A stretch of DNA of 64,000 nucleotides from Escherichia phage CJ20. The position numbers were made by a program, and so were the translations under genes. The notes beneath the pieces were generated by a model that worked only from the letters and a program-made list of their open reading frames with translations, was not told the origin of the DNA and searched no databases. The stretch lies in the sequence record MT533174.1; one strand, given 5' to 3'. Shown here piece after piece: positions 1 to 64,000 of this stretch (position 1 is its first letter; the number at the start of each line of letters is the position of its first letter).

Positions 1-1537
1 GAGCCTCTTTGGACTCCAATTCAATTTGCTTAGCTTCTTGATTAATTTCTTCATCAGACATCTGGAGGAAATCCTTCATAGCCGTTTGATGCGAAATATA
101 TTTACCGATAAACGGTTCAGCCATCGTTAGCATATTGATTCTGCGTTCCATGATTTCTGCATCTTTCATTTCGGTGAAATAGCTATCACGGTTGAACGTA
201 ACTTTAATATTATTTAGTTCCTTGTCCCATTCCTCTTCTGAAATAACTTTTTTCAGGATAAGGTTTGTTTTAAGCGGGTCGAGGAAAACTTCTTCAAATT
301 TATTCTGTAGCTGCCTAATCCATTTAGCGAAATTCAATTCATCACGAGTAATTGTCGCGCCTGCATCAAACATAACGCCACTGTTTTGGTCATTAGGGAT
401 ACGAGATAATGGAATTCGGAGAGCCTGATATAGGTTGTTCTTAAACCAACGAACATCGTCCATATCCGACATGCCTTGTGCACCCGGGAGTGTATCAACT
501 TCAGTGACTGCTTTACCATCACGACGTTGCAACCAATAGTCTTCTGTCATTGACATGTTGTGCTGTTGGTTTTTGATTTTACCCGTGGTTGCATCATATA
601 CGACACGGTTTTTCATCGTGTTCATAATATGTTGCATATGTGCTGCTGCTTTACGAGACGGCATATTCCCGGTATCGATATAAAAGACTCGGCGGTCTGG
701 AGCACGAGTTATACGATAAATGACTAAAGCATCTTCTAATAGTTTTAATTGGTTTGCAGGTTTAATTGCTCGTTGCAAGTATCCGATGATATTCTTGCCA
801 CAACAATCGAGTAATCCAGAATGCGCATATACAATCGCCGCGCGAGGAATTTTTATTTTAGTACCTGCTTCATATATACGACCATCGGCACAATAACTTT
901 CATGGCCAGTATCGTATACAAAATATTCTCTGTAACCGTCGACAATTTTTGTACCATTTTCCATGCGTGTAACGATTTCACGGATGAACTGGATTTGTCT
1001 TGGGTCAAGGCGACGAAGTTCTTGAACTCCATCTTTAAGTTTTGATGGGTTGATAATTTTGTGGAAGAAAATTCGAGAATCCACATACCAACGTTTAAAA
1101 TGGTCAGAACCTTTACGCTCGAAATTAAGGAGGTTATTGACTTCCAAAAATTCTTCGAGGATTCGGTCTTTAATTTTCTGACTAAATTCGGTAGCATCAA
1201 GGTTAAGAGATACAACATCTTTACCGTCTTCAAAAACGATAGCATCAGACACAATTTCTTGCACCGCGTTATCAACTTCATAATTATTTAGTAGGTTGCG
1301 GTAAGTGTCAATTAATTCCCTGGTATTTTTTACTTCAGGTTCATTGCTCCCGAACATCTGTTGCATCAATGCATTATACGGGACGTTTTGTTCTTGTGAC
1401 TCAATTTCGCGAGCCCCATCATCAAACTTCGGCCCGGTCATTGACTCTAAATTATTTTTTTCTTGTTGCTTATATTCTTGTTCATCTTCTTTAGCCCAAG
1501 GCTTAAGAAAATTTAGTATTGTGTTAAAACCTGCCAT
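1..1537 (-). CDS. 20: portal vertex protein, T4 gp20-like (3' end of gene lies beyond window start)
   Basis: Reverse-strand ATG at 1535-1537 preceded by GGAG; translation [24 protein letters not shown]... stays open to position 1, where it reads ...[19 protein letters not shown]; both ends resemble T4 gp20 as I recall it; lies downstream of gene 19 as in T4. Absent from the ORF track because no stop codon falls inside the window. Confidence 0.88.
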
Positions 1538-1585
1538 TAGAGTCTCCGAAGTTTGGGAAATGAGGCCGAAGCCTCATAATAACTT

Positions 1586-1593
1586 TATTTATA
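1586..1593 (-). promoter_or_regulatory. T4-type late promoter (TATAAATA) upstream of gene 20
   Basis: Plus strand reads TATTTATA, i.e. TATAAATA on the minus strand, about 50 nt upstream of the gene 20 start; a GC hairpin (tgaggccgaagcctca, 1561-1576) lies between promoter and start. Confidence 0.6.
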
Positions 1594-1594
1594 C

Positions 1595-2086
1595 TTATTC
1601 CCACCAGTCAATTGCGAACGTTGCTTCGAACGTTTCAATTTCGTTGTTCGAATCCCAATCCATCTGGACTTCCCCAACGTTGGTTGGCCACATGCCGGTA
1701 ATAACAACTTCTTTCGTAACAGTTTTGCCATCACGATGGAACTGGCGGACAGTAGCAGTTTTCTTATAATCAGCAGGAGCTGCACCGGTAATTTCGTTAG
1801 TCATACCGTGACACAGATTTTGCCAATCAACAATTGCTTGACGAACTTTATGAGCATCGTCGTTATAAATCGTAATAGTCCAGTCATCAAATGTACGGTC
1901 ACCCGCTACGTTGATTTTACGGTTCATGTAACCGACCGGAACTTTTTCTACAATGCCTGCTGGCATCGGGGCTGCTTTACAATGGAAAGCAAAGTTTTTA
2001 CCCAGGAATGGGATTTCGACTTCGAACAGGTTAGGGCGAGCAAAGTCGCCGGATTCGAAAGCGCGTGTGATATCGGTCAACTCCAT
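1595..2086 (-). CDS. 19: tail tube protein, T4 gp19-like
   Basis: 163 codons from the internal ATG at 2084-2086 (MELTDITRAFESGDFARPNLFEVEI...); near-identical in my recall to T4 gp19 (163 aa); RBS GAGG upstream. The ORF-track N-terminal extension to 2137 is rejected. Confidence 0.9.
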   Translation of the reverse strand: MELTDITRAFESGDFARPNLFEVEIPFLGKNFAFHCKAAPMPAGIVEKVPVGYMNRKINVAGDRTFDDWTITIYNDDAHKVRQAIVDWQNLCHGMTNEITGAAPADYKKTATVRQFHRDGKTVTKEVVITGMWPTNVGEVQMDWDSNNEIETFEATFAIDWWE

Positions 2087-2138
2087 TAAGGAATCCTCTT
2101 TATAGACACAGGTCGCGCGAACGCGTCCCTGATGCATG

Positions 2139-2146
2139 TATTTATA
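2139..2146 (-). promoter_or_regulatory. T4-type late promoter (TATAAATA) upstream of gene 19
   Basis: Plus strand TATTTATA at 2139-2146, 53 nt upstream of the gene 19 ATG. Confidence 0.6.
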
Positions 2147-2225
2147 CTAGGTAATATGATTCATCATCTCAAGATAATGGCTTCCCAGAATCAACCACAG
2201 GAGTCCGTAGAACCGATTATGCTTT

Positions 2226-2233
2226 TATTTATA
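2226..2233 (-). promoter_or_regulatory. second TATAAATA late-promoter motif in the 18-19 intergenic region
   Basis: Plus strand TATTTATA at 2226-2233 between the gene 18 stop and gene 19. Confidence 0.4.
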
Positions 2234-2290
2234 ACACTGTATAATGGTTCTACGGTTTCTAACTGATTAATTCATTCTAAGCGATGATAA

Positions 2291-4270
2291 TTATTGTGGT
2301 CCAATCAACTCATCGAAATCAGCACCCGTGCTTGTTGCCACGAAGTTAAGAGTGATGTAGTTGATGCTGCGCGCAGGTTTGAAATAAATGCTAGCAACAA
2401 ACTCATTTCGGTCTATGACCGACGGGGTGTTGTTAGTAGTATCACAAACCACACGACCTTCATAAATGCCACCGAGCGCACGAATACCATCTAAGTATTG
2501 AGAAGTTTCCATACGGAATGATGCGCGAGTAAAGTTATCGTTAAGCTCAAACAGTTTATATTTGGATGCGTCACCGATATTTTTCTTCAGCATATTCGTA
2601 AGACGGCGAACGTTGATATGGTCCATCGGAGATGGAACTTTAGTTGCAGTCTTATCACCATACAGAACAAAACCATCACCACCTGCGAAACCAACAACCG
2701 GGTTGATAGCTTCCTGATACATGCGGTCACGTTGGGTCTGACGTGGTTCAACAGCCAATTTCAGAACATTCAGAATCTGACCACGGTTATAGCCGGCCGG
2801 AGACATCCAAGGCTGAGAAACATCATCAGTACGAGCACACAGACCAGCCATATCAGCTGCCAGAGGAACCCAACGGTTAACGTCGTTATATTTATCATAC
2901 TGATATTTATAGTTGCCATCAATCGCTGCATAAGTCGTGCTGATATTCATGTTATCAGTATCAAATGCACCACTACCTGTACGCCAGTCAATCAGGTTAT
3001 CCACTGCACGGGTCAGAGGAACGTTAACCAACAGACCTTTCGGCGGAGAGATAAATGCCAAGCAATCCTGACGTTCGTCAGCGATAGAAACTACGTGCTT
3101 CTGAACAGTGGAAGCGGTTGCATCACCTTCACCAGCACAAGCACCAGCGATAAGCAGGTTAATATGTAGTGCTTCACGGTCAGCAAACAGGTCCCAACCT
3201 TGCATCAAATCACCAGCGGTAACTTGGTCGTTTGCAGAAATACCGCCCATCAGATTGATGATGCCTGCAAAACCTTTTGGCCAGTTCAGAGAAGTTGCAT
3301 AGATGTAATTGGAAGTACCTTTTGCAAAGTAGTCATCCAGATAAATGTTGTTGCCGTAAACGTCTTTATCGCCTTCTTTAGTTGACAGAACAACGTTTTC
3401 AACGATAGCACCATCACGGCGAACGATGATTGCATACTGGTCATCAGACTGTGGACCATAGTTAAACACCGCACGAGCTACAGAAGCACGGGAACCACCA
3501 TTTGGATAGATGTCAAGCATCTTCGAAGCGCCAGCATCATAAGCAGCTTTGGAAACGATTTCAACTTCGAGAGTCGAGCCGATTTCACCAGGATAAAGAG
3601 CAACAACACCTGGCATTGCATATTTCTGCAGGGAAGCCTGGAATTCCAGAGAGGTAATAGCTTCTTCACTATTTTCCGCTTCAGTCAACAGGATACCAGA
3701 ATCGGTAACAATTTTCCCGATGGTAATCGTACCAGACACACCTGAAGAAGTGGTCAGGATTTCAGCAGTCCAAGCCGGGCCTAAAGCAGGATACTGGTTT
3801 ACAGATTTTGCAAAGGCAATAATTTTGTCAGACGGAATGAAGACCGCAAGGATTTTCCCGTCAACGTCTACCTTGGTGATACGGCCGGCGGTTTCAACAA
3901 CAGTCTGGTTGTGTTTAACCTGGATAACGTCACCGACTGCATAGTTAGAACCAGCTGTAGCGATTGTACTTTCGATGTTCCCTGCTACCGGGGATGCGTT
4001 TTTAGCGTGGTCGCGGTTAACTACACGAACAGTACGCAGGTCATTACCATATTGAAGGAAGTTCATTCCACTCATAAAGTAGTCAGCCGTGATATTGTTC
4101 GGGCCACCAAACAAATCAACAAGTTCTACTTCGTTTGTAATCTGAGTTACCTGGAAAGCTGGGCCCCACTGGAATTTACCAACCAGCGCCGCACGACCCG
4201 TCGCGTTACGAACAACAGTGCTTTGGACCGTTGTTTCTTTGAGCTCAATGCCCGGGGATAATAAAGCCAT
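2291..4270 (-). CDS. 18: tail sheath protein, T4 gp18-like
   Basis: 659-aa ORF, same length as T4 gp18; MALLSPGIELKETTVQSTVV... and long internal stretches (VSQPWMSPAGYNRGQILNV, YITLNFVATSTGADFDEL) match my recall of T4 gp18. Confidence 0.95.
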   Translation of the reverse strand: MALLSPGIELKETTVQSTVVRNATGRAALVGKFQWGPAFQVTQITNEVELVDLFGGPNNITADYFMSGMNFLQYGNDLRTVRVVNRDHAKNASPVAGNIESTIATAGSNYAVGDVIQVKHNQTVVETAGRITKVDVDGKILAVFIPSDKIIAFAKSVNQYPALGPAWTAEILTTSSGVSGTITIGKIVTDSGILLTEAENSEEAITSLEFQASLQKYAMPGVVALYPGEIGSTLEVEIVSKAAYDAGASKMLDIYPNGGSRASVARAVFNYGPQSDDQYAIIVRRDGAIVENVVLSTKEGDKDVYGNNIYLDDYFAKGTSNYIYATSLNWPKGFAGIINLMGGISANDQVTAGDLMQGWDLFADREALHINLLIAGACAGEGDATASTVQKHVVSIADERQDCLAFISPPKGLLVNVPLTRAVDNLIDWRTGSGAFDTDNMNISTTYAAIDGNYKYQYDKYNDVNRWVPLAADMAGLCARTDDVSQPWMSPAGYNRGQILNVLKLAVEPRQTQRDRMYQEAINPVVGFAGGDGFVLYGDKTATKVPSPMDHINVRRLTNMLKKNIGDASKYKLFELNDNFTRASFRMETSQYLDGIRALGGIYEGRVVCDTTNNTPSVIDRNEFVASIYFKPARSINYITLNFVATSTGADFDELIGPQ

Positions 4271-4299
4271 TTTGAGTCCTCTAATAGTTTGCTTTACTT

Positions 4300-6606
<2,307 letters not shown>

Positions 6607-6610
<4 letters not shown>

Positions 6611-7482
6611 AATGATACCCTATTTTTTCTTGGCGCTGGAGGTGCTGGGTCAACCGGTACAGGAATATCCTGCGAGTATGTTTGAACGGATTCACCTTGC
6701 CAGTCTTCTTGGTCGACATCTCGCGGAACGGCTTCCGAGTCAACAGATTCGAAATTACCTTCCGGCGCAAGCTCTCTGGAATTTGCAAAGAAGTCAAGAT
6801 AGATAGTACGGATTTCTCCGGCCACTTCTTTAACCGGTGGATATAGCCAACCGTTGACTTCGAACATAATGGACCATTCAAGTCTACGACGGGTCATTGC
6901 ATCACCTTCAATTTGCTCATCCATAGCAATGGACTGAAGCACGATTCTTATATCACGTTCGAATGTAATTTCATTCGTGTAGAGTTCGGTGATAGTTGTA
7001 TTAAAATGTGGCTGGAAGTAAGGCATGATTTGTTCGATAATCTGGAACATATCATCTTGATGCCTTGTATATATTCCAAGCTCAAAAATCATTTTGACCG
7101 GCACCGGAGAATATTGAGATATCTGCTTGCGAGGGTCGTTATTAGCAAATCGCGCCTGTGTGTGATTCTGGAGAGCCGTTTTATATTGCCCGTTATACAT
7201 CAAGTCAACAAGATGTAAGTTCATACGGGGCAGTACGGTCTCGATTTTAGCCTTCTGAGCAGCACGTTCTTGTGGTGACATGTCAGGAGTCGGTGTATTC
7301 TGAATTGCGGTCCATTTTCCAAGCTGCATCATGAATTTTTCTTTTGATGCGTAGGAAATAGGGACCTTAATATATTTAAGTCCAGTGTCTTCTCTGGTTC
7401 TGGCCACTTGTACATGGGAAAATAAATCGCCCATTAAAACGATATAGCGACGCAGAGACGAATTATAAAAATGCCCAAACAA
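6607..7482 (-). CDS. 15: tail sheath stabiliser / tail terminator, T4 gp15-like
   Basis: 291-aa [24 protein letters not shown]... resembling the T4 gp15 N-terminus; the conserved first codon is TTG (plus strand CAA at 7480-7482) with GGAGG 8 nt upstream. Confidence 0.85.
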
Positions 7483-7525
7483 AGTAACCTCCGGGCGCCC
7501 AGTTCGGGCGCATTAATAAATGTAT

Positions 7526-8311
7526 TTATTCATCAAAGAAACTATCGTCAAAGCTATCCTGTTTTGCCTTAGGCGGTGACTCAAGCCCACGACCATTCTG
7601 CACAAAATATGGTTTAACATATTCAGCTGCTTCTGCGTTAATCTCATCAGATTCTGCATAAGGAATATCACTGATATCTGTAAGGCCATCGATATTGTGG
7701 ATTGGTTGCAAATCGAGCTCACTGAATTCTGGAATATTAATACCTTCATTTCGTTGCAATTCGGGTTTAAGCTCTTCTCCGGAGTAAATGTATTTGCTCG
7801 CGGTGATTTTACGGATGGCGTTTTGACCTACCTGATAGAACGGGTCATAAGGCTGTACCCAGGTTATTTCGAACAGACTGTTATCGAGAGGGAAATAAAT
7901 CAAATCCCCTGCAATAGGTTCGGTGCCGTTGCATTGATGTTTAAACAGATTAGGGTTAATCGACACTGTGATTTCATCATTCACAGTCATACCAAATTTA
8001 CTGAAGATGGAACCATCACCCTGATAAGCATCGAACGTATCCAGATAACCAGCAAATTTCCATGCTTTATCAAATTTACTCTGGAGGTCTTCACCGAATA
8101 ACAAATCTGGTTTAACGAATTGTCTTGGGATGTAATAGAGAGACATCCCGCGCATCTGAATACTTTCAGCAACAATAGCATCGGCTAAAGTCTGGGTATT
8201 TTCATGATGCATAAAGTTTACATAAGGGTTCAATATCTCTGTAGCATTGGTATTGTCATACCCGGTCCCGTCTTCGAGCCGAGCGAATAAGTTCGCGTCA
8301 TATGTAGCCAT
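7526..8311 (-). CDS. 14: neck protein, T4 gp14-like
   Basis: 261-aa [21 protein letters not shown]...; position and size match T4 gp14 (256 aa); start shares a base with the gene 13 stop (TAATG). Confidence 0.85.
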
Positions 8312-9249
8312 TAGCCCACCAATATAGGAGTCGGTGCATCCAGCAGGTCAAGTTCTTCGCGAAGACGTTCTTTTTCCATACGAGCTTCTTCAATTAAACG
8401 AACACCATCAACCGTGGTACCACCCGGCATCATCATTCCCTGGTGCTTTGCCAATACGTTGCCGTTAACTTCCTTAACAAGCGCCGTGGCATAGTCTTTC
8501 ACCCAACGGTTGTTGTATGCACCATCTTGAAGTCCAAGGTCCTCACCAGCTCTCATGCCGCTTATTCTGCGTGCAGGGTTATCCCACTGCGCACCAGTGT
8601 TCCACGGATTATCACAATCACCAGAAGCATAACCATAACCCGCCGTATTGCTGGCCATTGCATCAACACCATTAAAGGATTTGGTGTAAACTTCAATTAC
8701 AATCACATCTCCCTGGCGGAAGTTGCCCATAATTTTAAGTTGTTCAGTATCGTCATTATACCAGTAATCTGGAAGCGGAACCATCAGGTCTTGCATCATC
8801 GAACGATATTGCATAAGCTGTGTAAAATAACCAAGGTCTGCACCAAAGGCATTTGGGCCAAAGCTATTACAAGAACTCCCCATTCCACCGTTAATCCCGG
8901 CAAGCCCCAGAACGAAATCTGTGAACCATGGGTATGTTGCCTGACCATCCATCGAAGTTAATGAACCGACGTTGGTACGAATAATCTGTGTTACTGCAAA
9001 AATATTACGACCTTTTAAATCGAAAACACCATCACGGAATTTCTGTTGTGAAACTTCATCATGGCCAATATAAAAAGCCTGATAGCCTTTGTTGTAACCA
9101 TTATAATGATATTCACCATATAATTCTAATGCGCGCTGGATACAATCATAAACCTGTTCGGTCGTGACTTCGATATTCGTGATTGGGGCGCCAAGACGAC
9201 GAAGGATTGCATCTTTTAATTGTTTCGGGTTGTATGATTCAGTTGCCAT
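8311..9249 (-). CDS. 13: neck protein, T4 gp13-like
   Basis: 312-aa ORF between wac and gene 14; size and synteny as T4 gp13 (309 aa). Confidence 0.82.
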
Positions 9250-9267
9250 ATGTTTTCCTCTTTACTG

Positions 9268-9275
9268 TATTTATA
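9268..9275 (-). promoter_or_regulatory. T4-type late promoter (TATAAATA) upstream of gene 13
   Basis: Plus strand TATTTATA at 9268-9275, 19 nt upstream of the gene 13 ATG. Confidence 0.65.
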
Positions 9276-9277
9276 CG

Positions 9278-9296
9278 AAAAAAGGGCCGAAGCCCT
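9278..9296 (-). terminator. rho-independent terminator after wac (hairpin usable in both directions)
   Basis: GGGC-CGAA-GCCC hairpin at 9284-9295, followed on the minus strand by a U-run (plus-strand A-run 9278-9283); located between the wac stop and the gene 13 late promoter. Confidence 0.6.
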
Positions 9297-9301
9297 TTTG
9301 T

Positions 9302-10879
9302 TTATGGTCCAACAGTCACGAATGTCGACAAAAGAACCCATGCATTATCAACAAGCACGTAAGGGAGTCCGTCAGCCGCAGGAGCGACAGGAGGCCTTTT
9401 GGCGAGCTCTGTTTCTAAGGCTGATACTTTACCTTCAAGTTCAGTTATCTTCGTCTCGGCTCCACTGGTGCGCGATTCGATACCATCCACACGTGATACT
9501 AGAGCAGGAATATCACCACCTACGATTTCGGCCCAAGCACCGTCCTGGCGCCCGTAAATCTTCGTATCAGATGGAGCGTCACTAAGCTTAGTCGGCATTT
9601 CATTTACCAGGCCTTCAACAGTCGGGAGAATACCTTTTTCAGCAACAGTCGAACCGTTTGGGTTAGTCCCTTCGATTTGTGATTTAATCGTCAGGATAGA
9701 ACCTTTAAGACCAGATTGGTTGTTACCAATTTCTGCCTGAATATCCTGAATAGCCGCGGCATTTGCGCGACTAGAAGTTTCGACTTCACGCATACGCGGA
9801 ATCAAGGAAGTTGGTGCCGGACTATCACTAATACCCACTGCAACGTTAAGGGCTACAACTTGTCCCTGTAAACCACTGCTTGTATTTTCTCCGATAACAA
9901 CATGAACACCTGTCATGTCATCACGCAACGTTTTTAGACGACCATTAATGGAAGTCGGTTTGGCATCAGTACCAATATCTGTTTCAACTTTCGACAATCT
10001 TGTATTCATACCAGAAGTGGTATTTTCTAAATTTGTTGCCTTGGTTTCCAGAGTCCCGACACGGTTTGCGATACTTTGACCTTGGCCAAAACCAATTGCG
10101 GTTTTGATATTCCCTATATCAGTTTCATTAGTTCCGGCTTTAGCTTCGACTGCAGTTAAACGAGTATAAACAGGAGATTTACCAATACCTTCAGTGCGAG
10201 GACCAAGTTCTTCGCGCATCTCATTTAATTTAATCGCGAGGCCACCAACATCCGAATCATTATAATTATCTTCGAGAATAGTAAGACGACGTTGCGTGGT
10301 TGCAATTGCCGTACTATTATCGATGATAATACGTTTCATCCCGGTGGCATCATTGGTTTCGCCTTCAGGCAACGGGTCGCCATTGATATCTTGGTTTGCA
10401 TAATGACCCATTTCACGCTTAATACGGTTAATATTGGCACGAACGGTCAAATATGGTCCATCTTCCAGTGGGTTATAATAACCAACATCTTCCTGTAATT
10501 CACCGAGATTTGTGCTGGTATCAAGTAAAGCAATATCAGTTTCGGCTAAACCAGTCTGGAGGCTTACAATATTAATACGGTTAGTTTCAATCTGTTGAAT
10601 AACGCTTGCATCTGTAGAAATATCCAGAGCTTCTTTAATCTGGTTAACGCTATCGACAATTTCGTTTACTTTGTCTTTAGTGGTCGCGTCATTCTTTTCC
10701 AGAGTTTCAACGTTGGTCTGTACACCCAAAGCTGCAGCATTAAGGGCACCATCGTGCCCATATTTGGTAGTGGCTGCAGTTAAGCAATCACCATTGCGAA
10801 TCCATTCAATTCGTTTTTGGTTAGCTTCTGGCACACCATCGACAAACGGAAGATTCACTAATTCTAATTTGTTAATCAT
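9302..10879 (-). CDS. wac: fibritin (whisker antigen control), T4 wac-like
   Basis: 525-aa coiled-coil protein; N-terminus ...LPFVDGVPEANQKRIEWIRNG... and foldon-like C-terminus ...GLPYVLVDNAWVLLSTF resemble T4 fibritin; synteny 12-wac-13. Confidence 0.9.
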   Translation of the reverse strand: MINKLELVNLPFVDGVPEANQKRIEWIRNGDCLTAATTKYGHDGALNAAALGVQTNVETLEKNDATTKDKVNEIVDSVNQIKEALDISTDASVIQQIETNRINIVSLQTGLAETDIALLDTSTNLGELQEDVGYYNPLEDGPYLTVRANINRIKREMGHYANQDINGDPLPEGETNDATGMKRIIIDNSTAIATTQRRLTILEDNYNDSDVGGLAIKLNEMREELGPRTEGIGKSPVYTRLTAVEAKAGTNETDIGNIKTAIGFGQGQSIANRVGTLETKATNLENTTSGMNTRLSKVETDIGTDAKPTSINGRLKTLRDDMTGVHVVIGENTSSGLQGQVVALNVAVGISDSPAPTSLIPRMREVETSSRANAAAIQDIQAEIGNNQSGLKGSILTIKSQIEGTNPNGSTVAEKGILPTVEGLVNEMPTKLSDAPSDTKIYGRQDGAWAEIVGGDIPALVSRVDGIESRTSGAETKITELEGKVSALETELAKRPPVAPAADGLPYVLVDNAWVLLSTFVTVGP

Positions 10880-10888
10880 TTTTATTCC

Positions 10889-12424
10889 TTATCTGACCTT
10901 AATAATAAAAAGAATAGACATGGACCATGGGCGGCTTTCATTACCTATCAGACCTTCGCTGTTTAATGTAGTTCGAGAATCACGACTGCCATCGCCATCG
11001 ACTTCATAACCTTCGTTCGTAAAATAAGAACGGTTATCCCAGTCCAAACCTTTACGAGTGCCTGCATAGTTTGAACGAGCTGTGTTACCAAATGCACCAG
11101 CATTATCATGTTCACCAAAACCACCGGCGTGCTTGTGGAAACGGAGTTGTTGTGCCTGTACTGTACCGTGACCATATGAACCAACACCTTGACCCAATTT
11201 AGGTTTTTGTTTGGAATCATTTCCTTTGGCGTTTCTTATATTAATGTTTGTTTCCCATTCCTTCATAGCACCATCGTTAGAGCTGTTGGAACCACGAGGA
11301 AACAATCCACGAAAATCTGGCTTATTACCAGTTGCGCCCCATTTACCACCAACGACATTTCGGAAACCAGCATCACCGACATTACCGCCGTCACAAATTT
11401 CCCAACCAGAAGGAATATTACCAGTTTGACCGCCCCACATAATAATAGTTCCGATTGGCACACTATCTTTTAGTTCGTTACGGGTTACAACATCCTGACC
11501 ATTTCTGCGTAAAGTTCCATTAACGTTAAGAGTTCCATTAATTGTACCGCCCCCAGTCGAAATGACGTTTGCATTATATGCAAGAGCTGTATTACCATCA
11601 CCTGAGCCAACGGTAGTTGTTAATTTAACAACACCAAGGCGACCAGTTGTGCCAGTTCTGGATAAAAGAGTGGACGGAGATAATGCAATATTCGAGTTAC
11701 TTCCCGCAGCTGCCTCGGACGGAGTTGCCAGACGAATAAGACCATTTTGGCTTTGCGTAGAAACGAGTTGTTTCAAGCCAAGCGGAGAAACTGCAACGCC
11801 ATCATTCATTGTCCCCTGCTGAACTTCCGCCGGAGTTGCAATTTTAACAATCCCTTGAACAGTGGTTGTTGCGGTGCTATAAGTTGGAAGTGCAGCCGTG
11901 GCTTTACCGATTGCTAATGAAACCTTCAGAGGAGTCATAGCTGTTGTATCATCAGTTCCGGCTAGCGCAGCCGGTTGGGTTGAAATCTTAATTACACCAT
12001 TGCGGTCTTCAGTAGAAGTGCGAGTATTAAATGTATTATCAATGGATGCTTTAAGACTTGACGGGACAATAGCTGCATCGGTTACTGTACCATCAATAGC
12101 TTCTGCATTGGTTGCGTAACGGGTAATACCAACATATGTTTCGGTAGCTTGTGTCGGGATAGTCAGTCGAGCTTTAAGAGTTTCTGGAGTTACTGCTGTA
12201 TTATTACCGAGACCATCAATAACTTCTTGTTCAGTTGCCAGTCGAATAATACCTGGGACTGCAACAGTTGCTTCTGGGATAAATCCATCAATAGCAATAG
12301 GAGCCAAAGCCCCTAATGCATCTTGAACGTTTGTTACTGTCGGCGAGAATGAAGTTCCCGCCGGGTCAAATGTTTTATATTCGGATTTATCGCTAATATG
12401 TTTTAGCGTGTTAGTCGTTGTCAT
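10889..12424 (-). CDS. 12: short tail fibre protein, T4 gp12-like
   Basis: 511-aa ORF; C-terminal region ...HKHAGGFGEHDNAGAFGNTARSNYAGTRKGLDWDNRSYFTNEGYE... closely matches my recall of T4 gp12. Confidence 0.9.
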   Translation of the reverse strand: MTTTNTLKHISDKSEYKTFDPAGTSFSPTVTNVQDALGALAPIAIDGFIPEATVAVPGIIRLATEQEVIDGLGNNTAVTPETLKARLTIPTQATETYVGITRYATNAEAIDGTVTDAAIVPSSLKASIDNTFNTRTSTEDRNGVIKISTQPAALAGTDDTTAMTPLKVSLAIGKATAALPTYSTATTTVQGIVKIATPAEVQQGTMNDGVAVSPLGLKQLVSTQSQNGLIRLATPSEAAAGSNSNIALSPSTLLSRTGTTGRLGVVKLTTTVGSGDGNTALAYNANVISTGGGTINGTLNVNGTLRRNGQDVVTRNELKDSVPIGTIIMWGGQTGNIPSGWEICDGGNVGDAGFRNVVGGKWGATGNKPDFRGLFPRGSNSSNDGAMKEWETNINIRNAKGNDSKQKPKLGQGVGSYGHGTVQAQQLRFHKHAGGFGEHDNAGAFGNTARSNYAGTRKGLDWDNRSYFTNEGYEVDGDGSRDSRTTLNSEGLIGNESRPWSMSILFIIKVR

Positions 12425-13089
12425 TAGTAGACTCGCTTATAGTGATAAAGAGATGTTGGACCATTAACCGAACCACCTTGCAATACTACATCTTGTGCGC
12501 CAAGATATTCCCATTGGCCATAACCAGAGCGGGGTTGCTGAACAATAGTCTGTTCCATAACACATCCATATTGGGTCGTAGGAGCAAAGATGTGATTCTG
12601 ATAGTCGTTATATGTAATATTTAATATAGACTGGTCCAGTGCATCGATAGCAGTCGCAGAAATAATCATTCCCTGGGAAATTGCAGTCAAAAGAACGTCA
12701 TTGACTTTCGATGCAACCAGCACGCTCGAGTCGCCGACAATAACTTCTACCGGGAAACCGAATACTTTAATAAGAACCGTTTCGCCAAGGTTTTCGCCAG
12801 AAATAGACCCAGTGAACTTAATTTTATCAGACTGACTAATAAATCCAGGGGCGGTATTCTCATGACGAGTAATTATCGAACCAACAGGAAGTTCTGCACG
12901 AAATGCAATATCATCAATTGCACTTTGGACTGTTGGATAGAATACACCATCATTTGTCTGGTTAGCAGACGGGCCACCGATATAGCGGTTACCCGCTACA
13001 GCAGTGGAATCAGTAGTTGTATAATCAAACTGGAGGTAACCAGCATGGCGGGATATTACACCCGCCTTTTTATTTGTCAACGTAGTCAT
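12424..13089 (-). CDS. 11: baseplate wedge / short tail fibre attachment protein, T4 gp11-like
   Basis: 221 codons from the ATG at 13087-13089 (MTTLTNKKAGVISRHAGYL..., cf. T4 gp11 MSLLNNKAGVISR); start overlaps the gene 10 stop as TAATG; the ORF-track TTG extension to 13107 is rejected. Confidence 0.85.
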   Translation of the reverse strand: MTTLTNKKAGVISRHAGYLQFDYTTTDSTAVAGNRYIGGPSANQTNDGVFYPTVQSAIDDIAFRAELPVGSIITRHENTAPGFISQSDKIKFTGSISGENLGETVLIKVFGFPVEVIVGDSSVLVASKVNDVLLTAISQGMIISATAIDALDQSILNITYNDYQNHIFAPTTQYGCVMEQTIVQQPRSGYGQWEYLGAQDVVLQGGSVNGPTSLYHYKRVY

Positions 13090-14900
13090 TATGCAATCCT
13101 TACCCAACGGTAAACAATCAAATATGGAGGAAGCGTATCTATTGGCTGTGCCAGCGGGTCAAGAGCTTCGTTAATAGTCGCATAATCTTCACGATAGTTT
13201 GTATAAGCAGGACCTTGCGCATCTGGGTCAACCTGGCAACCACCAACAATAATTGGACCAGTTGCATCAGCTACCAATACTTTTTCATCGGTCTGAATTT
13301 TAGGAATATTGTTTGATTTAATATGAATCTGTACATTACCACCAGTTCCGCCCGCAGTTGCCTGAGGAGCACCAGAAGAATCAAGGTCGTTATTGTTCGT
13401 ATGGAAGTTCGAGGCTGGGTCAGCAGACCAACCAATCAAAACACGTTCTTCAAGGCGCTTCCATGTTCCCATACCCATATATGTTGCAGGGTTATTCGGG
13501 TTAGTCGTGTTCTCGTAAATTGTGCCAATTGGATGGAACATATTAAAGAGAATCGAAACAGCAGATGGTTTAATTTCGCTTGGGTCAACCGGTTCCAGGT
13601 TAGGAGCAAACGGATTATCGTAATCCGTAATTCTTATATCGCCGGTGATTGAAACTTCTGGACCCTGGGAAACATAGATGTTATTTGTTTCATCTGTAAT
13701 TTCATCAAGAGTCATTGTGGTGCCGATATCGTTATTATACCAAACGATAGACAGAATATCGCCATCTTCAAATGTGCGAGCAAACTCAAAAGATTCAATA
13801 CGGTTGTCTTCATCAAAGGTTGTTATATAGTCTTCTTTTGATTTAGCCCATTGACCACCATTATCTGTACACTCTTCTGCAGTGTCACCATCAGCACCTT
13901 CGCATGTATAAGCTGGATAGTTTGCAGTTCCTGCTTCGTGTTGTAATATGCTGTTGATATAAACTTCACATGCGTTCGGGTTAATTGGACTGCTAGGAGA
14001 TACCGCTAGTTCAGTAACCATAAATGTGTGTTTAGTAGATAAATCAGCTACAACCAAAGAGCCTTCGACAGGGGTTTCAAGAGTAAATTTCGAATCACGG
14101 ATTTGAACATCTCGACGGTTATAAGAACTACGATACTGAGCAATACCATCGTTGAATGTTCTGACAATAACTGTGTCACCAGCTGCACAAGGCATACGTA
14201 AACGAATATTGCGACCGTCAAGGGTTACAATTTCACCAGGCGCAGCACCAGGCGAACCGAATTCAGCATTAACCGGGTCGAAAATATCATCTTTGCCATA
14301 AAACAGGTCGTTACCACGATGTTTAACTTCGAGGCTTGCAATGTTATAAGGACGACCATTAAACACATCCAGGAAGTCCGTTTGACCTTCTGTTGCGATG
14401 AATTGCTGGGTCTCAACAGTTGCCACGTCGTTATTTGAAATCTTGTCAATCTGTTTGTTGTCAATGTATTCCCAACGACCTGGAGAGCAATAAACCAGTT
14501 CGATATCTGCCAGGTTACGACGGATAACAACAGGGTCAGGAGAGCCTTTCATTGTGTCACCGACAGCCGGAACAATCGTCACCGGGGAGACTTGCCATGT
14601 TGCAAACACATCACGCAAACGAATAACGTAATTATATTCGGCTGGTGTCCCTTTAGGTAGTTTAACAGTAATCATACCATTTGAAGTATTCACTGCATAG
14701 CTACGACCCATAACGGCTTCCAGAGTTGTACCGTCGGCTACTGACCATGTTTTCCATGCACCAGCAGCATGAGGATTTTCTCCATCGCCGAGCTGGTAGT
14801 AAAGGTCATCAAAGTTATTATTAATTTTTTGGCCGCCGAGACGAAGATAATCGCCGGTACCATCATCGACCATCACGCCTATTTTTAAATTTTGTTTCAT
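13089..14900 (-). CDS. 10: baseplate wedge protein, T4 gp10-like
   Basis: 603-aa ORF; size (T4 gp10 is 602 aa) and synteny 9-10-11; start overlaps the gene 9 stop (TAATG). Confidence 0.82.
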   Translation of the reverse strand: MKQNLKIGVMVDDGTGDYLRLGGQKINNNFDDLYYQLGDGENPHAAGAWKTWSVADGTTLEAVMGRSYAVNTSNGMITVKLPKGTPAEYNYVIRLRDVFATWQVSPVTIVPAVGDTMKGSPDPVVIRRNLADIELVYCSPGRWEYIDNKQIDKISNNDVATVETQQFIATEGQTDFLDVFNGRPYNIASLEVKHRGNDLFYGKDDIFDPVNAEFGSPGAAPGEIVTLDGRNIRLRMPCAAGDTVIVRTFNDGIAQYRSSYNRRDVQIRDSKFTLETPVEGSLVVADLSTKHTFMVTELAVSPSSPINPNACEVYINSILQHEAGTANYPAYTCEGADGDTAEECTDNGGQWAKSKEDYITTFDEDNRIESFEFARTFEDGDILSIVWYNNDIGTTMTLDEITDETNNIYVSQGPEVSITGDIRITDYDNPFAPNLEPVDPSEIKPSAVSILFNMFHPIGTIYENTTNPNNPATYMGMGTWKRLEERVLIGWSADPASNFHTNNNDLDSSGAPQATAGGTGGNVQIHIKSNNIPKIQTDEKVLVADATGPIIVGGCQVDPDAQGPAYTNYREDYATINEALDPLAQPIDTLPPYLIVYRWVRIA

Positions 14901-15769
14901 TAGATTGCTACCCCAATGGTTTGTGTCTCGGCTACCTTAATGGCGAGCTTCATGGAGACTGGTGCGCTTACGGTCGCCGTAACGAAGTTGTCAGCGCCTA
15001 TTTTAAAGTTAATGGTATATAACTCATCATCGTCATCCACGTGACCACGACGCAATACACCGTATTCTGTGCTATACACTTGGTTAGCTTGAGTGTCTAC
15101 AAAGAGCATGACCTCTGATGCTTTGTATTTAGTTTCATCAGTAGATATAGCGGTTAACAAAAGTTTCATTGTTTTGAAATCACTGCGCAATGCAATCGGA
15201 ATATCTCTTGCGTTCAGGCCAATATTATAAGTTCGGTCCAAAGGAATGTGTTTTACACCAAACATATTTTCGATTGAATAATCCCAGGTACCGACGCCGT
15301 TTGCATCATCGATACACCAAAGAGTAATCTTTGTATAAGGGCTGGTGAAGCGAATTTTGTTAGTCGGTGCCGAAACGAAAGTATCTGTGCCTTGTAGTTC
15401 GATTTCCAGAGATTGAGTCGGTGATAAAGTCCCGTTAGAGTTAATGAAGATAATACCTTCACCCATTTTACCGCGGGCAATCCTGGCAGTAACAACACCC
15501 TTGGAGGTATCAACGTCACGGAGAGAACCGAGCGCAACAGGAGTGTTCCATTCGATTATGTTTGTTGCTTTTTGATAATAACCAGTAGCATGCAAGACTT
15601 GGGATTTCTGACCGTTATCGATTGAATAAAGACGTTGGTCACCGAAGGTATTATAGACGTTATCAAAATCTTCGTTAATTTTACGACCACCATCATATAA
15701 GATATCGCCGGTGCTGGCGTTACCAATTTCGCCGACATCTATTAGAAGTTTTGGGGTTTGATTAATCAT
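14900..15769 (-). CDS. 9: baseplate wedge / long tail fibre socket protein, T4 gp9-like
   Basis: 289-aa ORF; size (T4 gp9 is 288 aa) and synteny; preceded by a late promoter. Confidence 0.82.
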   Translation of the reverse strand: MINQTPKLLIDVGEIGNASTGDILYDGGRKINEDFDNVYNTFGDQRLYSIDNGQKSQVLHATGYYQKATNIIEWNTPVALGSLRDVDTSKGVVTARIARGKMGEGIIFINSNGTLSPTQSLEIELQGTDTFVSAPTNKIRFTSPYTKITLWCIDDANGVGTWDYSIENMFGVKHIPLDRTYNIGLNARDIPIALRSDFKTMKLLLTAISTDETKYKASEVMLFVDTQANQVYSTEYGVLRRGHVDDDDELYTINFKIGADNFVTATVSAPVSMKLAIKVAETQTIGVAI

Positions 15770-15796
15770 AGGTAAGCCTCATTATTGATATAGCTA

Positions 15797-15804
15797 TATT
15801 TATA
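15797..15804 (-). promoter_or_regulatory. T4-type late promoter (TATAAATA) upstream of gene 9
   Basis: Plus strand TATTTATA at 15797-15804, 28 nt upstream of the gene 9 ATG. Confidence 0.65.
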
Positions 15805-15830
15805 AAATAAAAAAGGGACCCGAAGGTCCC
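15805..15830 (-). terminator. rho-independent terminator after gene 8
   Basis: GGGACC-CGAA-GGTCCC hairpin at 15815-15830, followed on the minus strand by a U-run (plus-strand A-run 15805-15814). Confidence 0.6.
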
Positions 15831-15833
15831 TAG

Positions 15834-16838
15834 TTAGAATTCAAAAATAATATTTACTTCTTCGGTTTGGTCCATTGCACGATAAACAGGTGGCCTGTTT
15901 TCCATGTAAATCATTTCACCAGAATGTCGACTCAAATCAATAGCATCATAATATTCCTTTGTTGCTTTGATGTTTGGGTCATTAGGAGCAGCTTTAATTT
16001 CCAGAGGGTTAGCGACAATTGAAATCTGTCTAAAACCTTTGTTACCTGGAAGACTGAACTGAGGAAAATAAATCGAATCCATGAAAGCCTTGAAACGAAT
16101 TGTATTACCCTTGATACGATAGATTAAACCATAATCATTTTGCTGCCATGTCAGGTTATCTTTGTACCCCCAACGTTCTGGGTCTTCTGCAATTTCTTCT
16201 GGCCATGGAACAACGATATATTCGTTTGTGCAGCGGTTAATGGATACGTCAGGTGGAATCTCATAGAGATATTCCCAGAGATAGCCATCACCCATATCAA
16301 CACGTCCTTCAGTATCGCCAGTCCCTGATGGAGCCCGGCTGGAAGCATAGTCTGAAGTCCATTTACCACCAAGCTTAAGACATTCTTGCTTATTAGTGAT
16401 GGAATAAATCGAACAAGTACCAGATTCAGGAACATCCACACAACGATAAACCATCCAACCTTTACCAACATCAGTTCGGTTATATGGTGCGGTATTACTT
16501 ACGACAATTTCGCCAATCTGGAAGTTCAGCGGGTTAGGATAACGAACATCACCCCAATCCTTACGAGGAACCACGCAGTCAAGCATGGATTTATACACCT
16601 TGACTGCTCCCATCATATTAGTCCAAACATCTTCAACACCTTGAGCATCATCAACCGGATAAGGTGGAGCAAACCCCGGGTCGTTCTCGTTTGCAGCCCA
16701 TGGTTCTGCACGACCGAACGTGACATACATTGTATTTTCAGTGGCGCTATCCCCGATAGCGCCGTAAAAGTTATACATTTTTTCCGTTCTGAATTTTGAT
16801 GTAACAATCGAACGGTAAACTACGGTAGAGTTATTCAT
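15834..16838 (-). CDS. 8: baseplate wedge protein, T4 gp8-like
   Basis: 334-aa ORF, exactly the T4 gp8 length; synteny 7-8-9; overlaps the gene 7 stop by 8 nt. Confidence 0.82.
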   Translation of the reverse strand: MNNSTVVYRSIVTSKFRTEKMYNFYGAIGDSATENTMYVTFGRAEPWAANENDPGFAPPYPVDDAQGVEDVWTNMMGAVKVYKSMLDCVVPRKDWGDVRYPNPLNFQIGEIVVSNTAPYNRTDVGKGWMVYRCVDVPESGTCSIYSITNKQECLKLGGKWTSDYASSRAPSGTGDTEGRVDMGDGYLWEYLYEIPPDVSINRCTNEYIVVPWPEEIAEDPERWGYKDNLTWQQNDYGLIYRIKGNTIRFKAFMDSIYFPQFSLPGNKGFRQISIVANPLEIKAAPNDPNIKATKEYYDAIDLSRHSGEMIYMENRPPVYRAMDQTEEVNIIFEF

Positions 16839-19800
16839 TTACATTTACCTGTGTAGGATTAACCGGGTCTCTTGGATTACCAATATCATCTTTAAGACGT
16901 TGGTCAACTAATGCTCTCCAATTCGAGAATGTAACAGCAGACTGGTCAAACAGTGGACTATATTTTCCACGACGTTGTGACGGTAACAACCCATAGAACA
17001 TAGAGAAATCATTCTCGGCATCATAATCCGCAGGTAACGGGAAAGGTTGACCAGCATTAGGAGCGATGTTATATATTGCTTCGCCTGTGGTAGGGTTTTT
17101 CTCAATAGCACCATCAACACCAATCACCGCAACTCGGTCATTCCATTCGGACGGAATACCAGAAGACCATCTATAGTTACTTAATTTATTAATGATTGTC
17201 TCGGTGTGTTTAAGAGTCAAACCAACGTTAACAAACATTGTCAGCAACGTAATACCGATGAATCCAAATCCAACCGGGTGAACGAATCTTAAAACGTCAT
17301 TACGATAACGGGAGGTCGGAAGGTTTGACTTAATTGTCATTACGTAATAAGAGCGATTACGGTTAATATAATCGATGTTGTTACTCAACAACTCTTTACC
17401 ACGAACACCTTGTACAATCATCCCCTCGAATGAGGTTCTTTCTGATTTAATTTCTTGTCCAGCAATAAAACGACCCAGGAGATTATGAATCGTGATGCGC
17501 CATCTTAATTTACCATCTTTATAATCGCGCTCCATATAAGTCACATTACTGCGCCCGGTAGCGGTATAAATGGTTTGGCCTACAATGTCTTCACTGATAT
17601 TATCAGATTCAACTACGATATCATACTCGGTTCCGTTCTTGGATTCGATGTCAATTTCAACATCTTCATTATATAACAATTTGAACAGGAATTTATAAGA
17701 TGCTTCTGTGCCTTTTGTTGCCCAAAAATCAGACTGTCTGGCTTGGAAGAATCGAACAGCTTCGTCACGTTTTTCCTTGGAAAGATAAATGTTGCGTTTG
17801 TACATTTCGCTCCAGAGATATTCCCATGCATCTTCCTCTCGCGGATATTGGTTGCGAATAAGATTCAAAAGGTTATTATAGTATGTACCGGAACCATCAC
17901 TGATGAACTGCAAATAGTATTCACAGAATTTTTCAAATTTGCTATCCTGTAAAAGATAACTATCCGGGACCATTTTCGTTAACAGTGGCTGCAAGTCAGG
18001 GTCTTTTTCCTTGTTCTCATTTTCCGGAGTCCATGGAATATCGTGTTCCTGGTTTTGCAGTTCAGCCATAAGCATAATTTCTTTTGGCTTCCAGATGATG
18101 CGCACTTCATCACGCACGCGATAGTCAAACTCAAAATAGCCAATTAATTCCCCGGTATTTTTATGAAGCATAATCCCGGAGGCATATTTTTTAAAGCTAT
18201 TGAATTCGATGTTAGGTGCAGTAATCGTTACTTGACCTTTGTTCCAATATTCATGCACGATACGTTCCGGGGAAGTTCCACCAAATGTATCGATGATATA
18301 TTGATAAAGAACATCATTATAGACGACCATTGCTCGGTCTGAAGTCGTAATCCAACAACGAGTATCGTCACGTCTTGACCAGTTAAAGAACGGCTCTGCA
18401 TAGTAAGTCATACGACCTGGTTTGAACTCTTCGAAATCAGAATCTTCACCAGCTCTGAAGCTCATCATCAGGTAATGCTTATCATGTATCCATTGCTCAT
18501 CGTAAACGTATTTGACTGCTTCATTAACTTCATCAGGATATTTAAGAGGTAGTTCAGTATCAGGCTCAACCGAATATTTGAAGTTACTGGAGCTAAAGAA
18601 CACTTCGATGCCATCAGTTGACATGCTCGCATAACCGTGTTCGATTCGACGACGTTCTTCTTCTGTATTACCAAAAACTCTCGTCCATGTATCAGTAGCG
18701 GGGTCTAATTTATAAACACCTTTATCCAGAGAGTCAACAACGTTTTCAGGTTTAGTTGGGTCTTGTCTTTCTTCTTTAACTTCACCCGTAATTAATGCAA
18801 ATGTATGACCTTGAACCGAATCCATTTTATAGCAAACTGCTTTAGGGTTCGCCGTAATTGTACTGTAACCAGTTTCAAATAGTTTTTCACCGAAGGTTGG
18901 AGACCCTGGAGTTGTATCAATCGGGGCATCGGAGGTTTTTGCTTTATACACACGACCGCGCGCCGCAACATAAATGAACTCATCCGAAACCGTAATAGCT
19001 TCTGCTATTTGCGAAATATAGGCCGGAAGTCTTGCATAGTTACCGAAGATTTCAATATCAAATCCAAGGTTAATATCCGAACCGACTTTAGCAAATGTAA
19101 TATCTTCAGAACTGAATCGAACATCATCTGCAGACCATCTTATGTCACTTGACTGACGACCATAGAATATGCGGTCATACCCAAGAACATAAGTTGTGGT
19201 ATCAGTCTGGTAATACACAGTTCTTGACACAGGGTTACCGATACGCTCATTAAAGAGTCTTATGTAATACCAGTTCTGACCTTTGTCATTGGAGACTTTA
19301 ACCATCGGCTGAAAGCGTTCGAACAGATAAAGCACGCCACCAAGTTCAGCAAGCATCGTACGGTTTTGGTCAACACAAACTGCTTGAATCGGTCCCTGGA
19401 TTTCGTGATATTGGTCTTCTTGTAAAACATAGTTCGAGATTGAAGACAAATGAGAATATGCAGAGGTCCATGTAAAGTCTTCGGACATCAATGAGGCCAT
19501 AATAGCATCATTGTTAAAGTTGATATATCTCTGATTGTTATTGGTGAATTTTTCTTCAATGAACTTATTGGCCAAGCTAAATTCGCGCATATGTTCAAAA
19601 GTATATGCGTTCGTGGCGAAGGTTTCAAATTCCTCGGTGTATTCCCAATCAGACCGTTCGAAGCCCATTGCCGCAACAGACACGCGCATCTGATAACTTG
19701 TTAACGGACGAATATATTCCTGCTCAAACCATTCATTGTCTGCGGTATAACCAAGGTCACGCCAAATTAAATCTCTAGTTGGGATGTGTACTCCATTTTC

Positions 19801-19926
19801 TGTGATTTGTGCAATCTCCACAAAATAGTAAAAGTTGGAGCCTACATCATCCCATTTAATACTAACCTGGTTGGCAGATAGTTTATCAATCCGCAAGCTA
19901 GTAACAGAAGGGGCTTTAACAGTCAT
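16831..19926 (-). CDS. 7: baseplate wedge protein, T4 gp7-like
   Basis: 1031-aa ORF (T4 gp7 is 1032 aa); synteny 6-7-8. Confidence 0.85.
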   Translation of the reverse strand: MTVKAPSVTSLRIDKLSANQVSIKWDDVGSNFYYFVEIAQITENGVHIPTRDLIWRDLGYTADNEWFEQEYIRPLTSYQMRVSVAAMGFERSDWEYTEEFETFATNAYTFEHMREFSLANKFIEEKFTNNNQRYINFNNDAIMASLMSEDFTWTSAYSHLSSISNYVLQEDQYHEIQGPIQAVCVDQNRTMLAELGGVLYLFERFQPMVKVSNDKGQNWYYIRLFNERIGNPVSRTVYYQTDTTTYVLGYDRIFYGRQSSDIRWSADDVRFSSEDITFAKVGSDINLGFDIEIFGNYARLPAYISQIAEAITVSDEFIYVAARGRVYKAKTSDAPIDTTPGSPTFGEKLFETGYSTITANPKAVCYKMDSVQGHTFALITGEVKEERQDPTKPENVVDSLDKGVYKLDPATDTWTRVFGNTEEERRRIEHGYASMSTDGIEVFFSSSNFKYSVEPDTELPLKYPDEVNEAVKYVYDEQWIHDKHYLMMSFRAGEDSDFEEFKPGRMTYYAEPFFNWSRRDDTRCWITTSDRAMVVYNDVLYQYIIDTFGGTSPERIVHEYWNKGQVTITAPNIEFNSFKKYASGIMLHKNTGELIGYFEFDYRVRDEVRIIWKPKEIMLMAELQNQEHDIPWTPENENKEKDPDLQPLLTKMVPDSYLLQDSKFEKFCEYYLQFISDGSGTYYNNLLNLIRNQYPREEDAWEYLWSEMYKRNIYLSKEKRDEAVRFFQARQSDFWATKGTEASYKFLFKLLYNEDVEIDIESKNGTEYDIVVESDNISEDIVGQTIYTATGRSNVTYMERDYKDGKLRWRITIHNLLGRFIAGQEIKSERTSFEGMIVQGVRGKELLSNNIDYINRNRSYYVMTIKSNLPTSRYRNDVLRFVHPVGFGFIGITLLTMFVNVGLTLKHTETIINKLSNYRWSSGIPSEWNDRVAVIGVDGAIEKNPTTGEAIYNIAPNAGQPFPLPADYDAENDFSMFYGLLPSQRRGKYSPLFDQSAVTFSNWRALVDQRLKDDIGNPRDPVNPTQVNVNE

Positions 19927-19954
19927 TAAGATTCCTTAAAGCCTCCGAAGAGGC

Positions 19955-21913
19955 TTATAATGTAATTGGTTCTAAATTAATAGTCGTATAATGTGGACGA
20001 AGGTCATTTTCGAATACGATAAGCGAACCGTCTTTTGTGTAGATGTTGTCCTGGTCTGGACCCGCATACAGTTCGATTGATTGCACTTCAAAACGGTCCG
20101 AAGTCAAACCAATCGCGGCAATGTCCCAGAAGATATAATCAGACCAATAATCGATTTCACCGATTACAAAGTATTGAGTCTGGTCAGCTGGTGCAACCAT
20201 CTTATTAAAGTCATTACCTGTATAAGGTTGAATATTCGCATTAAGCTGAACATCACCTGGACGGAACGGACCAATGACCATTTTACCATCGCCAGAAGAG
20301 TTGCGGTCAGTCGCTACAATACGGACGTTATATGAGGTAATGGTATCGCTTTGGTTTGTTGGAACGAATTCGAATTCGCTTGATTCCACCGACCTATTAG
20401 TATATTGATTATAATATTTAATGCCGGATTCTGGAGTCTTAAAGAAGTTCAAGACCTCGCGAACCATTGTCACCGTTGCAGACGAACCCAAAATACTATG
20501 GTCAGTATTATCCACATAAGTGAGCATTTTCGATTTAGCAAAACTGTGGTTAAACAATTCAACTTCATCAATATAATAGCGGTCAATCTGGTTAATGATT
20601 TGTGCTTGCAACCACTGTTCAGATTCCTGTAATTTATTCAGCGCATAAGACACTTTGATATTGTGTTTAAGGAACAAATAATCAGGAGAAATAACTGATG
20701 GTGTAATTGTCGATACGTTGAACTCACTAAGGTAGTTTTTGATGTCCTCACGCTGCACTGCGGTGAGATACAAGCCCGATTTAGGTTTAACTGATATAAA
20801 CGCATACCCAGGTTTATTTGCGTCCGTAAACGTCTGTACGGCTTGTACGATTGAGCCGAATCTTTCTGATACGAAGGTATCATAATCGGTCCCGGTGACA
20901 GCACGCATCTGCGCTTCACGTTTAACTACAGCCAGTTCACGGATTCGTTCAATATCTTCCGGGTCACCGCCACCATCAGCTCCAACGTAATCTTTATCGT
21001 TATTGTAGTTTTCGGTAATCTTGTCAACAGTGATATAAGTCAAGGAGTCTGCATAGCTGAAATCAACTGCACCATTTGCATCAGCCCCTGATGTGCGAAG
21101 ATATTCGATAACAATTGTCGAATCCTGCACAGGTTTCAATCCACCAATATAGTTGGCTTCCAATACGCCACCGGCAACCGATTTGGTCGATTCCCCTTCA
21201 CCAAAGAAGAATTCAGTATTACCATCAACAGTTTCACGCATATAGAAAATGGTGGATGTTGAGCCAGCATGAACCATTGATTTGTTTGTCCAGTCAGTCC
21301 ACTCGATACCGTTCACAAAAAGCTTAACTTCTTTTCGGTCAATATCCGGGTCACGAATAAGAATAGGTTGTTTCGGGTCATACAAAAGTTCGGTACGAAT
21401 AATGCGGCCTTGTGCAAGGGATACAATCGGCAGATATTGGTTGTTAATGTCTTTTACCGCGATTACATTATCCGTTGTGACAAACATATAAGGGTCAGCT
21501 GATGTATCACGAGCATAAGCCAGGAACTTAGTCCCGCGCGGGATTTCAATATTCGATGGTTGGAGAGCGTGAGAACATGTCAGCATAACCGAAGTCTTTG
21601 CGGCTGAACGTGAAGATGGAAGATAACCATTATCCTGTGCAGCTTGAACAACCGAAGACCTTAGGTTTGCAGTTCCGATAAATGATTCATAAACTGCCGT
21701 ATTAGCAAACTGCTGCATATACAATGTATTATATGCAAGCATATCAATCAGGATATTCATTCGCGAACCTACGAAATCATAATCCTTAAATTCATCCTGG
21801 CTTGATAACCAGTCAATGATGTTCTTTTTAATTTCTTCAAACGTAGCTCCCACAAATACTTTTGGGATAGCGTTAACGGTTCTTGTTAATTGGTAATTCG
21901 TAGGAGTAGCCAT
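19955..21913 (-). CDS. 6: baseplate wedge protein, T4 gp6-like
   Basis: 652-aa ORF (T4 gp6 is 660 aa); synteny; followed by an AAGCCTC-CGAA-GAGGCTT hairpin at 19937-19954. Confidence 0.82.
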   Translation of the reverse strand: MATPTNYQLTRTVNAIPKVFVGATFEEIKKNIIDWLSSQDEFKDYDFVGSRMNILIDMLAYNTLYMQQFANTAVYESFIGTANLRSSVVQAAQDNGYLPSSRSAAKTSVMLTCSHALQPSNIEIPRGTKFLAYARDTSADPYMFVTTDNVIAVKDINNQYLPIVSLAQGRIIRTELLYDPKQPILIRDPDIDRKEVKLFVNGIEWTDWTNKSMVHAGSTSTIFYMRETVDGNTEFFFGEGESTKSVAGGVLEANYIGGLKPVQDSTIVIEYLRTSGADANGAVDFSYADSLTYITVDKITENYNNDKDYVGADGGGDPEDIERIRELAVVKREAQMRAVTGTDYDTFVSERFGSIVQAVQTFTDANKPGYAFISVKPKSGLYLTAVQREDIKNYLSEFNVSTITPSVISPDYLFLKHNIKVSYALNKLQESEQWLQAQIINQIDRYYIDEVELFNHSFAKSKMLTYVDNTDHSILGSSATVTMVREVLNFFKTPESGIKYYNQYTNRSVESSEFEFVPTNQSDTITSYNVRIVATDRNSSGDGKMVIGPFRPGDVQLNANIQPYTGNDFNKMVAPADQTQYFVIGEIDYWSDYIFWDIAAIGLTSDRFEVQSIELYAGPDQDNIYTKDGSLIVFENDLRPHYTTINLEPITL

Positions 21914-21914
21914 T

Positions 21915-23978
21915 TTATTTCCTAGTAGGAGATTCTAAACAAGGTATGCAAATGGAAAGGGATGGAAATGCAATCGTTAAACCGAATATTCCCAGCATCT
22001 TATTAATCCATTGTACCACCTTACTTAATGATAATGTTGATATTTGGTTATACATTGATTTGCACAAGTCTTTCATTGACCTGGAACCATCAGTAAATTC
22101 GTGATATAAAGATTTTGCTTTAGTTACTGAGTTCTCGTATATAACCATGATATCATCTACAGTAGCTCCGAGCATACCGAGAAGTTCTTCCATTTGAGTC
22201 ACAATAGGAAGCTTTTTGAATTCTTCTAAAGCCATATCTAATACATCAGAAACGGAGGTTTGACTTTCGGTAATAGAGTTCTTAATCTGATTATATTTAT
22301 TCTTTAAAAGTTCAAGTGCAGCTTCAGCTTGTGCTAATGCGGCTTCCTTCTGAGCAGTTAGCTCGTCTGTAACTTTTTCGTACATTCCTGAAAGATATTG
22401 TTTAAATTCAATAGCTTGTTTTTGTACTTCTTGCTTTTTGAGCTTAATCTCATTCCACAGATTGAGTGCCTGGGTTTTAAGAGCCTCAATCATTGCATAA
22501 GCTTCGTCTATTTTCTGGTCTACCTTTTCCATAACCATTTGATAAACATCTGATGCTGTGAATCCTGGAAAGTTACCGCTCATTATCATGTCCAGTGGTT
22601 TAACTTGCTTCATCATTTCCTTGACCGCAGTAATAACGCTCCAAACTGGGTTCGGAACTATAGGAGGCATACTCCATATTTGAGCGAGGTCTACACACAG
22701 TTTTGATAATGCAACACCAGCCATAAGCAATTGAGACCAGGCCCAGTCATACAAGTCTGTAATTGCATCAATAAGGTCACGCGAATACATCTTGACGCGT
22801 TCAACCGAATAATCGTATGCCGACCCAATGGCAGAATAAATCGATTGGATGGTTTCTTCTAAATTAAAGTTTTTCCATGCTTCTTTTAATTTCTGTACAC
22901 CATCACCTGAAGTGCAGAGGTCTTCCAGGTCAATAGTCATGCCCATAATAGTAATCGAGGGTAAAAAGCTTTTAAGTAAGTCCCACCCACCGCCAACAAT
23001 ATTCAAGACCTGTGATATGGCATCTTTAAATGCAAGAAAAGCCATTTGCTGAACATATTGACACATAGCAACAGCTGAGTTGCCTAGCTCTTCCATTGCG
23101 ACCGATAGCTTACTATAACCAGAATCGAAGAATTTTTCCCAATCGGTTCCACCAGATGATGGCCATCCAGGGAGCATATCCCAATATAATTTGAATGAAT
23201 TCCTAGATGTATTCCATGAAGCCATAATCGCATTGGTCAATCCGTTGTAAGGGAATTCCGCTGTAAAAGGAACACAGCTTATTGCCCTGGCTCGCCCGGT
23301 TATTTCTGGCGGTAAAGACCCGATGGATACCGGTCCCGGAATCGGAGTTCCTGGGATACTCATATCAACATCTAGATTTAATATCAGTCCAACATAAGTA
23401 CAAGGTTTTGTCTCATAGTACTTCAAATAAGCCCTGCGGGAGTCACCAAGGCCGTTAAAGTTGACATACATATGATAATCAGCCGTAACTGCAATCATCG
23501 TCCTGGGGTCCATTCTGGGGCCTTGTGACGTCCATACACCGCCACAGTTTTCGATGCGATACATATCATATTCAATAGATGTTTTATACAATACAGATTT
23601 TGATAAATCGGCGCCGTACCAATCATTACCGGACAAAAGAGTTGCACCAATCGATTCTACATAATTTTCTAAATCCAATTGCGTAATAAAGAATATTCCG
23701 AGTTTAGCACACCAGATACCTTGACTTGTTCCATCTTCCGGCGGGGGAGGTGCAGGAAAAGTTTCGGACTTATTACCAAATGGATTTTGTGTGTATAAAT
23801 GTGTAGCTAGTGGAATAATCTCGGTATCCCATTCAACGCCATTCCCAGGTTGAATAAAAGCACCTGTTGGGTTATATAATTCCCATTTAACCCGGCGATA
23901 TTCACCGGGTCCTACTGCGTCATCACAGGGACTTGTTACAGTCCCTACCACTTCATCAACTTTATTGTAGTAATTCAT
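21915..23978 (-). CDS. hypothetical 687-aa protein inserted between genes 5 and 6 (baseplate module); C-terminal third predicted coiled coil
   Basis: Long uninterrupted minus-strand ORF; likely start is the ATG at 23976-23978, 1 nt after the gene 5 stop (the ORF track uses an upstream GTG at 24002); ends 1 nt before the gene 6 start. T4 has only small genes (5.1-5.4) here, and I do not recognise this protein. Confidence 0.8.
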   Translation of the reverse strand: MNYYNKVDEVVGTVTSPCDDAVGPGEYRRVKWELYNPTGAFIQPGNGVEWDTEIIPLATHLYTQNPFGNKSETFPAPPPPEDGTSQGIWCAKLGIFFITQLDLENYVESIGATLLSGNDWYGADLSKSVLYKTSIEYDMYRIENCGGVWTSQGPRMDPRTMIAVTADYHMYVNFNGLGDSRRAYLKYYETKPCTYVGLILNLDVDMSIPGTPIPGPVSIGSLPPEITGRARAISCVPFTAEFPYNGLTNAIMASWNTSRNSFKLYWDMLPGWPSSGGTDWEKFFDSGYSKLSVAMEELGNSAVAMCQYVQQMAFLAFKDAISQVLNIVGGGWDLLKSFLPSITIMGMTIDLEDLCTSGDGVQKLKEAWKNFNLEETIQSIYSAIGSAYDYSVERVKMYSRDLIDAITDLYDWAWSQLLMAGVALSKLCVDLAQIWSMPPIVPNPVWSVITAVKEMMKQVKPLDMIMSGNFPGFTASDVYQMVMEKVDQKIDEAYAMIEALKTQALNLWNEIKLKKQEVQKQAIEFKQYLSGMYEKVTDELTAQKEAALAQAEAALELLKNKYNQIKNSITESQTSVSDVLDMALEEFKKLPIVTQMEELLGMLGATVDDIMVIYENSVTKAKSLYHEFTDGSRSMKDLCKSMYNQISTLSLSKVVQWINKMLGIFGLTIAFPSLSICIPCLESPTRK

Positions 23979-23979
23979 A

Positions 23980-25767
23980 TTAACCGACCTGTACGTTGCC
24001 ACCAGATACTTTAGCTAATGAACCGCCATCCATATGCACAGTATTTGATGCGTTTAAATTAATGTTCGTCGCTGCAAAATTTAAATCTTGTTCGACATTT
24101 ACATCCATATTTTGAGCATTGATTGTGGCCTTTTGTTTAACGCTTATATCTGCATTCTGGTTGACATTAACTGTTGTATCTTTTTCAACCGTAATATATG
24201 CTTCTTGTTCAACAGTTATATCAGCAGTACCCATAATAACTATTTTAACATTTCCTTTAACAAGCAGAGTTCCATTACCTTCTACAGTTTTGGTTTCATT
24301 CCCTCTGATATGAATACTTTCGTTTCCATCGGTCTGACGACGAACGTTAGCCATATTATAATAGGTTTCATCACCACCAACGTTGACTTTATTATTACCG
24401 CCAACGTAAGTACTCGAATCGCCCTGGGTCATATAATAACCATCAGCCACTGTCTTCGAAGTCTTACGACCATCTGGCGCAACTTCCTCATAGGAACCGG
24501 TCGGATGAATCAGTCGATAACGTTCTTGACCTGGGGTGTTATCGAATTCCTGTACATGCCCGCCTTCGGTTTGCATTGTCTGCACATAAGGATATTCGCC
24601 CTTGTAACTTGATTCTGGCTCTTTAAATAGAATCCTTGTATCTTCTGGAGTCCACGGGTCGGCTGGGTCAGAATTTGTAGGGGCCACAAAGGTTTGAATC
24701 ATCCTATACGAACGCCCTTTAAATTCTATTTCTTTTGGGGCCATAATACCGTATGATTCCATATTACCTGTAAGGATAATCATTGATACCCTTGATGCAC
24801 GCCCTTTAGTTTGGTTAAACCATACTGAATTACGAGCTTCCTCAAATGCCTTTTTATAATCACCTACTAACATTGCGCTAAGCATTCCACGGAATTTAGT
24901 TAATCCGCCTAATCCCATTTGGAAAGCCATGTTTTCAAGAGCCATTTGTCTCGAACGGTTTTCTTTATTATAAACCGGACCAACAACACTGTGTTTGCCT
25001 ATATCATTTTGAACTTTTTTAAGGTCTTCTTGGAATAACTTAGAAGCCTCGTCCATTGATATTGCACCAGGGTTACCTTTAACTTCACGGCCTATTTGAT
25101 TAGATAATATTTTGTTTATCTGATTCATATCTCTAATAGGTTGTGGTGCAATTAAGTGGCCTATACCTATAGTTGGATATCCTTCGGTGTCCCAATATAC
25201 CTTCAGTCGAAGACCTTCATCACGGTGAAGCATATTTTCAATTGTGAAATTAGGGTTATCATCTGGTTTAACCTGACTCAAATCAAGACCATCAGGGTTA
25301 ATACCAAGGTCAAGGTTTGCATCCTGAATTACGTTCGAAGTTGCATCATAACCGACTTCACCGCCACGGTTAAGCGCCGCCGCATCATTACCAACATAAA
25401 GTGGGTATTGCCCTGTGGGGTCAGAGAAACCTTCGTTAGGATTTGCTTTTTGTCTTGAGGCTGAACCATACGTACCAATAACAAGACCGTTGAGCTTCCA
25501 CTTGTCTAAAAAGTGACCATATACTTGAGTACCTGGGACCATACCAGTCATGGCAGTTTGAATCCCAGAAACTGATGCAGATGATGTTGGCATCAATACA
25601 GACATCCAAGGAAGGTCTTCGGTTCTGATACCTTTAACAGGCCCTTGTGCTTTCTCATATGGATGCATACCCCATACACGAACACGAACACGACCTTGCT
25701 GAAGTGGGTCCATTCGGTCTTCGACAACCCCGACGAACCAACTTACATTATCTGACATGTTAATCAT
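23980..25767 (-). CDS. 5: baseplate hub / cell-puncturing spike with tail lysozyme domain, T4 gp5-like
   Basis: 595-aa ORF; N-terminus NVSWFVGVVEDRMDP...GRVRVRV, lysozyme core LRLKVYWDTEGYPTIGIGHLI and a C-terminal beta-helix-like repeat region (VNVNQNADISVKQKATINAQNMDVNVEQ) as in T4 gp5. Confidence 0.92.
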   Translation of the reverse strand: MINMSDNVSWFVGVVEDRMDPLQQGRVRVRVWGMHPYEKAQGPVKGIRTEDLPWMSVLMPTSSASVSGIQTAMTGMVPGTQVYGHFLDKWKLNGLVIGTYGSASRQKANPNEGFSDPTGQYPLYVGNDAAALNRGGEVGYDATSNVIQDANLDLGINPDGLDLSQVKPDDNPNFTIENMLHRDEGLRLKVYWDTEGYPTIGIGHLIAPQPIRDMNQINKILSNQIGREVKGNPGAISMDEASKLFQEDLKKVQNDIGKHSVVGPVYNKENRSRQMALENMAFQMGLGGLTKFRGMLSAMLVGDYKKAFEEARNSVWFNQTKGRASRVSMIILTGNMESYGIMAPKEIEFKGRSYRMIQTFVAPTNSDPADPWTPEDTRILFKEPESSYKGEYPYVQTMQTEGGHVQEFDNTPGQERYRLIHPTGSYEEVAPDGRKTSKTVADGYYMTQGDSSTYVGGNNKVNVGGDETYYNMANVRRQTDGNESIHIRGNETKTVEGNGTLLVKGNVKIVIMGTADITVEQEAYITVEKDTTVNVNQNADISVKQKATINAQNMDVNVEQDLNFAATNINLNASNTVHMDGGSLAKVSGGNVQVG

Positions 25768-26366
25768 AGAGCCTTCTCCATTTCACGGATAAGCGCAGAA
25801 ATAAATGACTCAATATCTTCTGGGTCAATTATTTTTATTTCGCGTTTGTATTCATTTTTACGAATAGCATCTTCATAGATATCCACTGCAGCCAATGGGC
25901 CTTCGTATTGTGGATATAATTTGTTCTTATCACCTTTATCGTACCAGGTGTATGGATTATCAGGATAAGAAACAAGATTCCAGAATTTTTCACCATCTTC
26001 ATTCACATGATAAAGGACCTGGTTACCACCTATATTCGAATAGCGTTGAATTGATGCCTGATACGATGATTCTTGTGAACATATCCAACCATAATAAGGG
26101 TCATAGATATTATTAAGCATAAGGAGAACCCAATAGAGTTGCGTGTTTCCATAGAGCTGGTATGCAAGTTCTTCAGGTCTCGGAGCTCCGGCGATGTAAT
26201 ATGTTTTTGGTGTATAATTAACCGCAACCTTATCAAAATAGGCACGATAGTTTCTGAAGATGTCAGTCATTGGGATGCTTAAGACATCTTCTTTCGTTAA
26301 TGATGCCGAGTTTTTTCTGATTGTTTTAGCATCATAATCAATTGGGTTAAAAAATGAAAAAAGCAT
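25764..26366 (-). CDS. 53: baseplate wedge protein, T4 gp53-like
   Basis: 200 codons from the ATG at 26364-26366 (MLFSFFNPIDYDAKT..., cf. T4 gp53 MLFTFFDPIEYAAKT) with GGAGG upstream; the ORF-track TTG extension to 26396 is rejected. Confidence 0.88.
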   Translation of the reverse strand: MLFSFFNPIDYDAKTIRKNSASLTKEDVLSIPMTDIFRNYRAYFDKVAVNYTPKTYYIAGAPRPEELAYQLYGNTQLYWVLLMLNNIYDPYYGWICSQESSYQASIQRYSNIGGNQVLYHVNEDGEKFWNLVSYPDNPYTWYDKGDKNKLYPQYEGPLAAVDIYEDAIRKNEYKREIKIIDPEDIESFISALIREMEKAL

Positions 26367-26378
26367 AAAGCCTCCATT

Positions 26379-26386
26379 TATAAATA
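26379..26386 (+). promoter_or_regulatory. T4-type late promoter (TATAAATA) upstream of gene 4, in the divergent 53/4 intergenic region
   Basis: Plus strand TATAAATA at 26379-26386, 29 nt upstream of the gene 4 ATG; AGGAGG RBS at 26405-26410. Confidence 0.65.
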
Positions 26387-26414
26387 AGTATATCAATATT
26401 TATTAGGAGGCTAT

Positions 26415-26864
26415 ATGGCATACTCCGGGAAATTTAAGCCCACCAATATAGAAAAATATAAGGGCGACTGGAAGAAAATACAATACCGGTCAAGCTGGGA
26501 GGCGTGGTTGATGAGATGGCTCGACAACCATCCGAACGTTGTTCAATGGGGCTCTGAGACTGTCATTATCCCCTACTTTAGCAATGCCGATGGTAAAAAG
26601 CGCAGATATTATATGGATTTCTGGGTTAAGTTTGATACGGGACAACAGTTCTTTTTCGAAGTTAAGCCATTAAAAGAAACAAGACCTCCAACCAAACCGG
26701 CCAATAATACCACTGCGAGTAAAAAGAGATTTATTAATGAGATGTACACCTGGAGCGTTAACTCTGACAAATGGAAAGCTGCGCAAGCTACCGCTGATAA
26801 GATGGGTATAACGTTCAGGATAATCACTGAAAACTCACTGAAAAAATTAGGATGGAAAGGATGA
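26415..26864 (+). CDS. 4: head completion protein, T4 gp4-like
   Basis: 149-aa [32 protein letters not shown]... closely matching my recall of T4 gp4 (150 aa). Confidence 0.9.
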
Positions 26865-27685
26865 GTATTTTTACATTTATCAATGAATCTGCAGATAAAC
26901 CAGGTCCGAAACCCAGTAAATCCGAACAACAATGGGTTGAAATAGGGGTTGAATTTTATACAGCAAAAGAAAAGGGAATGACCTCGAAGAAGTTTGCTGA
27001 AGAGAAAGGAATCAATTATTCGACCTTTACCAAAAGCATGTCAAGATACCATTCGAGAATTCAGACTGCTTATAAAGTATCCAAGCTCAAAAAGAAACCT
27101 GCTGGTAAACTTACGAAGGCTGAACGCCAGCTGATAATGGTGAATAGTTTTAGGAAGAGCATAAGAGATAAGATTGCTAACGAAGGTGCAGCAAGCAACA
27201 CCAAATCTGCCAGATGGTTTGCTGAGACAATTAAGAAATCAGTTCGCGGTCACGTAACGGCTAAACCTCAACCAGGTAAGATTTATGCTTATATCTATGA
27301 TGCAAAGCATAAGGATACTCTTCCGTACTGGGACAAATACCCGTTAATCATTTATCTTGGGCTAGGTAAGCATAATTTGATGTATGGTTTGAACTTGCAC
27401 TATATTCCACCGAAGGCACGCCAAGAGTTCCTTGAGGAACTTCTTAAGCAATATGCTAATACTCCTACGATTACGAACAAGACTCATCTGAAGATTGATT
27501 GGTCAAAGGTGAAGGGATTTAAAGGGGCTGACCAGATGATTAAAGCATATATACCTGGCAATATAAAAGGTACTATCACTGAAATCAAGCCCAGCGACTG
27601 GGCAAACGTTGTTATGCTTCCGTTGCAAGCTTTTTACAGCAAAGGCAAAAAATTCTCTGCACAAAAAGTTTGGAGAAATTCATAA
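26861..27685 (+). CDS. 2: DNA end protector protein, T4 gp2-like
   Basis: 274-aa ORF from the ATG at 26861 ([10 protein letters not shown]...), overlapping the gene 4 stop; an in-frame ATG at 26852 is an alternative start; size and synteny as T4 gp2. Confidence 0.82.
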
Positions 27686-27770
27686 TCTATTATCGGTCAG
27701 TGTTATTGGTAAGGACAAAAGGTCTAGAACCATTATAACACTGATTGGTTTAAAGCAAACAAGGTGCACT

Positions 27771-28370
27771 ATGTCAGGTTTATATAATCAAACTAACACG
27801 ACTAACTTTATATTAGAGGTAAGCGATTCAAACCTCACACAGACTTTTAAACTCAACGTTCAAGACGTTACCCTCCCAGGGGTTCACATTCCTGTGACGG
27901 ATGTCCCCGGCGGAACGCAAGGTATAAATCGCTCCAGTCTTCCTGGTAGTACAATAGAATTCGACCCGCTGATTGTTAACTTTCTGTGTGACAAAGACCT
28001 AAGAGCATGGCTTGACATCTATAAATGGATGCTCTCGCTCAACAACTACATCACACACGAATCAAAAGCATGGCATCCAAAGGGTCGTCCTGAAGCGGTC
28101 ACGCTTCATATCTTAGATAACAACAAGGACAAAATTGTCATGTCAATCCATTACTATGGAGCATGGCCGTCCGACCTGTCAGAGATTCAGTATTCATATA
28201 AAGAAGATTCTGACCCGGCTATCAACGCAACAGCAACTTTTAACTTTAAGTCTTTTGCTGTAGAAATTGATGGTATAATAATAGAAGGTAGACCACAGAT
28301 TGATAGTAATGCAGCAATGCAACAGGAAATCAGGTCTAAGTCAATGCATCCATCTATGAGAAACGTATGA
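27771..28370 (+). CDS. 3: tail completion and sheath stabiliser protein, T4 gp3-like
   Basis: 199 codons from the internal ATG at 27771 (MSGLYNQTNTTNFILEVSDSNLTQTFKLNVQDVTLPGVH...), resembling T4 gp3; the ORF-track extension from 27609 overlaps gene 2 and is rejected. Confidence 0.85.
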   Translation: MSGLYNQTNTTNFILEVSDSNLTQTFKLNVQDVTLPGVHIPVTDVPGGTQGINRSSLPGSTIEFDPLIVNFLCDKDLRAWLDIYKWMLSLNNYITHESKAWHPKGRPEAVTLHILDNNKDKIVMSIHYYGAWPSDLSEIQYSYKEDSDPAINATATFNFKSFAVEIDGIIIEGRPQIDSNAAMQQEIRSKSMHPSMRNV

Positions 28371-29043
28371 AATTAATTGCGATTGTGGGTAAAAAACGCA
28401 GTGGTAAAGATACGACTGCTGATTATGTTATTAGTCAAAACGGAACAAAGTGGCAGCTTGCAGGTCCGATTAAAGAAGCGCTTTATAAAGCGTGGATTCG
28501 TCAAGACCTGCCACACAATTTGACCCTGGAAAATTTTGATGGGCAAGGTTATGACCGTGAAAAAACCTTGATAATGAACAACACCGAAGCTTATATTCTT
28601 CTGGTTGATGCTCTTGAATGGTTAAAACAACAATATAATCTTGACCTTCCGAATCCAGATATGGTTCGTAAAATTATTGAATTTCACACACTAAATAATG
28701 TTGAGCCCTGGACGGTTAGACGTTTCATGCAGACCCTTGGAACTGACATCGTTTGTACAGAGTTCGACAGCATGTTTTGGATTAAAACTTTTGCATGCGA
28801 TTATCTTGACAACCTCTATTCTGGATATAAATATTACGTTGTCCCGGATGTTCGCCAAAAGAACGAACTTGATTCGCTTCGGGCGATGGGTGCTACAATA
28901 ATCTTTGTAGAACGCGATGAAGCAAATCATTCTACTGATACACACATTACGGAAGCTGGACTTCCACCACTAGCTAGTGACATTGTTATTAAAAACGATG
29001 GCACACTCGATGAACTTTTTGATAAAATTAATAAGGTAATATA

Positions 29044-29044
<1 letters not shown>
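28367..29044 (+). CDS. 1: deoxynucleoside monophosphate kinase, T4 gp1-like
   Basis: 225-aa ORF MKLIAIVGKKRSGKDTTADYVIS... with P-loop GKKRSGKDT and ...HITEAGLP... as in T4 gp1; ATGA overlap with gene 3. Confidence 0.9.
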
Positions 29045-29728
<684 letters not shown>

Positions 29729-29729
<1 letters not shown>

Positions 29730-29758
29730 TGTACAAATGAGTGTAGGTGCAGTATTAT
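29729..29758 (+). promoter_or_regulatory. T4-type early promoter with downstream stem-loop (PeSL-like cassette)
   Basis: -35 GTGTAC (29729-29734), 18-nt spacer, -10 TATTAT (29753-29758); inverted repeat GTAGG...CCTAC spans the -10 region. Confidence 0.55.
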
Positions 29759-29789
29759 GCTCCTACACCAACGAACAAACGGAGTTAAA

Positions 29790-30122
29790 ATGAACATAAA
29801 GACTTACAACGAGTTTTTAGCCGAATCCGCCATCAATGAGACCAAATCAATTGATGATAGTGAAGGCTCTCTGAAATTTGGTTTAACCAAAAATGCAGAT
29901 GGTGTTTTCTTTCAGATTGGTAATGAACGTTTTCAAACGTCCAAATATTCCAAAGCTGCAGTTGAAGCTGTCCTGAAATCTGGTGGCAAGTGGAAAGGCA
30001 AAGAAGGTACTAAAGAAATTGGCATCGCTGTTGACGGTGGTATGGCTTATTTTAAAATTGGCGATGAACAATTTATTATGTCTGCTCGCGGACGTAAAGA
30101 ACTGGCAAAACTTTATAAATAA
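29790..30122 (+). CDS. internal protein (ip)-like, with variant capsid-targeting N-terminus MNIKTYNEFLAE
   Basis: 110 codons from the ATG at 29790 with GGAG RBS; N-terminus is a variant of the T4 IP capsid-targeting sequence MKTYQEFIAE; lies at the T4 ipI position after 57B. Confidence 0.7.
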   Translation: MNIKTYNEFLAESAINETKSIDDSEGSLKFGLTKNADGVFFQIGNERFQTSKYSKAAVEAVLKSGGKWKGKEGTKEIGIAVDGGMAYFKIGDEQFIMSARGRKELAKLYK

Positions 30123-30130
30123 GGTTTCTT

Positions 30131-30403
30131 ATGAAAACTTTCAATGAATTTTTCAACGAGTCCCAACTGAATGAAGAAGTAAAAATTAGTAAAGCAGTCA
30201 AAGCTATGATTGACAATATCAATCACCTGTACAGCATTGACTTGACTGACCATATAACAATTGGTAACAAACGCAACTTTTTCGCGTTTGACATCTCTGA
30301 ACTTGACCAGAACCAAATTAATAACATTGAGCGTTTTGCCAATGACAAGGGTCTCCGCCATGAGACAGCTGGTTATAAAAAATATGCAATTTATCTAAAA
30401 TAG
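30131..30403 (+). CDS. internal protein (ip)-like, N-terminus MKTFNEFFNE
   Basis: 90-aa ORF with a variant CTS N-terminus; second gene of a tandem ip cluster. Confidence 0.7.
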   Translation: MKTFNEFFNESQLNEEVKISKAVKAMIDNINHLYSIDLTDHITIGNKRNFFAFDISELDQNQINNIERFANDKGLRHETAGYKKYAIYLK

Positions 30404-30411
30404 GATTTCAA

Positions 30412-30711
30412 ATGCAAACTTTTCATGAATTTTTGGTAGAAAACAATTACCTGGCGGAAGCAAAAACCTGGCCTCTGGGTCTTCAGAAGAAAAACACCTA
30501 TAAATGGGTTGACTTCAAAGGTAAAGGCGACGCTGAAGACTTTGACCAGCTGCGTAAAAATGGTTATACCTTCCTTGACTCTAACTATAACAAAATTACC
30601 TCTTTTAGTCAGAAGTCAAGCATTGCCTTCATTGAAACTGGTAAGAACTCTCCTAAAGATATTTCTGACGACTTCGCCGCTTATGGTGTAATTCGTGGTT
30701 CAAAAATGTAA
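30412..30711 (+). CDS. internal protein (ip)-like, N-terminus MQTFHEFLVE; paralog of the gene at 44475
   Basis: 99-aa ORF; variant CTS; shares GDAEDF...NGY(T/S)F...IAF(I/V)...G with the ip-like gene at 44475-44738. Confidence 0.7.
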   Translation: MQTFHEFLVENNYLAEAKTWPLGLQKKNTYKWVDFKGKGDAEDFDQLRKNGYTFLDSNYNKITSFSQKSSIAFIETGKNSPKDISDDFAAYGVIRGSKM

Positions 30712-30740
30712 TGTACATGATGGGATAGTTGCAGTATAAT
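30711..30740 (+). promoter_or_regulatory. T4-type early promoter with stem-loop (PeSL-like cassette)
   Basis: -35 ATGTAC (30711-30716), 18-nt spacer, -10 TATAAT (30735-30740) centred in the inverted repeat GGGATAgttgcagTATAATTATCCC. Confidence 0.6.
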
Positions 30741-30766
30741 TATCCCATCAACTACTGGAGCTACTA

Positions 30767-31045
30767 ATGAAAACTTATCAAGAATTTATTAACGAATCAA
30801 TTAGTCACCCGGATATGCTGGAAGACCTGAAAGGACATCTGATGGTTAAGGCCAAACCGGTTGATGGTGGCGCATTTGAGTTGTTTCTTGTTAAAGGCGA
30901 AAACGGTCCTGATAACAAGAAAGTTTCAGCAATGATGTTGACTAAAGGTTACAAAGTCAGTTCTTCCTGGAATGCTCCATTCACTTACGCGGTAAGCCCT
31001 CGTGAACTGAAAAAAGTTAAAGCTGGACAATATACAAAAATTTAG
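30767..31045 (+). CDS. internal protein (ip)-like, N-terminus MKTYQEFINE
   Basis: 92-aa ORF beginning with the canonical CTS MKTYQEFI.E; GGAG RBS. Confidence 0.75.
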   Translation: MKTYQEFINESISHPDMLEDLKGHLMVKAKPVDGGAFELFLVKGENGPDNKKVSAMMLTKGYKVSSSWNAPFTYAVSPRELKKVKAGQYTKI

Positions 31046-31074
31046 TGTACGTGATGGGATAGTTGTAGTATGAT
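31045..31074 (+). promoter_or_regulatory. T4-type early promoter with stem-loop (PeSL-like cassette)
   Basis: -35 GTGTAC (31045-31050), 18-nt spacer, -10 TATGAT (31069-31074); same GGGATAGTTG...ATCTCATCAACTACTGAGGAG leader as the copy at 30711. Confidence 0.55.
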
Positions 31075-31102
31075 TATCTCATCAACTACTGAGGAGAATA
31101 AA

Positions 31103-31288
31103 ATGAAACGTTGCGAATTAATTAGAAATGTTACTGCCCTTGTTGCTGTTACCACTTTTGGTTTTAGCATGTTTGCTGGCTTTATGTTGAATATGCTTTC
31201 AACTTCTGAGAATATAATCTCTTTAGTAGTTGCATTTTTAATTGGTTCAATCTCTTTCGTTATGGATAAAATCTCTAAAGGTGAGTAA
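31103..31288 (+). CDS. small hydrophobic (membrane) protein, 61 aa
   Basis: ATG at 31103 after GAGGAG; MKRCELIRNVTALVAVTTFGFSMFAGFMLNML... carries a predicted transmembrane segment. Confidence 0.55.
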   Translation: MKRCELIRNVTALVAVTTFGFSMFAGFMLNMLSTSENIISLVVAFLIGSISFVMDKISKGE

Positions 31289-31289
31289 A

Positions 31290-31670
31290 ATGTATAAAGT
31301 GTATGCGGATTATCAGGCAAATCCATCTGAAAAACCAGATTGCCAAATTGGGTGGGCGCATGACACCCTGCTTGAAGCGGTAGATGAAGCTCAAAAATTA
31401 GGGTATAGTTATGTGGATATTGTTCAACCTGGTGGAACAGTTATTACTCTTGAAGAATTCAAGAATATCAAAACAAACTTTTTACTCTTTGCTGGCGATA
31501 ACTATTATCCTCGTGGCGGTTATGCTGACTTAATTGCAAAAGCGGCGACTGAAGATGAACTGCGTGATATCATTAAAGAAAACGAGAAGAAGCCTTGTTA
31601 TGGTTCCAACCGTTTTGACTGGTGGCAGATTGTTAATGCCAATACACATACTATTGTTGATGAGGGCTGA
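31290..31670 (+). CDS. hypothetical protein, 126 aa
   Basis: ATG at 31290, 1 nt after the previous stop (MYKVYADYQANPSEKPD...); no family recognised. Confidence 0.6.
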   Translation: MYKVYADYQANPSEKPDCQIGWAHDTLLEAVDEAQKLGYSYVDIVQPGGTVITLEEFKNIKTNFLLFAGDNYYPRGGYADLIAKAATEDELRDIIKENEKKPCYGSNRFDWWQIVNANTHTIVDEG

Positions 31671-31672
31671 TT

Positions 31673-32149
31673 ATGAATATTAAATTTGGTCAGACCATCC
31701 CTAAAGGTTATGTGATTGAAATTGAAACCTGGGAAAATGATGGTGACAACTATAAAACCCAAACGGTATTTGGCGTAGAAGAACAAGAAATCCAACAGTA
31801 CAAATATATCCTGGAACTTTTCCATGGTTCACATTGTAACAACCGCAATAAATGTGGTAATTCAGAATGGGATGTGGTTAAACACTTGGTTATCGCCCAC
31901 ATTGCATCTGGTGTAAAATCTGGGCAGTTGACTTATGAATTTTTGGATAAAGTTCTTGGTATTGCAGATTTGGAAGCCTTGTTGAATGACGATGATGAAG
32001 AATACTACCTGAATGAAGCTCTGACTGAACTTTTAGGTATGGCTTGCGAATATGATGGCGATTTCATGCGTGTAATTTCTTATGTTAAGCTATATATAAT
32101 CGAAGAAGAAATCCGAATCCCATCTGTTAAAGCGCTTGACATGCTTTAA
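31673..32149 (+). CDS. hypothetical protein, 158 aa
   Basis: ATG ORF (MNIKFGQTIPKGYVIEIETWENDGDNYK...) directly following the previous gene; no family recognised. Confidence 0.6.
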   Translation: MNIKFGQTIPKGYVIEIETWENDGDNYKTQTVFGVEEQEIQQYKYILELFHGSHCNNRNKCGNSEWDVVKHLVIAHIASGVKSGQLTYEFLDKVLGIADLEALLNDDDEEYYLNEALTELLGMACEYDGDFMRVISYVKLYIIEEEIRIPSVKALDML

Positions 32150-32270
32150 CAAAAACGCGTTATTATTAATAAGTACCCTCTATTACCAAAGGTTCTTCCC
32201 TCAAAGAACCTTTCATAATAGCATGTGCTATTAATCAAACTTACTTTACTTAATTTTATTTGAGGTGTTT

Positions 32271-32540
32271 ATGTTAGTATTAAAATTAGCTTTTTATGAC
32301 CCTAAAACAAAGACAACCACTACCAAACGTTGCTCTATTTCGTATGAGTGTCAATTTGGCGAAATTCAGCATCCAACAGGCGAAACTTTTATGTCAATTG
32401 GTTGTTCAACATTCAATAAAGTCAAATTAATCCCGTTGGTTAATACGGCGGCTTATCTGGTTGCACCAGAAGAAATGACTTATCATACAATTCAGCATAT
32501 GGTTAAAGATGATAATGCTCCCGCTGGATTTGTAATTTAA
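32271..32540 (+). CDS. hypothetical protein, 89 aa
   Basis: ATG at 32271 with GAGG RBS (MLVLKLAFYDPKTKTTTTKRC...); ends 5 nt before the first tRNA. Confidence 0.5.
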   Translation: MLVLKLAFYDPKTKTTTTKRCSISYECQFGEIQHPTGETFMSIGCSTFNKVKLIPLVNTAAYLVAPEEMTYHTIQHMVKDDNAPAGFVI

Positions 32541-32545
32541 TTTTA

Positions 32546-32621
32546 GGCCCTGTAGCTCAATTGGTTAGAGCATCCGGCTCATAACTGGCAGGTTTCCGGT
32601 TCAAGTCCGGATGGGGCCACC
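32546..32621 (+). tRNA. tRNA with anticodon CAU (Met, or Ile if the C34 is lysidine-modified as in the T4 tRNA-Ile)
   Basis: Hand-folded cloverleaf: acceptor GGCCCTG/TGGGGCC, D stem GCTC/GAGC, anticodon loop CTCATAA, T arm TCCGG-TTCAAGT-CCGGA, discriminator A plus CC; one mismatch in the anticodon stem. Confidence 0.75.
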
Positions 32622-32698
32622 CGGGGTGTAGCTTAATTGTATAGAGCAACGGTCTTCTAAACCGTAGGTTGTGGGTTAGAATCCCGCCACCCCGACCA
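32622..32698 (+). tRNA. tRNA-Arg (anticodon UCU)
   Basis: Hand-folded cloverleaf with all stems pairing: acceptor CGGGGTG/CACCCCG, D stem GCTT/GAGC, anticodon stem ACGGT/ACCGT with loop CTTCTAA, T arm GTGGG-TTAGAAT-CCCGC, discriminator A and encoded CCA. Confidence 0.82.
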
Positions 32699-32713
32699 AT
32701 TACTGAGGATATT

Positions 32714-32953
32714 ATGGTTATTAGTGAATCATATGCAGTTATGGATATAACCAGCAACGAGCTGGTTTATAGCTTTGATGAGTTTGATGAAAATGATAAA
32801 CAAGTCCCATGGTTTGCATTAACTGCTCCACCTGAGCATAATAAATATCTAAGTTTCCCGACACGTAGATTAGCAGCAAATTTTATGGAATTCAATGACC
32901 TTGATTCCAATTATAAGGTTGTTAAAGTCAAATTAGCTATTACAATTGAATGA
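32714..32953 (+). CDS. hypothetical protein, 79 aa
   Basis: ATG at 32714 after GAGGA (MVISESYAVMDITSNELVYSFDEFDENDK...); the ORF-track extension from 32669 overlaps the tRNA and is rejected. Confidence 0.5.
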   Translation: MVISESYAVMDITSNELVYSFDEFDENDKQVPWFALTAPPEHNKYLSFPTRRLAANFMEFNDLDSNYKVVKVKLAITIE

Positions 32954-33243
32954 GAAACCGGGTCGCTACCGGTAAGTCGTCGGACTGATGTTCCCTGCGT
33001 AAGGACTGGTCTTAATAAATCTTTACGATTTGTTAATATCCCCTTACATCACAGCAGAAACGGCGCACAGAATTATCGATTCGAGGAAATATCTTTGCCG
33101 TAAGCCGAGTAGCGTTTTTGACGGAACGTTCGGATATGGTCGAGATATGGCCTTTTAAAAATATTGAGTAGCGTCAACTGCTTAATAACCGGGTTCGAAT
33201 CCCGGCGTTTCGTACAAACACTTGCCTTGCAGGTGGAACCCCG
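32954..33243 (+). ncRNA. candidate structured stable RNA(s) downstream of the tRNA pair (possible counterpart of T4 RNA species 1/2); contains a tRNA-like T-arm
   Basis: About 290 nt with no convincing ORF, GC-richer than its surroundings, several hairpins (ACCGG-gtcgcta-CCGGT at about 32949-32965), a perfect tRNA-type T arm CCGGGTTCGAATCCCGG at 33179-33195 and a terminator immediately downstream; T4 encodes small stable RNAs next to its tRNA cluster. Confidence 0.3.
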
Positions 33244-33271
33244 ACAAGGTATAGCCCCTTCCGAAAGGTTG
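33244..33271 (+). terminator. rho-independent terminator
   Basis: GCCCC...GGGGC hairpin followed by TTTTTT at 33266-33271. Confidence 0.65.
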
Positions 33272-33304
33272 GGGCTTTTTTATAAATCAACTAAAGAGAA
33301 ACGT

Positions 33305-33859
33305 ATGAAACTGTTAAAATATTTGAGTTGGATTCTGTTAGTTCCGCTGGATTTTATCTCCATGATTCTGGCCGTTATCCTGGCTCCATTTGTAGTTCCG
33401 TTCCATAATAAAAAGACTGGTAAACTTCCGTTTGGGTTTGATTGGATGATGACTTATGATAATCCGATTGATGGTGACCGGGGTCATGTCAAACGTTGGT
33501 CAAAAATCCGAAAATGGCCATTAGGTGTTTACTTCCAACGAGTAGCCTGGCTCTGGCGAAACAAAGCATACAATTTTGCTTACCACAAGCTCGGCCGTGA
33601 TTGCAATTCAGAATTCCATTATAAAGGTAATCCTGATGTCGAATCTGGTTCCCCGGATAAAGCTCATCACGGTTGGCTCTTTATGTGGACGGACAATGCC
33701 TGGGGTGTTTTTGCTTCTGTTCCTTATCTTAAGGTCGGTGGAATCACCTTTTATCTGCGTGTTTATTGTGGCTGGAAGCTCAAGAGTCTTCTGTCCCGAC
33801 CTATCCCTAAGGCTATGCTCGCCTTCCATATAAATCCGTTCCGCTTTTATAAGAACTAA
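33305..33859 (+). CDS. hypothetical membrane-anchored protein, 184 aa
   Basis: ATG at 33305 (MKLLKYLSWILLVPLDFISMILAVILAPFVVPF...) with an N-terminal transmembrane helix; bracketed by terminators; the ORF-track extension from 33164 runs through the upstream terminator and is rejected. Confidence 0.65.
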   Translation: MKLLKYLSWILLVPLDFISMILAVILAPFVVPFHNKKTGKLPFGFDWMMTYDNPIDGDRGHVKRWSKIRKWPLGVYFQRVAWLWRNKAYNFAYHKLGRDCNSEFHYKGNPDVESGSPDKAHHGWLFMWTDNAWGVFASVPYLKVGGITFYLRVYCGWKLKSLLSRPIPKAMLAFHINPFRFYKN

Positions 33860-33860
33860 C

Positions 33861-33882
33861 AGCCCGCATTGCGGGCTTTTTT
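33861..33882 (+). terminator. rho-independent terminator
   Basis: AGCCCGC-ATT-GCGGGCT hairpin followed by TTTTTT. Confidence 0.7.
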
Positions 33883-33919
33883 ATACCCTGAATAAATTTG
33901 AAATTTTCTTCAAAAAGTA

Positions 33920-33949
33920 GTGTACATCCGAATTGACCGGGTGCATAAT
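33920..33949 (+). promoter_or_regulatory. T4-type early promoter (PeSL-like cassette with conserved leader)
   Basis: -35 GTGTAC (33920-33925), 18-nt spacer, -10 CATAAT (33944-33949), then the conserved leader GATTCCATACTGAGTTACA...GGAGAAATAAAATG. Confidence 0.6.
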
Positions 33950-34000
33950 GATTCCATACTGAGTTACACACTGAATCAAACAAAACTTTGGAGAAATAAA

Positions 34001-34426
34001 ATGAACTTTCTGACCCTGACCTCTGCATTCTCTGTTACCCGCATCACTAACAAAATGGTTGCTGACGAAGTATGTGAAATCTGCATTCGTGAAGATGCAC
34101 TTATTCATCTGACTTCAACCCAGATTGTTGCCATCGCCAAGTCCCTTAATTCTGAACTGAAGGTAAACACCAAACAGTCAAAAGAATCTATCATTGAATT
34201 AATCCAAGCTGAAATGATTGAATTTCCAATTGAAGAAGTTAAAGAAGAAAAAATCCAGTCCAAATCTGGTAACGCTCGTGACATTTGCTTCCAGGCATTT
34301 GCAGAAATTGATATGAATGATAATGCAGCTCGCCGCGCTCTGATTGATGTTCTGGTTACCACCCATGATATCAAAAAGACTGTTGTTCAGTCATATGCAT
34401 CCAACTTCCGCAAAGCTCAAAAATAA
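34001..34426 (+). CDS. hypothetical protein, 141 aa; C-terminal domain paralogous to the gene at 34879
   Basis: ATG at 34001 after GGAGAAATAAA; C-terminus ...DNAARRALIDVLVTTHDIKKTVVQSYASNFRKAQK shares a roughly 50-aa domain with the 34879 protein. Confidence 0.65.
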   Translation: MNFLTLTSAFSVTRITNKMVADEVCEICIREDALIHLTSTQIVAIAKSLNSELKVNTKQSKESIIELIQAEMIEFPIEEVKEEKIQSKSGNARDICFQAFAEIDMNDNAARRALIDVLVTTHDIKKTVVQSYASNFRKAQK

Positions 34427-34438
34427 TTGAGAAAAGTG

Positions 34439-34467
34439 TTTTACTTCCAGGTGGGATAGTGTATAAT
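34439..34467 (+). promoter_or_regulatory. T4-type early promoter with stem-loop (PeSL-like cassette)
   Basis: -35 TTTTAC (34439-34444), 17-nt spacer, -10 TATAAT (34462-34467) inside the inverted repeat GGGATAgtgTATAATTATCCC; conserved leader ...CATACTGAGTTAACAAATAAAACACTGGAGAATAAAATG. Confidence 0.6.
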
Positions 34468-34508
34468 TATCCCATACTGAGTTAACAAATAAAACACTGG
34501 AGAATAAA

Positions 34509-34805
34509 ATGTTCAACGCACCTGCATGGCACGCTACCCAAGCTCAAGAAGAAAACAAAGCAATCATTTCTGCTAAAATTGAAGCTCAACTGAATGAATT
34601 GTGTGAAACTGCTTCTGAAGAAGTTGTTGCAATCATCAAACAGTATCCTGCATCCAACTACTCCCTGGCATGCATCAAAACAGAAATGGTTAACTTGTGG
34701 CGTAAGAACAAGAAAACTTTCTTGGGTATGCAGTACCAAGCAATCGCGTCTGCAGTAGTAAACATGTATGACTTTGAAGTTTATTTCCCAACTTCTGAAA
34801 ATTAA
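34509..34805 (+). CDS. hypothetical protein, 98 aa
   Basis: ATG at 34509 after the conserved GGAGAATAAA leader (MFNAPAWHATQAQEENKAIISAKIE...). Confidence 0.6.
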   Translation: MFNAPAWHATQAQEENKAIISAKIEAQLNELCETASEEVVAIIKQYPASNYSLACIKTEMVNLWRKNKKTFLGMQYQAIASAVVNMYDFEVYFPTSEN

Positions 34806-34806
34806 T

Positions 34807-34836
34807 GTGTACTTTGGAATTTAACTAAGACATAAT
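34807..34836 (+). promoter_or_regulatory. T4-type early promoter (PeSL-like cassette with conserved leader)
   Basis: -35 GTGTAC (34807-34812), 18-nt spacer, -10 CATAAT (34831-34836), then GATTCCATACTGAGTTAACAAATAAA. Confidence 0.6.
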
Positions 34837-34878
34837 GATTCCATACTGAGTTAACAAATAAACAAACGGGATAATAAA

Positions 34879-35322
34879 ATGAAAACTTCAAAACTGGTTA
34901 AGTATGTTAAACTGGCATTAAACAACTCTTCTGAAGCTGAAGCACAATCCGCAGCACGTATGTTCTTCAAACGTCTGACAGCTGAAGGTATTTCATTTAA
35001 CCCGGCAGTATTTGGTATCACTCGTGGCGAAGCTGCTAAACTGGCAACACTGGCAGGTAAAATTTTTAAAGGTCTGAATGATGGACAGGTTAAACCAGAA
35101 GTTAAACCTACTCCTAAGACTGAACCAAAAGCTGAACGTAAGGCACCTAAACGCTCCGGTATGAGCAACAAAGATTTATGCTATGATATGTTCAAAACTG
35201 TTAATATGTCTAATGGTGCTGCTCGCAGAGCTGTTATTGATATGATTGTGCGTGAGTTTGGATTCAACAAAGCATCAGTTCAGTCTTATGCTTCCAACTT
35301 CCGCAAAGAATTTGAAATTTAA
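34879..35322 (+). CDS. hypothetical protein, 147 aa; C-terminal domain paralogous to the gene at 34001
   Basis: ATG at 34879; C-terminus ...SNGAARRAVIDMIVREFGFNKASVQSYASNFRKEFEI. Confidence 0.65.
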   Translation: MKTSKLVKYVKLALNNSSEAEAQSAARMFFKRLTAEGISFNPAVFGITRGEAAKLATLAGKIFKGLNDGQVKPEVKPTPKTEPKAERKAPKRSGMSNKDLCYDMFKTVNMSNGAARRAVIDMIVREFGFNKASVQSYASNFRKEFEI

Positions 35323-35329
35323 TTCAAAA

Positions 35330-35355
35330 AGGGGGGTATACAAGCCCCCTGCTTT
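35330..35355 (+). terminator. hairpin, possible weak terminator overlapping the next early promoter
   Basis: GGGGGG-tatacaag-CCCCCT hairpin followed by GCTTTA; the -35 of the downstream promoter lies in its loop. Confidence 0.4.
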
Positions 35356-35365
35356 AAGGCATAAT
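35336..35365 (+). promoter_or_regulatory. T4-type early promoter (PeSL-like cassette with conserved leader)
   Basis: -35 GTATAC (35336-35341), 18-nt spacer, -10 CATAAT (35360-35365), then the GATTCCATACTGAGTTACACAATAAAACACTGGAGAATAAAATG leader. Confidence 0.55.
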
Positions 35366-35406
35366 GATTCCATACTGAGTTACACAATAAAACACTGGAG
35401 AATAAA

Positions 35407-35712
35407 ATGAAATTCATCATCAACCTGGCGCTTGTTGACTTTGATAAAACTGGTAATTTCGCATCTGCTGAAAATATGATTCGTAACACCAAGTTTAAAG
35501 TGCAAGTTCAACAGGCGGTAGCAAAAGAGTTCTTTACTGATAAATTAACTAACGTTGTCAATCACCTGAATGTGCAAGTTAAATTTACTCGTGAAGCAGA
35601 AACTACTGTTGCATTTGATTTTGACTGCCAATACCATGATGAATATGTTCGCCGTATCCTGGATATTGTGTCTGATGAACTGTATTATGGTGTGCAGGAA
35701 AACAAAATCTAA
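35407..35712 (+). CDS. hypothetical protein, 101 aa
   Basis: ATG at 35407 after the conserved leader (MKFIINLALVDFDKTGNFASAENMIRNTK...). Confidence 0.6.
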   Translation: MKFIINLALVDFDKTGNFASAENMIRNTKFKVQVQQAVAKEFFTDKLTNVVNHLNVQVKFTREAETTVAFDFDCQYHDEYVRRILDIVSDELYYGVQENKI

Positions 35713-35716
35713 ATCA

Positions 35717-35746
35717 GTGTACGCTTTAATGGGAACATGATAGTAT
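35717..35746 (+). promoter_or_regulatory. T4-type early promoter with stem-loop (PeSL-like cassette)
   Basis: -35 GTGTAC (35717-35722), 18-nt spacer, -10 TAGTAT (35741-35746) inside the inverted repeat GGGAACATgatagtATGTTCCC. Confidence 0.55.
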
Positions 35747-35788
35747 GTTCCCTGGATAATAAAACATTAACCAACTGAAGGAAATACC

Positions 35789-36382
35789 ATGAATACTTTA
35801 AAGAAAATTGTTGAATTCATCCGCTCCAAACTGGGTACTGCAATGGCAAAAAACCTGTCTATTGAAGACCAATATACTCAAGCGGCTTCTACCCTGATTG
35901 ACAAGATTACTGAGCTCCAGACTGCCCACGTTAAGTCTATTAATGAAGAAAAACGCATCCGCGAGTTGGCGAATGAAAAAGACCAACTGGCAGCTTCAAA
36001 AGAGCGTGAAATCCGCAAACTGATTGCTGATGGTGCGGATGTCCAGGTCCATGCTAAACTGGGTCTCCTGTATCGCCGCACCGCTAAACAACTTCGTAAG
36101 AAGGCAGATGATTATGTTGAAATGCGTAATGAAATTAAATTGAAAGTTAAAGAGCTGGATGACTCTCGTCAGGAACTAGCTGTTAAACTGGAATACATCC
36201 GCGAAACCCGTAAAGTATCTGCTCTGGGTATTGCGACCGCAGATGATGTTGTTGAAATCGCTGCATTGACTAAGATTGATATTGAAGACACTCTGATGCG
36301 TGTTGAAACCTTCAAAGGTCCACAGGTTGGTGTGGATACCACGTCCGCTGACATTGAAGAATACATCAATTCACTTAAGTAA
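35789..36382 (+). CDS. coiled-coil protein, 197 aa (possibly PspA/IM30-like; unverified)
   Basis: [50 protein letters not shown]... predicted almost entirely alpha-helical with heptad character; followed by a GGGGGC-TTT-GCCCCC hairpin. Confidence 0.6.
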
Positions 36383-36424
36383 GATAAAGGGGGCTTTGCC
36401 CCCTAATTGGGAGAGGAGAAAATT

Positions 36425-36979
36425 ATGAGCTTATATACTGACCTTATATCAAATGTAGACTGGTTTGGCGGTAGTGGTCTTGCTACTGAAACTAATACAG
36501 TTCTTTATAGAATCCGCGGTGATTTGGGTTATTCCAATGATTTCTTAAGAAGAACGACAAGTCGCGGTGATACTACAAAATTGCCTTTTATTTTTGCTTT
36601 AGCTGAAGACCTTTCTTTTGCAGATGCCTTGGAAATTATTGATGTAAATCTGGGTATTCAACGAGTGGAATTCGCTGGACTACGTTATTCAGTATATGCT
36701 TTAAACGAGAGCGATGATTGTATACTTCTTAATATGGCAGATGATGATTACCATTTAGTATGTTATGTGACGCTAGAAAATGGTGATGTATTTGGAATGG
36801 TTGACCGCCGGCCAGCTTATACTGATATTAAAAATTATGATAAAGATGAGCTTACTATTTTGGCTAATGAGTACACATTAGAGAGTCGTAAACGGAAACG
36901 TAAGCTTAATCGTTTTATTGCTGAATGTCGTGAATATGCTAAAGGGGTTCATAATGCGAACGTTATATCTGCCAAGTAA
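36425..36979 (+). CDS. hypothetical protein, 184 aa, with C-terminal ...LNRFIAECREY tail shared with three downstream membrane proteins
   Basis: ATG at 36425 after GAGAGGAGAA (the ORF track starts at TTG 36407); MSLYTDLISNVDWFGGSGLATE... Confidence 0.6.
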   Translation: MSLYTDLISNVDWFGGSGLATETNTVLYRIRGDLGYSNDFLRRTTSRGDTTKLPFIFALAEDLSFADALEIIDVNLGIQRVEFAGLRYSVYALNESDDCILLNMADDDYHLVCYVTLENGDVFGMVDRRPAYTDIKNYDKDELTILANEYTLESRKRKRKLNRFIAECREYAKGVHNANVISAK

Positions 36980-37313
36980 ACCAGAAAAATTTGTATACGC
37001 AGACAAGATTGATAAAGACCTTATGCCTCCATTTGGAGCTTTGTCCATGTGCATCGTTGGGGTTATAATGATGGTGCTTTGTGGGGATATGAATATCATT
37101 AGTGTTGGAGTCGCCTGGACGCTAGTAATTGCAGCTCCTTTTATTACAGTCCTGTGTATGGTATTGATAAATGTGTGGCATCAAAATCATATGAATAAAG
37201 GTTATCGTGGGCGAGTTAAAGCGTGGGAACAAAAATGTGTTTCCCTGCAAGAAGAGCACAAAATTAAATGTGCCGAAGAATTTATTAAGGAGGTTCGTAA
37301 TGGAACGGCCTAG
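36954..37313 (+). CDS. small membrane protein, 119 aa, two predicted TM helices, C-terminal ...EEFIKEVRNGTA
   Basis: ATG at 36954 overlapping the end of the previous gene (MRTLYLPSKPEKFVYADKID...); hydrophobic segments MCIVGVIMMVLCG and WTLVIAAPFITVLCMVLINVW. Confidence 0.6.
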   Translation: MRTLYLPSKPEKFVYADKIDKDLMPPFGALSMCIVGVIMMVLCGDMNIISVGVAWTLVIAAPFITVLCMVLINVWHQNHMNKGYRGRVKAWEQKCVSLQEEHKIKCAEEFIKEVRNGTA

Positions 37314-37653
37314 TCTTGCATCACATGTTTATCAATTGGTTGAATATGATATTGGTGCCAATTTATTATTAGGGATTGTCACTGCCATGCTTGGTGGTTT
37401 GGTTGGTCTGGTAATGACCACGGTTATGGCTGCAATCGAGGGAGTCATGCCCATTGAGATGGGTTTCTTTATGATAATCGCTCCGGCTGTTGTGTCTTAT
37501 TTTATCCCTGTTGTGTATGATATCTGTCACACAAATGCCGTGAATGCTCCTAGTCGGAAGAGATACGCTTCAGCAATGGCTGAGTATAATAAGTTCCTAG
37601 ACAAAACAAAACGTAATGACCTTGAAACCTTTATTAAGGAATGTAAATCATGA
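37300..37653 (+). CDS. small membrane protein, 117 aa, two predicted TM helices, C-terminal ...LETFIKECKS
   Basis: ATG at 37300 after AGGAGG (MERPSLASHVYQLVEYDIGANLLLGIVTAMLGGLVGLVMTTVMAAIEG...). Confidence 0.6.
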   Translation: MERPSLASHVYQLVEYDIGANLLLGIVTAMLGGLVGLVMTTVMAAIEGVMPIEMGFFMIIAPAVVSYFIPVVYDICHTNAVNAPSRKRYASAMAEYNKFLDKTKRNDLETFIKECKS

Positions 37654-37940
37654 ATAAAATTGAAATTGCTATCCCCAAGTATTATGATGAGAAATCTGCA
37701 GAAAAAGCCATCTATTCTCTTCTAAATAAGACCTCTGAAATTGAAAAACACTGTGAAGAAATCGCAGATGAATATGGTATCCAATTCGGTACCGGTGATT
37801 ATGGTTCAGGCCGCACATATTATCCTGTCGGTTATGAATGCTCCCAGTGGTTTAAAAATGAAATTGAAAACAACGGTGGTGAAGTTGAAAACGGTGTCGT
37901 TACAGTTGGTGCTTGGGTCTCCTCTTCGGCAATGTGCTAA
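37650..37940 (+). CDS. member 1 of a tandem four-gene family, 96 aa, C-terminal ...GAWVSSSAMC
   Basis: ATG at 37650 in ATGA overlap with the previous gene; MNKIEIAIPKYYDEKSAEKAIYSLLNKTSEIEKHCEEIADEYGIQF... Confidence 0.65.
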   Translation: MNKIEIAIPKYYDEKSAEKAIYSLLNKTSEIEKHCEEIADEYGIQFGTGDYGSGRTYYPVGYECSQWFKNEIENNGGEVENGVVTVGAWVSSSAMC

Positions 37941-37949
37941 GGAAACGCT

Positions 37950-38231
37950 ATGATGAATGATTACCGTAAAAATAAAGAACTGGCTAACGCAGTAAATGAC
38001 ATCCATAAAGCTATTCGTCGTGCCGAGGAAATTGCAGACAAATATGAGACTCATTTTAATATATACCCTGCTCGCGGTATGGGCGGTGACTATTATTCTC
38101 CTGGCGCCTTGAAAGCTGACCTTGCCCATTGGGAAGAACATGGTCATCCTGAATGGGCTATTGTTAATACTCATGACTATACAACTGACCTGGAAAATGG
38201 TGGTTGGGTGTCCTCCTCTTACGAATGCTAA
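37950..38231 (+). CDS. member 2 of a tandem four-gene family, 93 aa, C-terminal ...GGWVSSSYEC
   Basis: ATG after the TAAGGAAACGCT junction; shares EEIADKYETHF and the C-terminal tail with member 1. Confidence 0.65.
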   Translation: MMNDYRKNKELANAVNDIHKAIRRAEEIADKYETHFNIYPARGMGGDYYSPGALKADLAHWEEHGHPEWAIVNTHDYTTDLENGGWVSSSYEC

Positions 38232-38240
38232 GGAAATAAA

Positions 38241-38468
38241 ATGACTGCTAAAACTGTTAAAGAAATTGAAAACCAAATCCGTGCACTAATCTGTGAAGGT
38301 GAGCAGCTGGCCGATAAAACTGGTGAATACTTTCATGTGTATGCTGATAGTCTTCAACGATATATTCCCGCAGGTTGTCCAGAATATGAAGAATATGACT
38401 GGATTCGCGGTGATTACGGTATCCCAGATGGTAAAGGCTTCTGGTTTAACTCCTCTATGACTTGTTAA
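38241..38468 (+). CDS. member 3 of a tandem four-gene family, 75 aa, C-terminal ...GFWFNSSMTC
   Basis: ATG after the TAAGGAAATAAA junction; MTAKTVKEIENQIRALICEGEQLADKTGEYFHVY... Confidence 0.65.
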   Translation: MTAKTVKEIENQIRALICEGEQLADKTGEYFHVYADSLQRYIPAGCPEYEEYDWIRGDYGIPDGKGFWFNSSMTC

Positions 38469-38477
38469 GGTGATAAA

Positions 38478-38711
38478 ATGACTACTGCTGTTGAACATGC
38501 TGAATTAGAAAAAGCTGCCCTTGAACTGGCTGCGCTGTATAAGAAAGTAAAAGATATGGCTTCTGCCCAAGATTTCGGTGTTGAGCTTGACGATTATGAT
38601 GGCGAAGTCCGTCTTGAAGATTGGTTGAATAGCTCTTGTTACGGTGAAGAAGCTGGTCGTACCTTCGTTGCTCGTGCCGATGGTAAAATCTGGTACCCGA
38701 GCTCATGCTAA
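38478..38711 (+). CDS. member 4 of a tandem four-gene family, 77 aa, C-terminal ...KIWYPSSC (also has an internal WLNSSC)
   Basis: ATG after the TAAGGTGATAAA junction; MTTAVEHAELEKAALELAALYKKVKDMASAQDFGVELDDYDGE... Confidence 0.65.
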   Translation: MTTAVEHAELEKAALELAALYKKVKDMASAQDFGVELDDYDGEVRLEDWLNSSCYGEEAGRTFVARADGKIWYPSSC

Positions 38712-38932
38712 AATTAAAGAAAAGATATATTCGTAAAATAAATGGTCTTCGTGATTATGCCAAAGGTTGGCCATTAAGTATTATTATGGCTGATAGACAT
38801 CCACGTTATAATAACGAGTTGACTTATTACAAAAAGTATGATTCGTATTGTCGGTCTAAAGCGGGTCGTTTAGATGGTTCCTATGAAGAATATTTCGGTA
38901 AAAAACCTACTCGTATTTCGTTAGGAAAATAA
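38705..38932 (+). CDS. hypothetical protein, 75 aa
   Basis: ATG ORF overlapping the previous stop (MLKLKKRYIRKINGLRDYAKGWPLSIIMADRHPRYNN...). Confidence 0.5.
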   Translation: MLKLKKRYIRKINGLRDYAKGWPLSIIMADRHPRYNNELTYYKKYDSYCRSKAGRLDGSYEEYFGKKPTRISLGK

Positions 38933-38962
38933 TTTAATCACAAGGATGTGGTAGGAGGAATT

Positions 38963-39292
38963 ATGCATAAAGATTCGGTATTCAAATATCTTTTGAAAAC
39001 AGATAAAGAATTCTATATGAATGGGCAAGCCTTCTTGTTCGTTCGTGGTAAACGTGAGATGTTTTACAAATGCGACCTCTCAATGCATCATCATATGTAT
39101 CATACCCACGGTGAGCATATACTGGGGTTCTCCGGTGACGAGACTAGACATATAGCTATGTACTATGACCATTTTAAGCTTAATGATTGTGGTGACAATG
39201 CTTTAGTCTGGAACTCATCTTGGCGCCGATGGGACGTAGTAGACAACAATAAATTATTTTTAGAATATTGTCGAAGCAGTATACAAGTCTAA
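38963..39292 (+). CDS. hypothetical His/Cys-rich protein, 109 aa
   Basis: ATG at 38963 after GGAGGAATT (MHKDSVFKYLLKTDKEF...CDLSMHHHMYHTHGEH...); possible metal-binding cluster. Confidence 0.55.
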   Translation: MHKDSVFKYLLKTDKEFYMNGQAFLFVRGKREMFYKCDLSMHHHMYHTHGEHILGFSGDETRHIAMYYDHFKLNDCGDNALVWNSSWRRWDVVDNNKLFLEYCRSSIQV

Positions 39293-39356
39293 AAAACTGT
39301 GTTACTATACTCCTATCAACTGATGACAATCACGTTATCAGAACAGGAGAATAAAA

Positions 39357-39557
39357 ATGTCTATCGCAAACGAATTAATCAAAGTTCTGAACGAAGCCAA
39401 AGTCAACCAACTGGAGGTTAATCTCCAGGAAGTTTCTGATGGCATTAAAGTAACCATCAGTGGTGATTACGCAGGCGTCACAGAACGTGTTTGTGATTCT
39501 CTGGAAGAAGTAGTTTCCTGCATTAAAAGAGATATTTACGCATACGGTATTATTTGA
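39357..39557 (+). CDS. hypothetical protein, 66 aa
   Basis: ATG after AGGAGAATAAAA (MSIANELIKVLNEAKVNQLEVNLQE...). Confidence 0.55.
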   Translation: MSIANELIKVLNEAKVNQLEVNLQEVSDGIKVTISGDYAGVTERVCDSLEEVVSCIKRDIYAYGII

Positions 39558-39567
39558 GGAAAATATT

Positions 39568-39798
39568 ATGTGGTATTACGCCCCAATGGCTGATGAGCCC
39601 GTAAAAATTAGTCGTGCTAAGTTTACAAAGATTTACGGTCTCGTTTATAAGAAGTCTGATTACGGTGTTCGTTTTGAAGATGCGCACTGTATCAACGACC
39701 CTTATAATGAAGACCTCTATGGCAAATTGGTTCCTATCGTTAAGGGGTCCGCTTCTGAGATGATAGATGAATCTAATATCTCTGCTGCTGAAATTTAA
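39568..39798 (+). CDS. hypothetical protein, 76 aa
   Basis: ATG after GAGGAAAATATT (MWYYAPMADEPVKISRAKFTKIYGLVYKK...). Confidence 0.55.
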   Translation: MWYYAPMADEPVKISRAKFTKIYGLVYKKSDYGVRFEDAHCINDPYNEDLYGKLVPIVKGSASEMIDESNISAAEI

Positions 39799-39816
39799 GT
39801 TACTGAGGAAAATATT

Positions 39817-40776
39817 ATGATGTTAGTTATTGGCTCTCGCGCATTGCATAACGCCGGTCTGATTGAAAGTAAGAAAATTGAAAACTCTGATTGGGACTTT
39901 ATAGCAGACCAAGGTTCCTGGAACAACTTTAAAACCCAGATGATGGGGCAGCATGTTCCTGTGGATAACCCAGATGTGCAAGCTTTTAAGTGTATGCACA
40001 ACGGTAAAGAAACCTATTTTGAAGCATACATCGTCCGAGCCCTGACAAGTGTTCGTGAGCTGACTGATGAGCTACAAGAGGAAGATTTTACTTCCAGTTA
40101 TCGTCTGCTCAAATATGCGAAGGCAAATATTCAGAAAGACCGTCTATCTGGTTTTTACTGGGCGACCCCTGATATTTGTCTGGCAATTAAATTGTCTCAT
40201 CGTTACCTGAAGAACAATCCATTCTTCCTGAAGACAATGAGCCATATTAATTACCTTCGTAATAAGGGTGTTGTTCTTAATGATGAACTACAAAAAATCA
40301 TGCAACAACGACAGGCAGAAACACTGTCATATAGCCACCCTAAACTAGACGTGGGCAAGAAAACTTTCTTTAATGATACAATCTATACCCTTGACCATGA
40401 CTCCATCCACGAGGCCGTGGCGCTTGCTGATAAGCCTGCATATAAGTTCTATATGAAGGATGATTCAGAAGTTATGACCTCGCGTGAAAAATTTGAAGCA
40501 CTCCCTGAGATTATTAAACTGGCAGGGGTTTATGAAGAAGCATGTGTGCTCGCTCTGGAGCGTTCGCAGGTTCCTAATGAGTTCAATATTTCTCCATCCG
40601 TGAGCTTCCATATTGCACTGGAAAAAGTCTGTACCTCCATTACTTCTGGATGGTTCCGTGAGTATGCCTGGGAACATTACCAGGAAGTGGTTAATATGTA
40701 CAACACCCTGGGTCACGAAGACTATGTTAAACGTTTCAAGGCTAACCAACATTTAATTCGTCCTTTCGAAAAATAA
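39817..40776 (+). CDS. hypothetical protein, 319 aa (N-terminal G-S...D-W-D pattern is at best a weak nucleotidyltransferase-like hint)
   Basis: Long ATG ORF after GAGGAAAATATT (MMLVIGSRALHNAGLIESKKIENSDWDFIADQ...); no family confidently recognised. Confidence 0.7.
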   Translation: MMLVIGSRALHNAGLIESKKIENSDWDFIADQGSWNNFKTQMMGQHVPVDNPDVQAFKCMHNGKETYFEAYIVRALTSVRELTDELQEEDFTSSYRLLKYAKANIQKDRLSGFYWATPDICLAIKLSHRYLKNNPFFLKTMSHINYLRNKGVVLNDELQKIMQQRQAETLSYSHPKLDVGKKTFFNDTIYTLDHDSIHEAVALADKPAYKFYMKDDSEVMTSREKFEALPEIIKLAGVYEEACVLALERSQVPNEFNISPSVSFHIALEKVCTSITSGWFREYAWEHYQEVVNMYNTLGHEDYVKRFKANQHLIRPFEK

Positions 40777-40778
40777 TT

Positions 40779-40808
40779 GTGTACATCCAAGTGGGGCTAT
40801 GACACAAT
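40779..40808 (+). promoter_or_regulatory. T4-type early promoter (PeSL-like cassette)
   Basis: -35 GTGTAC (40779-40784), 18-nt spacer, -10 CACAAT (40803-40808), RBS GAGGAAAATATT before the ATG at 40836. Confidence 0.5.
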
Positions 40809-40835
40809 GGTCCCACAATCAATGAGGAAAATATT

Positions 40836-41528
40836 ATGAACAGTCCAAAAACTTTTAATAGTCAAATGCGTGAAGTTGGTCAATTTGCTCAATATGTCAG
40901 TAATGACGAAATCAAAAATGAACCGATGTTCTTTAACTGCTATCCAGAATTTGCGCATAAGCATGGTGGCCCAATCACGCGCAGTTTTCTTGATAACCTA
41001 CCAAAAGAATGGACTGATGGTCCTGATAATTTGGTGTTTGACTCTCGCGTCCATATGTTGATGCCTGGTTGGTATCCTGCTATCCCTGGGTATCACCATG
41101 ATGATGTACCACGTCCAGATATTCCAGCAGGACAACATTTTATTACAGCAGGACAACCTGATTATGATAACCCTCGTTACCATTCTGAACACATCCTGGG
41201 TCTGGTTAACGCTTCTGTTTGCCCTACTAATTTTGCTCTGGGAACTTCAGAATTCAGTCAGATTCCTGATGGCGAACTTATCTATCGCCAGTGGCACCAG
41301 GAAGTTCTGGAAAAAATCAAGGCGGGTGAACTTTTAGTTCAAGAAGCTCCTGACCGCACATTATGTGAATTCAACTGGCAGACCTGGCATACTGGAACAA
41401 AAACAGTTAGTAACGGTTGGCGCTGGTTTGGTCGCGTATCTCGTAAAACAGACCGTGTTAATAAAGTTACCAATGAAATCCGCGTTAATGCTCAAGTATA
41501 TCTGGAATTCCCCATGGAGGGCTGGTAA
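40836..41528 (+). CDS. hypothetical protein, 230 aa
   Basis: ATG ORF (MNSPKTFNSQMREVGQFAQYVSNDEIKNEPMFFNCYPEF...); no family recognised. Confidence 0.7.
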   Translation: MNSPKTFNSQMREVGQFAQYVSNDEIKNEPMFFNCYPEFAHKHGGPITRSFLDNLPKEWTDGPDNLVFDSRVHMLMPGWYPAIPGYHHDDVPRPDIPAGQHFITAGQPDYDNPRYHSEHILGLVNASVCPTNFALGTSEFSQIPDGELIYRQWHQEVLEKIKAGELLVQEAPDRTLCEFNWQTWHTGTKTVSNGWRWFGRVSRKTDRVNKVTNEIRVNAQVYLEFPMEGW

Positions 41529-42115
41529 TGGCCCTTTATGAACCTGGGTGTATGGGTGTTGATGTAAACTTCATCCGTCGCCCAGAAAATGCAGGAATTA
41601 TTGTCTCAAGAGACGAATTTATGATTACCAAAAGATATTGGGCGGACCTTGATGATGGTGATGAAGGAATCAAGGTTGAAAACGTTGATTGGTCGCGATG
41701 CAATCGTCATGTGAAAGAGCTTTTAATTAAGGAATATAAAATGGGATATATTGTTAATGGGTATCAACCGGAACCACTCAAAGAACAGACACCCGACCCA
41801 TTAATTTCTTATAGCAAGAAATATGGATTTCGTACCTGGAAAGATGAATTTGATAAGTTAATTTGTTCCAGGTTTTATGTGTGGGCTGGAATCTTATTTT
41901 TACCAATCCTGTTGTTTTTCTTGACAGGTAAAAATGAAGCACCTGTGGCTGTAATGGGTGCGTGCATTTCTTCTGCTGCTGTTGGACTTATTGCATCATT
42001 TTTATGGACTATGGCTATTGAAGTACCTTTTCGTATTTCTAAAGTTAAAAAGGTATACGACGATATCGCTAAGAAAAATACATTAAATTCTTTTATTGAG
42101 GAATGCCGTAAATGA
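41528..42115 (+). CDS. membrane protein, 195 aa, two predicted TM helices, C-terminal ...LNSFIEECRK
   Basis: ATGA overlap with the previous gene; hydrophobic segments FYVWAGILFLPILLFFL and VAVMGACISSAAVGLIASFLWTMAI; the C-terminal tail matches the FIxEC family at 36425-37653. Confidence 0.65.
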   Translation: MALYEPGCMGVDVNFIRRPENAGIIVSRDEFMITKRYWADLDDGDEGIKVENVDWSRCNRHVKELLIKEYKMGYIVNGYQPEPLKEQTPDPLISYSKKYGFRTWKDEFDKLICSRFYVWAGILFLPILLFFLTGKNEAPVAVMGACISSAAVGLIASFLWTMAIEVPFRISKVKKVYDDIAKKNTLNSFIEECRK

Positions 42116-42348
42116 GTATTGCAATTTATATTAAATCTGAGTCGTGTGATTCTTATCTGTATTCCTATGACACCGGAACATCAGAAGAGAAAATCAAAGA
42201 AGATTTGGAAAGTGACTTGGATATGTTCCGGCCTATTTCCGATTATATGGTCCAAATATCTGATAGTGAAAGCCCATCAACAGAAACATGCGTTGAAATT
42301 ATTATGGCCGAAATCTTTAAAAAATCTTGGGAACGTGATGATGAGTAA
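42112..42348 (+). CDS. small acidic protein, 78 aa
   Basis: ATGA overlap with the previous gene (MSIAIYIKSESCDSYLYSYDTGTSEEKIKEDLESDLDMF...); preferred over the overlapping frame that forms the N-terminal extension of the nudE ORF. Confidence 0.55.
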   Translation: MSIAIYIKSESCDSYLYSYDTGTSEEKIKEDLESDLDMFRPISDYMVQISDSESPSTETCVEIIMAEIFKKSWERDDE

Positions 42349-42793
42349 GAAAGTGAAGGAATTATCTGCTGGCATTATTTTCATGACTGAAGATAAAGAG
42401 TTATTTATGGGGCGTGTGACTGGTTCTCGTAAACCAGGTATGCCTGCGCACAAATGGGACATCCCTAAGGGTCATGTTGAAGCTGGTGAATCCCCGATTG
42501 AAGCTGCTATCCGTGAAACCGAAGAAGAAACCGGGTTTACCCAATATGACCCGGCATTCTTAAAAGACCTGGGTGAGTTCCGTTATTCAGATAACAAAAA
42601 CCTTCACCTGTTTTTGTATACGGTTCCTGTCGAGCATGAACAATTCAGACATAGTAAATGCTCTGCCTATCATACCTTCCCGGATGGCAGTTCGGTCCCA
42701 GAGTTTGATGCGTTTGCTCTGATTAAACCGAGCCAATGGCAGTACGTGATGGGCAAATCGATGTACAAGGTACTGACTCAAATTTTCGGATAA
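42338..42793 (+). CDS. nudE: Nudix hydrolase, T4 NudE (e.1)-like
   Basis: 151 codons from the ATG at 42338 (MMSKKVKELSAGIIFMTEDKELFMGRV...); Nudix box GHVEAGESPIEAAIRETEEETG; same length and position (adjacent to e) as T4 NudE. Confidence 0.85.
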   Translation: MMSKKVKELSAGIIFMTEDKELFMGRVTGSRKPGMPAHKWDIPKGHVEAGESPIEAAIRETEEETGFTQYDPAFLKDLGEFRYSDNKNLHLFLYTVPVEHEQFRHSKCSAYHTFPDGSSVPEFDAFALIKPSQWQYVMGKSMYKVLTQIFG

Positions 42794-42796
42794 TAA

Positions 42797-42819
42797 ATAC
42801 CCCTATATAAGGGGGTATT
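42797..42819 (+). promoter_or_regulatory. stem-loop immediately 5' of the e start codon (possible RBS-occluding hairpin)
   Basis: TACCCC-tatataa-GGGGGTA hairpin ending 1 nt before TTATG; the G-run that should act as Shine-Dalgarno is within the 3' arm. Confidence 0.5.
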
Positions 42820-43311
42820 ATGAATATATTCGAAATGTTACGCATAGATGAAGGTTGTAAGTTGGATTTGTATAAAGATACTGAAGGCTATTGGACCATT
42901 GGTATCGGGCAACTGATAACTAAGAACCCATCAAAAGATGTTGCTCGTGCCGAGCTCGACAAGCTCATGGGTCGCGTCTGTAATGGTCGCATAACCCAGC
43001 ACGAAGCTGAAACATTGTTTAACCGTTCGGTCGAAAAAGCTAAAGCCGGAATCTTGAGACACCCTGTCTTAAAACCTGTTTATGATGTGCTAGATGAAGT
43101 TCGTCGTTGTGCACTCATTAATATGGTATTCCAGATGGGTGTTGCTGGTGTTGCTGGTTTTCCTAAGGGTATGCGATTGTTGAAGGCCAAATCGTGGGAA
43201 GCCGCCGCCAAGGAACTGGCCGACTCGAGATGGTATAAAGTCCAGACTCCGAACCGAGCCAAACGAGTTATAGAAACGTTCCGTACCGGAACTTTTAGCG
43301 CATACAAATAA
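42820..43311 (+). CDS. e: endolysin (lysozyme), T4 e-like
   Basis: 163-aa [37 protein letters not shown]... matching T4 lysozyme, with catalytic E11, D20 and T26 positions preserved. Confidence 0.95.
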
Positions 43312-43319
43312 GGTAAAAT

Positions 43320-43622
43320 ATGAAAACGTATAAAGAATTTATCACCGAAGCGCGCGTAAGTGCAGGTAAATTAGAAGCCGCTGTAAATAAAAAGGCCCAT
43401 TCATTTCATGATTTACCAGATAAAGACCGTAAGAAACTTGTAAGCCTTTATATTGACAAAGAGCGTATTCTAGCTCTCCCTGGCGCTAACGAAGGTAAAC
43501 AGGCCAAGCCTTTGAATTCTGTCGAAAAGAAAATTGATAACTTTGCTTCTAAGTTCGGCATGTCTATGGATGACCTTCAGCAAGCGGCTATCGAAGCAGC
43601 TAAAGCAATTAAAGGTAAATAA
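43320..43622 (+). CDS. internal protein (ip)-like, N-terminus [10 protein letters not shown] (T4 ipIII/ipII position)
   Basis: 100-aa ORF beginning with the capsid-targeting sequence; lies between e and denV, where T4 carries ipIII and ipII. Confidence 0.75.
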
Positions 43623-43624
43623 CA

Positions 43625-43653
43625 GTTTACTTCCACGATACGTGTGATATAAT
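43625..43653 (+). promoter_or_regulatory. T4-type early promoter with stem-loop (PeSL-like cassette)
   Basis: -35 GTTTAC (43625-43630), 17-nt spacer, -10 TATAAT (43648-43653), followed by the inverted repeat GTTCTCCTacaaacatAGGAGAAC, which contains the RBS. Confidence 0.6.
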
Positions 43654-43681
43654 GTTCTCCTACAAACATAGGAGAACAAAC

Positions 43682-44098
43682 ATGACTCGCATTAATTTAA
43701 CCCTGGTATCTGAACTCGCTGACCAACATCTTATGGCTGAATATCGTGAACTTCCTCGCGTGTTTGGTGCTGTTCGTAAGCATGTGCAAAATGGTAAAAA
43801 GGTGTCTGACTTTAAAATCCCATCATCTTTTCTTTTAGGGACTGGTCATGTCACCTTCTTTTATGATAAGCTTTTGTTCCTTAAAAACCGGCATCAAGAA
43901 CTTATTGCGGAATGTTTAAAGCGAGGGTTTAACATAAAAGATATTTCTACCCAAGATTTAAATGATATTCCTGATGAATGGAAGAATGATTATCAACCAT
44001 CAATCTGGTCAATTGAAATCAGTCAAGCCAGACTGAATGAGAAAATTTCTCAAAAGCCTACCTGGTACAAATACTATGGGAAAGCTGTGTACGCTTAA
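43682..44098 (+). CDS. denV: endonuclease V (pyrimidine-dimer DNA glycosylase/AP lyase), T4 denV-like
   Basis: 138 codons from the ATG at 43682; [34 protein letters not shown]... is nearly identical to T4 DenV as I recall it; the ORF-track N-terminal extension is rejected. Confidence 0.93.
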
Positions 44099-44146
44099 CT
44101 AAAAAGGTTGTATAATGATTTTATCAACCAAACAATGGAATATAAA

Positions 44147-44461
44147 ATGAAAACTTATCAAGAATTTATTACTGAATCTACCCAAAAACGTGTTGAAGGC
44201 GGTTATGTCTGGATTGAACAATTAACCCCACCAAGTGAAACGAGCACGGGTTCGTGGAAAATTACTGTTGATGGCCCTGGTGGAAAACGTAAGACTATTA
44301 AAGAAATTAAAGGCTATTATGATGAAGCCAAATCATGGGCTGGTAGTCATGTAATGCAGATTAAAATTGCAAACCCGGATAACGTTCATGCGGCAAAAGC
44401 ATTCCGTCGCATTGGTAATAAACTTTATGATGCGTTTTTGCGTGATTTCCCTAAAGAGTAA
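44147..44461 (+). CDS. internal protein (ip)-like, N-terminus MKTYQEFITE
   Basis: 104 codons from the ATG at 44147; canonical CTS N-terminus. Confidence 0.75.
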   Translation: MKTYQEFITESTQKRVEGGYVWIEQLTPPSETSTGSWKITVDGPGGKRKTIKEIKGYYDEAKSWAGSHVMQIKIANPDNVHAAKAFRRIGNKLYDAFLRDFPKE

Positions 44462-44474
44462 TTAAAGAGACATT

Positions 44475-44738
44475 ATGAAAACTTATCAAGAATTTATTAC
44501 TGAATCTGCTAAAGCTCCTACCGGTGCTTTTAAAGTCCGCGCCTTCGCTGGTGATGCTGAAGACTTTGGCACCATGAAGCGCAATGGTTATTCTTTCTTT
44601 GGTGGCGATGGTAAAGAAATTGTTACCTATGCAAAACGCCGCGAAATCGCATTCGTGGTTGCTGGTAAGAAAGTTGATGTTGACGATATTGAATGGGATT
44701 TTGATACCTTTGGTATTGTTTCTGGCGGTAAAGCATAA
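44475..44738 (+). CDS. internal protein (ip)-like, N-terminus MKTYQEFITE; paralog of the gene at 30412
   Basis: 87-aa ORF; CTS N-terminus; GDAEDF...NGYSF...IAFV...G shared with the ip-like gene at 30412. Confidence 0.75.
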   Translation: MKTYQEFITESAKAPTGAFKVRAFAGDAEDFGTMKRNGYSFFGGDGKEIVTYAKRREIAFVVAGKKVDVDDIEWDFDTFGIVSGGKA

Positions 44739-44740
44739 CT

Positions 44741-44768
44741 GTTTACTTTATGATGGGATAATTATACA
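44741..44768 (+). promoter_or_regulatory. T4-type early promoter with stem-loop (PeSL-like cassette)
   Basis: -35 GTTTAC (44741-44746), -10 TATACA (44763-44768), inverted repeat GGGATAattatacacTATCCC. Confidence 0.5.
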
Positions 44769-44794
44769 CTATCCCATCAACTTGGAGCGAATAA

Positions 44795-45094
44795 ATGAAA
44801 ACTTATCAAGAATTTATTACTGAAGCCAAAGCTCCTAAAGCATTTCAAATTGGGGTTCAGGGTAATTTAGACCAACAATATGTTGATGCTATTGTAGCAA
44901 GCCTCGGCAAGCAGGGTGTACAAGTGGATTTGGTTGATTTTACTAAAGGTAATACTTTTAATATTGTTACATCTAAAGGTTCTTTAGCTAAAGTTAAAAA
45001 GGCCTTTGGTGTAGCACAAGCATACGAAATCGACCATTCTGAATTAGAAAATAAAGGTCGCCAGAACACAATTAAAGGCTCTGGTTCTTTTTAA
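44795..45094 (+). CDS. internal protein (ip)-like, N-terminus MKTYQEFITE
   Basis: 99-aa ORF with the canonical CTS. Confidence 0.75.
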   Translation: MKTYQEFITEAKAPKAFQIGVQGNLDQQYVDAIVASLGKQGVQVDLVDFTKGNTFNIVTSKGSLAKVKKAFGVAQAYEIDHSELENKGRQNTIKGSGSF

Positions 45095-45256
45095 TAAAGG
45101 CAAACCGACCCTCTCCTCATGAACGTCGCGTCCTCTGAGTGATGGACCTTTCCCTACCTGTAATAAGGTCGAGCCCGAGTGCGGTAAGGGGTTTACATTC
45201 GGATACATGGATGAATTATGTGCCAAGGAACGGCCCCAACTTAAAAAGAGACAATT

Positions 45257-45802
45257 ATGAAAACGTTTTTAACCGGTAGTTATCTATCCCTGATGAATGC
45301 TTTTGCAAACCATTCTGATGCTAGAGTAGAGCACATTTGTAATAGTGGGTTTTATGTACCTGATTCACAAACCCTGTTTAAAGAATGCTGCACCCTAAAA
45401 CTTGATGGTGGACGCCAATCTGGTAAAACAAGGGCAGTATCCATTTTTGCGTCTGATTGGCTCGCAGGTGGTGGGACTGTAATTATTTTGTCTAATTGCG
45501 CCGCGTATGCTAATGTTTCGGCTACTGCAATCCGAAAGGAATATTTTAATAACCATACAGAAAGTATTAAGCACCGTTTGTACACTGATTCTGTTCGTAG
45601 TTTTATTGGTAACACTGCATGCAAATTCCGTGGATTATCACTTTCACGGGTTCTGTATATAATTGATGAGCCTGTTAAAACACCTGATATGGATAAGATT
45701 TATGATGCCCACATAAAGGTTGTGCATTATTGCTGTCGTGCATCATGTGAAGAAACCAATCAAACCACACGTCCTCTGTTCTTTGTGATAGGAATGCAAT
45801 GA
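45257..45802 (+). CDS. small P-loop NTPase, 181 aa
   Basis: ATG ORF with Walker A DGGRQSGKT and Walker B VLYIIDEP; preceded by a 160-nt GC-rich intergenic region. Confidence 0.7.
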   Translation: MKTFLTGSYLSLMNAFANHSDARVEHICNSGFYVPDSQTLFKECCTLKLDGGRQSGKTRAVSIFASDWLAGGGTVIILSNCAAYANVSATAIRKEYFNNHTESIKHRLYTDSVRSFIGNTACKFRGLSLSRVLYIIDEPVKTPDMDKIYDAHIKVVHYCCRASCEETNQTTRPLFFVIGMQ

Positions 45803-46095
45803 TGACTGATGAAGAACTTTTTGAGTTCTGTTATTTCTCACGTAAGGTCCGAAGAGAGGACCTTACTACAAATTTCGAATATGCTTATTTCTATCCGTTA
45901 GAATATGTATTCATGACAGGGCCCTTTAAGGGCTCTCGTTTTAGATGTCATGCACCAAGCATCCGATTAATGAAACAGGTTCCTTACTTTACTCTGGAAT
46001 TTATTTCTGGGCCGTGTAAGGGTATTATCACTCGCAGTCTCTTAACTTATGACCAAGAGATTCATATGATTTCTGACTGGAAAAAATATGTCTAA
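45799..46095 (+). CDS. hypothetical protein, 98 aa
   Basis: ATGA overlap with the previous gene (MMTDEELFEFCYFSRKVRREDL...). Confidence 0.55.
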   Translation: MMTDEELFEFCYFSRKVRREDLTTNFEYAYFYPLEYVFMTGPFKGSRFRCHAPSIRLMKQVPYFTLEFISGPCKGIITRSLLTYDQEIHMISDWKKYV

Positions 46096-46302
46096 ATTGA
46101 CAATTGAAGGCTCTGATGAAGCTCTGAAGATGTTTGTTGACTGGTTCCACGAACAGGGCGAACAAGGCTTTATGGAATGTTGGGATGGTGGGCAATGGAA
46201 CGGTAAAGAAATTGTTTATCCGAGCACATATATCTCTGTTCGTGGTGGATATGATGGCCTTCGTTTGGTAGAATATGATACTGCATCTGATGAGGAAGTA
46301 AA

Positions 46303-46306
<4 letters not shown>
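46088..46306 (+). CDS. small acidic protein, 72 aa
   Basis: ATG overlapping the previous stop (MSKLTIEGSDEALKMFVDWFHEQGEQGFMECWDGGQWNGKE...). Confidence 0.55.
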
Positions 46307-46885
<579 letters not shown>

Positions 46886-46886
<1 letters not shown>

Positions 46887-46915
46887 TGTACAAGCAGGTT
46901 GAAATGAGTTATGAT
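46886..46915 (+). promoter_or_regulatory. T4-type early promoter (PeSL-like cassette)
   Basis: -35 GTGTAC (46886-46891), 18-nt spacer, -10 TATGAT (46910-46915), then ...ATCCCATCAAACAAAAGGAGATAATCATG. Confidence 0.55.
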
Positions 46916-46942
46916 TATCCCATCAAACAAAAGGAGATAATC

Positions 46943-47401
46943 ATGACTACTATCGATTCAAGTGTTTACATTCGCCGCAATAAACTTCGTCGTATTTTTG
47001 AAACGGAGTTCCTCAAAATTAATAATGCTATCAACAAGGCTTGTAAAGAAGCAGGTCTTGAAGCATTCTTCATTAAGTACAGTCCGCACCTGTTGGACCG
47101 TGCAATCCAACGTGAAATTGACGAACAATATGTTTTTGACTTGTTTGGAAAAATCACACCACATGTAAAAGAAATCGTTGAATTCCTGGAGATGAAACCA
47201 CTCCCGGAAGTTGAAGCACAAATTGACCCGAGTGTGAACTACCGTCCACTTCGTCTGGAAATCACAGACAAGAACCTATGGTTAGGAATGACAGTTAACC
47301 CAGCTCTTCCTGGGAAGTCTCCAACCATGTGTTGTCGTATGGCGTTTGTTAACTCTAATCGTCTTGAAGGAAAAATTAGCACAAAAGTGATTTATATCTA
47401 A
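46943..47401 (+). CDS. regB: site-specific endoribonuclease, T4 RegB-like
   Basis: 152 codons from the ATG at 46943; MTTIDSSVYIRRNKLRRIFETEFLKINNAINKA...HLLDRAIQREIDEQYVF...LEITDKNLWLG... closely matches my recall of T4 RegB. Confidence 0.88.
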   Translation: MTTIDSSVYIRRNKLRRIFETEFLKINNAINKACKEAGLEAFFIKYSPHLLDRAIQREIDEQYVFDLFGKITPHVKEIVEFLEMKPLPEVEAQIDPSVNYRPLRLEITDKNLWLGMTVNPALPGKSPTMCCRMAFVNSNRLEGKISTKVIYI

Positions 47402-47411
47402 TGGGGAATTC

Positions 47412-47954
47412 ATGAAAAAAGTAATAGCCACTTTACTATTGACAGTTAGTATGTCTGCCCATAGCGTAGAGCCTACTTTCAGTAATGAACAAATGGAAAA
47501 TCTTCAATATGCTTATGCGTTTGGAGAACAGTTCCAGAAAAATGGTAAGTACAAAGAAAATCCGCACCAACATAATGGTTTGGGATATATCATGGCTGGT
47601 TTAACCTGGCAGGAATCATCTGCTGGTGTTAATACAGGATTAAATAAAGATAAGCATCATGCATATGGTATATTCCAAAATTATCTTCCAACCGTGCGTG
47701 AGCGCGTAAAACAGGTTGGGTGGACAATGACAGATAAAGAAATAATCAAGATGATAAGCAAGAGAGAGAACAGTGCACGCTGGGCTTATATTGAGCTTTC
47801 ATACTGGTTGAACATTCACAAGGGGGACATAAGAAAAACACTATCATCATATAACGCAGGGTGGAATGTGAAAGCTGGAAACACGTATGCTTCGCAAGTC
47901 CTAGAAAAAGCTAACTACTTAAAATCACGAGGCCTATTAAAAACGGTGGATTAA
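47412..47954 (+). CDS. secreted lytic transglycosylase (SLT-domain)-like protein, 180 aa
   Basis: N-terminal signal peptide MKKVIATLLLTVSMSAHS; SLT motifs in order: catalytic E-S (TWQESSAG), GIFQ (GLMQ-like) and SYNAG (AYNAG-like). Confidence 0.7.
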   Translation: MKKVIATLLLTVSMSAHSVEPTFSNEQMENLQYAYAFGEQFQKNGKYKENPHQHNGLGYIMAGLTWQESSAGVNTGLNKDKHHAYGIFQNYLPTVRERVKQVGWTMTDKEIIKMISKRENSARWAYIELSYWLNIHKGDIRKTLSSYNAGWNVKAGNTYASQVLEKANYLKSRGLLKTVD

Positions 47955-48314
47955 ATGGTAAGAGTCATAACTTTAGCCATAGGGTTAGTATTTAGCACGG
48001 GAGGAATAGCTTCAGTACAGAGCGATGATAATAATAGCATCATAGAATATGCAACGAGGACGGCCAAAGATTATTGCGCATCAAGCAATGTGGATTGTGT
48101 AATCCAGTTCAGTGCCAAACTCACTGCTGCCTATAAAGACGGTCAAAATGATGTTGAACACACTCTTATGAAAAAGAGTATTTTATCCAACAAATATGAA
48201 AAGAAACTATTTGAAATGGATTGTATTCTGTCGAGTGCCAAATATAAAGCGGCCTGTACCAGTATGGTTGACAGGTTAGTCGATTCCTATAACAGAGGAT
48301 TGAACTCTAAATGA
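47955..48314 (+). CDS. secreted/periplasmic Cys-containing protein, 119 aa
   Basis: ATG 1 nt after the previous stop; signal-peptide-like N-terminus MVRVITLAIGLVFSTGGIASVQS. Confidence 0.6.
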   Translation: MVRVITLAIGLVFSTGGIASVQSDDNNSIIEYATRTAKDYCASSNVDCVIQFSAKLTAAYKDGQNDVEHTLMKKSILSNKYEKKLFEMDCILSSAKYKAACTSMVDRLVDSYNRGLNSK

Positions 48315-48790
48315 TTGTTAACTATATTAAGGGCGATATAGTCGCCCTCTTTCTCGAAGGAAACATCATAGCTCATGGCTGTAATTGTTTCCATACAATG
48401 GGTTCAGGTGTCGCTGGCCAACTGACAAAGGCTTACCCAAAAATTTTAGAAATGGATAAGACATCAACTGAATACGGTTCCCGAGAAAAACTCGGTGATA
48501 TGTCTATCGTTTTTAAACATAAGCCAACTGGATTTGGTATGTGCTATAACCTTTATACCCAGTATGAACCGGGTCCAAATCTGGATTATGGCGCTTTAGT
48601 AAATTGCATGATAGAATTAAATCTACAAGCAGAATCACTTTTGTTCAAGCCTGTGATTTATATTCCCAGGATTGGATGTGGTATTGCAGGTGGTGATTGG
48701 GATAAGGTTTCCCGGTTAATTGATATGTTTACTCCTGATATTGATTTGGTGGTAGTTGATTATGAAAGCACATTATCCACATCCGTTTGA
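48311..48790 (+). CDS. macro domain protein (TARG1/OARD1-like ADP-ribose-binding or hydrolase fold), 159 aa
   Basis: Motifs in canonical macro-domain order: GDIVALFLEGNIIAHGCNC (cf. AHCISxDxxMGAGIA of TARG1), MGSGVAGQL (Gly-rich phosphate loop), IPRIGCGIAGGDWDKV (second loop). Confidence 0.7.
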   Translation: MIVNYIKGDIVALFLEGNIIAHGCNCFHTMGSGVAGQLTKAYPKILEMDKTSTEYGSREKLGDMSIVFKHKPTGFGMCYNLYTQYEPGPNLDYGALVNCMIELNLQAESLLFKPVIYIPRIGCGIAGGDWDKVSRLIDMFTPDIDLVVVDYESTLSTSV

Positions 48791-48974
48791 CCCTAAAAAC
48801 AAAGCTACAATTATTCGACACTGGTCCGAAACACGGGTAACCAAGTGTCCTATAAAAAGTCCTCACAATGTAGATAAGTGGTATATCGGCGAGTATGTTG
48901 AATATACTTTTATTGACAAAAACAAACGTAAACAGTATGTAGAAGAATACTGCTTAAAGGTACAATGGTTATGA
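48756..48974 (+). CDS. hypothetical protein, 72 aa
   Basis: ATG ORF overlapping the end of the macro-domain gene by about 35 nt (an alternative start at 48762 exists). Confidence 0.45.
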   Translation: MIMKAHYPHPFDPKNKATIIRHWSETRVTKCPIKSPHNVDKWYIGEYVEYTFIDKNKRKQYVEEYCLKVQWL

Positions 48975-49177
48975 GCCAAGCCCGAATTCTTAAAACGGCC
49001 AAATGTGAAAAATGTGAATGGCCAGTAATCGCAGCTTTATGCAACGATGAAATGAATTGCGAATTTGATTACCGGTGGTACTGTTCTAATAAAGGATGTT
49101 CTAATCATAAGGGTGAAGGTTTTCATTCTGGCGATTGCGAACATCCTAAATTTGTGCGATATGGGGAACCGAAATGA
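48965..49177 (+). CDS. Cys-rich small protein, 70 aa (possible zinc-binding)
   Basis: ATG ORF with 10 Cys residues (CEKCEWP...CNDEMNCEF...YCSNKGCSNHKGEGFHSGDCEH). Confidence 0.55.
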   Translation: MVMSQARILKTAKCEKCEWPVIAALCNDEMNCEFDYRWYCSNKGCSNHKGEGFHSGDCEHPKFVRYGEPK

Positions 49178-49359
49178 GTTTAAGCATTAGTCAGAAAAGT
49201 AGATTATTTGAGCTTATCCATGAGCTTTTGGATGAGCATACAGAAGCAAACGCTTTTTATGATGAATACGGTCCAATAGATGCCGAACATCAGGAAGAAT
49301 TTGCCAATCGATTTGATGCGAAAGAAAACGAATTAATAGCTTATGTGAATACGCTTTAA
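49174..49359 (+). CDS. small acidic protein, 61 aa
   Basis: ATGA overlap with the previous gene (MSLSISQKSRLFELIHELLDEHTEANAFYDEYGPIDAEHQEEF...). Confidence 0.5.
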   Translation: MSLSISQKSRLFELIHELLDEHTEANAFYDEYGPIDAEHQEEFANRFDAKENELIAYVNTL

Positions 49360-49368
49360 GAAGGTGAT

Positions 49369-49941
49369 ATGGCGAGTTTAATTTATCATTACGCAGCAAT
49401 GAATGCAGGCAAAACAGCTTCATTGCTGACTGCAGCTTATTCCTATAAAGAGCGTGGAATGAGTGTGCTTTTGCTAAAACCTGTTATTGATAATCGGGAC
49501 TCGGAAGGCGAAATTAAATCACGCATCGGTATTAGCCAGGAAGCAAACCTGGTAACGGCCGACATGAACCTGTTTGAATTCTATAAATGGGCCGAGTCTC
49601 AAAAGGATATCCATTGTGTCCTGGTCGATGAAGCTCAATTTTTGTTACCAGAGCAAATTGACCAGTTAGCTCAAGTGGTTGATAATTACAATATCCCCGT
49701 TATGTGTTACGGGTTAAGAACAGATTTTCGGGGTCAATTATTTCCCGGTTCGGCCAGACTTCTGGCTATTTCGGATAAACTGGTTGAATTAAAGGGCGTC
49801 TGTCATTGCGGCCGGAAAGCAACCATGACCGCTCGAGTAATCGACGGTGCTGCTGTAAAGGACGGCGAGCAAGTGTTAGTCGGTGGGAATGAATCGTACG
49901 TATCTTTATGCAGGAAACATTGGCTCGAATTGACAAGCTGA
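49369..49941 (+). CDS. tk: thymidine kinase, T4 tk-like
   Basis: 190-aa ORF MASLIYHYAAMNAGKTASLL...VDEAQFL...CHCGRKATMTARV...VSLCRKHW closely matching my recall of T4 Tk. Confidence 0.93.
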   Translation: MASLIYHYAAMNAGKTASLLTAAYSYKERGMSVLLLKPVIDNRDSEGEIKSRIGISQEANLVTADMNLFEFYKWAESQKDIHCVLVDEAQFLLPEQIDQLAQVVDNYNIPVMCYGLRTDFRGQLFPGSARLLAISDKLVELKGVCHCGRKATMTARVIDGAAVKDGEQVLVGGNESYVSLCRKHWLELTS

Positions 49942-49948
49942 GGTTCGC

Positions 49949-50224
49949 ATGGTATACAAGGTTTGGACGTATATCTCTATTTTTGTTATTGCTGGAATTG
50001 CATTTATCCCCACACAAACAGATAGCGAGAGATATGAAAGGGAAATTGAAATAGTAGCAAGCACGTACCATTCTGTTAATAAAGAATGCCCGAATAAAAA
50101 TGGAATAAATTTACAAAAATCACATTATATGCTGACTGTTACTAGTCCAGTGCAAAGAATATGGGTTGATAGACATTTTTCTGATTTATTTGCAATGTAT
50201 TGTTTCAAATTTAAAAGATTATAA
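49949..50224 (+). CDS. small membrane-anchored protein, 91 aa
   Basis: ATG ORF with an N-terminal hydrophobic segment WTYISIFVIAGIAFIP; lies between tk and rI. Confidence 0.55.
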   Translation: MVYKVWTYISIFVIAGIAFIPTQTDSERYEREIEIVASTYHSVNKECPNKNGINLQKSHYMLTVTSPVQRIWVDRHFSDLFAMYCFKFKRL

Positions 50225-50226
50225 AT
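50219..50226 (+). promoter_or_regulatory. T4-type late promoter motif (TATAAATA) upstream of rI
   Basis: Exact TATAAATA at 50219-50226, 73 nt upstream of the rI ATG. Confidence 0.45.
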
Positions 50227-50298
50227 ACAGTTACTAACTAGTATTCCGCTATGTTAAGGCTGCAAAGCGTAATCATGACCAACAATAAGGAGTCCTTT

Positions 50299-50595
50299 AT
50301 GGACCTTATTCGAGGACTTTCTCTAAGTCTATTACTAATGGGCTGTTTGGGCCCAAACATGTCCTCTGCTACAGATGGTAAATTTACCCAGTATGCAGAT
50401 AGTGCGATGCAAATCTATTCGCAATTCAAAGAACCTAGCGTCGCGCAGTCCGAACAATTTTGGGCTTTTATTAAAACTGAATGGAACAATAAGAGTCAAT
50501 GTGTAAATGAAATCACATGTCAAATTGATGGCCGGGCTGCTGCAGTCGAATACGCTAAATTAATGAAGGTAAAATTGGAAGATGAAATTCGATGA
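50299..50595 (+). CDS. rI: lysis-inhibition regulator (periplasmic antiholin), T4 rI-like
   Basis: 98 codons from the ATG at 50299 after AAGGAG; signal-anchor N-terminus, then ...QSEQFWAFIKTEWNNKSQCVNEITCQIDGRAAAVEYAKLMKVKLE, which parallels T4 RI (...ESSEQFYSFMRTTYKNDPCSSDFECIERGAEMAQSYARIMNIKLE). Confidence 0.8.
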   Translation: MDLIRGLSLSLLLMGCLGPNMSSATDGKFTQYADSAMQIYSQFKEPSVAQSEQFWAFIKTEWNNKSQCVNEITCQIDGRAAAVEYAKLMKVKLEDEIR

Positions 50596-50965
50596 TTTCG
50601 TAACAGGTCGTGGGTCTGAGGTGGATTCATACATTGGGTGGCTATTAGTCTCTTTGGCTTATTTTAAATCCGCCCATCTTGAAACCAAAAGTTACGCCCG
50701 CCATAAAGCTTATGATTTCTACTTCACAGAAATCCAAGGTCCACTCGACCAGTTCAGTGAGCAATGGTTAGGTTACAGCGGGAAACAATACAAAGCTGCA
50801 TTACCGTCCGCCTCGGACTTGCCGAAAGATACAATTTTGTTTTTAGATGAAATGATTAAAAGCTCGGAAAGAGTCTATAAAGTTGTACCCAAGGCTATTC
50901 AATCGACTCTGGACGATATCGTTGGAGTTTTCTTTCAGACTAAGTATCTGTTAACATTAGAGTAA
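50582..50965 (+). CDS. hypothetical protein, 127 aa (at the T4 rI.-1 position)
   Basis: ATG ORF overlapping the rI stop (MKFDDFVTGRGSEVDSYIGWLLVSLAYFK...). Confidence 0.6.
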   Translation: MKFDDFVTGRGSEVDSYIGWLLVSLAYFKSAHLETKSYARHKAYDFYFTEIQGPLDQFSEQWLGYSGKQYKAALPSASDLPKDTILFLDEMIKSSERVYKVVPKAIQSTLDDIVGVFFQTKYLLTLE

Positions 50966-50971
50966 TTCAAA

Positions 50972-50998
50972 AGGTCTGCCTTCGGGTGGACCTTTTTT
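50972..50998 (+). terminator. rho-independent terminator
   Basis: AGGTCTGCC-TTCG-GGTGGACCT hairpin followed by TTTTTT. Confidence 0.7.
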
Positions 50999-51007
50999 CA
51001 TTTAGGG

Positions 51008-51037
51008 GTTTACATCCTCATCAAAAGGGTGTACTAT
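51008..51037 (+). promoter_or_regulatory. T4-type early promoter (PeSL-like cassette)
   Basis: -35 GTTTAC (51008-51013), 18-nt spacer, -10 TACTAT (51032-37), then ...TATCCCATCAACTACTGAGGAGAACACAATG. Confidence 0.5.
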
Positions 51038-51065
51038 TATCCCATCAACTACTGAGGAGAACACA

Positions 51066-51269
51066 ATGAGAATTAAAAATATCAAGATTGATGCAGTTAA
51101 TACTGGTGATGAGGTTGTTATCTATCTTAATGATTATGCAATCTTTATGGACAGTGCCACTGATGAAGAAGTGGTTGAACTCTTACAGAAAGCTCCATTT
51201 GAACTGTGTGAAGAAGATGCTACCCATCTTTCATCAGCAATTTTCTCATTATCATATGTGGTGGAATAA
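51066..51269 (+). CDS. small acidic protein, 67 aa
   Basis: ATG after GAGGAGAACACA (MRIKNIKIDAVNTGDEVVIYLNDYAIFMDSATDEEVVELL...). Confidence 0.55.
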   Translation: MRIKNIKIDAVNTGDEVVIYLNDYAIFMDSATDEEVVELLQKAPFELCEEDATHLSSAIFSLSYVVE

Positions 51270-51505
51270 TGAAACTTACAAATACCATGGTTTCATTGGA
51301 ATATGAAACCAATAATCATATTCTTGAAATTAAGATATTTGATGACAGAAGTATATTTGCTGATTACAGGGGATACAGAATCCGCCTGGAAAAGGAACAG
51401 CTTAAAGATGTTGAGCTTTTTAAAGAAACATTAAAAAGTTGTGGGTGTAAACTGAAAAATACTCAAGTCCAAGAATTAATTTCTACCATCAACAAATACT
51501 GGTGA
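51269..51505 (+). CDS. hypothetical protein, 78 aa
   Basis: ATGA overlap with the previous gene. Confidence 0.5.
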   Translation: MKLTNTMVSLEYETNNHILEIKIFDDRSIFADYRGYRIRLEKEQLKDVELFKETLKSCGCKLKNTQVQELISTINKYW

Positions 51506-51509
51506 TATT

Positions 51510-51692
51510 ATGTTAACTACTGAACAAATTGAAAAAATTATTAAACTCGCCTGGCATATTGAAAATGCATCTAATGACCTGGCAGTGGAATTATGTGAAG
51601 GCTATTCATATTCTGGAATAGAACAGTGTAAGCGTGATTTGAATAGTTCTAAAGCTAATTTGGTTGAGTATCTGAATGAGTTGAAAGAATAA
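51510..51692 (+). CDS. hypothetical protein, 60 aa
   Basis: ATG ORF directly after the previous gene. Confidence 0.45.
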   Translation: MLTTEQIEKIIKLAWHIENASNDLAVELCEGYSYSGIEQCKRDLNSSKANLVEYLNELKE

Positions 51693-51949
51693 TGGCTGTT
51701 GGATTTGCAAAAGATGGTGCTGAACAGTTAGAGATGGAAGCGGTTGTCCAAGCCGCTATCACCCATGCGAGAGCACAAGTTGCAGTTGAAAGGGAGTCTG
51801 CTGAATTCTGTTTTGACTGCGACGAAAAAATTCCTGAAGCGCGGAGACAAGCGATTAAAGGTGTGATATATTGTGTTGGTTGTCAATCAATGCATGATGA
51901 AATTTTTAAACGTGAGCCACGAAACTGTTGGCACAGGAGCATGAGATGA
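51692..51949 (+). CDS. TraR/DksA-family C4 zinc-finger protein, 85 aa
   Basis: CFDC-(17 aa)-CVGC spacing with IPEARRQAIKG between the Cys pairs, the hallmark of the TraR/DksA zinc ribbon. Confidence 0.7.
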   Translation: MAVGFAKDGAEQLEMEAVVQAAITHARAQVAVERESAEFCFDCDEKIPEARRQAIKGVIYCVGCQSMHDEIFKREPRNCWHRSMR

Positions 51950-52040
51950 TTTACTATCTTGAACCTTGGGCTTGGTTAACAATGGCTATAGGGCCTGTTT
52001 TAATTGGTTTATTCTTTTCATGGTTAGCGAGGAAACTGTA

Positions 52041-52256
52041 ATGTTGTATGACCCAAGTGGTAATTCTGAAAATGGTGTGATTGTTCTGGAACCTGAGCAT
52101 CCAGTTGGTGACGTATACCGCCCAGTTGAAGTGTGCGAATGTAATTTTGTTAAAGGTAATACTGGTGGGATTTCCATTGAGCAAGATGATGATGTTATTT
52201 ACCTGGATGCAAGCCAAGTAGAAGCGCTTTATAGTATTTTAAAACATAACCGTTGA
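52041..52256 (+). CDS. hypothetical protein, 71 aa
   Basis: ATG at 52041 after GAGGAAACTGTA (MLYDPSGNSENGVIVLEPEHPVGDVYRPVEVCECNF...); the ORF-track extension from 51966 is rejected. Confidence 0.5.
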   Translation: MLYDPSGNSENGVIVLEPEHPVGDVYRPVEVCECNFVKGNTGGISIEQDDDVIYLDASQVEALYSILKHNR

Positions 52257-52266
52257 GGAACAGAAA

Positions 52267-52827
52267 ATGATTATTGAAACAACTGAATTGTTTGGCGAAC
52301 TGACCGCTGAAGTAGTTAATAACGCAATTGAGCTTTGTCAAGAAGACGATAAAATCGTACTGACTATCGCTGATATTAAACCGCTTTATGATTTAATGGT
52401 TTTGGATAAAGATGAATATCTTAACGGTAGTTTTAGTGGTGTATTTGATATTAACGATGATGTATGCGCTCGCATTTATAAGCACGACGCTGGGTTTAAT
52501 ATTGAAACAGATGAAAAATGTCTGAGCATCAGCGATTCTGATAAATTCTTTGATTGTATTTTCAAACTGTTCCAGGAAGAATGCAAGCCAGAAGTTGAAT
52601 GGAAAGTCCCTGGTCAAGACGCACTGATTCGCTCTAGCGAAACGTTTGAAGGCGATGAAGAGGAATTAGATTATAATACTGAACTGACTGTGCATCAACA
52701 TAACGGCCGTGACTTGTTGTCCATTGTCCAAAGACATGACGGTGAAAGTGAAGTGGTATTTACTAAGGACGAGCTAAAAGTTTTAGTCTCTTATCTGAAC
52801 TCTGTTATCCCAACTATGAACTCTTAA
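52267..52827 (+). CDS. strongly acidic protein, 186 aa (estimated net charge about -28); candidate DNA-mimic-type protein
   Basis: ATG after GAGGAACAGAAA; by my count about 43 Asp/Glu versus about 15 Lys/Arg, spread along the whole sequence (MIIETTELFGELTAEVVNNAIELCQEDDK...). Confidence 0.65.
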   Translation: MIIETTELFGELTAEVVNNAIELCQEDDKIVLTIADIKPLYDLMVLDKDEYLNGSFSGVFDINDDVCARIYKHDAGFNIETDEKCLSISDSDKFFDCIFKLFQEECKPEVEWKVPGQDALIRSSETFEGDEEELDYNTELTVHQHNGRDLLSIVQRHDGESEVVFTKDELKVLVSYLNSVIPTMNS

Positions 52828-52837
52828 GGAAAATATT

Positions 52838-53290
52838 ATGATTATCAATTCAAACTCTTGGCACGTTAAATTACATGACCGTTTTTATGACCGTCATTCT
52901 CGACCACACTCTCTGTGCGCTTATTTCTGGAAAATGGTTTGGGCTTGTTTCGTTTGTGCTATTGTTGCAGGTGGTACGCTTTTTGGATTAACTGTTGCAG
53001 GAGCTAGTGTATTAGAGCATTTCTTTGTATTAAGTACTCCTGTTCTGTTGAGTCTCGGGTTTGTTTTAGGGTTGGTTGCAATAGCTCTTATTATTGCGAT
53101 ATCCATTGGTTTGGCCTTCGGTGCGATGAATTTACACGCGTGGTATGATTTACATAAAGAAGAAAAGGAATGGCAACGTATTAAAGCCAAACGTGAAGGA
53201 AAGGAAATTAAAGAAAACATCGTTATCCAATACATTAAAGCTCGTAAATCTAAGATGTGTCCGGTAATCCATTTTGAGGCGAAGAAATGA
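52838..53290 (+). CDS. polytopic small membrane protein, 150 aa
   Basis: ATG ORF with at least three hydrophobic helices (FWKMVWACFVCAIVAGGTLFGLTVAGA, VLLSLGFVLGLVAIALIIAISIGLAFGA). Confidence 0.65.
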   Translation: MIINSNSWHVKLHDRFYDRHSRPHSLCAYFWKMVWACFVCAIVAGGTLFGLTVAGASVLEHFFVLSTPVLLSLGFVLGLVAIALIIAISIGLAFGAMNLHAWYDLHKEEKEWQRIKAKREGKEIKENIVIQYIKARKSKMCPVIHFEAKK

Positions 53291-54297
53291 GAACAGTTAT
53301 GAAAGGCTACTTCGGTAGCCATCTTTATGGAACAAGTACTCCGGAATCTGATGTCGATTTTAAAGAAATCTTTGTTCCTCATCCGCGAGATATCCTGCTC
53401 GGGACCGCGATGAACCATACCAACCTGAACACGAATAACACGGCTACCAAAAATACAAAAGATGATGTTGACCATGAACTTTATAGTCTGAAATATTTCT
53501 TTAAACTGGCAGCCGAAGGCGAAACCGTTGCTCTGGACATGATTCACACACCGGCTGACCTGGTTGTCAAATCCGATTTACCAGATGTATGGAAGTTTAT
53601 CCAGGATAACCGTTCACGGTTCTATACAACTAACATGAAAGCCTATTTGGGGTATGTCCGTAAGCAAGCTTCTAAGTATGGTGTTAAAGGTTCTCGATTG
53701 GCTGCACTGCGTGGTGTACTGGCAATTGTTAACCAGATTCCTGAACAGTGGGTCGATTATCAAGAAGATGGTTCTACTAAGCAACGACGTACTAAGGTAG
53801 AAGATATCAAACACCGGCTCCCTGAAAACGAGTTCTGTGAATGGGTATTTCATAACCATGAGAAAACAGGTCCTCAAACATTCTATACTGTTCTCGGTCG
53901 TAAATACCAAACTACCCTGTCTTTAATCGAGCTCAAGCAGTCTCTGAATAAACTTGATGCCGAATATGGTGAACGTGCTCGTAAGGCTGAAGCCAATGAA
54001 GGTATTGACTGGAAAGCTCTGAGTCATGCTTATCGTGCCGGATACCAGTTGAAGGAAATCTATCAAACTGGTGACCTCCAATATCCTTTACGTACAGCAC
54101 CGTTTATCCTTGAAATCAAACAAGGGCTTCATGCTTTTAAAGATGTACAGGCCGAACTTGAAGCTATCGTTGATGAAGTCGAAACTAATGCCATCTGGGC
54201 CGCTAAGAATGGTATGCCTGAGAAGGTAGACATGAAGTTCTGGGACAAGTTCGTTGAAGAGGTATACCTTGACAACCACAATTCCTATTATCGTTAA
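53287..54297 (+). CDS. Pol-beta-superfamily nucleotidyltransferase-like protein, 336 aa
   Basis: N-terminal hG[GS]x(10)DhDh signature (YFGSHLYGTSTPESDVDF) typical of minimal nucleotidyltransferases, followed by a helical domain of about 300 aa; ATGA overlap with the previous gene. Confidence 0.7.
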   Translation: MRTVMKGYFGSHLYGTSTPESDVDFKEIFVPHPRDILLGTAMNHTNLNTNNTATKNTKDDVDHELYSLKYFFKLAAEGETVALDMIHTPADLVVKSDLPDVWKFIQDNRSRFYTTNMKAYLGYVRKQASKYGVKGSRLAALRGVLAIVNQIPEQWVDYQEDGSTKQRRTKVEDIKHRLPENEFCEWVFHNHEKTGPQTFYTVLGRKYQTTLSLIELKQSLNKLDAEYGERARKAEANEGIDWKALSHAYRAGYQLKEIYQTGDLQYPLRTAPFILEIKQGLHAFKDVQAELEAIVDEVETNAIWAAKNGMPEKVDMKFWDKFVEEVYLDNHNSYYR

Positions 54298-54303
54298 ATT
54301 CTA

Positions 54304-54327
54304 AGGACCCTTCGGGGTCCTTTTTTA
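54304..54327 (+). terminator. rho-independent terminator
   Basis: GGACCC-TTCG-GGGTCC hairpin followed by TTTTTT. Confidence 0.75.
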
Positions 54328-54341
54328 TTTTAAAAAAAGTA

Positions 54342-54371
54342 GTGTACAACCAGATGGTCATGAGGCATAAT
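54342..54371 (+). promoter_or_regulatory. T4-type early promoter (PeSL-like cassette with conserved leader)
   Basis: -35 GTGTAC (54342-54347), 18-nt spacer, -10 CATAAT (54366-54371), then GATTCCATACTGAGTTACCAAATAAAAACGGAGAATAAAATG. Confidence 0.6.
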
Positions 54372-54410
54372 GATTCCATACTGAGTTACCAAATAAAAAC
54401 GGAGAATAAA

Positions 54411-54617
54411 ATGTTAGAATTAATCAAAGCTGCTGGTGAAAAAGGTCTGATGGTTAACACTCGTGACCCTGAACAACGTCAAGCATTTGGCGAGTTAAAA
54501 GCCAAAGGTCTGGTTAAAGCATCCCTTGGTATTGGTAATGCTTTGCGTGTGACTTTGACCCCTGCAGGTAAAGCAATGTTCTTCCCTAAACCATTACCAA
54601 AACGTCGTCGCAAGTGA
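54411..54617 (+). CDS. small basic protein, 68 aa
   Basis: ATG at 54411 after the conserved leader (MLELIKAAGEKGLMVNTRDPEQRQAF...LPKRRRK). Confidence 0.55.
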   Translation: MLELIKAAGEKGLMVNTRDPEQRQAFGELKAKGLVKASLGIGNALRVTLTPAGKAMFFPKPLPKRRRK

Positions 54618-54623
54618 GGAATT

Positions 54624-54926
54624 ATGAAAAAGTATGAACTTGACATGATTGAGGCATGTCTGAAATCTGCTGACCATTTTAAGTTGAAAATGCACAAGTT
54701 AAGAGGAATGGTCAAAACTCCAGAAGAGAAGAAGCGATACGCTCTAAAGGAGAAATGTAAAGCTCTTATCATGATGGATAAGCTGCAAATGGTCGCCGCA
54801 GAAGCCCACAGGACGCGTAAAGCTGAGGCCCTTGGTGTTTATATGGCAGAGCAGCTCCATCGCGCACAGCAAGCCGTTAAGAGCGTCTGGTTCAGCGGTG
54901 AAAATACTGAAAGAACTTTTAATTAA
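54624..54926 (+). CDS. hypothetical protein, 100 aa
   Basis: ATG after GAGGAATT (MKKYELDMIEACLKSADHFKLKMHKLRG...). Confidence 0.55.
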   Translation: MKKYELDMIEACLKSADHFKLKMHKLRGMVKTPEEKKRYALKEKCKALIMMDKLQMVAAEAHRTRKAEALGVYMAEQLHRAQQAVKSVWFSGENTERTFN

Positions 54927-54929
54927 ATG

Positions 54930-54959
54930 TTGTACATAGTATGGGGATAGACGTATAAT
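54930..54959 (+). promoter_or_regulatory. T4-type early promoter with stem-loop (PeSL-like cassette with conserved leader)
   Basis: -35 TTGTAC (54930-54935), 18-nt spacer, -10 TATAAT (54954-54959) within GGGGATAgacgTATAATGTTCCC, then CATACTGAGTTACCAAATACTGGAGAATAAAATG. Confidence 0.6.
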
Positions 54960-54995
54960 GTTCCCATACTGAGTTACCAAATACTGGAGAATAAA

Positions 54996-55520
54996 ATGGA
55001 CGCAAAATCAATCTTTAATCTGATTAATTACAATAATGGTAATTTTAAATCAGAAGCACAAAGTAAGTTCTTTAATGATGTTGCTTGTGCGGGTGAGATT
55101 ACAGTATCAGGTGGTCAAACTTATAAAAACGCCTGGAACTGGATTGTGACTGTTGATTCAGTTGGTATTGTTGATGTGTATAAAAACACCAACAAAAACC
55201 GCTCTTTGTTCTGGTCAAGAGAGACTAATGCAGAATATCAAGCGGCAAGAGCGAAGAAAAATATGCCTACTGAATCTGATGTACAAAACATCAAATCAGA
55301 TATCCAATATTATGATGGTCTGATTGCTGAACAACAAGCGGTGCTTGATAAGTTCAATGAAATCAAGGCGTGTAAAGAGATTCCTGAATTCATGAGGGAA
55401 TCAGTTAATGAACAATACAATCTCACTTCAGAGCGTATTGAAACCTATACCAAACAAAGAGCAGAGCGCCAGGTACTCCTTCAGAAGTTTGAAGAGCGTT
55501 TAAAGACGGTTCTCGCATAA
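54996..55520 (+). CDS. hypothetical protein, 174 aa, C-terminal coiled coil
   Basis: ATG after the conserved leader (MDAKSIFNLINYNNGNFKSEAQSKFFNDVACAG...). Confidence 0.6.
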   Translation: MDAKSIFNLINYNNGNFKSEAQSKFFNDVACAGEITVSGGQTYKNAWNWIVTVDSVGIVDVYKNTNKNRSLFWSRETNAEYQAARAKKNMPTESDVQNIKSDIQYYDGLIAEQQAVLDKFNEIKACKEIPEFMRESVNEQYNLTSERIETYTKQRAERQVLLQKFEERLKTVLA

Positions 55521-55546
55521 ACGCTTTATACCAAGGATGGTATAAT
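55517..55546 (+). promoter_or_regulatory. probable early promoter (weaker -35)
   Basis: -10 TATAAT at 55541-55546 preceded by CCAAGGATGG (the same spacer motif as the promoter at 57549); the -35 region ATAAAC matches poorly. Confidence 0.35.
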
Positions 55547-55583
55547 GGTTCTGACCTTTGATTAATCTATTGAGGAAATTATT

Positions 55584-56429
55584 ATGTCGCAAGCAATTAA
55601 TGAAATTCGTTCTGAAGTTAAAAAAGTTGTTAAATTTAACAGCATTCCAAGCACTAAAGATGTGGTTTTAAAGGTTCTATATATGATGTGGGATAAGTTC
55701 AATGTTTGTACTAATTCTGCTGAATTCACTAAAATCTTTGAAAAGACCAAAGGCCTTCTTACATTAGAAGACCGAGTCATGAAATCTCTTCATCGTTCAG
55801 GTATGTTGTCTCGTGCTAATGCTAAAATTCTACTTAAAAATTATAACAAAGGCTATGACCTTTATGGTCGTGCGATTAGCACCATGACGTTTGATGAAGT
55901 GGTTAAAGACCTTTGGAAGAACCAACGACGTTTACTGGCTCTTGGTGCTCGTTTGGCAAGCGGTCAAGATAAACAAATGACCTTTAAAACCAATAATTCT
56001 TTAGATTATAAACTATTTAATGTTATTAAAGGTCAAAATGAAGGCGAATACAGTATTTCTTCTTTTAGTGGATGTCAATACGAAAACTGGAAATTCCACC
56101 TCCGTTTGGCTTTGTCTGAACTCGAACATCATGGGGTTCTTACCTTTTATGATGTTAAAACTGGAGGCGTCCAGCGTATTAAACTATGTCAAATTAAAGA
56201 CCGAGTTGAAGTCAGTCCTTCAGAACAAGCTCCTAAAATGGAACAGGTTCCAGTGCGAAGCAATGAAAAATATTCAGAGCAAATTGAGCTTTTCACTAAA
56301 CAGATTGAAGAACTTAACATCACCATCCAGCAGCAAGATGATGAAATTTTCCGCCTGACAGGATTGAACAGTGCAGCGAAAGCTGAACGTCAGAAACTGA
56401 TGAACGTTATTGAATTGCTTAAGGATTAA
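55584..56429 (+). CDS. hypothetical protein, 281 aa, C-terminal coiled coil
   Basis: ATG after GAGGAAATTATT (MSQAINEIRSEVKKVVKFNSIPSTKD...). Confidence 0.65.
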   Translation: MSQAINEIRSEVKKVVKFNSIPSTKDVVLKVLYMMWDKFNVCTNSAEFTKIFEKTKGLLTLEDRVMKSLHRSGMLSRANAKILLKNYNKGYDLYGRAISTMTFDEVVKDLWKNQRRLLALGARLASGQDKQMTFKTNNSLDYKLFNVIKGQNEGEYSISSFSGCQYENWKFHLRLALSELEHHGVLTFYDVKTGGVQRIKLCQIKDRVEVSPSEQAPKMEQVPVRSNEKYSEQIELFTKQIEELNITIQQQDDEIFRLTGLNSAAKAERQKLMNVIELLKD

Positions 56430-56430
56430 T

Positions 56431-56646
56431 ATGACCATTTTTATTATCAGTATTATTTTTGGTTATCTTTTGACGGGATTTATTACTACCCTATTGCTCC
56501 ACAAGTTTGATAGTCCCTACGAAAGTGGGGACGAGTATGATGCAGTGTTCACTACATTTGCATGGCCTTTGTTTTGGATAATCGCTGTTATAATGTTTGT
56601 GACCTGGCCTTTTGCTAAACTCTATGAAAAATTATTTGGATTATGA
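56431..56646 (+). CDS. small membrane protein, 71 aa, two predicted TM helices
   Basis: ATG at 56431 after AAGGATTAAT (MTIFIISIIFGYLLTGFITTLLL...FAWPLFWIIAVIMFVTWPF); the ORF-track start at 56410 lies inside the previous gene. Confidence 0.55.
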   Translation: MTIFIISIIFGYLLTGFITTLLLHKFDSPYESGDEYDAVFTTFAWPLFWIIAVIMFVTWPFAKLYEKLFGL

Positions 56647-56647
56647 T

Positions 56648-57547
56648 ATGAAAATTAAAACTCGTGCTGAATATGCTAGTAGTTATGAACCACATGACGG
56701 TCGTGTGACTCGTCTTATCGCAATGAATTCTTTGGTTAACTTTGGCAAAATTAAATCAGGTTCTGCCACCCAGGGGTATGGACAACGTATTGTAAAGATT
56801 GATTCTTTGAATGATTACTGCCGCCGCCCGGCGTTTTTGTTTGGTGCCACGGTTCGTAAGAGTATCAAGGAAATTCTGGCCGGTGGATTTCGTATTCGCA
56901 AAGCTCCGGTTAACATCAAGAACTATAATTTTAACTCTGACAACTTGATTATCAATATCAAGAATGATGGTATACAGATTAAGTTCAAACCAACCACCAA
57001 GGGCGATGTTGCTCTTTGCCATAACTTTAAAGAGGTTATGGGTATTGCACTGTTTTATATGCGTCATGCTGTTGAATCTTACACGTTTGATGAAGATACA
57101 AATTATATCCACCAAACGGAAAAATTCCTCAAAACTATAGTCATTGATATTAAATTAACTAAAGAATATCTTTTGTCTTATGCTCCTTATCAAGAGAAAA
57201 ATGAACCAGAAGAGGAAAAGGAACCAGAAATGGAACGTATCCCTACCGCATCATATGGCCCAGCATTTGCAGGTCAATTTAAATCTTATGACCAGACTAA
57301 AATTTCACCACATGACGTTAAAAATATGTACAAATGGAACGTCCAGCCAAACAGCTCTCTTGAAATCTTTAACCCACCAATGAAGCCTATTGAGAGCTAT
57401 CATGCTGATGCTATCCGGGAATCAGTTAACCGCTTAAATGGTCTGATTGAAGATGAGAAAAAGGGTATCCAGGATGTTCTGAATCGCATCAAGAATATGG
57501 AAAAACAACGCAATAAATTGCAAGCTGCAATCAAAGCATTAAAATAA
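56648..57547 (+). CDS. hypothetical protein, 299 aa, C-terminal coiled coil
   Basis: ATG at 56648 (MKIKTRAEYASSYEPHDGRVTRLIAMNSLVNFG...). Confidence 0.65.
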   Translation: MKIKTRAEYASSYEPHDGRVTRLIAMNSLVNFGKIKSGSATQGYGQRIVKIDSLNDYCRRPAFLFGATVRKSIKEILAGGFRIRKAPVNIKNYNFNSDNLIINIKNDGIQIKFKPTTKGDVALCHNFKEVMGIALFYMRHAVESYTFDEDTNYIHQTEKFLKTIVIDIKLTKEYLLSYAPYQEKNEPEEEKEPEMERIPTASYGPAFAGQFKSYDQTKISPHDVKNMYKWNVQPNSSLEIFNPPMKPIESYHADAIRESVNRLNGLIEDEKKGIQDVLNRIKNMEKQRNKLQAAIKALK

Positions 57548-57548
57548 T

Positions 57549-57578
57549 GTTTACTTCCAAGGATGGAGGGAGTATAAT
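57549..57578 (+). promoter_or_regulatory. T4-type early promoter (PeSL-like cassette)
   Basis: -35 GTTTAC (57549-57554), 18-nt spacer, -10 TATAAT (57573-57578); RBS GAGGAGAACAC before the ATG at 57606. Confidence 0.6.
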
Positions 57579-57605
57579 GAATTCCTACTTTATGAGGAGA
57601 ACACT

Positions 57606-58595
57606 ATGACACGTAATGAATATATCCAGGCCTTTAACACCACTATCGATGCAAAAGTAAAACCATTAACAGGTGAATCGGCTATCCTTTCAATTATCAA
57701 TTCCTGGTTAAATCAGATTGATTCGACTATTGTTGCATCTTGTCGCTTTGAAAAAGACATCGCAACTATTGCGAGTCGCGCCGGTAATGATGATATCAAG
57801 AAAACTTTTAAAGGTTCCCGAGTCCTGGCATACCTGGTTAATAAAGACCTTCTTAACAAGTTTGGTGTTGAATCCAGACGCGGTAAAGGTACAATTGGCT
57901 ATCATTGGTTTGGTGATGTTGAAAAATACTATCTTGATAAACAAGGCTATACTGTTTCTGAATTCGCAAATTGCTGGGCGCGTGAATTCAGAGATAACAA
58001 AATGTCTATCATCAAATCAGCGACAAAATTGATGGATGGTGATTATCGCACTATCTCCCATTTGGCTGAGCACATGGTCAAGGTTAAAGAGTCTGGGGAA
58101 AACCAGGTAATTATTACAGTTAAGCATGAGTTCTTTACTCCAGTAGCTACCCCAGAAAATGTCAAAAAGTATTTGGATGCTGCGAGCATGCTTACTTCAC
58201 AACTGCAGTGTGCCCTTAACTATATGCGTACTGTTGAAAAAATTAAAGTAGACCCTATTACCAGTACTCATGGTTGGAAAGGTTGGAAATTTGTGGTGAC
58301 ATTACGCGAAGTTAAATGTGCAAAGCAACCAACTGTTGCAGAAATCCATAAAAAGAAAAGTGAGGAAATTATGAATGCACCACAAGAAACCACCCTTGAA
58401 GACCTGATTGATAATCTGAATAATGAGCCAGTGGAACAAAAAGCGCCTGAAATTGTTGCTCTGGAAATGGCGTATAATAAAGCTCTTGCTGTTAATAAAA
58501 AGGCAACTGAAGACTATACCAAAGCCAAGCGACTTTGGGAAGAATCAACTAATCGTCTGGATAAACTGGAACAGGCTCTGGAGCTGCTGAAATGA
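57606..58595 (+). CDS. hypothetical protein, 329 aa, C-terminal coiled coil
   Basis: ATG ORF (MTRNEYIQAFNTTIDAKVKPLTGESAILSIINSW...). Confidence 0.65.
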   Translation: MTRNEYIQAFNTTIDAKVKPLTGESAILSIINSWLNQIDSTIVASCRFEKDIATIASRAGNDDIKKTFKGSRVLAYLVNKDLLNKFGVESRRGKGTIGYHWFGDVEKYYLDKQGYTVSEFANCWAREFRDNKMSIIKSATKLMDGDYRTISHLAEHMVKVKESGENQVIITVKHEFFTPVATPENVKKYLDAASMLTSQLQCALNYMRTVEKIKVDPITSTHGWKGWKFVVTLREVKCAKQPTVAEIHKKKSEEIMNAPQETTLEDLIDNLNNEPVEQKAPEIVALEMAYNKALAVNKKATEDYTKAKRLWEESTNRLDKLEQALELLK

Positions 58596-58894
58596 AACAA
58601 CGTTTAAGAGAAGACATTGCTTCAGCATCTAATACAGGTTTATTGAACTTTATTAAAGGAGCCGAATTGATTGGTAAGATTCACGGTTGTGATGATTATA
58701 GCCAAGATATTCCTGATTGGAATGCGATTATTAAAATTGTCGAACGTCGTGAAAAAGCTTCTAAGAACGTTCCGAACTGTCCTGAATGCGGAACTGAACA
58801 GGTCCAATTGACTTATTGGCGTAGCTCTCCGCTTCAATATAAATGCAGACATTGTAAACACAAATTTGAGCGAGATGAAAATGGCAAAGCGTAA
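58592..58894 (+). CDS. zinc-ribbon protein, 100 aa
   Basis: ATGA overlap with the previous gene; C-terminal CPECGTEQ...(15 aa)...CRHCKHKF zinc-ribbon pattern. Confidence 0.6.
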
Positions 58895-59123
58895 AGAATA
58901 TGTTGAGACCGCCGAAAGGGTGGTCCGTGAATTAACTCTGGCTTATTATAAAGAACACGGTAAACTTCCGGATAGTTATTCAGTATTGAAATCTGCTTTA
59001 ACTCGTTCATATAATAATATGCGTTCAGAAGTTTATGGTATTATGGTCAAACATAAAGAACAAACCGGTCAATACTCCGATTATACTGAGACCTTCAAAC
59101 AAGTATTAGGAATTAAGGAATAA
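58881..59123 (+). CDS. hypothetical protein, about 80 aa
   Basis: ATG at 58881 ([31 protein letters not shown]...); the in-frame ATG at 58866 is an alternative start; overlaps the previous gene. Confidence 0.5.
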
Positions 59124-59124
59124 T

Positions 59125-59388
59125 ATGTTTAAAGTATATGGTTATGATTCATCTATCCATCGCTGTGTTTTCTGTGATAATGCAAAACGTTTACTTGACG
59201 TTAAAAAACAACCTTACGAATTCATTAACGTTATGCCGGAAAAAGGTGTGTTTGATGATGAGAAGATTGCTCAACTCCTGGTTGCACTTGGTCGTGAATC
59301 CCAAATTGGTTTGACCATGCCGCAAGTATTTGCCCCTGATGGAAGTCATATTGGTGGCTTCGACCAACTGCGAGCTTATTTTAAATGA
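59125..59388 (+). CDS. nrdC: glutaredoxin/thioredoxin, T4 NrdC-like
   Basis: 87-aa ORF MFKVYGYDSSIHRCVFCDNAKRLLDVKKQPYEFINVMPEKGVFDDEKIAQ...; C-x-x-C active site; near-identical to T4 NrdC as I recall it. Confidence 0.93.
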   Translation: MFKVYGYDSSIHRCVFCDNAKRLLDVKKQPYEFINVMPEKGVFDDEKIAQLLVALGRESQIGLTMPQVFAPDGSHIGGFDQLRAYFK

Positions 59389-59552
59389 TTGAATTATCGT
59401 TGGGTGTTTTGTATCTTATCATCGGTATTGGTTATGCTAAGACCCTAGCTAAATTAGATGATTTCGGTGCAGGTGACTTTTGTTGGTGGCTGACGTCTAT
59501 GATTTGTTGGCCTTTATTTCTGGTTGGTGCTTCATTCTGGAACTTTAAATGA
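59385..59552 (+). CDS. small membrane protein, 55 aa (below the ORF-track size cut-off)
   Basis: ATG at 59385 overlapping the nrdC stop; MIELSLGVLYLIIGIGYAKTLAKLDDFGAGDFCWWLTSMICWPLFLVGASFWNFK; its stop overlaps the next gene's ATG (ATGA). Confidence 0.45.
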   Translation: MIELSLGVLYLIIGIGYAKTLAKLDDFGAGDFCWWLTSMICWPLFLVGASFWNFK

Positions 59553-59857
59553 TTGAATTAAGCGGACAAACAATTTATCTGGGCGATGGCAACGAAGACG
59601 ACCTGGAATATAAACTCTACGAATACATGGTCGCCCTGGCGAAAGCAGAAGGTATTGACTTTGCTGTGGCTAACCCGTATGGTGAGAACACTGTTGTAAT
59701 CGGCGGCACTGCTTATGAAGTCCAATGGCAATACGTTGGGCTTGAATCTGAAGAATATGAAGAAGATAAGCATGGCGATTGGCATCCGGTTGGTCCTTGG
59801 TACTGGGACGACGGTGAGCCTGATTTTGAAGTATCAAGCTATTGGAGTGACCAATGA
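59549..59857 (+). CDS. strongly acidic protein, 102 aa
   Basis: ATG ORF (MIELSGQTIYLGDGNEDDLEYKLYEYMVALAKAEGIDFAVANPYGENT...), about a quarter Asp/Glu. Confidence 0.6.
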   Translation: MIELSGQTIYLGDGNEDDLEYKLYEYMVALAKAEGIDFAVANPYGENTVVIGGTAYEVQWQYVGLESEEYEEDKHGDWHPVGPWYWDDGEPDFEVSSYWSDQ

Positions 59858-60174
59858 CTATTGAAAATGAATTAGATGTTGATGCTGTTTTAAGCGAAAT
59901 CATTGAAGACCATGATGCGTTTACTGAATCATACGAGTTTGAATTTTCGGACTATCTGGTTCCGGTTGAATTAGGCGAATGGACACAAACCGGCAAATAC
60001 CAATATCGCCAGGCAATTTATTTCAGCAAAAAACATAATGTGCATGTGGCTGTAAACGAAACTCGTACCGGCTCTTATCATACCGACTGGGACCATATGG
60101 TCCCGACTGTTGAACTGGTTAAGCCCCAAGAACGCGTCGTAACCCAAACTATCAGAGAATGGATTACGCTATAA
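59854..60174 (+). CDS. acidic protein, 106 aa
   Basis: ATGA overlap with the previous gene (MTIENELDVDAVLSEIIEDHDAFTESYEFEFSDYLVPVELGEW...). Confidence 0.6.
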   Translation: MTIENELDVDAVLSEIIEDHDAFTESYEFEFSDYLVPVELGEWTQTGKYQYRQAIYFSKKHNVHVAVNETRTGSYHTDWDHMVPTVELVKPQERVVTQTIREWITL

Positions 60175-60291
60175 AACCATGGTATACCGCTCGATGGGAA
60201 ACTGTCGAGCCAGAGGAACCTGTTTACATCGGTTCCGAAACAGAGTATAATGAACCTTCAAACAATGATTTAATTGATATGGAATATGGCT

Positions 60292-60465
60292 ATGAGTACC
60301 AAAATTGAAATTGGTCGTCATAAAGGCCGTCTGATTGAACATTCGCTTTACGAGTTATCGGATTCGGGTTCTTTACCTGACCTAGAATCCGATTTGATTA
60401 AAGCTGCAGCCGATTATATTCATTGGCTTGAAGCTCAACTCCGCTTTTCCGATGAGGTCTTCTGA
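60292..60465 (+). CDS. hypothetical small protein, about 57 aa
   Basis: ATG at 60292 (MSTKIEIGRHKGRLIEHSLYELSDSGSLPDLESDLIKAAADYIHWLEAQLRF...); start uncertain (the ORF track uses TTG at 60274). Confidence 0.4.
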   Translation: MSTKIEIGRHKGRLIEHSLYELSDSGSLPDLESDLIKAAADYIHWLEAQLRFSDEVF

Positions 60466-60642
60466 TGAAAACTGTATTAGTCTATACCGAAAAGTTAAAC
60501 GGTGACAAGGTCTGGAAACTTCTTATCAAAGGAAGTCCTACCGACCAGTTTATGGCCACCTGTGTGGGATTGTATACTCGTCCTACCAAAAAGATGATTC
60601 GTCAATTTAAACGGTTACATCGCTCGTTCTACGGGGTCTGAT
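60466..60642 (+). CDS. hypothetical small basic protein, 58 aa (below the ORF-track size cut-off)
   Basis: ATG at 60466 overlapping the previous stop; MKTVLVYTEKLNGDKVWKLLIKGSPTDQFMATCVGLYTRPTKKMIRQFKRLHRSFYGV. Confidence 0.4.
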
Positions 60643-60740
60643 ATGGATGCTCTTATTACGGTATTTTGGGTCGGAGTCGTTTTATTCGGATTGTTGTTAG
60701 TGCTAAGTTGCACTGCTAAACTATTGGGATATTAATAAAT

Positions 60741-60765
60741 ACCCTTATCTAATAATGGTAAGGGT
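60741..60765 (+). promoter_or_regulatory. stem-loop immediately 5' of the gene 49 start (possible RBS-occluding hairpin)
   Basis: ACCCTTA-(11-nt loop)-TAAGGGT hairpin ending 5 nt before the ATG; the purine-rich RBS candidate is in the 3' arm. Confidence 0.45.
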
Positions 60766-60770
60766 TTATT

Positions 60771-61244
60771 ATGTTGTTGACTGGCAAATTATACAAAGAA
60801 GAAAAACAAAAACTTTATGATGCACAAGCTGGTAAGTGTCCAATTTGCCACCGTGATTTGGACTCTGATGTTCAGGCCAACCATCTTGATCATGACCACG
60901 AATTGAACGGACCAAAAGCCGGTAAGGTTCGCGGGTTACTATGCAATCTGTGCAATGGAACAGAAGGACAAATGAAGCATAAGTTCAGCCGTTCGGGTCT
61001 AAAAAGTCGCGATGTTGACTACCTGGAATGGTTAGAGAGTTTGCTTGTCTATCTGAAATCTGATTATACCGAAAACAATATTCACCCCAATTTTGTAACA
61101 GACAAAGCCAAAGAGTTTGGCCGCCTGGGGAAAGAAGAAATGATTCGGGAAATGCTTTTGAATGGTATGACTTATAATGAATCTGACACCAAAACACAAT
61201 TAATGGCTTCATTTAAGAAGCAGCTTAGAAAGAGTTTAAAATGA
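60771..61244 (+). CDS. 49: endonuclease VII (Holliday-junction resolvase), T4 gp49-like
   Basis: 157-aa ORF MLLTGKLYKEEKQKLYDAQAGKCPICHRDL...HLDHDHELNGPKAGKVRGLLCNLCN... matching T4 endo VII (157 aa). Confidence 0.95.
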   Translation: MLLTGKLYKEEKQKLYDAQAGKCPICHRDLDSDVQANHLDHDHELNGPKAGKVRGLLCNLCNGTEGQMKHKFSRSGLKSRDVDYLEWLESLLVYLKSDYTENNIHPNFVTDKAKEFGRLGKEEMIREMLLNGMTYNESDTKTQLMASFKKQLRKSLK

Positions 61245-63058
61245 CAATTGAAAACGAAATTGAAGGATTGATTCATAAAACTAATAAAGACCTTTTAAAC
61301 GAGAATGCTAATAAAGATTCTCGTGTTTTTCCAACTCAACGTGACCTTATGGCTGGTATTGTATCTAAACACATTGCCAAAAATATGGTCGCGTCTTTTA
61401 TTATGAAAGCACATGAAAGCGGAATTATTCATTTCCATGATATTGATTATTCCCCTGCTCTTCCATTTACTAATTGTTGTTTAGTAGATTTAAAAGGAAT
61501 GCTTGAGAATGGATTTAAGCTCGGTAATGCGCAGATTGAAACTCCTAAATCAATTGGCGTTGCTACTGCAATTATGGCGCAAATTACTGCACAGGTTGCT
61601 TCTCACCAATATGGCGGAACGACTTTTGCTAATGTAGACAAAGTATTTTCTCCTTATGTTAAACGCACCTATGCAAAACATATTGAGGATGCAGAAAAAT
61701 GGCAAATCACTGATGCGTTGAATTATGCCCAATCTAAAACAGAAAAAGATGTATACGATGCATTCCAAGCTTATGAATATGAAGTAAACACTCTCTTTAG
61801 TTCAAACGGACAGACCCCTTTTGTGACAATTACATTTGGTACTGGAACTGATTGGACTGAACGAATGATTCAGAAAGCAATTCTGAAAAATCGTATTAAA
61901 GGTCTTGGTCGTGATGGGATAACTCCTATTTTCCCTAAGCTTGTTATGTTTGTTGAAGAAGGTGTTAATCTTTATAAAGACGACCCGAACTATGATATTA
62001 AGCAGCTTGCTCTAGAGTGTGCAAGCAAAAGGATGTATCCTGATATTATTTCAGCTAAGAACAATAAAGCTATCACTGGTTCATCTGTTCCTGTTTCTCC
62101 AATGGGTTGCCGTAGTTTCTTGAGCGTATGGAAAGATTCGACTGGCAATGAAATTCTTGATGGACGTAATAATCTTGGTGTTGTAACACTGAATCTTCCT
62201 CGTATTGCATTAGATTCTTATATTGGAACACAGTTCAATGAACAGAAATTTGTTGAGCTATTTAATGAACGAATGGATTTATGTTTTGAAGCTTTAATGT
62301 GTAGAATTAGTTCCTTAAAAGGAGTTAAAGCGACTGTTGCTCCTATTCTTTATCAAGAAGGTGCATTCGGGGTTCGTCTTAAACCTGATGACGATATAAT
62401 TGAGTTATTTAAAAACGGTAGAAGTTCAGTGTCTTTAGGATACATTGGTATTCACGAATTGAATATTCTTGTCGGTCGTGATATTGGACAAGAAATTTTG
62501 ACTAAAATGAATGCTCGTCTTAAGCAGTGGACTGAAAGAACCGGATTTGCTTTTAGTTTGTATTCTACTCCTGCTGAAAACCTGTGCTATCGCTTCTGTA
62601 AACTTGATACCGAAAAATATGGAAGTGTAAAAGATGTTACTGATAAAGGCTGGTACACTAATAGTTTCCACGTTTCAGTAGAAGAAAATATTACTCCGTT
62701 TGAAAAGATTTCTCGCGAAGCCCCATATCATTTCATTGCAACAGGTGGTCACATTTCTTATGTTGAACTTCCTGATATGAAAAATAACTTAAAAGGTCTT
62801 GAGGCTGTATGGGATTATGCTGCACAACATTTAGATTATTTTGGTGTTAATATGCCAGTAGATAAATGTTTTACGTGTGGAAGTACCCATGAAATGACTC
62901 CTACTGAAAACGGATTTGTTTGTTCTATTTGTGGAGAAACTGACCCTAAAAAGATGAACACAATAAGAAGAACATGCGGCTATTTGGGGAATCCGAACGA
63001 ACGTGGATTTAATCTCGGCAAAAATAAAGAAATCATGCATAGGGTTAAACACCAATGA
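61241..63058 (+). CDS. nrdD: anaerobic ribonucleoside-triphosphate reductase, T4 NrdD-like (uninterrupted, no intron)
   Basis: 605-aa ORF; C-terminal glycyl-radical motif RRTCGYLG and Cys cluster CFTCGS...CSICGE; one continuous reading frame. Confidence 0.93.
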   Translation: MTIENEIEGLIHKTNKDLLNENANKDSRVFPTQRDLMAGIVSKHIAKNMVASFIMKAHESGIIHFHDIDYSPALPFTNCCLVDLKGMLENGFKLGNAQIETPKSIGVATAIMAQITAQVASHQYGGTTFANVDKVFSPYVKRTYAKHIEDAEKWQITDALNYAQSKTEKDVYDAFQAYEYEVNTLFSSNGQTPFVTITFGTGTDWTERMIQKAILKNRIKGLGRDGITPIFPKLVMFVEEGVNLYKDDPNYDIKQLALECASKRMYPDIISAKNNKAITGSSVPVSPMGCRSFLSVWKDSTGNEILDGRNNLGVVTLNLPRIALDSYIGTQFNEQKFVELFNERMDLCFEALMCRISSLKGVKATVAPILYQEGAFGVRLKPDDDIIELFKNGRSSVSLGYIGIHELNILVGRDIGQEILTKMNARLKQWTERTGFAFSLYSTPAENLCYRFCKLDTEKYGSVKDVTDKGWYTNSFHVSVEENITPFEKISREAPYHFIATGGHISYVELPDMKNNLKGLEAVWDYAAQHLDYFGVNMPVDKCFTCGSTHEMTPTENGFVCSICGETDPKKMNTIRRTCGYLGNPNERGFNLGKNKEIMHRVKHQ

Positions 63059-63525
63059 ATTATGATAGATTTTATCCTTGCGATTTTGTGAATGGCCCTG
63101 GATGCAGGGTCGTTCTTTTCGTTACAGGTTGTTTGCATAAATGCGAAGGGTGTTATAATAAATCAACATGGAATGCTAGAAATGGTGTTCCATTTACTGG
63201 TGAAACACTAGAACAATTAATTGAATGTTTGAATAATGATTATATAGAAGGATTAACTATAACCGGAGGAGACCCTCTCTATCCTGATAACCGAGATGTT
63301 ATTCACTCTGTGGTTCAAACTATTAAAAATCTTTATCCCAATAAAAGCATTTGGATGTGGACGGGATATAAGTTTGAAGATATTAAACAACTAGAAATGC
63401 TTAAATATGTTGATGTTATTATTGATGGGAAGTATGAGAAAAATCTTCCGACCAAAAAACTGTGGCGAGGGTCAGATAATCAGCGACTTTGGTCAAATAC
63501 CGATGGGGTGTGGAAACATGATTAA
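63055..63525 (+). CDS. nrdG: anaerobic ribonucleotide reductase activating protein (radical SAM), T4 NrdG-like
   Basis: 156-aa ORF (T4 NrdG is 156 aa) with the radical-SAM Cys cluster GCLHKCEGCYN; ATGA overlap with nrdD. Confidence 0.9.
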   Translation: MNYDRFYPCDFVNGPGCRVVLFVTGCLHKCEGCYNKSTWNARNGVPFTGETLEQLIECLNNDYIEGLTITGGDPLYPDNRDVIHSVVQTIKNLYPNKSIWMWTGYKFEDIKQLEMLKYVDVIIDGKYEKNLPTKKLWRGSDNQRLWSNTDGVWKHD

Positions 63526-63639
63526 ATTGAATTACATTATGGATACTATAAATGATATGATTTTTCGTTTTGGTCCAGAATTTTATTCGCAGTATAGTTT
63601 AGTGTTTATCAATGCTTGGTTAATCAATTAAGGGTAAAT

Positions 63640-63855
63640 ATGAATAAATTTCGTAATGCTACAGCAGATATTCTGGCAAACATAACGCTTGTGTTGTTCA
63701 TCGTTTGTCTGCTTATTCTGGCTATCCCGTTTGGTTTGCTGTTTGTTATTATCGGTTGGTTAAGCACCAATCCTGGCCTCGAAAGCTCTGAATTCAACAA
63801 AAGAATCCAGACTATTCATAGTACCATTGCAAAAATGCTGAAGGTGAAAGAATGA
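63640..63855 (+). CDS. small membrane protein, 71 aa
   Basis: ATG at 63640 after AAGGGTAAAT (MNKFRNATADILANITLVLFIVCLLILAIPFGLLFVIIGWL...). Confidence 0.5.
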   Translation: MNKFRNATADILANITLVLFIVCLLILAIPFGLLFVIIGWLSTNPGLESSEFNKRIQTIHSTIAKMLKVKE

Positions 63856-64000
63856 AACGTTTTGAAGAATATGTAGCTACTAATTGGACCGCATGGGACA
63901 AGTTCGGTGATGAATGGTACTTCCACGACTGTGACCTGGACCCGGAATTCTTTGTCGGTAAGGAAGAAGACCTTAAAGACATCTATGCATTGTCTGAGAT
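63852..64000 (+). CDS. hypothetical protein, 5' part only (runs off the window end)
   Basis: ATG at 63852 after AAGGTGAAAG in ATGA overlap with the previous gene; open to the window end (MKRFEEYVATNWTAWDKFGDEWYFHDCDLDPEFFVGKEEDLKDIYALSE...). Confidence 0.4.
   Translation, partial: MKRFEEYVATNWTAWDKFGDEWYFHDCDLDPEFFVGKEEDLKDIYALSE

Follow-up and report, generated by a model that had tools for sequence, protein, structure and literature searches.

Gene 15 of the phage analysed here is very likely read from a UUG codon (nt 7482–7480, minus strand) by way of a GGAGG Shine-Dalgarno (SD) sequence, with the UUG most likely holding gp15 below its neighbours, in a cluster that carries the stop/start overlaps usual for the family. 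The window is a 64,000 nt stretch of DNA from Escherichia phage CJ20 (MT533174.1), a member of Gaprivervirus and a VR7/VR25/SP18-like, T4-type coliphage. Genes 7 to 17 are all on its minus strand and form an ordinary T4-type late structural gene cluster, in which gene 15 sits between the neck gene 14 and the small-terminase gene 16. The TTG start and the overlaps of the cluster are correct but ordinary, being already annotated or known from T4.

The start site of gene 15

The features that bear on the start of gene 15 are as follows.

6607–7482, minus strand: gene 15 CDS, tail terminator / tail sheath stabilizer gp15 (876 nt, 291 aa, TTG start, TGA stop)
7480–7482, minus strand: TTG start codon of gene 15, aligned with the ATG that T4 and most relatives have there
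7488–7492, minus strand: SD sequence GGAGG, with a 5-nt spacer to the TTG
7513–7515, minus strand: in-frame TAA, the upstream limit of the gene 15 frame, read directly from the sequence
7432–7434, minus strand: in-frame ATG of codon 17 (Met17), the alternative start chosen for SP18 and RZ

A first-pass annotation had placed the start at the TTG, where the conserved N-terminus MFGHFYNSS... begins, and this is supported by the SD sequence, the closed frame and the alignment to T4 gp15 from residue 1. It had put GGAGG 8 nt upstream, which is roughly right for the centre of the motif, but the spacer counted from the last G is 5 nt. The 10 codons between the TAA (7515–7513) and the TTG include no ATG, GTG or TTG, and relatives show the same 10 in-frame codons.

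The predicted protein matches Pfam family PF16724 over residues 4–271 (E = 1.8e-100; 335.6 bits, cut-off 25). Residues 1–285 align to residues 1–271 of the solved T4 gp15 (PDB 4HUD, 3J2M), a protein of the same fold family, with E = 3.5e-103 and with residue 1 on residue 1. T4 gp15 forms a hexameric ring capping the virion tail, which is known for T4 only, and gp15 is present in six copies per tail (PMC3004832). Its R11 forms a salt bridge with E227 of gp14 (PMC12929629), and the equivalent of R11 falls within the 16-residue stretch preceding Met17.

Comparison of the start codon in related phages, proposed as a check in the first pass, gave the same answer. Of 32 Gaprivervirus records, 31 carry exactly this stretch from the SD sequence to the TTG and the 32nd has one mismatch in it, and such conservation argues that the arrangement is not due to chance; the TTG itself is present in all 32. 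The gene 14–16 region is 98.6–98.8% identical to those of vB_EcoM_VR7 and VR25 (HM563683, KP007361), and in VR7 an 876-nt, TTG-initiated gene 15 CDS is already annotated at the corresponding position. VR7 and most relatives differ from the window in having a T just before the SD sequence, where the window has a C (7493). A search of the open literature found no paper giving VR7 virion proteomics or mentioning a non-ATG start of gene 15.

Public annotations disagree within the genus, since gene 15 begins at the TTG in VR7, and at Met17 in SP18 and vB_EcoM_RZ. In the latter reading, gp15 begins at the downstream in-frame ATG (7434–7432) and the preceding 16 codons are an untranslated leader. In its favour, ATG is the commonest start codon, and automatic annotators likewise picked downstream ATGs for gp15 in phages where the gene starts with ATT (see below). 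Against it, no SD sequence was found upstream of the Met17 ATG. Distantly related lineages retain the amino acids encoded by codons 2–16 but differ at synonymous sites, and among T4-like phages the third codon positions vary in the 16-residue stretch before Met17 although its residues are conserved. For codons 2–13 this conservation is partly by construction, because some of the gp15 sequences were retrieved with a DNA pattern covering codons 1–13, which fixes codons 2–13. T4 gp15 starts at the position equivalent to the TTG, and it is within this N-terminal stretch that its R11 binds gp14. Lastly, 10 of 56 gp15 homologues have Leu in place of Met at residue 17, so the Met17 ATG is not a conserved start. 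Initiation at Met17 is thus very improbable, and on comparative grounds the TTG appears well supported and is favoured over it, a result that would settle the disagreement among the public Gaprivervirus records in favour of TTG.

Overlaps, promoters and hairpins in the late cluster

At seven junctions the stop codon of one gene overlaps the start of the next on the same strand.

16831–16838, minus strand: gene 7 end / gene 8 start, 8-nt overlap, same in T4
14898–14902, minus strand: TAATG, gene 9 stop / gene 10 start, 1-nt overlap, same in T4
13087–13091, minus strand: TAATG, gene 10 stop / gene 11 start, 1-nt overlap, same in T4
12422–12426, minus strand: TAATG, gene 11 stop / gene 12 start, 1-nt overlap
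8309–8313, minus strand: TAATG, gene 13 stop / gene 14 start, 1-nt overlap
6607–6610, minus strand: ATGA, gene 15 stop / gene 16 start, 4-nt overlap
6119–6135, minus strand: gene 16 end / gene 17 start, 17-nt overlap, same in T4

The TAATG overlaps claimed earlier at 9/10, 10/11 and 13/14 were all located, and the longer overlaps at 7/8 and 16/17 proved to be 8 and 17 nt. Two others, the TAATG at 11/12 and the ATGA at 15/16, had been missed. True gaps are found at 8/9 (64 nt), wac/13 (52 nt), 14/15 (43 nt) and 12/wac (9 nt). The start of gene 11 is the ATG at 13089, the equivalent of which opens the gene in T4 and VR7; for this reason an upstream TTG at 13107, present in the ORF list, was rejected.

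Gene order is the same as in the T4 gene 7–17 late cluster, as are the overlaps at 7/8 (8 nt), 9/10 and 10/11 (both TAATG) and 16/17 (17 nt). The remaining junctions differ in detail: T4 has ATGA at 11/12 where the window has TAATG, ATGA at 12/wac where the window has a 9-nt gap, a 1-nt gap at 13/14 where the window has TAATG, and an 8-nt gap at 15/16 where the window has ATGA. The geometry of these overlaps suggests translational coupling through the neck and baseplate genes. In what is the usual T4-family arrangement, ribosomes ending one gene at a TAATG, ATGA or longer overlap would start on the next.

Three of the gaps contain hairpins, two of them followed by the late-promoter motif.

15797–15831, minus strand: terminator-like hairpin (15814–15831) with a T-run, then late-promoter motif TATAAATA (15797–15804), in the 8/9 gap
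9268–9299, minus strand: hairpin (9280–9299) with a T-run, then TATAAATA (9268–9275), in the wac/13 gap
7495–7511, minus strand: GC-rich hairpin GCGCCC-GAACT-GGGCGC, without a T-run, in the 14/15 gap, 2 nt before the SD sequence

A hairpin and TATAAATA module also lies ahead of gene 9 in T4. On the minus strand of the region, TATAAATA is confined to positions ahead of genes 9 and 13, within gene 17 and at the end of gene 17, and the copy at 9268–9275 is the last ahead of genes 13-14-15-16-17. No exact TATAAATA motif for gene 15 itself was found on this strand of the region. A candidate late promoter at the gene 14 stop, AATAAATA, matches at only 7 of 8 positions and was rejected. Gene 15 would be carried on the transcript from the TATAAATA ahead of gene 13. 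With no late-promoter motif specific to gene 15, the proportions of gp13, gp14, gp15, gp16 and gp17 would be determined post-transcriptionally.

The hairpin in the 14/15 gap has a predicted energy of −11.6 kcal/mol when folded alone, and many relatives have hairpins of differing sequence at the same place. T4 gene 15 differs in having an ATG start after AGGAG, and there is no GC hairpin in its 14/15 gap. RNA folding of the gap gave two competing pictures, one with the hairpin upstream of the SD sequence and the other with a weaker stem that pairs the SD sequence with codons 2–3. The latter was not built on, as it is weaker in VR7 and absent from other TTG lineages. The gap also holds a single small ORF (ATG at 7513), which was rejected as a coupling partner for gene 15: it has no SD sequence, lies in another frame and ends past the TTG.

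gp15 start codons across T4-like phages

About 2,100 Straboviridae records carry a gp15 homologue. The comparison set contained 56 distinct gp15 genes, which begin with ATG (34), TTG (15), ATT (6) or GTG (1), so that 22 have a non-ATG start. In nearly all of the latter, GGAGG or AGGAG is found 5–7 nt upstream. Weak starts are spread over lineages infecting Escherichia, Salmonella, Enterobacter, Serratia, Cronobacter, Proteus and Acinetobacter, and a neighbour-joining tree requires at least 10 changes of start-codon state. Close pairs can differ (PS2 has ATG and Muldoon TTG; Pm5461 has ATG and phiP4-3 ATT), and there are whole clades that keep non-ATG starts, e.g., the Acinetobacter phages.

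As a control, the neighbouring genes of the same loci were searched for an ATG at the aligned start or no more than 8 codons from it, such an ATG being assumed to be the start. One was found for gene 13 in 15/15, for gene 14 in 50/50, for gene 16 in 53/53 and for gene 17 in 47/48 cases; the sole exception has its ATG one codon beyond the 8-codon limit.

It is possible, although somewhat doubtful, that throughout the T4-like phages (Straboviridae) gene 15 is a hot spot at which start codons are kept deliberately weak. If so, an excess of tail terminator would do harm, for instance through the capping of necks or incomplete tails, and translation initiation would be the control point, because gene 15 has no promoter of its own. 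Recurrence of weak starts, if it reflects selection, would suggest that T4-type assembly tolerates only a limited dose of tail terminator; it could also reflect relaxed constraint, with no selection for low expression. In several of the phages with ATT starts, gp15 is mis-annotated: the annotated protein is too short in phiP4-3, ZZ1 and RB43-GVA and too long in W16. AUU-initiated genes are very rare in bacteria, and if selection is at work these gp15 genes would also supply a set of natural examples.

Effect of the weak start on gp15 output

The GGAGG sequence 5 nt upstream would direct initiation at the UUG (7482–7480), giving the full-length protein MFGHFYNSS.... In E. coli reporters, UUG supports 10–100% of the expression obtained with AUG, and AUU 1–2%; a near-cognate start combined with a good SD sequence is a known way of setting low or regulated initiation (bioRxiv 10.1101/063800). 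The same combination is seen in E. coli genes under weak-start control, i.e., infC and pcnB (AUU), and in UUG and GUG genes generally. The parallel with infC is incomplete, as infC is subject to feedback by IF3 while the case for gp15 is purely comparative. To our knowledge, no feedback loop is known or has been suggested for gp15.

The first-pass annotation held that the TTG would lower gp15 output relative to its neighbours, which is plausible. Since gene 15 lacks a late promoter of its own, a weak start codon could plausibly serve to reduce gp15 levels, although the actual reduction might be slight, as the strong GGAGG sequence may compensate. The weak UUG is the most likely device for keeping gp15 synthesis under that of the neighbouring genes; a virion requires just six copies of gp15.

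If the start codon has a regulatory role, it must be set against the possibility that the TTG is the true start but a neutral variant, where little gp15 is needed, the SD sequence is strong and the codon drifts. This would account for the repeated switching among ATG, TTG, ATT and GTG on the tree and between close pairs, and T4 gene 15 itself uses ATG. However, four neighbouring genes in the same genomes show no such drift. These include gene 14, the product of which is also a six-copy hexamer, and since it always has ATG, a low copy number is not by itself a sufficient explanation. In addition, TTG is fixed in all 32 Gaprivervirus members, and non-ATG codons persist through clades such as that of the Acinetobacter phages. 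Neutral drift is considered unlikely, but carries more weight than a model in which gene 15 is translated mainly by termination-reinitiation from an upstream ORF, tolerating a non-AUG codon so that the start codon itself matters little. In RB16, ZZ1 and RB43 an upstream ORF does end 1–3 nt before the non-ATG codon (in ZZ1 it is a homing-endonuclease gene), and coupling is common in the cluster, judging by the overlaps elsewhere. In the window, however, the gene 14 stop is 43 nt upstream of gene 15 with a stable hairpin between them, and the strong SD sequence argues for direct 30S binding, making reinitiation an improbable explanation here. With the UUG as a weak but directly recognised start, the AUGA overlap at the other end of the gene may extend its influence, as poor initiation on gene 15 may also limit gp16.

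The start site of gene 15

The 1.1-kb piece around the gene 15 start is 95–99% identical to 32 phage records, all of them Gaprivervirus, i.e., T4-type myoviruses (Straboviridae, Tevenvirinae); examples are vB_EcoM_VR25 (98.8%), VR7 (98.6%) and Shigella phage SP18 (95.5%). Large ORFs on the minus strand follow the T4 order (7, 8, 9, 10, 11, 12, wac, 13, 14, 15, 16, 17), and Pfam matches were found for gp8, gp9, gp10, gp11, gp12, fibritin, gp14, gp15 and gp16. Fibritin (wac; 9302–10879, −) has 525 aa versus 528 aa (CDS of 1587 nt) in VR7, a small difference in a region otherwise about 98% identical.

The start of gene 15 reads ...GATGAATAA ATACATTTATTAATGCGCCCGAACTGGGCGCCCGGAGGTTACT TTG TTT GGG CAT TTT TAT AAT TCG TCT..., with the following features:

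7515–7513, −: in-frame TAA upstream of the TTG
7492–7488, −: GGAGG Shine-Dalgarno (SD) sequence, 5 nt spacer to the TTG
7482–7480, −: TTG start codon
7434–7432, −: next in-frame ATG (codon 17, Met17)

No in-frame ATG, GTG or TTG occurs between the TAA and the TTG, and the Met17 ATG is not preceded by an SD. The first-pass annotation, which started gene 15 at this TTG with GGAGG 8 nt upstream, is correct; 8 nt fits the centre of the SD.

Public records disagree. VR7 has an 876-nt gene 15 CDS beginning at TTG, and the SP18 and vB_EcoM_RZ records begin at Met17, so the TTG start is already on record, inconsistently. An alignment of the window gp15 with the solved T4 protein (4HUD, 3J2M; E=3.5e-103) pairs their first residues, and T4 gene 15 has ATG exactly where the window has TTG, reading on as MFGYFYNSS. 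A set of 74 related loci was drawn from viral contigs: every enterobacterial-type relative in it retains the N-terminus MFGH[FW]YNSS.RRY, and in the more distant marine ones a Met still stands directly ahead of a F/L-x-x-x-(F)-Y-H motif. Across 56 distinct gp15 sequences the amino acids of codons 2–16 are kept while third positions vary (in some of these, the search pattern had already constrained codons 2–13 in part), and beyond the SD on the upstream side conservation falls away sharply. Ten of the 56 carry Leu at residue 17, and the Met17 ATG is therefore no conserved alternative start. Within the T4 virion, a salt bridge links gp15 R11 to gp14 E227 (PMC12929629); as R11 precedes Met17, a protein starting at Met17 would lack this contact. 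The stretch from the SD through the TTG to codons 2–10 does not vary among 31 of the 32 Gaprivervirus records; the remaining one, TH57, has a single mismatch. Comparison with relatives favours TTG and gives clear grounds for choosing between the competing annotations, an addition of modest value. The first-pass observation and its interpretation are both sound; what they describe in the window is known and already annotated, within an ordinary late cluster of the T4 type.

Gene 15 start codons across T4-like relatives

Scans of viral contigs found the conserved N-terminal coding pattern preceded by ATG (34), TTG/GTG (13) or ATT (5). Pooled with other loci and made non-redundant, the set comprised 56 distinct gp15 genes (ATG 34, TTG 15, ATT 6, GTG 1), with at least 10 changes of start codon state on a neighbour-joining tree.

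Lineages with non-ATG starts, and related gene 15 loci (L-numbers) with ATT
TTG: Gaprivervirus, Kanagawavirus (CIP9), Salmonella S16/STML-198, Serratia Muldoon, RB16/Lw1, Acinetobacter Kimel
GTG: Cronobacter LPCS28-like phage
ATT: RB43, Acinetobacter AbTZA1, ZZ1, Proteus phiP4-3, one further contig of 169,947 bp
ATT loci: L030/L077 (phiP4-3), L034/L078 (ZZ1), L080 (W16), L094 (AbTZA1), L097, L098/L133 (RB43)

Nearly all non-ATG starts have GGAGG or AGGAG 5–7 nt upstream, and ATT is usually preceded by AAGGAG and then 7 nt. Bacteria very seldom use AUU as a start codon. RB43 and phiP4-3 have an in-frame stop 1–4 codons upstream, leaving ATT as the sole candidate start. The TTG starts of relatives are mostly annotated correctly and the ATT starts mis-annotated: the records for phiP4-3, ZZ1 and RB43-GVA shorten gene 15, and that for W16 lengthens it.

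In control genes taken from the same loci, ATG was present at, or no more than 8 codons from, the aligned start in 15/15 (gene 13), 50/50 (gene 14), 53/53 (gene 16) and 47/48 cases (gene 17, where the lone exception has its ATG one codon outside the limit). Gene 15 alone among these genes thus varies in its start codon, and the recurrent use of weak start codons there, across the family, is a second, modest addition. Low demand alone does not explain the pattern, because gp14 is also a 6-copy protein. The literature searched, with incomplete coverage, held no mention of recurrent weak gene 15 starts, and the pattern is not claimed as unreported.

Junctions, transcription and the 14/15 gap

Every junction of genes 7–17 was read. 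TAATG overlaps occur at 9/10, 10/11, 11/12 and 13/14, an ATGA overlap at 15/16, and longer overlaps at 7/8 (8 nt) and 16/17 (17 nt); gaps separate 8/9 (64 nt), 12/wac (9 nt), wac/13 (52 nt) and 14/15 (43 nt). The overlaps listed originally (TAATG at 13/14, 10/11 and 9/10; longer ones at 7/8 and 16/17) all stand, but 11/12 and 15/16 had been missed. T4 shares those at 7/8, 9/10, 10/11 and 16/17 and has ATGA at 11/12 and 12/wac; such overlaps are a trait inherited within the family. Their geometry suggests translational coupling. Since gene 16 combines a poor SD with the ATGA overlap, the amount of gp16 made may depend on gene 15 output. The ORF list starts gene 11 at TTG 13107 (13087–13107, −); T4/VR7 homology instead puts the start at ATG 13089, the codon that makes up the TAATG shared with gene 10.

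Two of the gaps, 8/9 and wac/13, have the same layout: a GC hairpin and its T-run come first, then the late-promoter motif TATAAATA. A motif scan of the minus strand in this region found exact copies at four sites only:

15797–15804, −: exact TATAAATA
9268–9275, −: exact TATAAATA
4799–4806, −: exact TATAAATA, inside gene 17
4300–4307, −: exact TATAAATA

The T4 annotation gives gene 17 internal transcription and shorter products in frame, and the copy at 4799–4806 may be the equivalent of its internal late promoter. None of the four copies serves gene 15 separately; with no late-promoter motif to itself, this gene most likely lies on the transcript beginning before gene 13, in which case the relative yields of gp13, gp14, gp15, gp16 and gp17 must be set at translation. 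The virion contains 12 copies of gp13 and 6 each of gp14 and gp15. In E. coli reporters UUG gives 10–100% of AUG output (bioRxiv 10.1101/063800), and the proposal that TTG lowers gp15 output is plausible, though the strong SD may offset this.

The 14/15 gap contains a GC-rich hairpin:

7495–7511, −: GCGCCC-GAACT-GGGCGC, ending 2 nt before the SD

Lacking a T-run, it is no classical terminator. Many relatives (loci L005–L035) have hairpins of unrelated sequence at this position, often with UUCG, GCAA or GAAA loops, whereas T4 has none. Several lineages carry an insertion in this gap, either a homing-endonuclease (Mob-like) ORF or an unknown one, ending 1–3 nt before the gene 15 start (L078, 1–600; L080, 1–369; L133, 1–480; also Miller, YI837 and MY742), and the gap looks like a preferred site for insertions. 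An alternative fold, a weaker stem that is not conserved, pairs the SD with codons 2–3. The base directly before the SD (7493, −) is C in the window (GCGCCCGGAGG) and T in VR7, VR20, VR25 and VR26; the T version of the SD–TTG query matches 31 of 32 records exactly, with a mismatch only in TH57. In the folding model, C at 7493 strengthens the SD–codon 2–3 stem (−9.5 vs −6.6 kcal/mol).

Follow-up and report, generated by a model that had tools for sequence, protein, structure and literature searches.

A putative large spike-tip protein encoded between genes 5 and 6 of the Bp7-like Escherichia phage CJ20

Gene X and its neighbours in the baseplate unit

The DNA analysed here (the window) is a 64-kb stretch of the genome of Escherichia phage CJ20 (MT533174.1) and shares ~99% identity with the Dhakavirus member Bp7, likewise an Escherichia phage. 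Its minus strand carries a block of baseplate genes headed by the wedge gene 53 (25764–26396; Pfam match at 1.5e-73), the true start of which is likely the ATG at 26366, matching Bp7. Gene 5 (23980–25767, minus strand) follows and encodes a central spike protein of 595 residues with an OB domain, a lysozyme domain and a beta-helix, as identified with Pfam (Gp5_OB at 1.6e-60, lysozyme and Gp5_C) and PHROG. This protein is 63% identical to T4 gp5 across T4 residues 4–543. Downstream lies a 687-residue ORF, referred to below as gene X (21915–23978, minus strand), the product of which is a putative large spike-tip protein. Gene 6 (19955–21913, minus strand), a baseplate wedge gene with five gp6 domains in Pfam, abuts X translationally.

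The gp53-gp5-X-gp6-gp7-gp8 unit is closed after gene 8 by a hairpin and T-run resembling an intrinsic terminator (15814–15831, minus strand), and the first exact TATAAATA beyond this hairpin is found at 15797–15804 on the same strand. From 26400 to 15805, the minus strand contains neither an exact late-promoter motif nor a terminator-like site with a clean T-run. The original prediction had placed a 687-residue ORF between genes 5 and 6, separated by 1 nt from either neighbour and co-oriented with the late structural genes, in an interval that holds only small genes in T4. All of this was borne out: the T4 interval contains 5.1, segC, 5.3 and 5.4, and X lies within a single late unit. X and gp5 would be co-transcribed, with translational coupling probable, which may favour their local co-assembly.

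Both junctions were read directly from the sequence. The gp5/X junction is ...GGTTAA-T-ATG and the X/gp6 junction is ...AGGAAATAA-A-ATG, each with a gap of 1 nt. The reading frame of X is open over 21915–24002, which would give 695 residues from a GTG, while an in-frame ATG at 23978 gives 687 residues. The latter is the correct start, since it is at this methionine that the conserved N-terminal sequence of the family, MNYxxIID, begins, and the same start is annotated in Bp7. An alignment of 62 homologues at 31–99% identity, with 50 invariant columns, establishes X as a genuine gene rather than a chance ORF.

Family membership and predicted structure of the X product

The X protein matches PHROG 5296 ("unknown function") with E=0, its residues 1–682 aligning to profile positions 1–684 of 685. 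It is 99.4% identical to EpBp7_0254 of Bp7 and, across 99% of its length, 42.9% identical to orf205w of phage RB43 (CDS 107848–109920; tblastn, E=8e-173). By sequence, X is the Bp7/JS98-group copy of the orf205w/gp203 family, orf205w of RB43 and gp203 of Helios being its orthologues. Homologues occur in 215 phage records from several genera. When 1.84 billion representative proteins were searched with a profile, only eight full-length clusters, all of the same family, were recovered, plus fragments. As judged from these searches, the family is narrow and has no distant annotated relative. Searches with X against Pfam, NCBIfam, PADLOC and PDB sequences returned coiled-coil noise only, and the weak additional profile matches were to apolipoprotein-like or tape-measure helices. 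A ClyA/Hbl/YaxAB-like alpha-pore-forming family was also considered for X and rejected, the matches being non-specific.

Two papers have already proposed the family as a bulky, non-PAAR spike cap in those T4-like phages from which gene 5.4 is missing; a further paper (PMC13119998) deals with Jiaodavirus, which is not among the genera where X was found. The possibility, raised with the original prediction, that X is a common and already annotated structural protein therefore holds in part. The protein is indeed common and has been discussed in the literature, but it is annotated as a "hypothetical protein" almost everywhere, with scattered labels of "tape measure" and "baseplate hub structural protein", and it is so far a candidate virion protein. 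We found no virion mass-spectrometry report in the literature that names an X homologue, Dhakavirus included. The virion table of Morganella MP1 lists nothing between gp141 and gp147, and gp5 was thus undetected there as well, which makes this table uninformative on X.

The structure of X was predicted with AF2 (pLDDT 85.6, pTM 0.76). Residues 1–200 (23379–23978, minus strand) are modelled as a compact alpha/beta N-terminal domain for which no fold relative was found, making the predicted fold novel. Invariant residues within it include C18, R28, W50, K92, WYGAD (120–124), K127, E136, E143, N144 and C193. Residues 201–293 (23100–23378) constitute a Pro/Gly-rich linker which, from the secondary structure of the model, includes a strand at 233–241 that bears C235. 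In the full-length model its pairing partner is the strand at the C-terminus, and the linker is predicted with lower confidence once the C-terminal part is left out.

The remainder of the protein is predicted to be helical. Model and alignment place core helices 294–328 and 398–435 in the helical body of residues 294–474 (22557–23099), which carries the conserved motifs NIVGGGW, WSMPPxVPNPxW and SGNFPGFT. A long antiparallel alpha-hairpin spans residues 475–575 (22254–22556); its arms are variable (column identity 0.39–0.43), while its apex at 523–543 is conserved (0.61), with Q527, Y528 and M532 nearly invariant. Residues 576–687 and the stop codon (21915–22253) cover short helices, the third core helix (631–664) and a C-terminal strand (673–682), as delimited by model and conservation. 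Conservation across X peaks in the core helices and the hairpin apex, and helix 631–664 is the most conserved stretch of the protein (0.78). The C-terminal strand is hydrophobic and bears C677, the Kyte-Doolittle hydropathy of residues 662–680 being 1.87. Both C235 and C677 are missing from P0062, the most divergent X (31% identity) and the sole sequence that lacks either cysteine.

These predictions revise the architecture first suggested for X. The N-terminal half had been thought possibly beta-rich, whereas residues 1–200 are a compact alpha/beta domain and not simply beta-rich. Similarly, the helical portion is not restricted to the C-terminal third but amounts to ~57% of X (294–664), and in place of a single long coiled coil the model has an intramolecular three-helix core and one antiparallel hairpin. 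The same order, an alpha/beta N-terminal region and then an entirely helical part built on a three-helix core, is found in the model of Helios gp203. The core helices of X correspond to those of gp203, which were placed at residues 287–327, 398–440 and 631–670 (PMC13611949).

Absence of gene 5.4 and covariation of the gp5 tip

With T4 gp5.4 as a tblastn query, 1471 phage records were recovered at identities down to 25%. The same query gave no match at E<5 in the window and the remainder of the Bp7 genome. A gp5.4 HMM built from four sequences and run on all stop-to-stop ORFs of the Bp7-type genome gave E values of at least 1.1, compared with ~1e-56 for controls. The search was genome-wide for the Bp7-type genome, the sequence beyond the window being that of Bp7 itself (with X 99.4% identical). 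Gene 5.4 is also absent from RB43, RB16 and Lw1, as reported elsewhere (PMC12407873), and other genera were checked over loci of ~10 kb.

X itself was considered as a candidate PAAR or gp5.4 protein and rejected: no PAAR family in Pfam matched at E<=0.1, hhalign against the gp5.4 alignment gave a probability of 0.03%, and tblastn was negative. Nor does X have the small beta cone and His3Cys metal site of such tips; none of its histidines is invariant, so that the 3His+Cys site is absent. A relationship to gp5.1 was likewise rejected (hhalign against the gp5.1 alignment, 0.06% probability; tblastn, E=6).

The part of gp5 that would face X is distinctive. Regional identities were taken from an alignment of 10 gp5 proteins, in which residues 536–595 (23983–24162, minus strand) form the beta-helix tip, ending ...DGGSLAKVSGGNVQVG. 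Between the window and T4, identity is 67% in the OB and lysozyme region and 64% in the proximal helix but falls to 25% in the tip and 20% in the last 30 residues. Between the window and RB43, the corresponding values are 50%, 41%, 42% and 47%. The Krischvirus gp5, which is accompanied by gp5.4, shows the converse when compared with RB43: 59%, 71%, 31% and 23%. The last ~60 residues of gp5 thus co-segregate with the downstream gene, be it X or gp5.4, and not with the remaining gp5. Tips found with X are divergent from the others, one strand longer, and end in ...GGxVQVG. Such an X-type tail lies directly upstream of X in all 12 IMG/VR loci and also in the outlier P0062.

Adjacency of gp5 and X was intact in every locus examined (the window, Bp7, RB43, VAC66, PM2, LPCS28, POP12 and the 12 from IMG/VR), while that of X and gp6 is broken in loci L012/L018, L020 and L022. 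The class of gp5 tip tracks the presence of X and not the phylogeny of the other gp5 regions, so that the tip behaves together with X as a single exchangeable unit. In this Dhakavirus-group phage the tip module is clearly mosaic, given that its gp5 is otherwise T4-like. Residues 536–595 are presumed to be the docking platform for X, and the pairing of tip and X even on an otherwise T4-like spike provides independent evolutionary support for physical contact between the two proteins. Covariation of adjacent sequences could in part reflect simple linkage within a recombination block instead. Only ~9 independent lineages are available for tracing co-evolution between the gp5 tip and regions of X, and phylogeny would confound such a comparison. 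The tip/X cassette pattern, the absence of gp5.4 from a Bp7-type genome and the conserved gp5-X adjacency are new here, and neither of the earlier papers includes Dhakavirus or the paired C235 and C677.

Proposed role at the spike end and competing explanations

In almost all known contractile injection systems, the spike ends in a PAAR cone or in a fused, metal-stabilised apex. Like the T4 gp5.4/PAAR tips (PDB 4KU0; PF05488), X lies last in the interval between genes 5 and 6. The two presumably attach at the same site, where the gp5 beta-helix ends flat, via a hydrophobic centre, and share their role as the leading end of a puncturing device. They have no similarity in sequence, profile or fold, X being a mostly alpha-helical protein of 687 residues and gp5.4 a small beta cone of 97, and the gp5 tips with which they are paired differ in sequence and by one extra strand on the X side. 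We consider it probable, at roughly three chances in four, that X is a virion protein, most likely present in a single copy, that caps the blunt end of the gp5 trimer beta-helix in place of gp5.4. The original suggestion of an enlarged spike tip is supported by the homology to orf205w together with the extra density at the RB43 tip, by the absence of gp5.4, and by the covariation of the gp5 tip with X.

The RB43 evidence comes from a 2025 preprint in which orf205w was proposed as a "unique" spike tip of this phage (Mattenberger et al., bioRxiv 2025/2026; PMC12407873). The baseplate map has a larger tip with extra density into which an orf205w model fits; at a resolution of 17.7 Å and with C6 symmetry imposed, the authors worded the tip assignment as "possibly" (PMC12407873). 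Co-expression of orf205w with gp5beta, a fragment comprising T4 gp5 residues 484–575, failed (PMC12407873). As gp5beta derives from T4 gp5, orf205w may have been offered a non-cognate platform in that experiment. The Slopekvirus homologue has been modelled with AlphaFold3 as a complex of Helios (gp5)3 with gp203; in this prediction the contact with the last strand of gp5 is hydrophobic, and gp203 has a triple coiled-coil core and a loop at its distal end (Viruses 2026; PMC13611949). X resembles orf205w and gp203 in its full-length homology (43% over 99% for RB43), its slot directly after gp5, the genome-wide absence of gene 5.4, the X-type gp5 C-terminus, and a predicted alpha/beta N-terminal part, three-helix core and distal hairpin with a loop. 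It differs from them in residing in a Tevenvirinae phage (Dhakavirus, Bp7 group) with a gp5 that is otherwise T4-like.

In the proposed arrangement, the three core helices (294–328, 398–435 and 631–664), the N-domain and the C-terminal strand would form a rigid body that sits on the hydrophobic platform of gp5. With its conserved apex loop, the variable ~80 Å hairpin would be directed away from the spike and, at sheath contraction, would reach and cross the outer membrane ahead of every other part of the phage. By analogy, X may enter the periplasm together with the spike, such entry being shown for the P2 spike only. A body of 77 kDa does not obviously make for a "sharp" tip. A further and rather doubtful elaboration is that X is a deployable device, the metastable helical body of which opens after outer-membrane passage and inserts into a membrane or engages an envelope component, linking the tail tube to the inner membrane as an anchor or conduit-former. 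That body would consist of the three-helix core, the amphipathic hairpin, and the C-terminal strand clamped to 233–241 via C235 and C677. If true, a T4-like clade would have swapped the PAAR "point" for a translocon-like device of novel fold.

Other explanations share some of this evidence. X could sit on gp5 as a spike-borne cargo or effector with its main job after penetration, a reading that agrees with the tip assignment in location and differs in function, and which we regard as possible but unlikely. Its amphipathic helices or hairpin might refold into one of the two membranes, outer or inner, or its N-domain might act enzymatically on LPS or envelope components; X would then resemble PAAR- or VgrG-linked T6SS effectors. 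X is ~8 times the size of gp5.4, its 200-residue N-domain seems beyond the needs of a cap and contains many invariant polar residues (R28, K92, D124, K127, E136, E143, N144, C18 and C193), and the hydropathy of segment 662–680 (1.87) is transmembrane-like. In the AF2 model, however, the hydrophobic C-terminus is no free helix but a strand that lies buried and pairs with 233–241. X matched no family of toxins, enzymes or defence-related proteins in Pfam, NCBIfam, PADLOC or PDB, and the helical matches are generic and compositional, with equal scores from prefoldin and designed bundles. For the N-domain there is no related fold to suggest its chemistry, and an activity of this novel fold is conceivable. 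More improbable still is a role of X in assembly only, in which it would help the X-type gp5 beta-helix to fold or the hub to assemble, as a chaperone or scaffold comparable to T4 gp51 and gp57A, and be missing from the mature particle. A dedicated chaperone would likewise show tight linkage and covariation with the gp5 C-terminus, and the literature yielded no virion proteomics support for X. Yet RB43 virions have extra tip mass that other genes of the locus do not account for (PMC12407873), the very similar beta-helix of gp5.4-type phages needs no such factor, and a large, well-folded and conserved protein with an exposed variable hairpin is typical of an external structural part.

The third function put forward for X, that of a tape-measure-like or tube-lumen protein, has very little left to recommend it. 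The label "tail length tape measure protein" appears on a few GenBank records of Klebsiella phages, and weak matches were obtained to PHROG tape-measure profiles (E=5e-4 and 6e-3) and to PhageMin_Tail-domain proteins. These matches contain no individually significant stretch and fall in apolipoprotein-like coiled-coil segments, where they amount to coiled-coil noise. Tape measure proteins such as T4 gp29 do share long amphipathic helices with X, a similarity that is compositional only, whereas X has globular domains, among them an alpha/beta domain, and in the AF2 model folds back on itself into a closed structure. Bp7 possesses a normal gp29 tail-length determinator (EpBp7_0211), next to gp27, gp28, gp48 and gp54, and the presence of this separate orthologue leads us to reject the tape-measure option of the original prediction. 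The labels "tape measure" and "baseplate hub structural protein" on X records need correction.

With X as a spike cap, its family would represent a 77-kDa, mostly helical alternative to PAAR with a novel N-terminal fold. The T4-like enterobacterial phages that carry it belong to several genera, and many are candidates for phage therapy against Klebsiella, Enterobacter, Cronobacter and E. coli. A partial parallel is the alpha-helical tripod of UpfB in phage P1 (PDB 9VZK), which likewise prolongs the beta-helical spike of a contractile tail by a helical part with a distal loop, as described in PMC13611949. The PAAR protein UpfC of P1 carries a separate helical protein on top, in three copies, whereas X would be a single polypeptide that replaces PAAR altogether.

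The gene 5–6 interval in CJ20

Escherichia phage CJ20 carries a long minus-strand ORF between genes 5 and 6, here termed X, which is probably a virion spike-tip protein (probability of about 0.75). Its reading frame spans 21915–24002 and is listed as 695 aa from a GTG codon, while starting from the in-frame ATG at 23978 yields the originally predicted 687 aa. Judging from the alignment, this ATG is the real start, because all 48 of the 48 aligned homologues begin with MNY or MDY there and phage Bp7 (Dhakavirus; ~99% identical to the window) is annotated identically. The junctions read ...GGT TAA-T-ATG from gp5 to X and ...AGGAAA TAA-A-ATG from X to gp6, so that both gaps are 1 nt, as had been predicted. 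Pfam searches identified the neighbouring minus-strand genes as gp53 (25764–26396), gp5 (23980–25767; Gp5_OB at 1.6e-60, lysozyme, and Gp5_C) and gp6 (19955–21913), and also confirmed gp7. The comparison originally drawn with T4, where the same interval holds only 5.1, segC, 5.3, and 5.4, is likewise correct.

On the minus strand, no exact T4 late-promoter motif (TATAAATA) was found from 26400 to 15805, and upstream of gene 53 there are near-matches only. A terminator-like hairpin with a T-run lies 3′ of gene 8 (15831–15814, minus strand), and the first TATAAATA after it is at 15797–15804 on the same strand. Because of this missing motif and the hairpin after gene 8, X probably lies within a late unit comprising gp53-5-X-6-7-8.

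Elsewhere in the window, a 163-aa ORF (42820–43311, plus strand) shares 45% identity with the T4 gp5 lysozyme domain (E=1.6e-32) and is presumably the soluble e-type endolysin of the phage. In the remainder of the Bp7 genome, the annotation shows gp20 (portal) in two pieces, two copies each of gp24 and alt, nrdB in three pieces around I-TevIII, and a split uvsW. Sequencing frameshifts may account for some of these, and real interruptions by introns or homing endonucleases for others.

Relatives of X and the PAAR tip gene

X is 99.4% identical to EpBp7_0254, a “hypothetical protein” of Escherichia phage Bp7 (Dhakavirus, Tevenvirinae). Homologues were detected by tblastn in 215 phage records, whose named hosts are mainly Klebsiella, Escherichia, Enterobacter, Cronobacter, Citrobacter, Proteus, and Salmonella. 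The loci retrieved belong to Dhakavirus, Bragavirus, Nanhuvirus, Pseudotevenvirus (RB43), Slopekvirus, and unassigned phages such as POP12. X corresponds to PHROG 5296 (“unknown function”, E=0), and GenBank nearly always labels it “hypothetical protein”. In a few Klebsiella phage records it is named “baseplate hub structural protein” or “tail length tape measure protein”. When 1.84 billion representative proteins were searched with a profile, only eight full-length clusters and some fragments were recovered, which points to a real but narrow family.

X shares 42.9% identity over 99% of its length with the RB43 CDS at 107848–109920, directly after the RB43 gp5 homologue, and is an orthologue of orf205w. 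This kind of tip protein is therefore already known as a hypothesis, from one preprint and one 2026 paper. The preprint, by the Leiman and Belin groups (bioRxiv 2025, revised 2026; PMC12407873), reported that gene 5.4 has no orthologue in RB43, RB16, or Lw1 and that the 5.1–5.4 locus of RB43 holds orf205w (~690 aa; residues 1–220 mixed alpha/beta, the remainder helical). Co-expression of its product with gp5beta failed. The RB43 spike tip shows extra mass, and orf205w as modelled by AlphaFold, with low confidence, “can fit” this density (PMC12407873). In the second study (Viruses 2026; PMC13611949), the Slopekvirus homologue, Helios gp203, was modelled with (gp5)3 using AlphaFold3. The predicted complex has a hydrophobic contact between gp203 and the last gp5 strand, an intramolecular triple coiled-coil core (287–327, 398–440, 631–670), and a loop at the distal tip; gp203 function has “not been established experimentally” (PMC13611949). 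The Dhakavirus member appears in neither study. New here are the extension of the family to a Tevenvirinae genus, the genome-wide PAAR absence, the co-variation of a gp5-tip cassette, a confident model, the null result for the N-domain fold, and coupled cysteines.

With T4 gp5.4, the PAAR tip protein, as the query, tblastn retrieved 1471 phage records, with identities as low as ~25% in Campylobacter and Salicola phages; no match at E<5 came from the window, the remaining Bp7 sequence (HQ829472.1), or the RB43 and VAC66 loci. We also ran an HMM of the gp5.4 sequences of T4, Karamvirus, Krischvirus, and Aeromonas against 2928 stop-to-stop ORFs; its controls scored ~1e-56, and no ORF of the Bp7-type genome did better than E=1.1. 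Pfam gave no PAAR signature for X, and profile comparison gave no similarity to gp5.4 (hhalign 0.03%). The X alignment contains no invariant histidine and X therefore has no PAAR-type His3Cys site, unlike gp5.4. At the level of sequence, these searches show a phage without a PAAR gene, Bp7 representing the genome outside the window. X likewise showed no profile similarity to gp5.1 (hhalign 0.06%). In many GenBank records, T4-type gp5.4 is inconsistently annotated as “phospholipase” or “PAAR motif of membran proteins”.

Co-variation of the gp5 tip with X

In an alignment of ten gp5 proteins (six X carriers, four gp5.4 carriers), we compared identity over the OB and lysozyme domains, the proximal beta-helix, the tip (T4 516–575), and the last 30 aa. 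In that order, the window gp5 is 67, 64, 25, and 20% identical to T4, versus 50, 41, 42, and 47% to RB43. Krischvirus gp5, from a gp5.4 carrier, is 59, 71, 31, and 23% identical to RB43, versus 54, 39, 46, and 57% to T4. An 8-residue segment of the proximal helix is common only to the window, T4, and Karamvirus AS6 proteins, being missing from every other X carrier in the alignment, and the window gp5 changes to RB43-like sequence at approximately residue 535.

The gp5 tails of X carriers end in ...D(S/G)GxL(T/A)K(I/V)(T/S)GGxVQVG and those of gp5.4 carriers in ...SGQYTIDGSRIDIG. The former have one additional 8-residue strand, in agreement with the RB43 helix being one strand longer (PMC12407873). 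An X-type tail ends within ~10 nt of X in 12/12 IMG/VR loci, none of which (0/12) contains gp5.4, and even the most divergent homologue (P0062; 31% identity) is preceded by ...ELAVFTGGTVSVG. The gp5–X junction is intact in every locus examined, while X–gp6 adjacency is interrupted in two RB43-like loci and gp6 is absent downstream of X in two Nanhuvirus loci. X thus goes together with a gp5 tip sequence of its own type, and we conclude that the two form one exchangeable module. Physical contact predicts such co-variation; simple genetic linkage also contributes and is not fully separable from contact.

Several loci are rearranged. In Nanhuvirus (L012, Cronobacter phage LPCS28, 1–8067; L018, 441–6067), X follows gp5 as usual, small opposite-strand genes replace gp6 and gp7, and an insertion of ~1.2 kb separates gp53 from gp5. 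The RB43-like loci carry ~700–850 bp of extra DNA between X and gp6 (L022, 6061–6783; L020, 2996–3853), possibly a mobile element, for example a homing endonuclease gene. In the metagenomic contig encoding P0062, which is 764 aa long, a gp25-like gene (PF04965) occupies this position (L014, 2542–2967); in T4 and Bp7, gp25 is in the hub cluster, adjoining gp26. In the gp5.4 carrier Aeromonas phage B614 (L010, 1050–3794), gp53–gp5 and gp5.4–gp6 are on opposite strands. Here the PAAR gene has thus kept company with gp6 and not with gp5, in contrast to the unbroken gp5–X linkage.

Predicted structure and candidate roles

The AF2 model of X, built on the 48-sequence alignment, is confident (mean pLDDT 85.6, pTM 0.76), unlike the published RB43 model. 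It comprises an alpha/beta domain (1–200) that matched no known fold, a Pro/Gly-rich linker with a strand (233–241), a helical body with three long core helices (294–328, 398–435, 631–664), a long antiparallel hairpin (475–529 and 538–575), and a C-terminal strand (673–682) paired with 233–241. The core helices are most conserved (0.66–0.78 column identity) and the hairpin arms least (0.39–0.43). The hairpin apex (523–543) reaches 0.61, with Q527, Y528, and M532 nearly invariant. An exposed stalk whose tip is functional would fit this pattern, and the conserved apex agrees with the “loop at the tip” of Helios gp203. C18 and C193 are invariant, and C235 and C677 occur in 47/48 sequences, both missing from P0062. 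This joint loss, a single event, agrees weakly with the predicted strand pairing, as a disulfide or shared metal site. At window 22000–22499, overlapping the variable hairpin and C-terminal helical part, GC dips to 0.346 (~0.41 in the flanks) and AT skew is strongly negative (−0.168).

Among the roles originally proposed, the enlarged tip is favoured by orf205w orthology, the missing PAAR gene, and the dedicated gp5 tip. The tape-measure role fell away: Bp7 has normal gp29, gp27, gp28, gp26, gp51, gp48, and gp54 genes, and the tape-measure similarities of X (PHROG E=5e-4; PhageMin_Tail profile matches) are confined to apolipoprotein-like helices, making a tape-measure-like protein extremely improbable. 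A non-virion chaperone for the X-type beta-helix is a poor candidate, if not as remote. A spike-borne effector or membrane-active device could occupy the same location and differs from a tip protein in function only; it is the least unlikely of these three.

As a tip protein, one X molecule would cap the gp5 trimer, its rigid three-helix core would transmit force, and its variable hairpin, apex foremost, would lead through the outer membrane. X would then enter the periplasm along with the spike, for which the P2 spike, which does so, is a precedent (PMC12407873). This specific geometry is less certain than the tip identity. The boldest reading, a deployable, membrane-inserting tip, is unlikely and would be of high interest if true. 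Residues 662–680 have transmembrane-like hydropathy (1.87) but form a buried strand in the AF2 model.

Follow-up and report, generated by a model that had tools for sequence, protein, structure and literature searches.

What do four small genes, lined up between 57B and trna.4 in Escherichia phage CJ20, contribute to infection? The window analyzed here, a stretch of 64 kb, belongs to a Gaprivervirus; its identity is 98.5% to phage P896 and 96% to VR7. Our answer, to which we give a probability of about 0.78, is that the four genes (A1 to A4) are cassettes of the T-even internal-protein (Ip) system that occupy its first hotspot, 57B-trna.4. The Ip system itself is textbook knowledge, and published work on T-even internal proteins describes diverse cargo carried behind a conserved delivery tag (PMC3012670, PMC9026906, PMC12373910).

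The genes are tandem, mutually non-overlapping open reading frames on the + strand: A1 (29790-30122, 110 aa, N-terminus MNIKTYNEFLAE), A2 (30131-30403, 90 aa, MKTFNEFFNE), A3 (30412-30711, 99 aa, MQTFHEFLVE) and A4 (30767-31045, 92 aa, MKTYQEFINE). Each start is preceded by a Shine-Dalgarno-like sequence, namely GGAG for A1 and A4, AGGA for A3 and AAGG for A2. The left edge of this variable slot is 57B (29274-29729, + strand), recognized as the anti-CBASS protein Acb1 by its Pfam match (PF23474, E 1.5e-59) and by synteny with T4 57B; an anti-CBASS gene, acb1, adjoins the cluster on this side. The right edge is a trna.4 homolog (31104-31288, + strand) that encodes a small membrane protein and is assigned by synteny and annotation in VR7, P896, T4 and RB32. 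The slot is the ipI position of T4, and the gene order 1-57A-57B-ipI-trna.4 shows exact synteny between the window and T4. The first-pass annotation had placed four adjacent genes with these N-termini at the T4 ipI slot beside 57B, and the coordinates, reading frames and synteny all agree. Internal-protein loci lie either between 57B and trna.4 or in the e to denV region, and synteny with T4, RB32, VR7, STML-198 and MP1 places A1-A4 in the former.

A search of the six-frame translation of the window with the pattern [KQ]T[YF]xEFxxE returned eight matches, all on the + strand and all at the starts of open reading frames (A1-A4 plus those at 43320, 44147, 44475 and 44795), and none were found across 200 codon shuffles. 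The tag, of the M-K-T-[YF]-x-E-F type, begins at residue 1 in A2, A3 and A4 and after a two-residue extension in A1. All four tags have an aromatic residue at position 4, F at position 7 and E at position 10, and position 8 is L or I in every one but A2. Previous work assigned capsid targeting mainly to residues 4 and 7 and processing to residues 8 and 10 (PMC9026906). The T4 sequence of which these tags are variants had been noted to end at a cleavage site of the gp21 prohead protease, and a predicted L/I-x-E motif closes the tag in A1 (LAE-12), A3 (LVE-10) and A4 (INE-10); in A2 the tag closes with the non-canonical FNE-10 and is followed by a canonical LNE-15. The consensus MKTYQEFIAE, originally taken as the T4 tag in general, is that of IPII and IPIII; T4 IPI begins with MKTFKEFTST and is cleaved at ITE-19. 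Since IPI carries F4, the F4 of A2 and A3 is already in use by an internal protein described as packaged. The earlier doubt over processing of the deviating N-termini is fair for A2, where F stands in place of I/L at position 8. The protease and core genes (67, 68, 21, 22, 23, 24 and inh) lie outside the window; VR7, at 96% identity, encodes them and retains the T4 cleavage contexts gp24 LRE-10, gp23 LTE followed by AEIGGDHGYD, and gp21 LIE-10. A virion proteome of any Gaprivervirus was not found in the searchable literature.

Behind the tags, the cargo domains of A1-A4 are mutually unrelated by BLAST, the one exception being A3 with its paralog in the second Ip locus; this agrees with the diverse cargo of the first-pass annotation and of the published T-even picture. 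Similarity limited to the first 10 residues, which had been put forward as grounds for rejection, is in fact the expected state in the internal-protein family. The suggested alignment of the cargo against IPI, IPII and IPIII gave E values of at least 0.13 by BLAST, so that no homology to these characterized GmrSD inhibitors is seen, and ipI has no homolog among A1-A4.

Two of the four have labeled relatives. A2 matches phrog_7673, annotated as an internal head protein, with E 1.7e-56 and is 80% identical to RB32 Ip9 and 79% identical to RB15 Ip9 within a family of 193 phage records; on these sequence matches A2 is Ip9. Its tag (MKTFNEFFNE, followed by S) leads into cargo from about residue 18. 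The same cargo is found untagged in Kagunavirus, as a reading frame of 73 aa, and in Kuttervirus, where it forms the C-terminal end of a protein of 755 aa; Ip9 thereby supplies direct evidence that an Ip cargo can occur in unrelated phages as a module of its own. A3, with tag MQTFHEFLVE followed by N and a second site at LAE-16, matches phrog_2667 with E 2e-21; this PHROG is annotated as internal head protein and also contains the window paralogs at 44475 and 44795. A3 is 75% identical to STML-198 gp199, which has the tag MKTYQEFINE, 41% identical to Morganella MP1 gp258 and 38% identical to its own paralog at 44475-44738 (BLAST, E 6e-15).

The other two, A1 and A4, are internal-protein members that had previously gone unlabeled. 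The A1 tag, MNIKTYNEFLAE followed by S, is canonical behind an extension of two residues (MN), with I replacing the ancestral M, and a second candidate cleavage site lies at INE-17. Annotations list A1 as hypothetical and often give it a wrong upstream start, which masks the tag; VR7, P896 and VR26 use ATG 29757, with a product of 121 aa. This ATG lacks a ribosome-binding site and lies across the -10 hexamer of a promoter-like element, and ATG 29790, the start of the first-pass annotation, is the better one. Across the A1 family K, T, Y, F and E of the tag never vary, whereas the columns of the full alignment average 47% identity, and A1 shares a PHROG with the Ip10-like gene at 44147-44461. 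The A1 model contains two repeats of four strands and a helix, the (beta4-alpha) x2 topology, and is predicted to have a Whirly/PUR-like fold. From this fold and from the basic cargo (pI 9.3) only, we infer that A1 may bind single-stranded DNA or RNA. The A4 tag (MKTYQEFINE, followed by S) is identical to the IPII/IPIII tag at 9 of 10 positions, has a second candidate site at MLE-19 and precedes a basic cargo (pI 9.6). A4 belongs to phrog_15565, of unknown function, and is found in 17 phage records, all 98-100% identical, and as a single cluster within 5.8 billion proteins; by these searches it is an ORFan limited to Gaprivervirus-like phages. No credible match to its cargo was obtained among 1.84 billion representatives. 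Three long repetitive proteins that did match were rejected as homologs: the score of the best, P0031, is inflated by a short repeated motif, and the other two are long and align only in numerous short pieces. A single-sequence AlphaFold model of A4 has a pLDDT of 47.6, too low to serve for a fold search. Sequence searches of the PDB with A1-A4 and the IPII ortholog of the window returned nothing below E 0.2.

The noncoding DNA of the slot has a repeated architecture that combines a putative early promoter with a stem-loop at the borders of variable genes, as in PeSL cassettes. Element 1 (29729-29775, + strand) consists of a sigma-70-type promoter (TGTACA, 17 nt, TATTAT) with an overlapping stem-loop (hairpin -16.5 kcal/mol, z -2.4) and is likely the early promoter of A1-A2-A3. 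Element 2 (30701-30757, + strand; TGTACA, 17 nt, TATAAT and a 14-bp stem; hairpin -19.5 kcal/mol, z -3.4) and element 3 (31035-31091, + strand; hairpin -19.1 kcal/mol, z -3.8) are the left and right copies of a 57-nt direct repeat around A4 that are 89% identical, with none expected by chance. At the site of element 3, VR7 has an extra ip6 cassette between the same repeats, and the Gaprivervirus genus shows five different gene sets in this slot. The promoters immediately upstream of the genes resemble those of the early sigma-70 type, and the cluster contains one T4 late-promoter consensus, TATAAATA (30114-30121, + strand), in the last codons of A1; it is one of only four on the + strand of the window. 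This match is unlikely to serve as the promoter of A2 because it lies 9 nt from the A2 start, although it is a possible late promoter for downstream ip genes.

By analogy with T4, we infer that A1-A4 would be packaged, cleaved, injected and directed against host defenses. In each gene, a capsid-targeting sequence of 10-12 residues is fused to unrelated cargo of about 75-100 residues. The tag would bind the gp22/gp67/gp68 scaffolding core during prohead assembly, the gp21 protease would cut after the Glu of L/I-x-E to free the cargo inside the head, and the cargo would be ejected with the DNA. Since it would enter with the DNA, it would act before any phage gene expression and could decide whether the infection survives its first seconds. 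The most likely role is to neutralize host defenses that hit the incoming DNA; the targets in T4 are specific type IV restriction enzymes of the GmrSD family, and T4 Ip1, Ip2 and Ip3 were each shown in 2025 to inhibit a distinct GmrSD enzyme (PMC12373910). The PeSL-like repeats and the common tag-coding 5' DNA would permit gain, loss and swap of cassettes by recombination, which would explain the differing gene sets of sibling phages. Counting against this reading are the irregular tags of A2 and A3, the two added residues of A1, the early-type promoters beside a single late-promoter consensus and, as regards the target, the Ip4-10 screen and the missing hmC and glucosylation genes described below.

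How well do other explanations account for these observations? That the genes are chance reading frames or pseudogenes with an incidental N-terminal likeness has a negligible probability. Their small size and the lack of any significant Pfam family, which holds for all eight tagged proteins, are all that speak for it; it is refuted by the empty shuffles together with the mostly synonymous substitutions relative to VR7 (synonymous to non-synonymous 9:1 in A1, 3:1 in A2 and 21:6 in A3), counts that show purifying selection, and all four genes match PHROG families, with conservation reaching across genera. A more serious alternative is that the tags are partly decayed, such that A1 and A4 are packaged while A2 and A3 are losing delivery in this genus and act mainly as cytoplasmic proteins expressed early from the incoming genome. 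Within Gaprivervirus both the A2 and the A3 tag have indeed drifted, through derived changes at positions that experiments mark as important. In the family alignment, position 8 is F in A2 and I in every other Ip9 examined, targeting position 7 has gone from F to L in Ip9 of VR7 and P896, and the sole amino-acid difference between A2 and its VR7 counterpart falls within the tag. A3 has Q2, in place of K, and H5 in the window, and its position 4 has passed from Y to F and then to L in VR7, a drift that may reflect relaxed selection on the tag. The tagless use of Ip9 cargo in other phages and the early-type promoters directly upstream also point this way. However, an early-type promoter precedes T4 ipI as well and so offers no argument against packaging, F4 is used by IPI, E10, the F7 of the window genes and a canonical downstream L-x-E are kept, and the first 10 residues match the tag far above chance. 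We consider decay of delivery unlikely on balance.

Internal proteins were long viewed as ballast that neutralizes the charge of the packed DNA or organizes it, and A1-A4 might likewise be packaged with no specific host target. Such a role would suit the basic character of mature A1, A3 and A4 (pI 8.8-9.6) and the modeled Whirly/PUR-like shape of A1, a fold typical of single-stranded nucleic-acid binders. The lysines of T4 internal proteins touch DNA phosphates (PMC3012670), and in a published screen Ip4-10, Ip9 included, did not reproducibly inhibit the GmrSD variants tried. Against ballast, A2 is near neutral (pI 6.3), all three T4 internal proteins have specific enzyme targets, and charge neutralization has no need for unrelated folds, fast cassette turnover or strain-level polymorphism. 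This explanation is accordingly improbable, more so than decay of the tags, and the reading of A1-A4 as injected Ip cassettes is the one we retain.

Which defenses might such cassettes counter? The window holds a second Ip locus (cluster B, 43320-45094, + strand) with the four further tagged genes: an IPII ortholog (43320-43622), an Ip10-like gene (44147-44461), the A3 paralog (44475-44738) and an Ip7-like gene (44795-45094), all on the + strand. The first of these is 95.6% identical to T4 IPII (94.2% across the 86 aa aligned by tblastn) and is the sole T4 Ip ortholog in the window; its assignment to IPI was excluded by tblastn and by the T4T record, in which it is IPII and the real IPI starts with MKTFKEF. 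Gapriverviruses have no genes for dCMP hydroxymethylase (the hmC synthase) or glucosyltransferases, and a Pfam scan of ten neighboring reading frames for DNA-modification genes returned only DUFs and NudE. A non-canonical base is suspected in these phages. Without hmC and glucosylation genes, the known target class of glucosyl-hmC-specific enzymes may not apply, and the eight tagged proteins may therefore target other defenses. We tentatively propose, as a combined picture that is possible but doubtful, that the eight, among them the genus-specific ORFan A4, are injected effectors whose targets are not the GmrSD enzymes specific for glucosyl-hmC, that A1 binds single-stranded nucleic acid and that Ip9 is a converted anti-defense module. 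For A1, such binding at the DNA as it enters could be the mode of action; the Ip9 cargo, tagless in siphoviruses and Ackermannviridae, might be an anti-defense module of general use that T-even phages have made into a pre-loaded weapon. Every newly found cargo is a candidate for blocking some bacterial defense not yet known, and Ip content, as a host-range determinant, should be noted in the selection of T4-like phages for therapy. To the known system this locus adds A1 and A4 as members, the corrected start and the fold lead for A1, and a setting in which glucosyl-hmC-specific restriction enzymes may not be the target.

The locus, the design of tag plus variable cargo and the shuffling of repeat-bounded cassettes are not new, having been described since 1994; the ipI locus was reportedly found to be polymorphic by Repoila et al. 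in that year. T4 IPI (IPI*, gene ipI; PDB 2JUB), which is injected and inhibits the GmrSD of E. coli CT596, occupies the same slot, is of similar size (95 aa), is flanked by the same kind of early-promoter and stem-loop element as the window genes (the architecture of element 1) and has in common with A1-A4 an N-terminal MKT[FY]xEF tag, which gp21 cuts off at I/L-x-E in T4 and would cut off at the predicted sites here. IPII and IPIII, inhibitors of GmrSD-ECOR21 and GmrSD-ECOR17, differ in locus and have unrelated cargo, but their tag is nearly that of A4, and A1 and A3 retain its Y/F4, F7, L8 and E10. The A1 model resembles the fold of Whirly, PUR-alpha and MRP1-MRP2. The elements of the window are like the PeSL elements of T4-type phages (PMC2839356, PMC4122927) in that a sigma-70-like promoter and a stem-loop recur together at the edges of variable genes within hyperplastic regions; they differ in a -35 of TGTACA rather than TTTACW or TTGACA, and in a stem-loop that overlaps the spacer and -10 hexamer rather than preceding the promoter. 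The closest parallel to the whole arrangement is the Ip5-Ip9-Ip7 cluster of RB32, RB15 and K3, which fills the same slot with several tandem tagged genes and has direct repeats at its cassette edges (an annotated 43-bp repeat in RB32). Its set of cassettes differs, RB32 having no A1, A3 or A4, and the window's Gaprivervirus Ip9 tag is set apart by F8. The expanded repertoire first suggested for CJ20 stands as far as varied cargo is concerned but is no innovation of CJ20, since RB32 and the sibling Gapriverviruses carry other sets in the same slot.

The four tandem plus-strand genes at 29790-31045 (cluster A) had been read in the first-pass annotation as internal-protein (Ip) genes, and this interpretation is supported with corrections. 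Coordinates and N-terminal sequences agree: A1 (29790-30122, 110 aa) begins MNIKTYNEFLAE, A2 (30131-30403, 90 aa) MKTFNEFFNE, A3 (30412-30711, 99 aa) MQTFHEFLVE and A4 (30767-31045, 92 aa) MKTYQEFINE. Six-frame translation of the window yields eight matches to the tag motif [KQ]T[YF]xEFxxE, all eight of which start a plus-strand ORF, while 200 codon shuffles yield none; four matches lie in cluster A and the remaining four in a second Ip locus, cluster B (43320-45094). Most substitutions relative to phage VR7 are silent (synonymous:non-synonymous 9:1 for A1, 3:1 for A2 and 21:6 for A3), and cluster A therefore represents genes under purifying selection. The 5' neighbours are gene 1 (dNMP kinase), 57A and 57B, and the 3' neighbour is a trna.4 homologue. 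Since the order in the T4T record is 3-1-57A-57B-ipI-trna.4, cluster A occupies exactly the ipI slot, as had been proposed. The directly adjoining 57B (29274-29729) is the anti-CBASS nuclease Acb1 (Pfam, E 1.5e-59), so an enzymatic counter-defence gene abuts an injected-protein hotspot.

The region shares 98.5% identity with Escherichia phage P896 and 96% with vB_EcoM_VR7 (Gaprivervirus, Tevenvirinae). In VR7, A2 is ip9 ('similar to RB32 Ip9') and A3 is ORF154c (internal head protein), while A1 (ORF156c) and A4 (ORF153c) are labeled hypothetical. PHROG assignments show the same split, with A2 (phrog_7673) and A3 (phrog_2667) as internal head proteins and A1 (phrog_3966, which includes the Ip10-like gene of cluster B, 44147-44461) and A4 (phrog_15565) of unknown function. 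A1 and A4 are named here as new members of a known Ip system. The labels 'profilin' (A1) and 'homing endonuclease' (A3) in phage EAWsc9 look spurious.

The tag of the A1 orthologue is hidden in VR7, P896 and VR26 because annotation begins 33 nt earlier, at an ATG that yields a 121-aa product (equivalent in the window to MLLHQRTNGVKMNIKTY, extra stretch 29757-29789). This upstream ATG lacks a ribosome-binding site, and the -10 hexamer of a promoter-like element overlaps it; GGAG precedes the ATG at 29790 with a spacing of 5 nt, and the short start is already used in the EAWsc9 and DK-13 records. Within 29790-29801, codon 3 is ATA where homologues of other genera have their ATG start (MKTY), such that A1 now begins two codons upstream of the ancestral-position ATG (MN-I-KTY). 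The MN-I extension is confined to Gapriverviruses, and the pattern looks like a start-codon shift fixed across the whole genus.

Are these tags still competent for packaging and cleavage? Mutagenesis of the IPIII tag assigned targeting mainly to residues 4 and 7 and processing to residues 8 and 10; a tag with Asp at residue 10 is not processed (PMC9026906). In all four cluster A tags residue 4 is aromatic (Y or F), residue 7 is F and residue 10 is E; T4 IPI likewise has F as its fourth residue. Position 8 is L or I in A1, A3 and A4, and is F in A2, non-canonical for the prohead protease gp21, with a canonical LNE at residue 15. A further candidate gp21 site lies 5-9 residues downstream in every protein (A1 INE-17, A2 LNE-15, A3 LAE-16, A4 MLE-19), recalling the 19-residue propeptide of T4 IPI. 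VR7 encodes the machinery genes that lie outside the window (67, 68, 21, 22, 23, 24 and inh) and keeps the T4 cleavage contexts (gp24 MAKINELLRE/S, gp23 LTE/AEIGGDHGYD, gp21 LIE-10), so that L/I-x-E specificity can be assumed to apply in this phage. VR7 also has two tandem paralogues of gene 24 (vertex protein; 5503-8067), both with L/I-x-E at residue 10 (LRE, IHE). The A1 family comprises 11 clusters in a collection of 5.8 billion proteins; its tag residues K, T, Y, F and E are invariant, against a mean column identity of 47% for the full alignment. Tag comparison shows the A2 and A3 tags of this genus to be derived: Ip9 tags run from MKTYQEFISE (RB32) and MKTFNEFISE (AV116) to MKTFNEFFNE (window) and MKTFNELFNE (VR7/P896), and A3-family tags from MKTYQEFINE (STML-198) and MKTFQEFINE (MP1) to MQTFHEFLVE (window) and MQTLHEFLVE (VR7). 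For this reason, the earlier doubt over processing and packaging of deviant tags is reasonable where A2 and A3 are concerned and has little force for A1 and A4.

The cargo regions differ in distribution. A2 (Ip9) is present in 193 phage records, and its cargo occurs tag-less as a stand-alone 73-aa ORF in the siphovirus Kagunavirus BCH953P1 (2507-2728; 45% identity; phrog_7673 positions 20-90, E 6e-22) and as the last 60 residues of a 755-aa Kuttervirus aagejoakim protein (473-2740; E 2.4e-8). Ip9 thereby offers direct evidence that the tag was added to a module with an independent existence. The 755-aa protein (Ackermannviridae), of unknown function, adjoins putative structural genes. In Salmonella phage STML-198 a homologue 75% identical to A3 is encoded immediately 3' of 57B; identity is 41% for the Morganella phage MP1 homologue and 38% for the cluster B paralogue (44475-44738). 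The 17 phage records with A4 come exclusively from Escherichia or Shigella phages and show 98-100% identity; the carriers whose taxonomy was examined are all Gapriverviruses. A4 accounts for a single cluster among the 5.8 billion proteins, and no credible relative emerged when 1.84 billion representatives were scanned in full with HMMER; a single-sequence structure model was unusable.

None of the four cargos resembles T4 IPI, IPII or IPIII (best E-value 0.13). The T4 tag cited earlier, MKTYQEFIAE, holds for IPII and IPIII and not for IPI, which reads MKTFKEFTSTTTPVSTITE/ATL; the IPI* structure (PDB 2JUB) spans residues 20-95. The only T4 Ip orthologue in the window is IPII (43320-43622) in cluster B, inserted between e and denV, which shares 95.6% identity with T4 IPII and 100% with its Klebsiella phage HMGUkp2 counterpart and is absent from VR7. 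All four cluster B genes start MKTY[QK]EFITE, and the three others match VR7 ip10, ORF127c and ip7.

T4 Ip1, Ip2 and Ip3 were each shown to inhibit a separate GmrSD type IV enzyme, the two Ip loci have been termed a counter-defence hotspot, and ip4-10 gave no reproducible hits against further GmrSD variants (Silas et al. 2025, PMC12373910). Since the T-even Ip system and its GmrSD inhibition are already published, the cluster A finding is correct recognition of a known system. Gapriverviruses lack an hmC synthase gene (PMC8056088, PMC12115623). In VR7 (NC_014792, 20000-50000), gene 42 (dCMP hydroxymethylase), a-gt and b-gt are not at their T4 positions and denB, alc, dCTPase and denA are retained, for which reason an unknown DNA base is suspected in these phages. 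Enzymes that cut glucosyl-hmC DNA, the class that Ips usually counter, may therefore not be the target here. The main remaining interest of the locus is therefore the target of eight putatively injected proteins in a phage without an hmC synthase gene.

Three promoter-plus-hairpin elements punctuate cluster A, 5' of A1 (29729-29775), in the A3/A4 gap (30701-30757) and 3' of A4 (31035-31091). Each comprises [AG]TGTAC[AG], a 17-nt spacer and TAT[TAG]AT overlapping the stem, with hairpins of -16.5, -19.5 and -19.1 kcal/mol (z -2.4, -3.4 and -3.8), respectively; the second and third form a pair of 57-nt direct repeats with 89% identity. Further sites resembling promoter-early stem-loop (PeSL) elements, at about 44087-44116, about 44742-44790, 46886-46930 and about 51003-51060, are spread over the window at the edges of variable small genes, and the family ends ...TATCCCATCAACTACTG(A)GGAG ahead of the next start codon. 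With gaps of 8 nt between them, A1, A2 and A3 are probably transcribed as one unit; A4 is preceded by an element of its own. Nearby late-promoter consensus matches occur only at 28826 and 30114, the latter an exact T4 consensus, TATAAATA (30114-30121), formed from the last codons and stop of A1 (LYK*), only 9 nt 5' of the A2 start and kept in DK-13. These putative late promoters may supply Ip protein at the late stage of prohead assembly.

The slot reads A1-Ip9-A3-A4 in the window and P896, the same set plus Ip6 in VR7 (the additional cassette being bounded by the same repeat as A4), A1-Ip9-Ip5-Ip6 in VR26, A1-Ip9-A3-Ip5-X in EAWsc9 and A1-Ip9-Ip5-X-Y in DK-13. Gene sets that vary in this way fit the modular shuffling proposed for PeSL elements (PMC2839356, PMC4122927). 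Promoter-plus-hairpin elements of this type also flank T4 ipI, and the RB32 record carries a 43-bp direct repeat around Ip9-Ip7.
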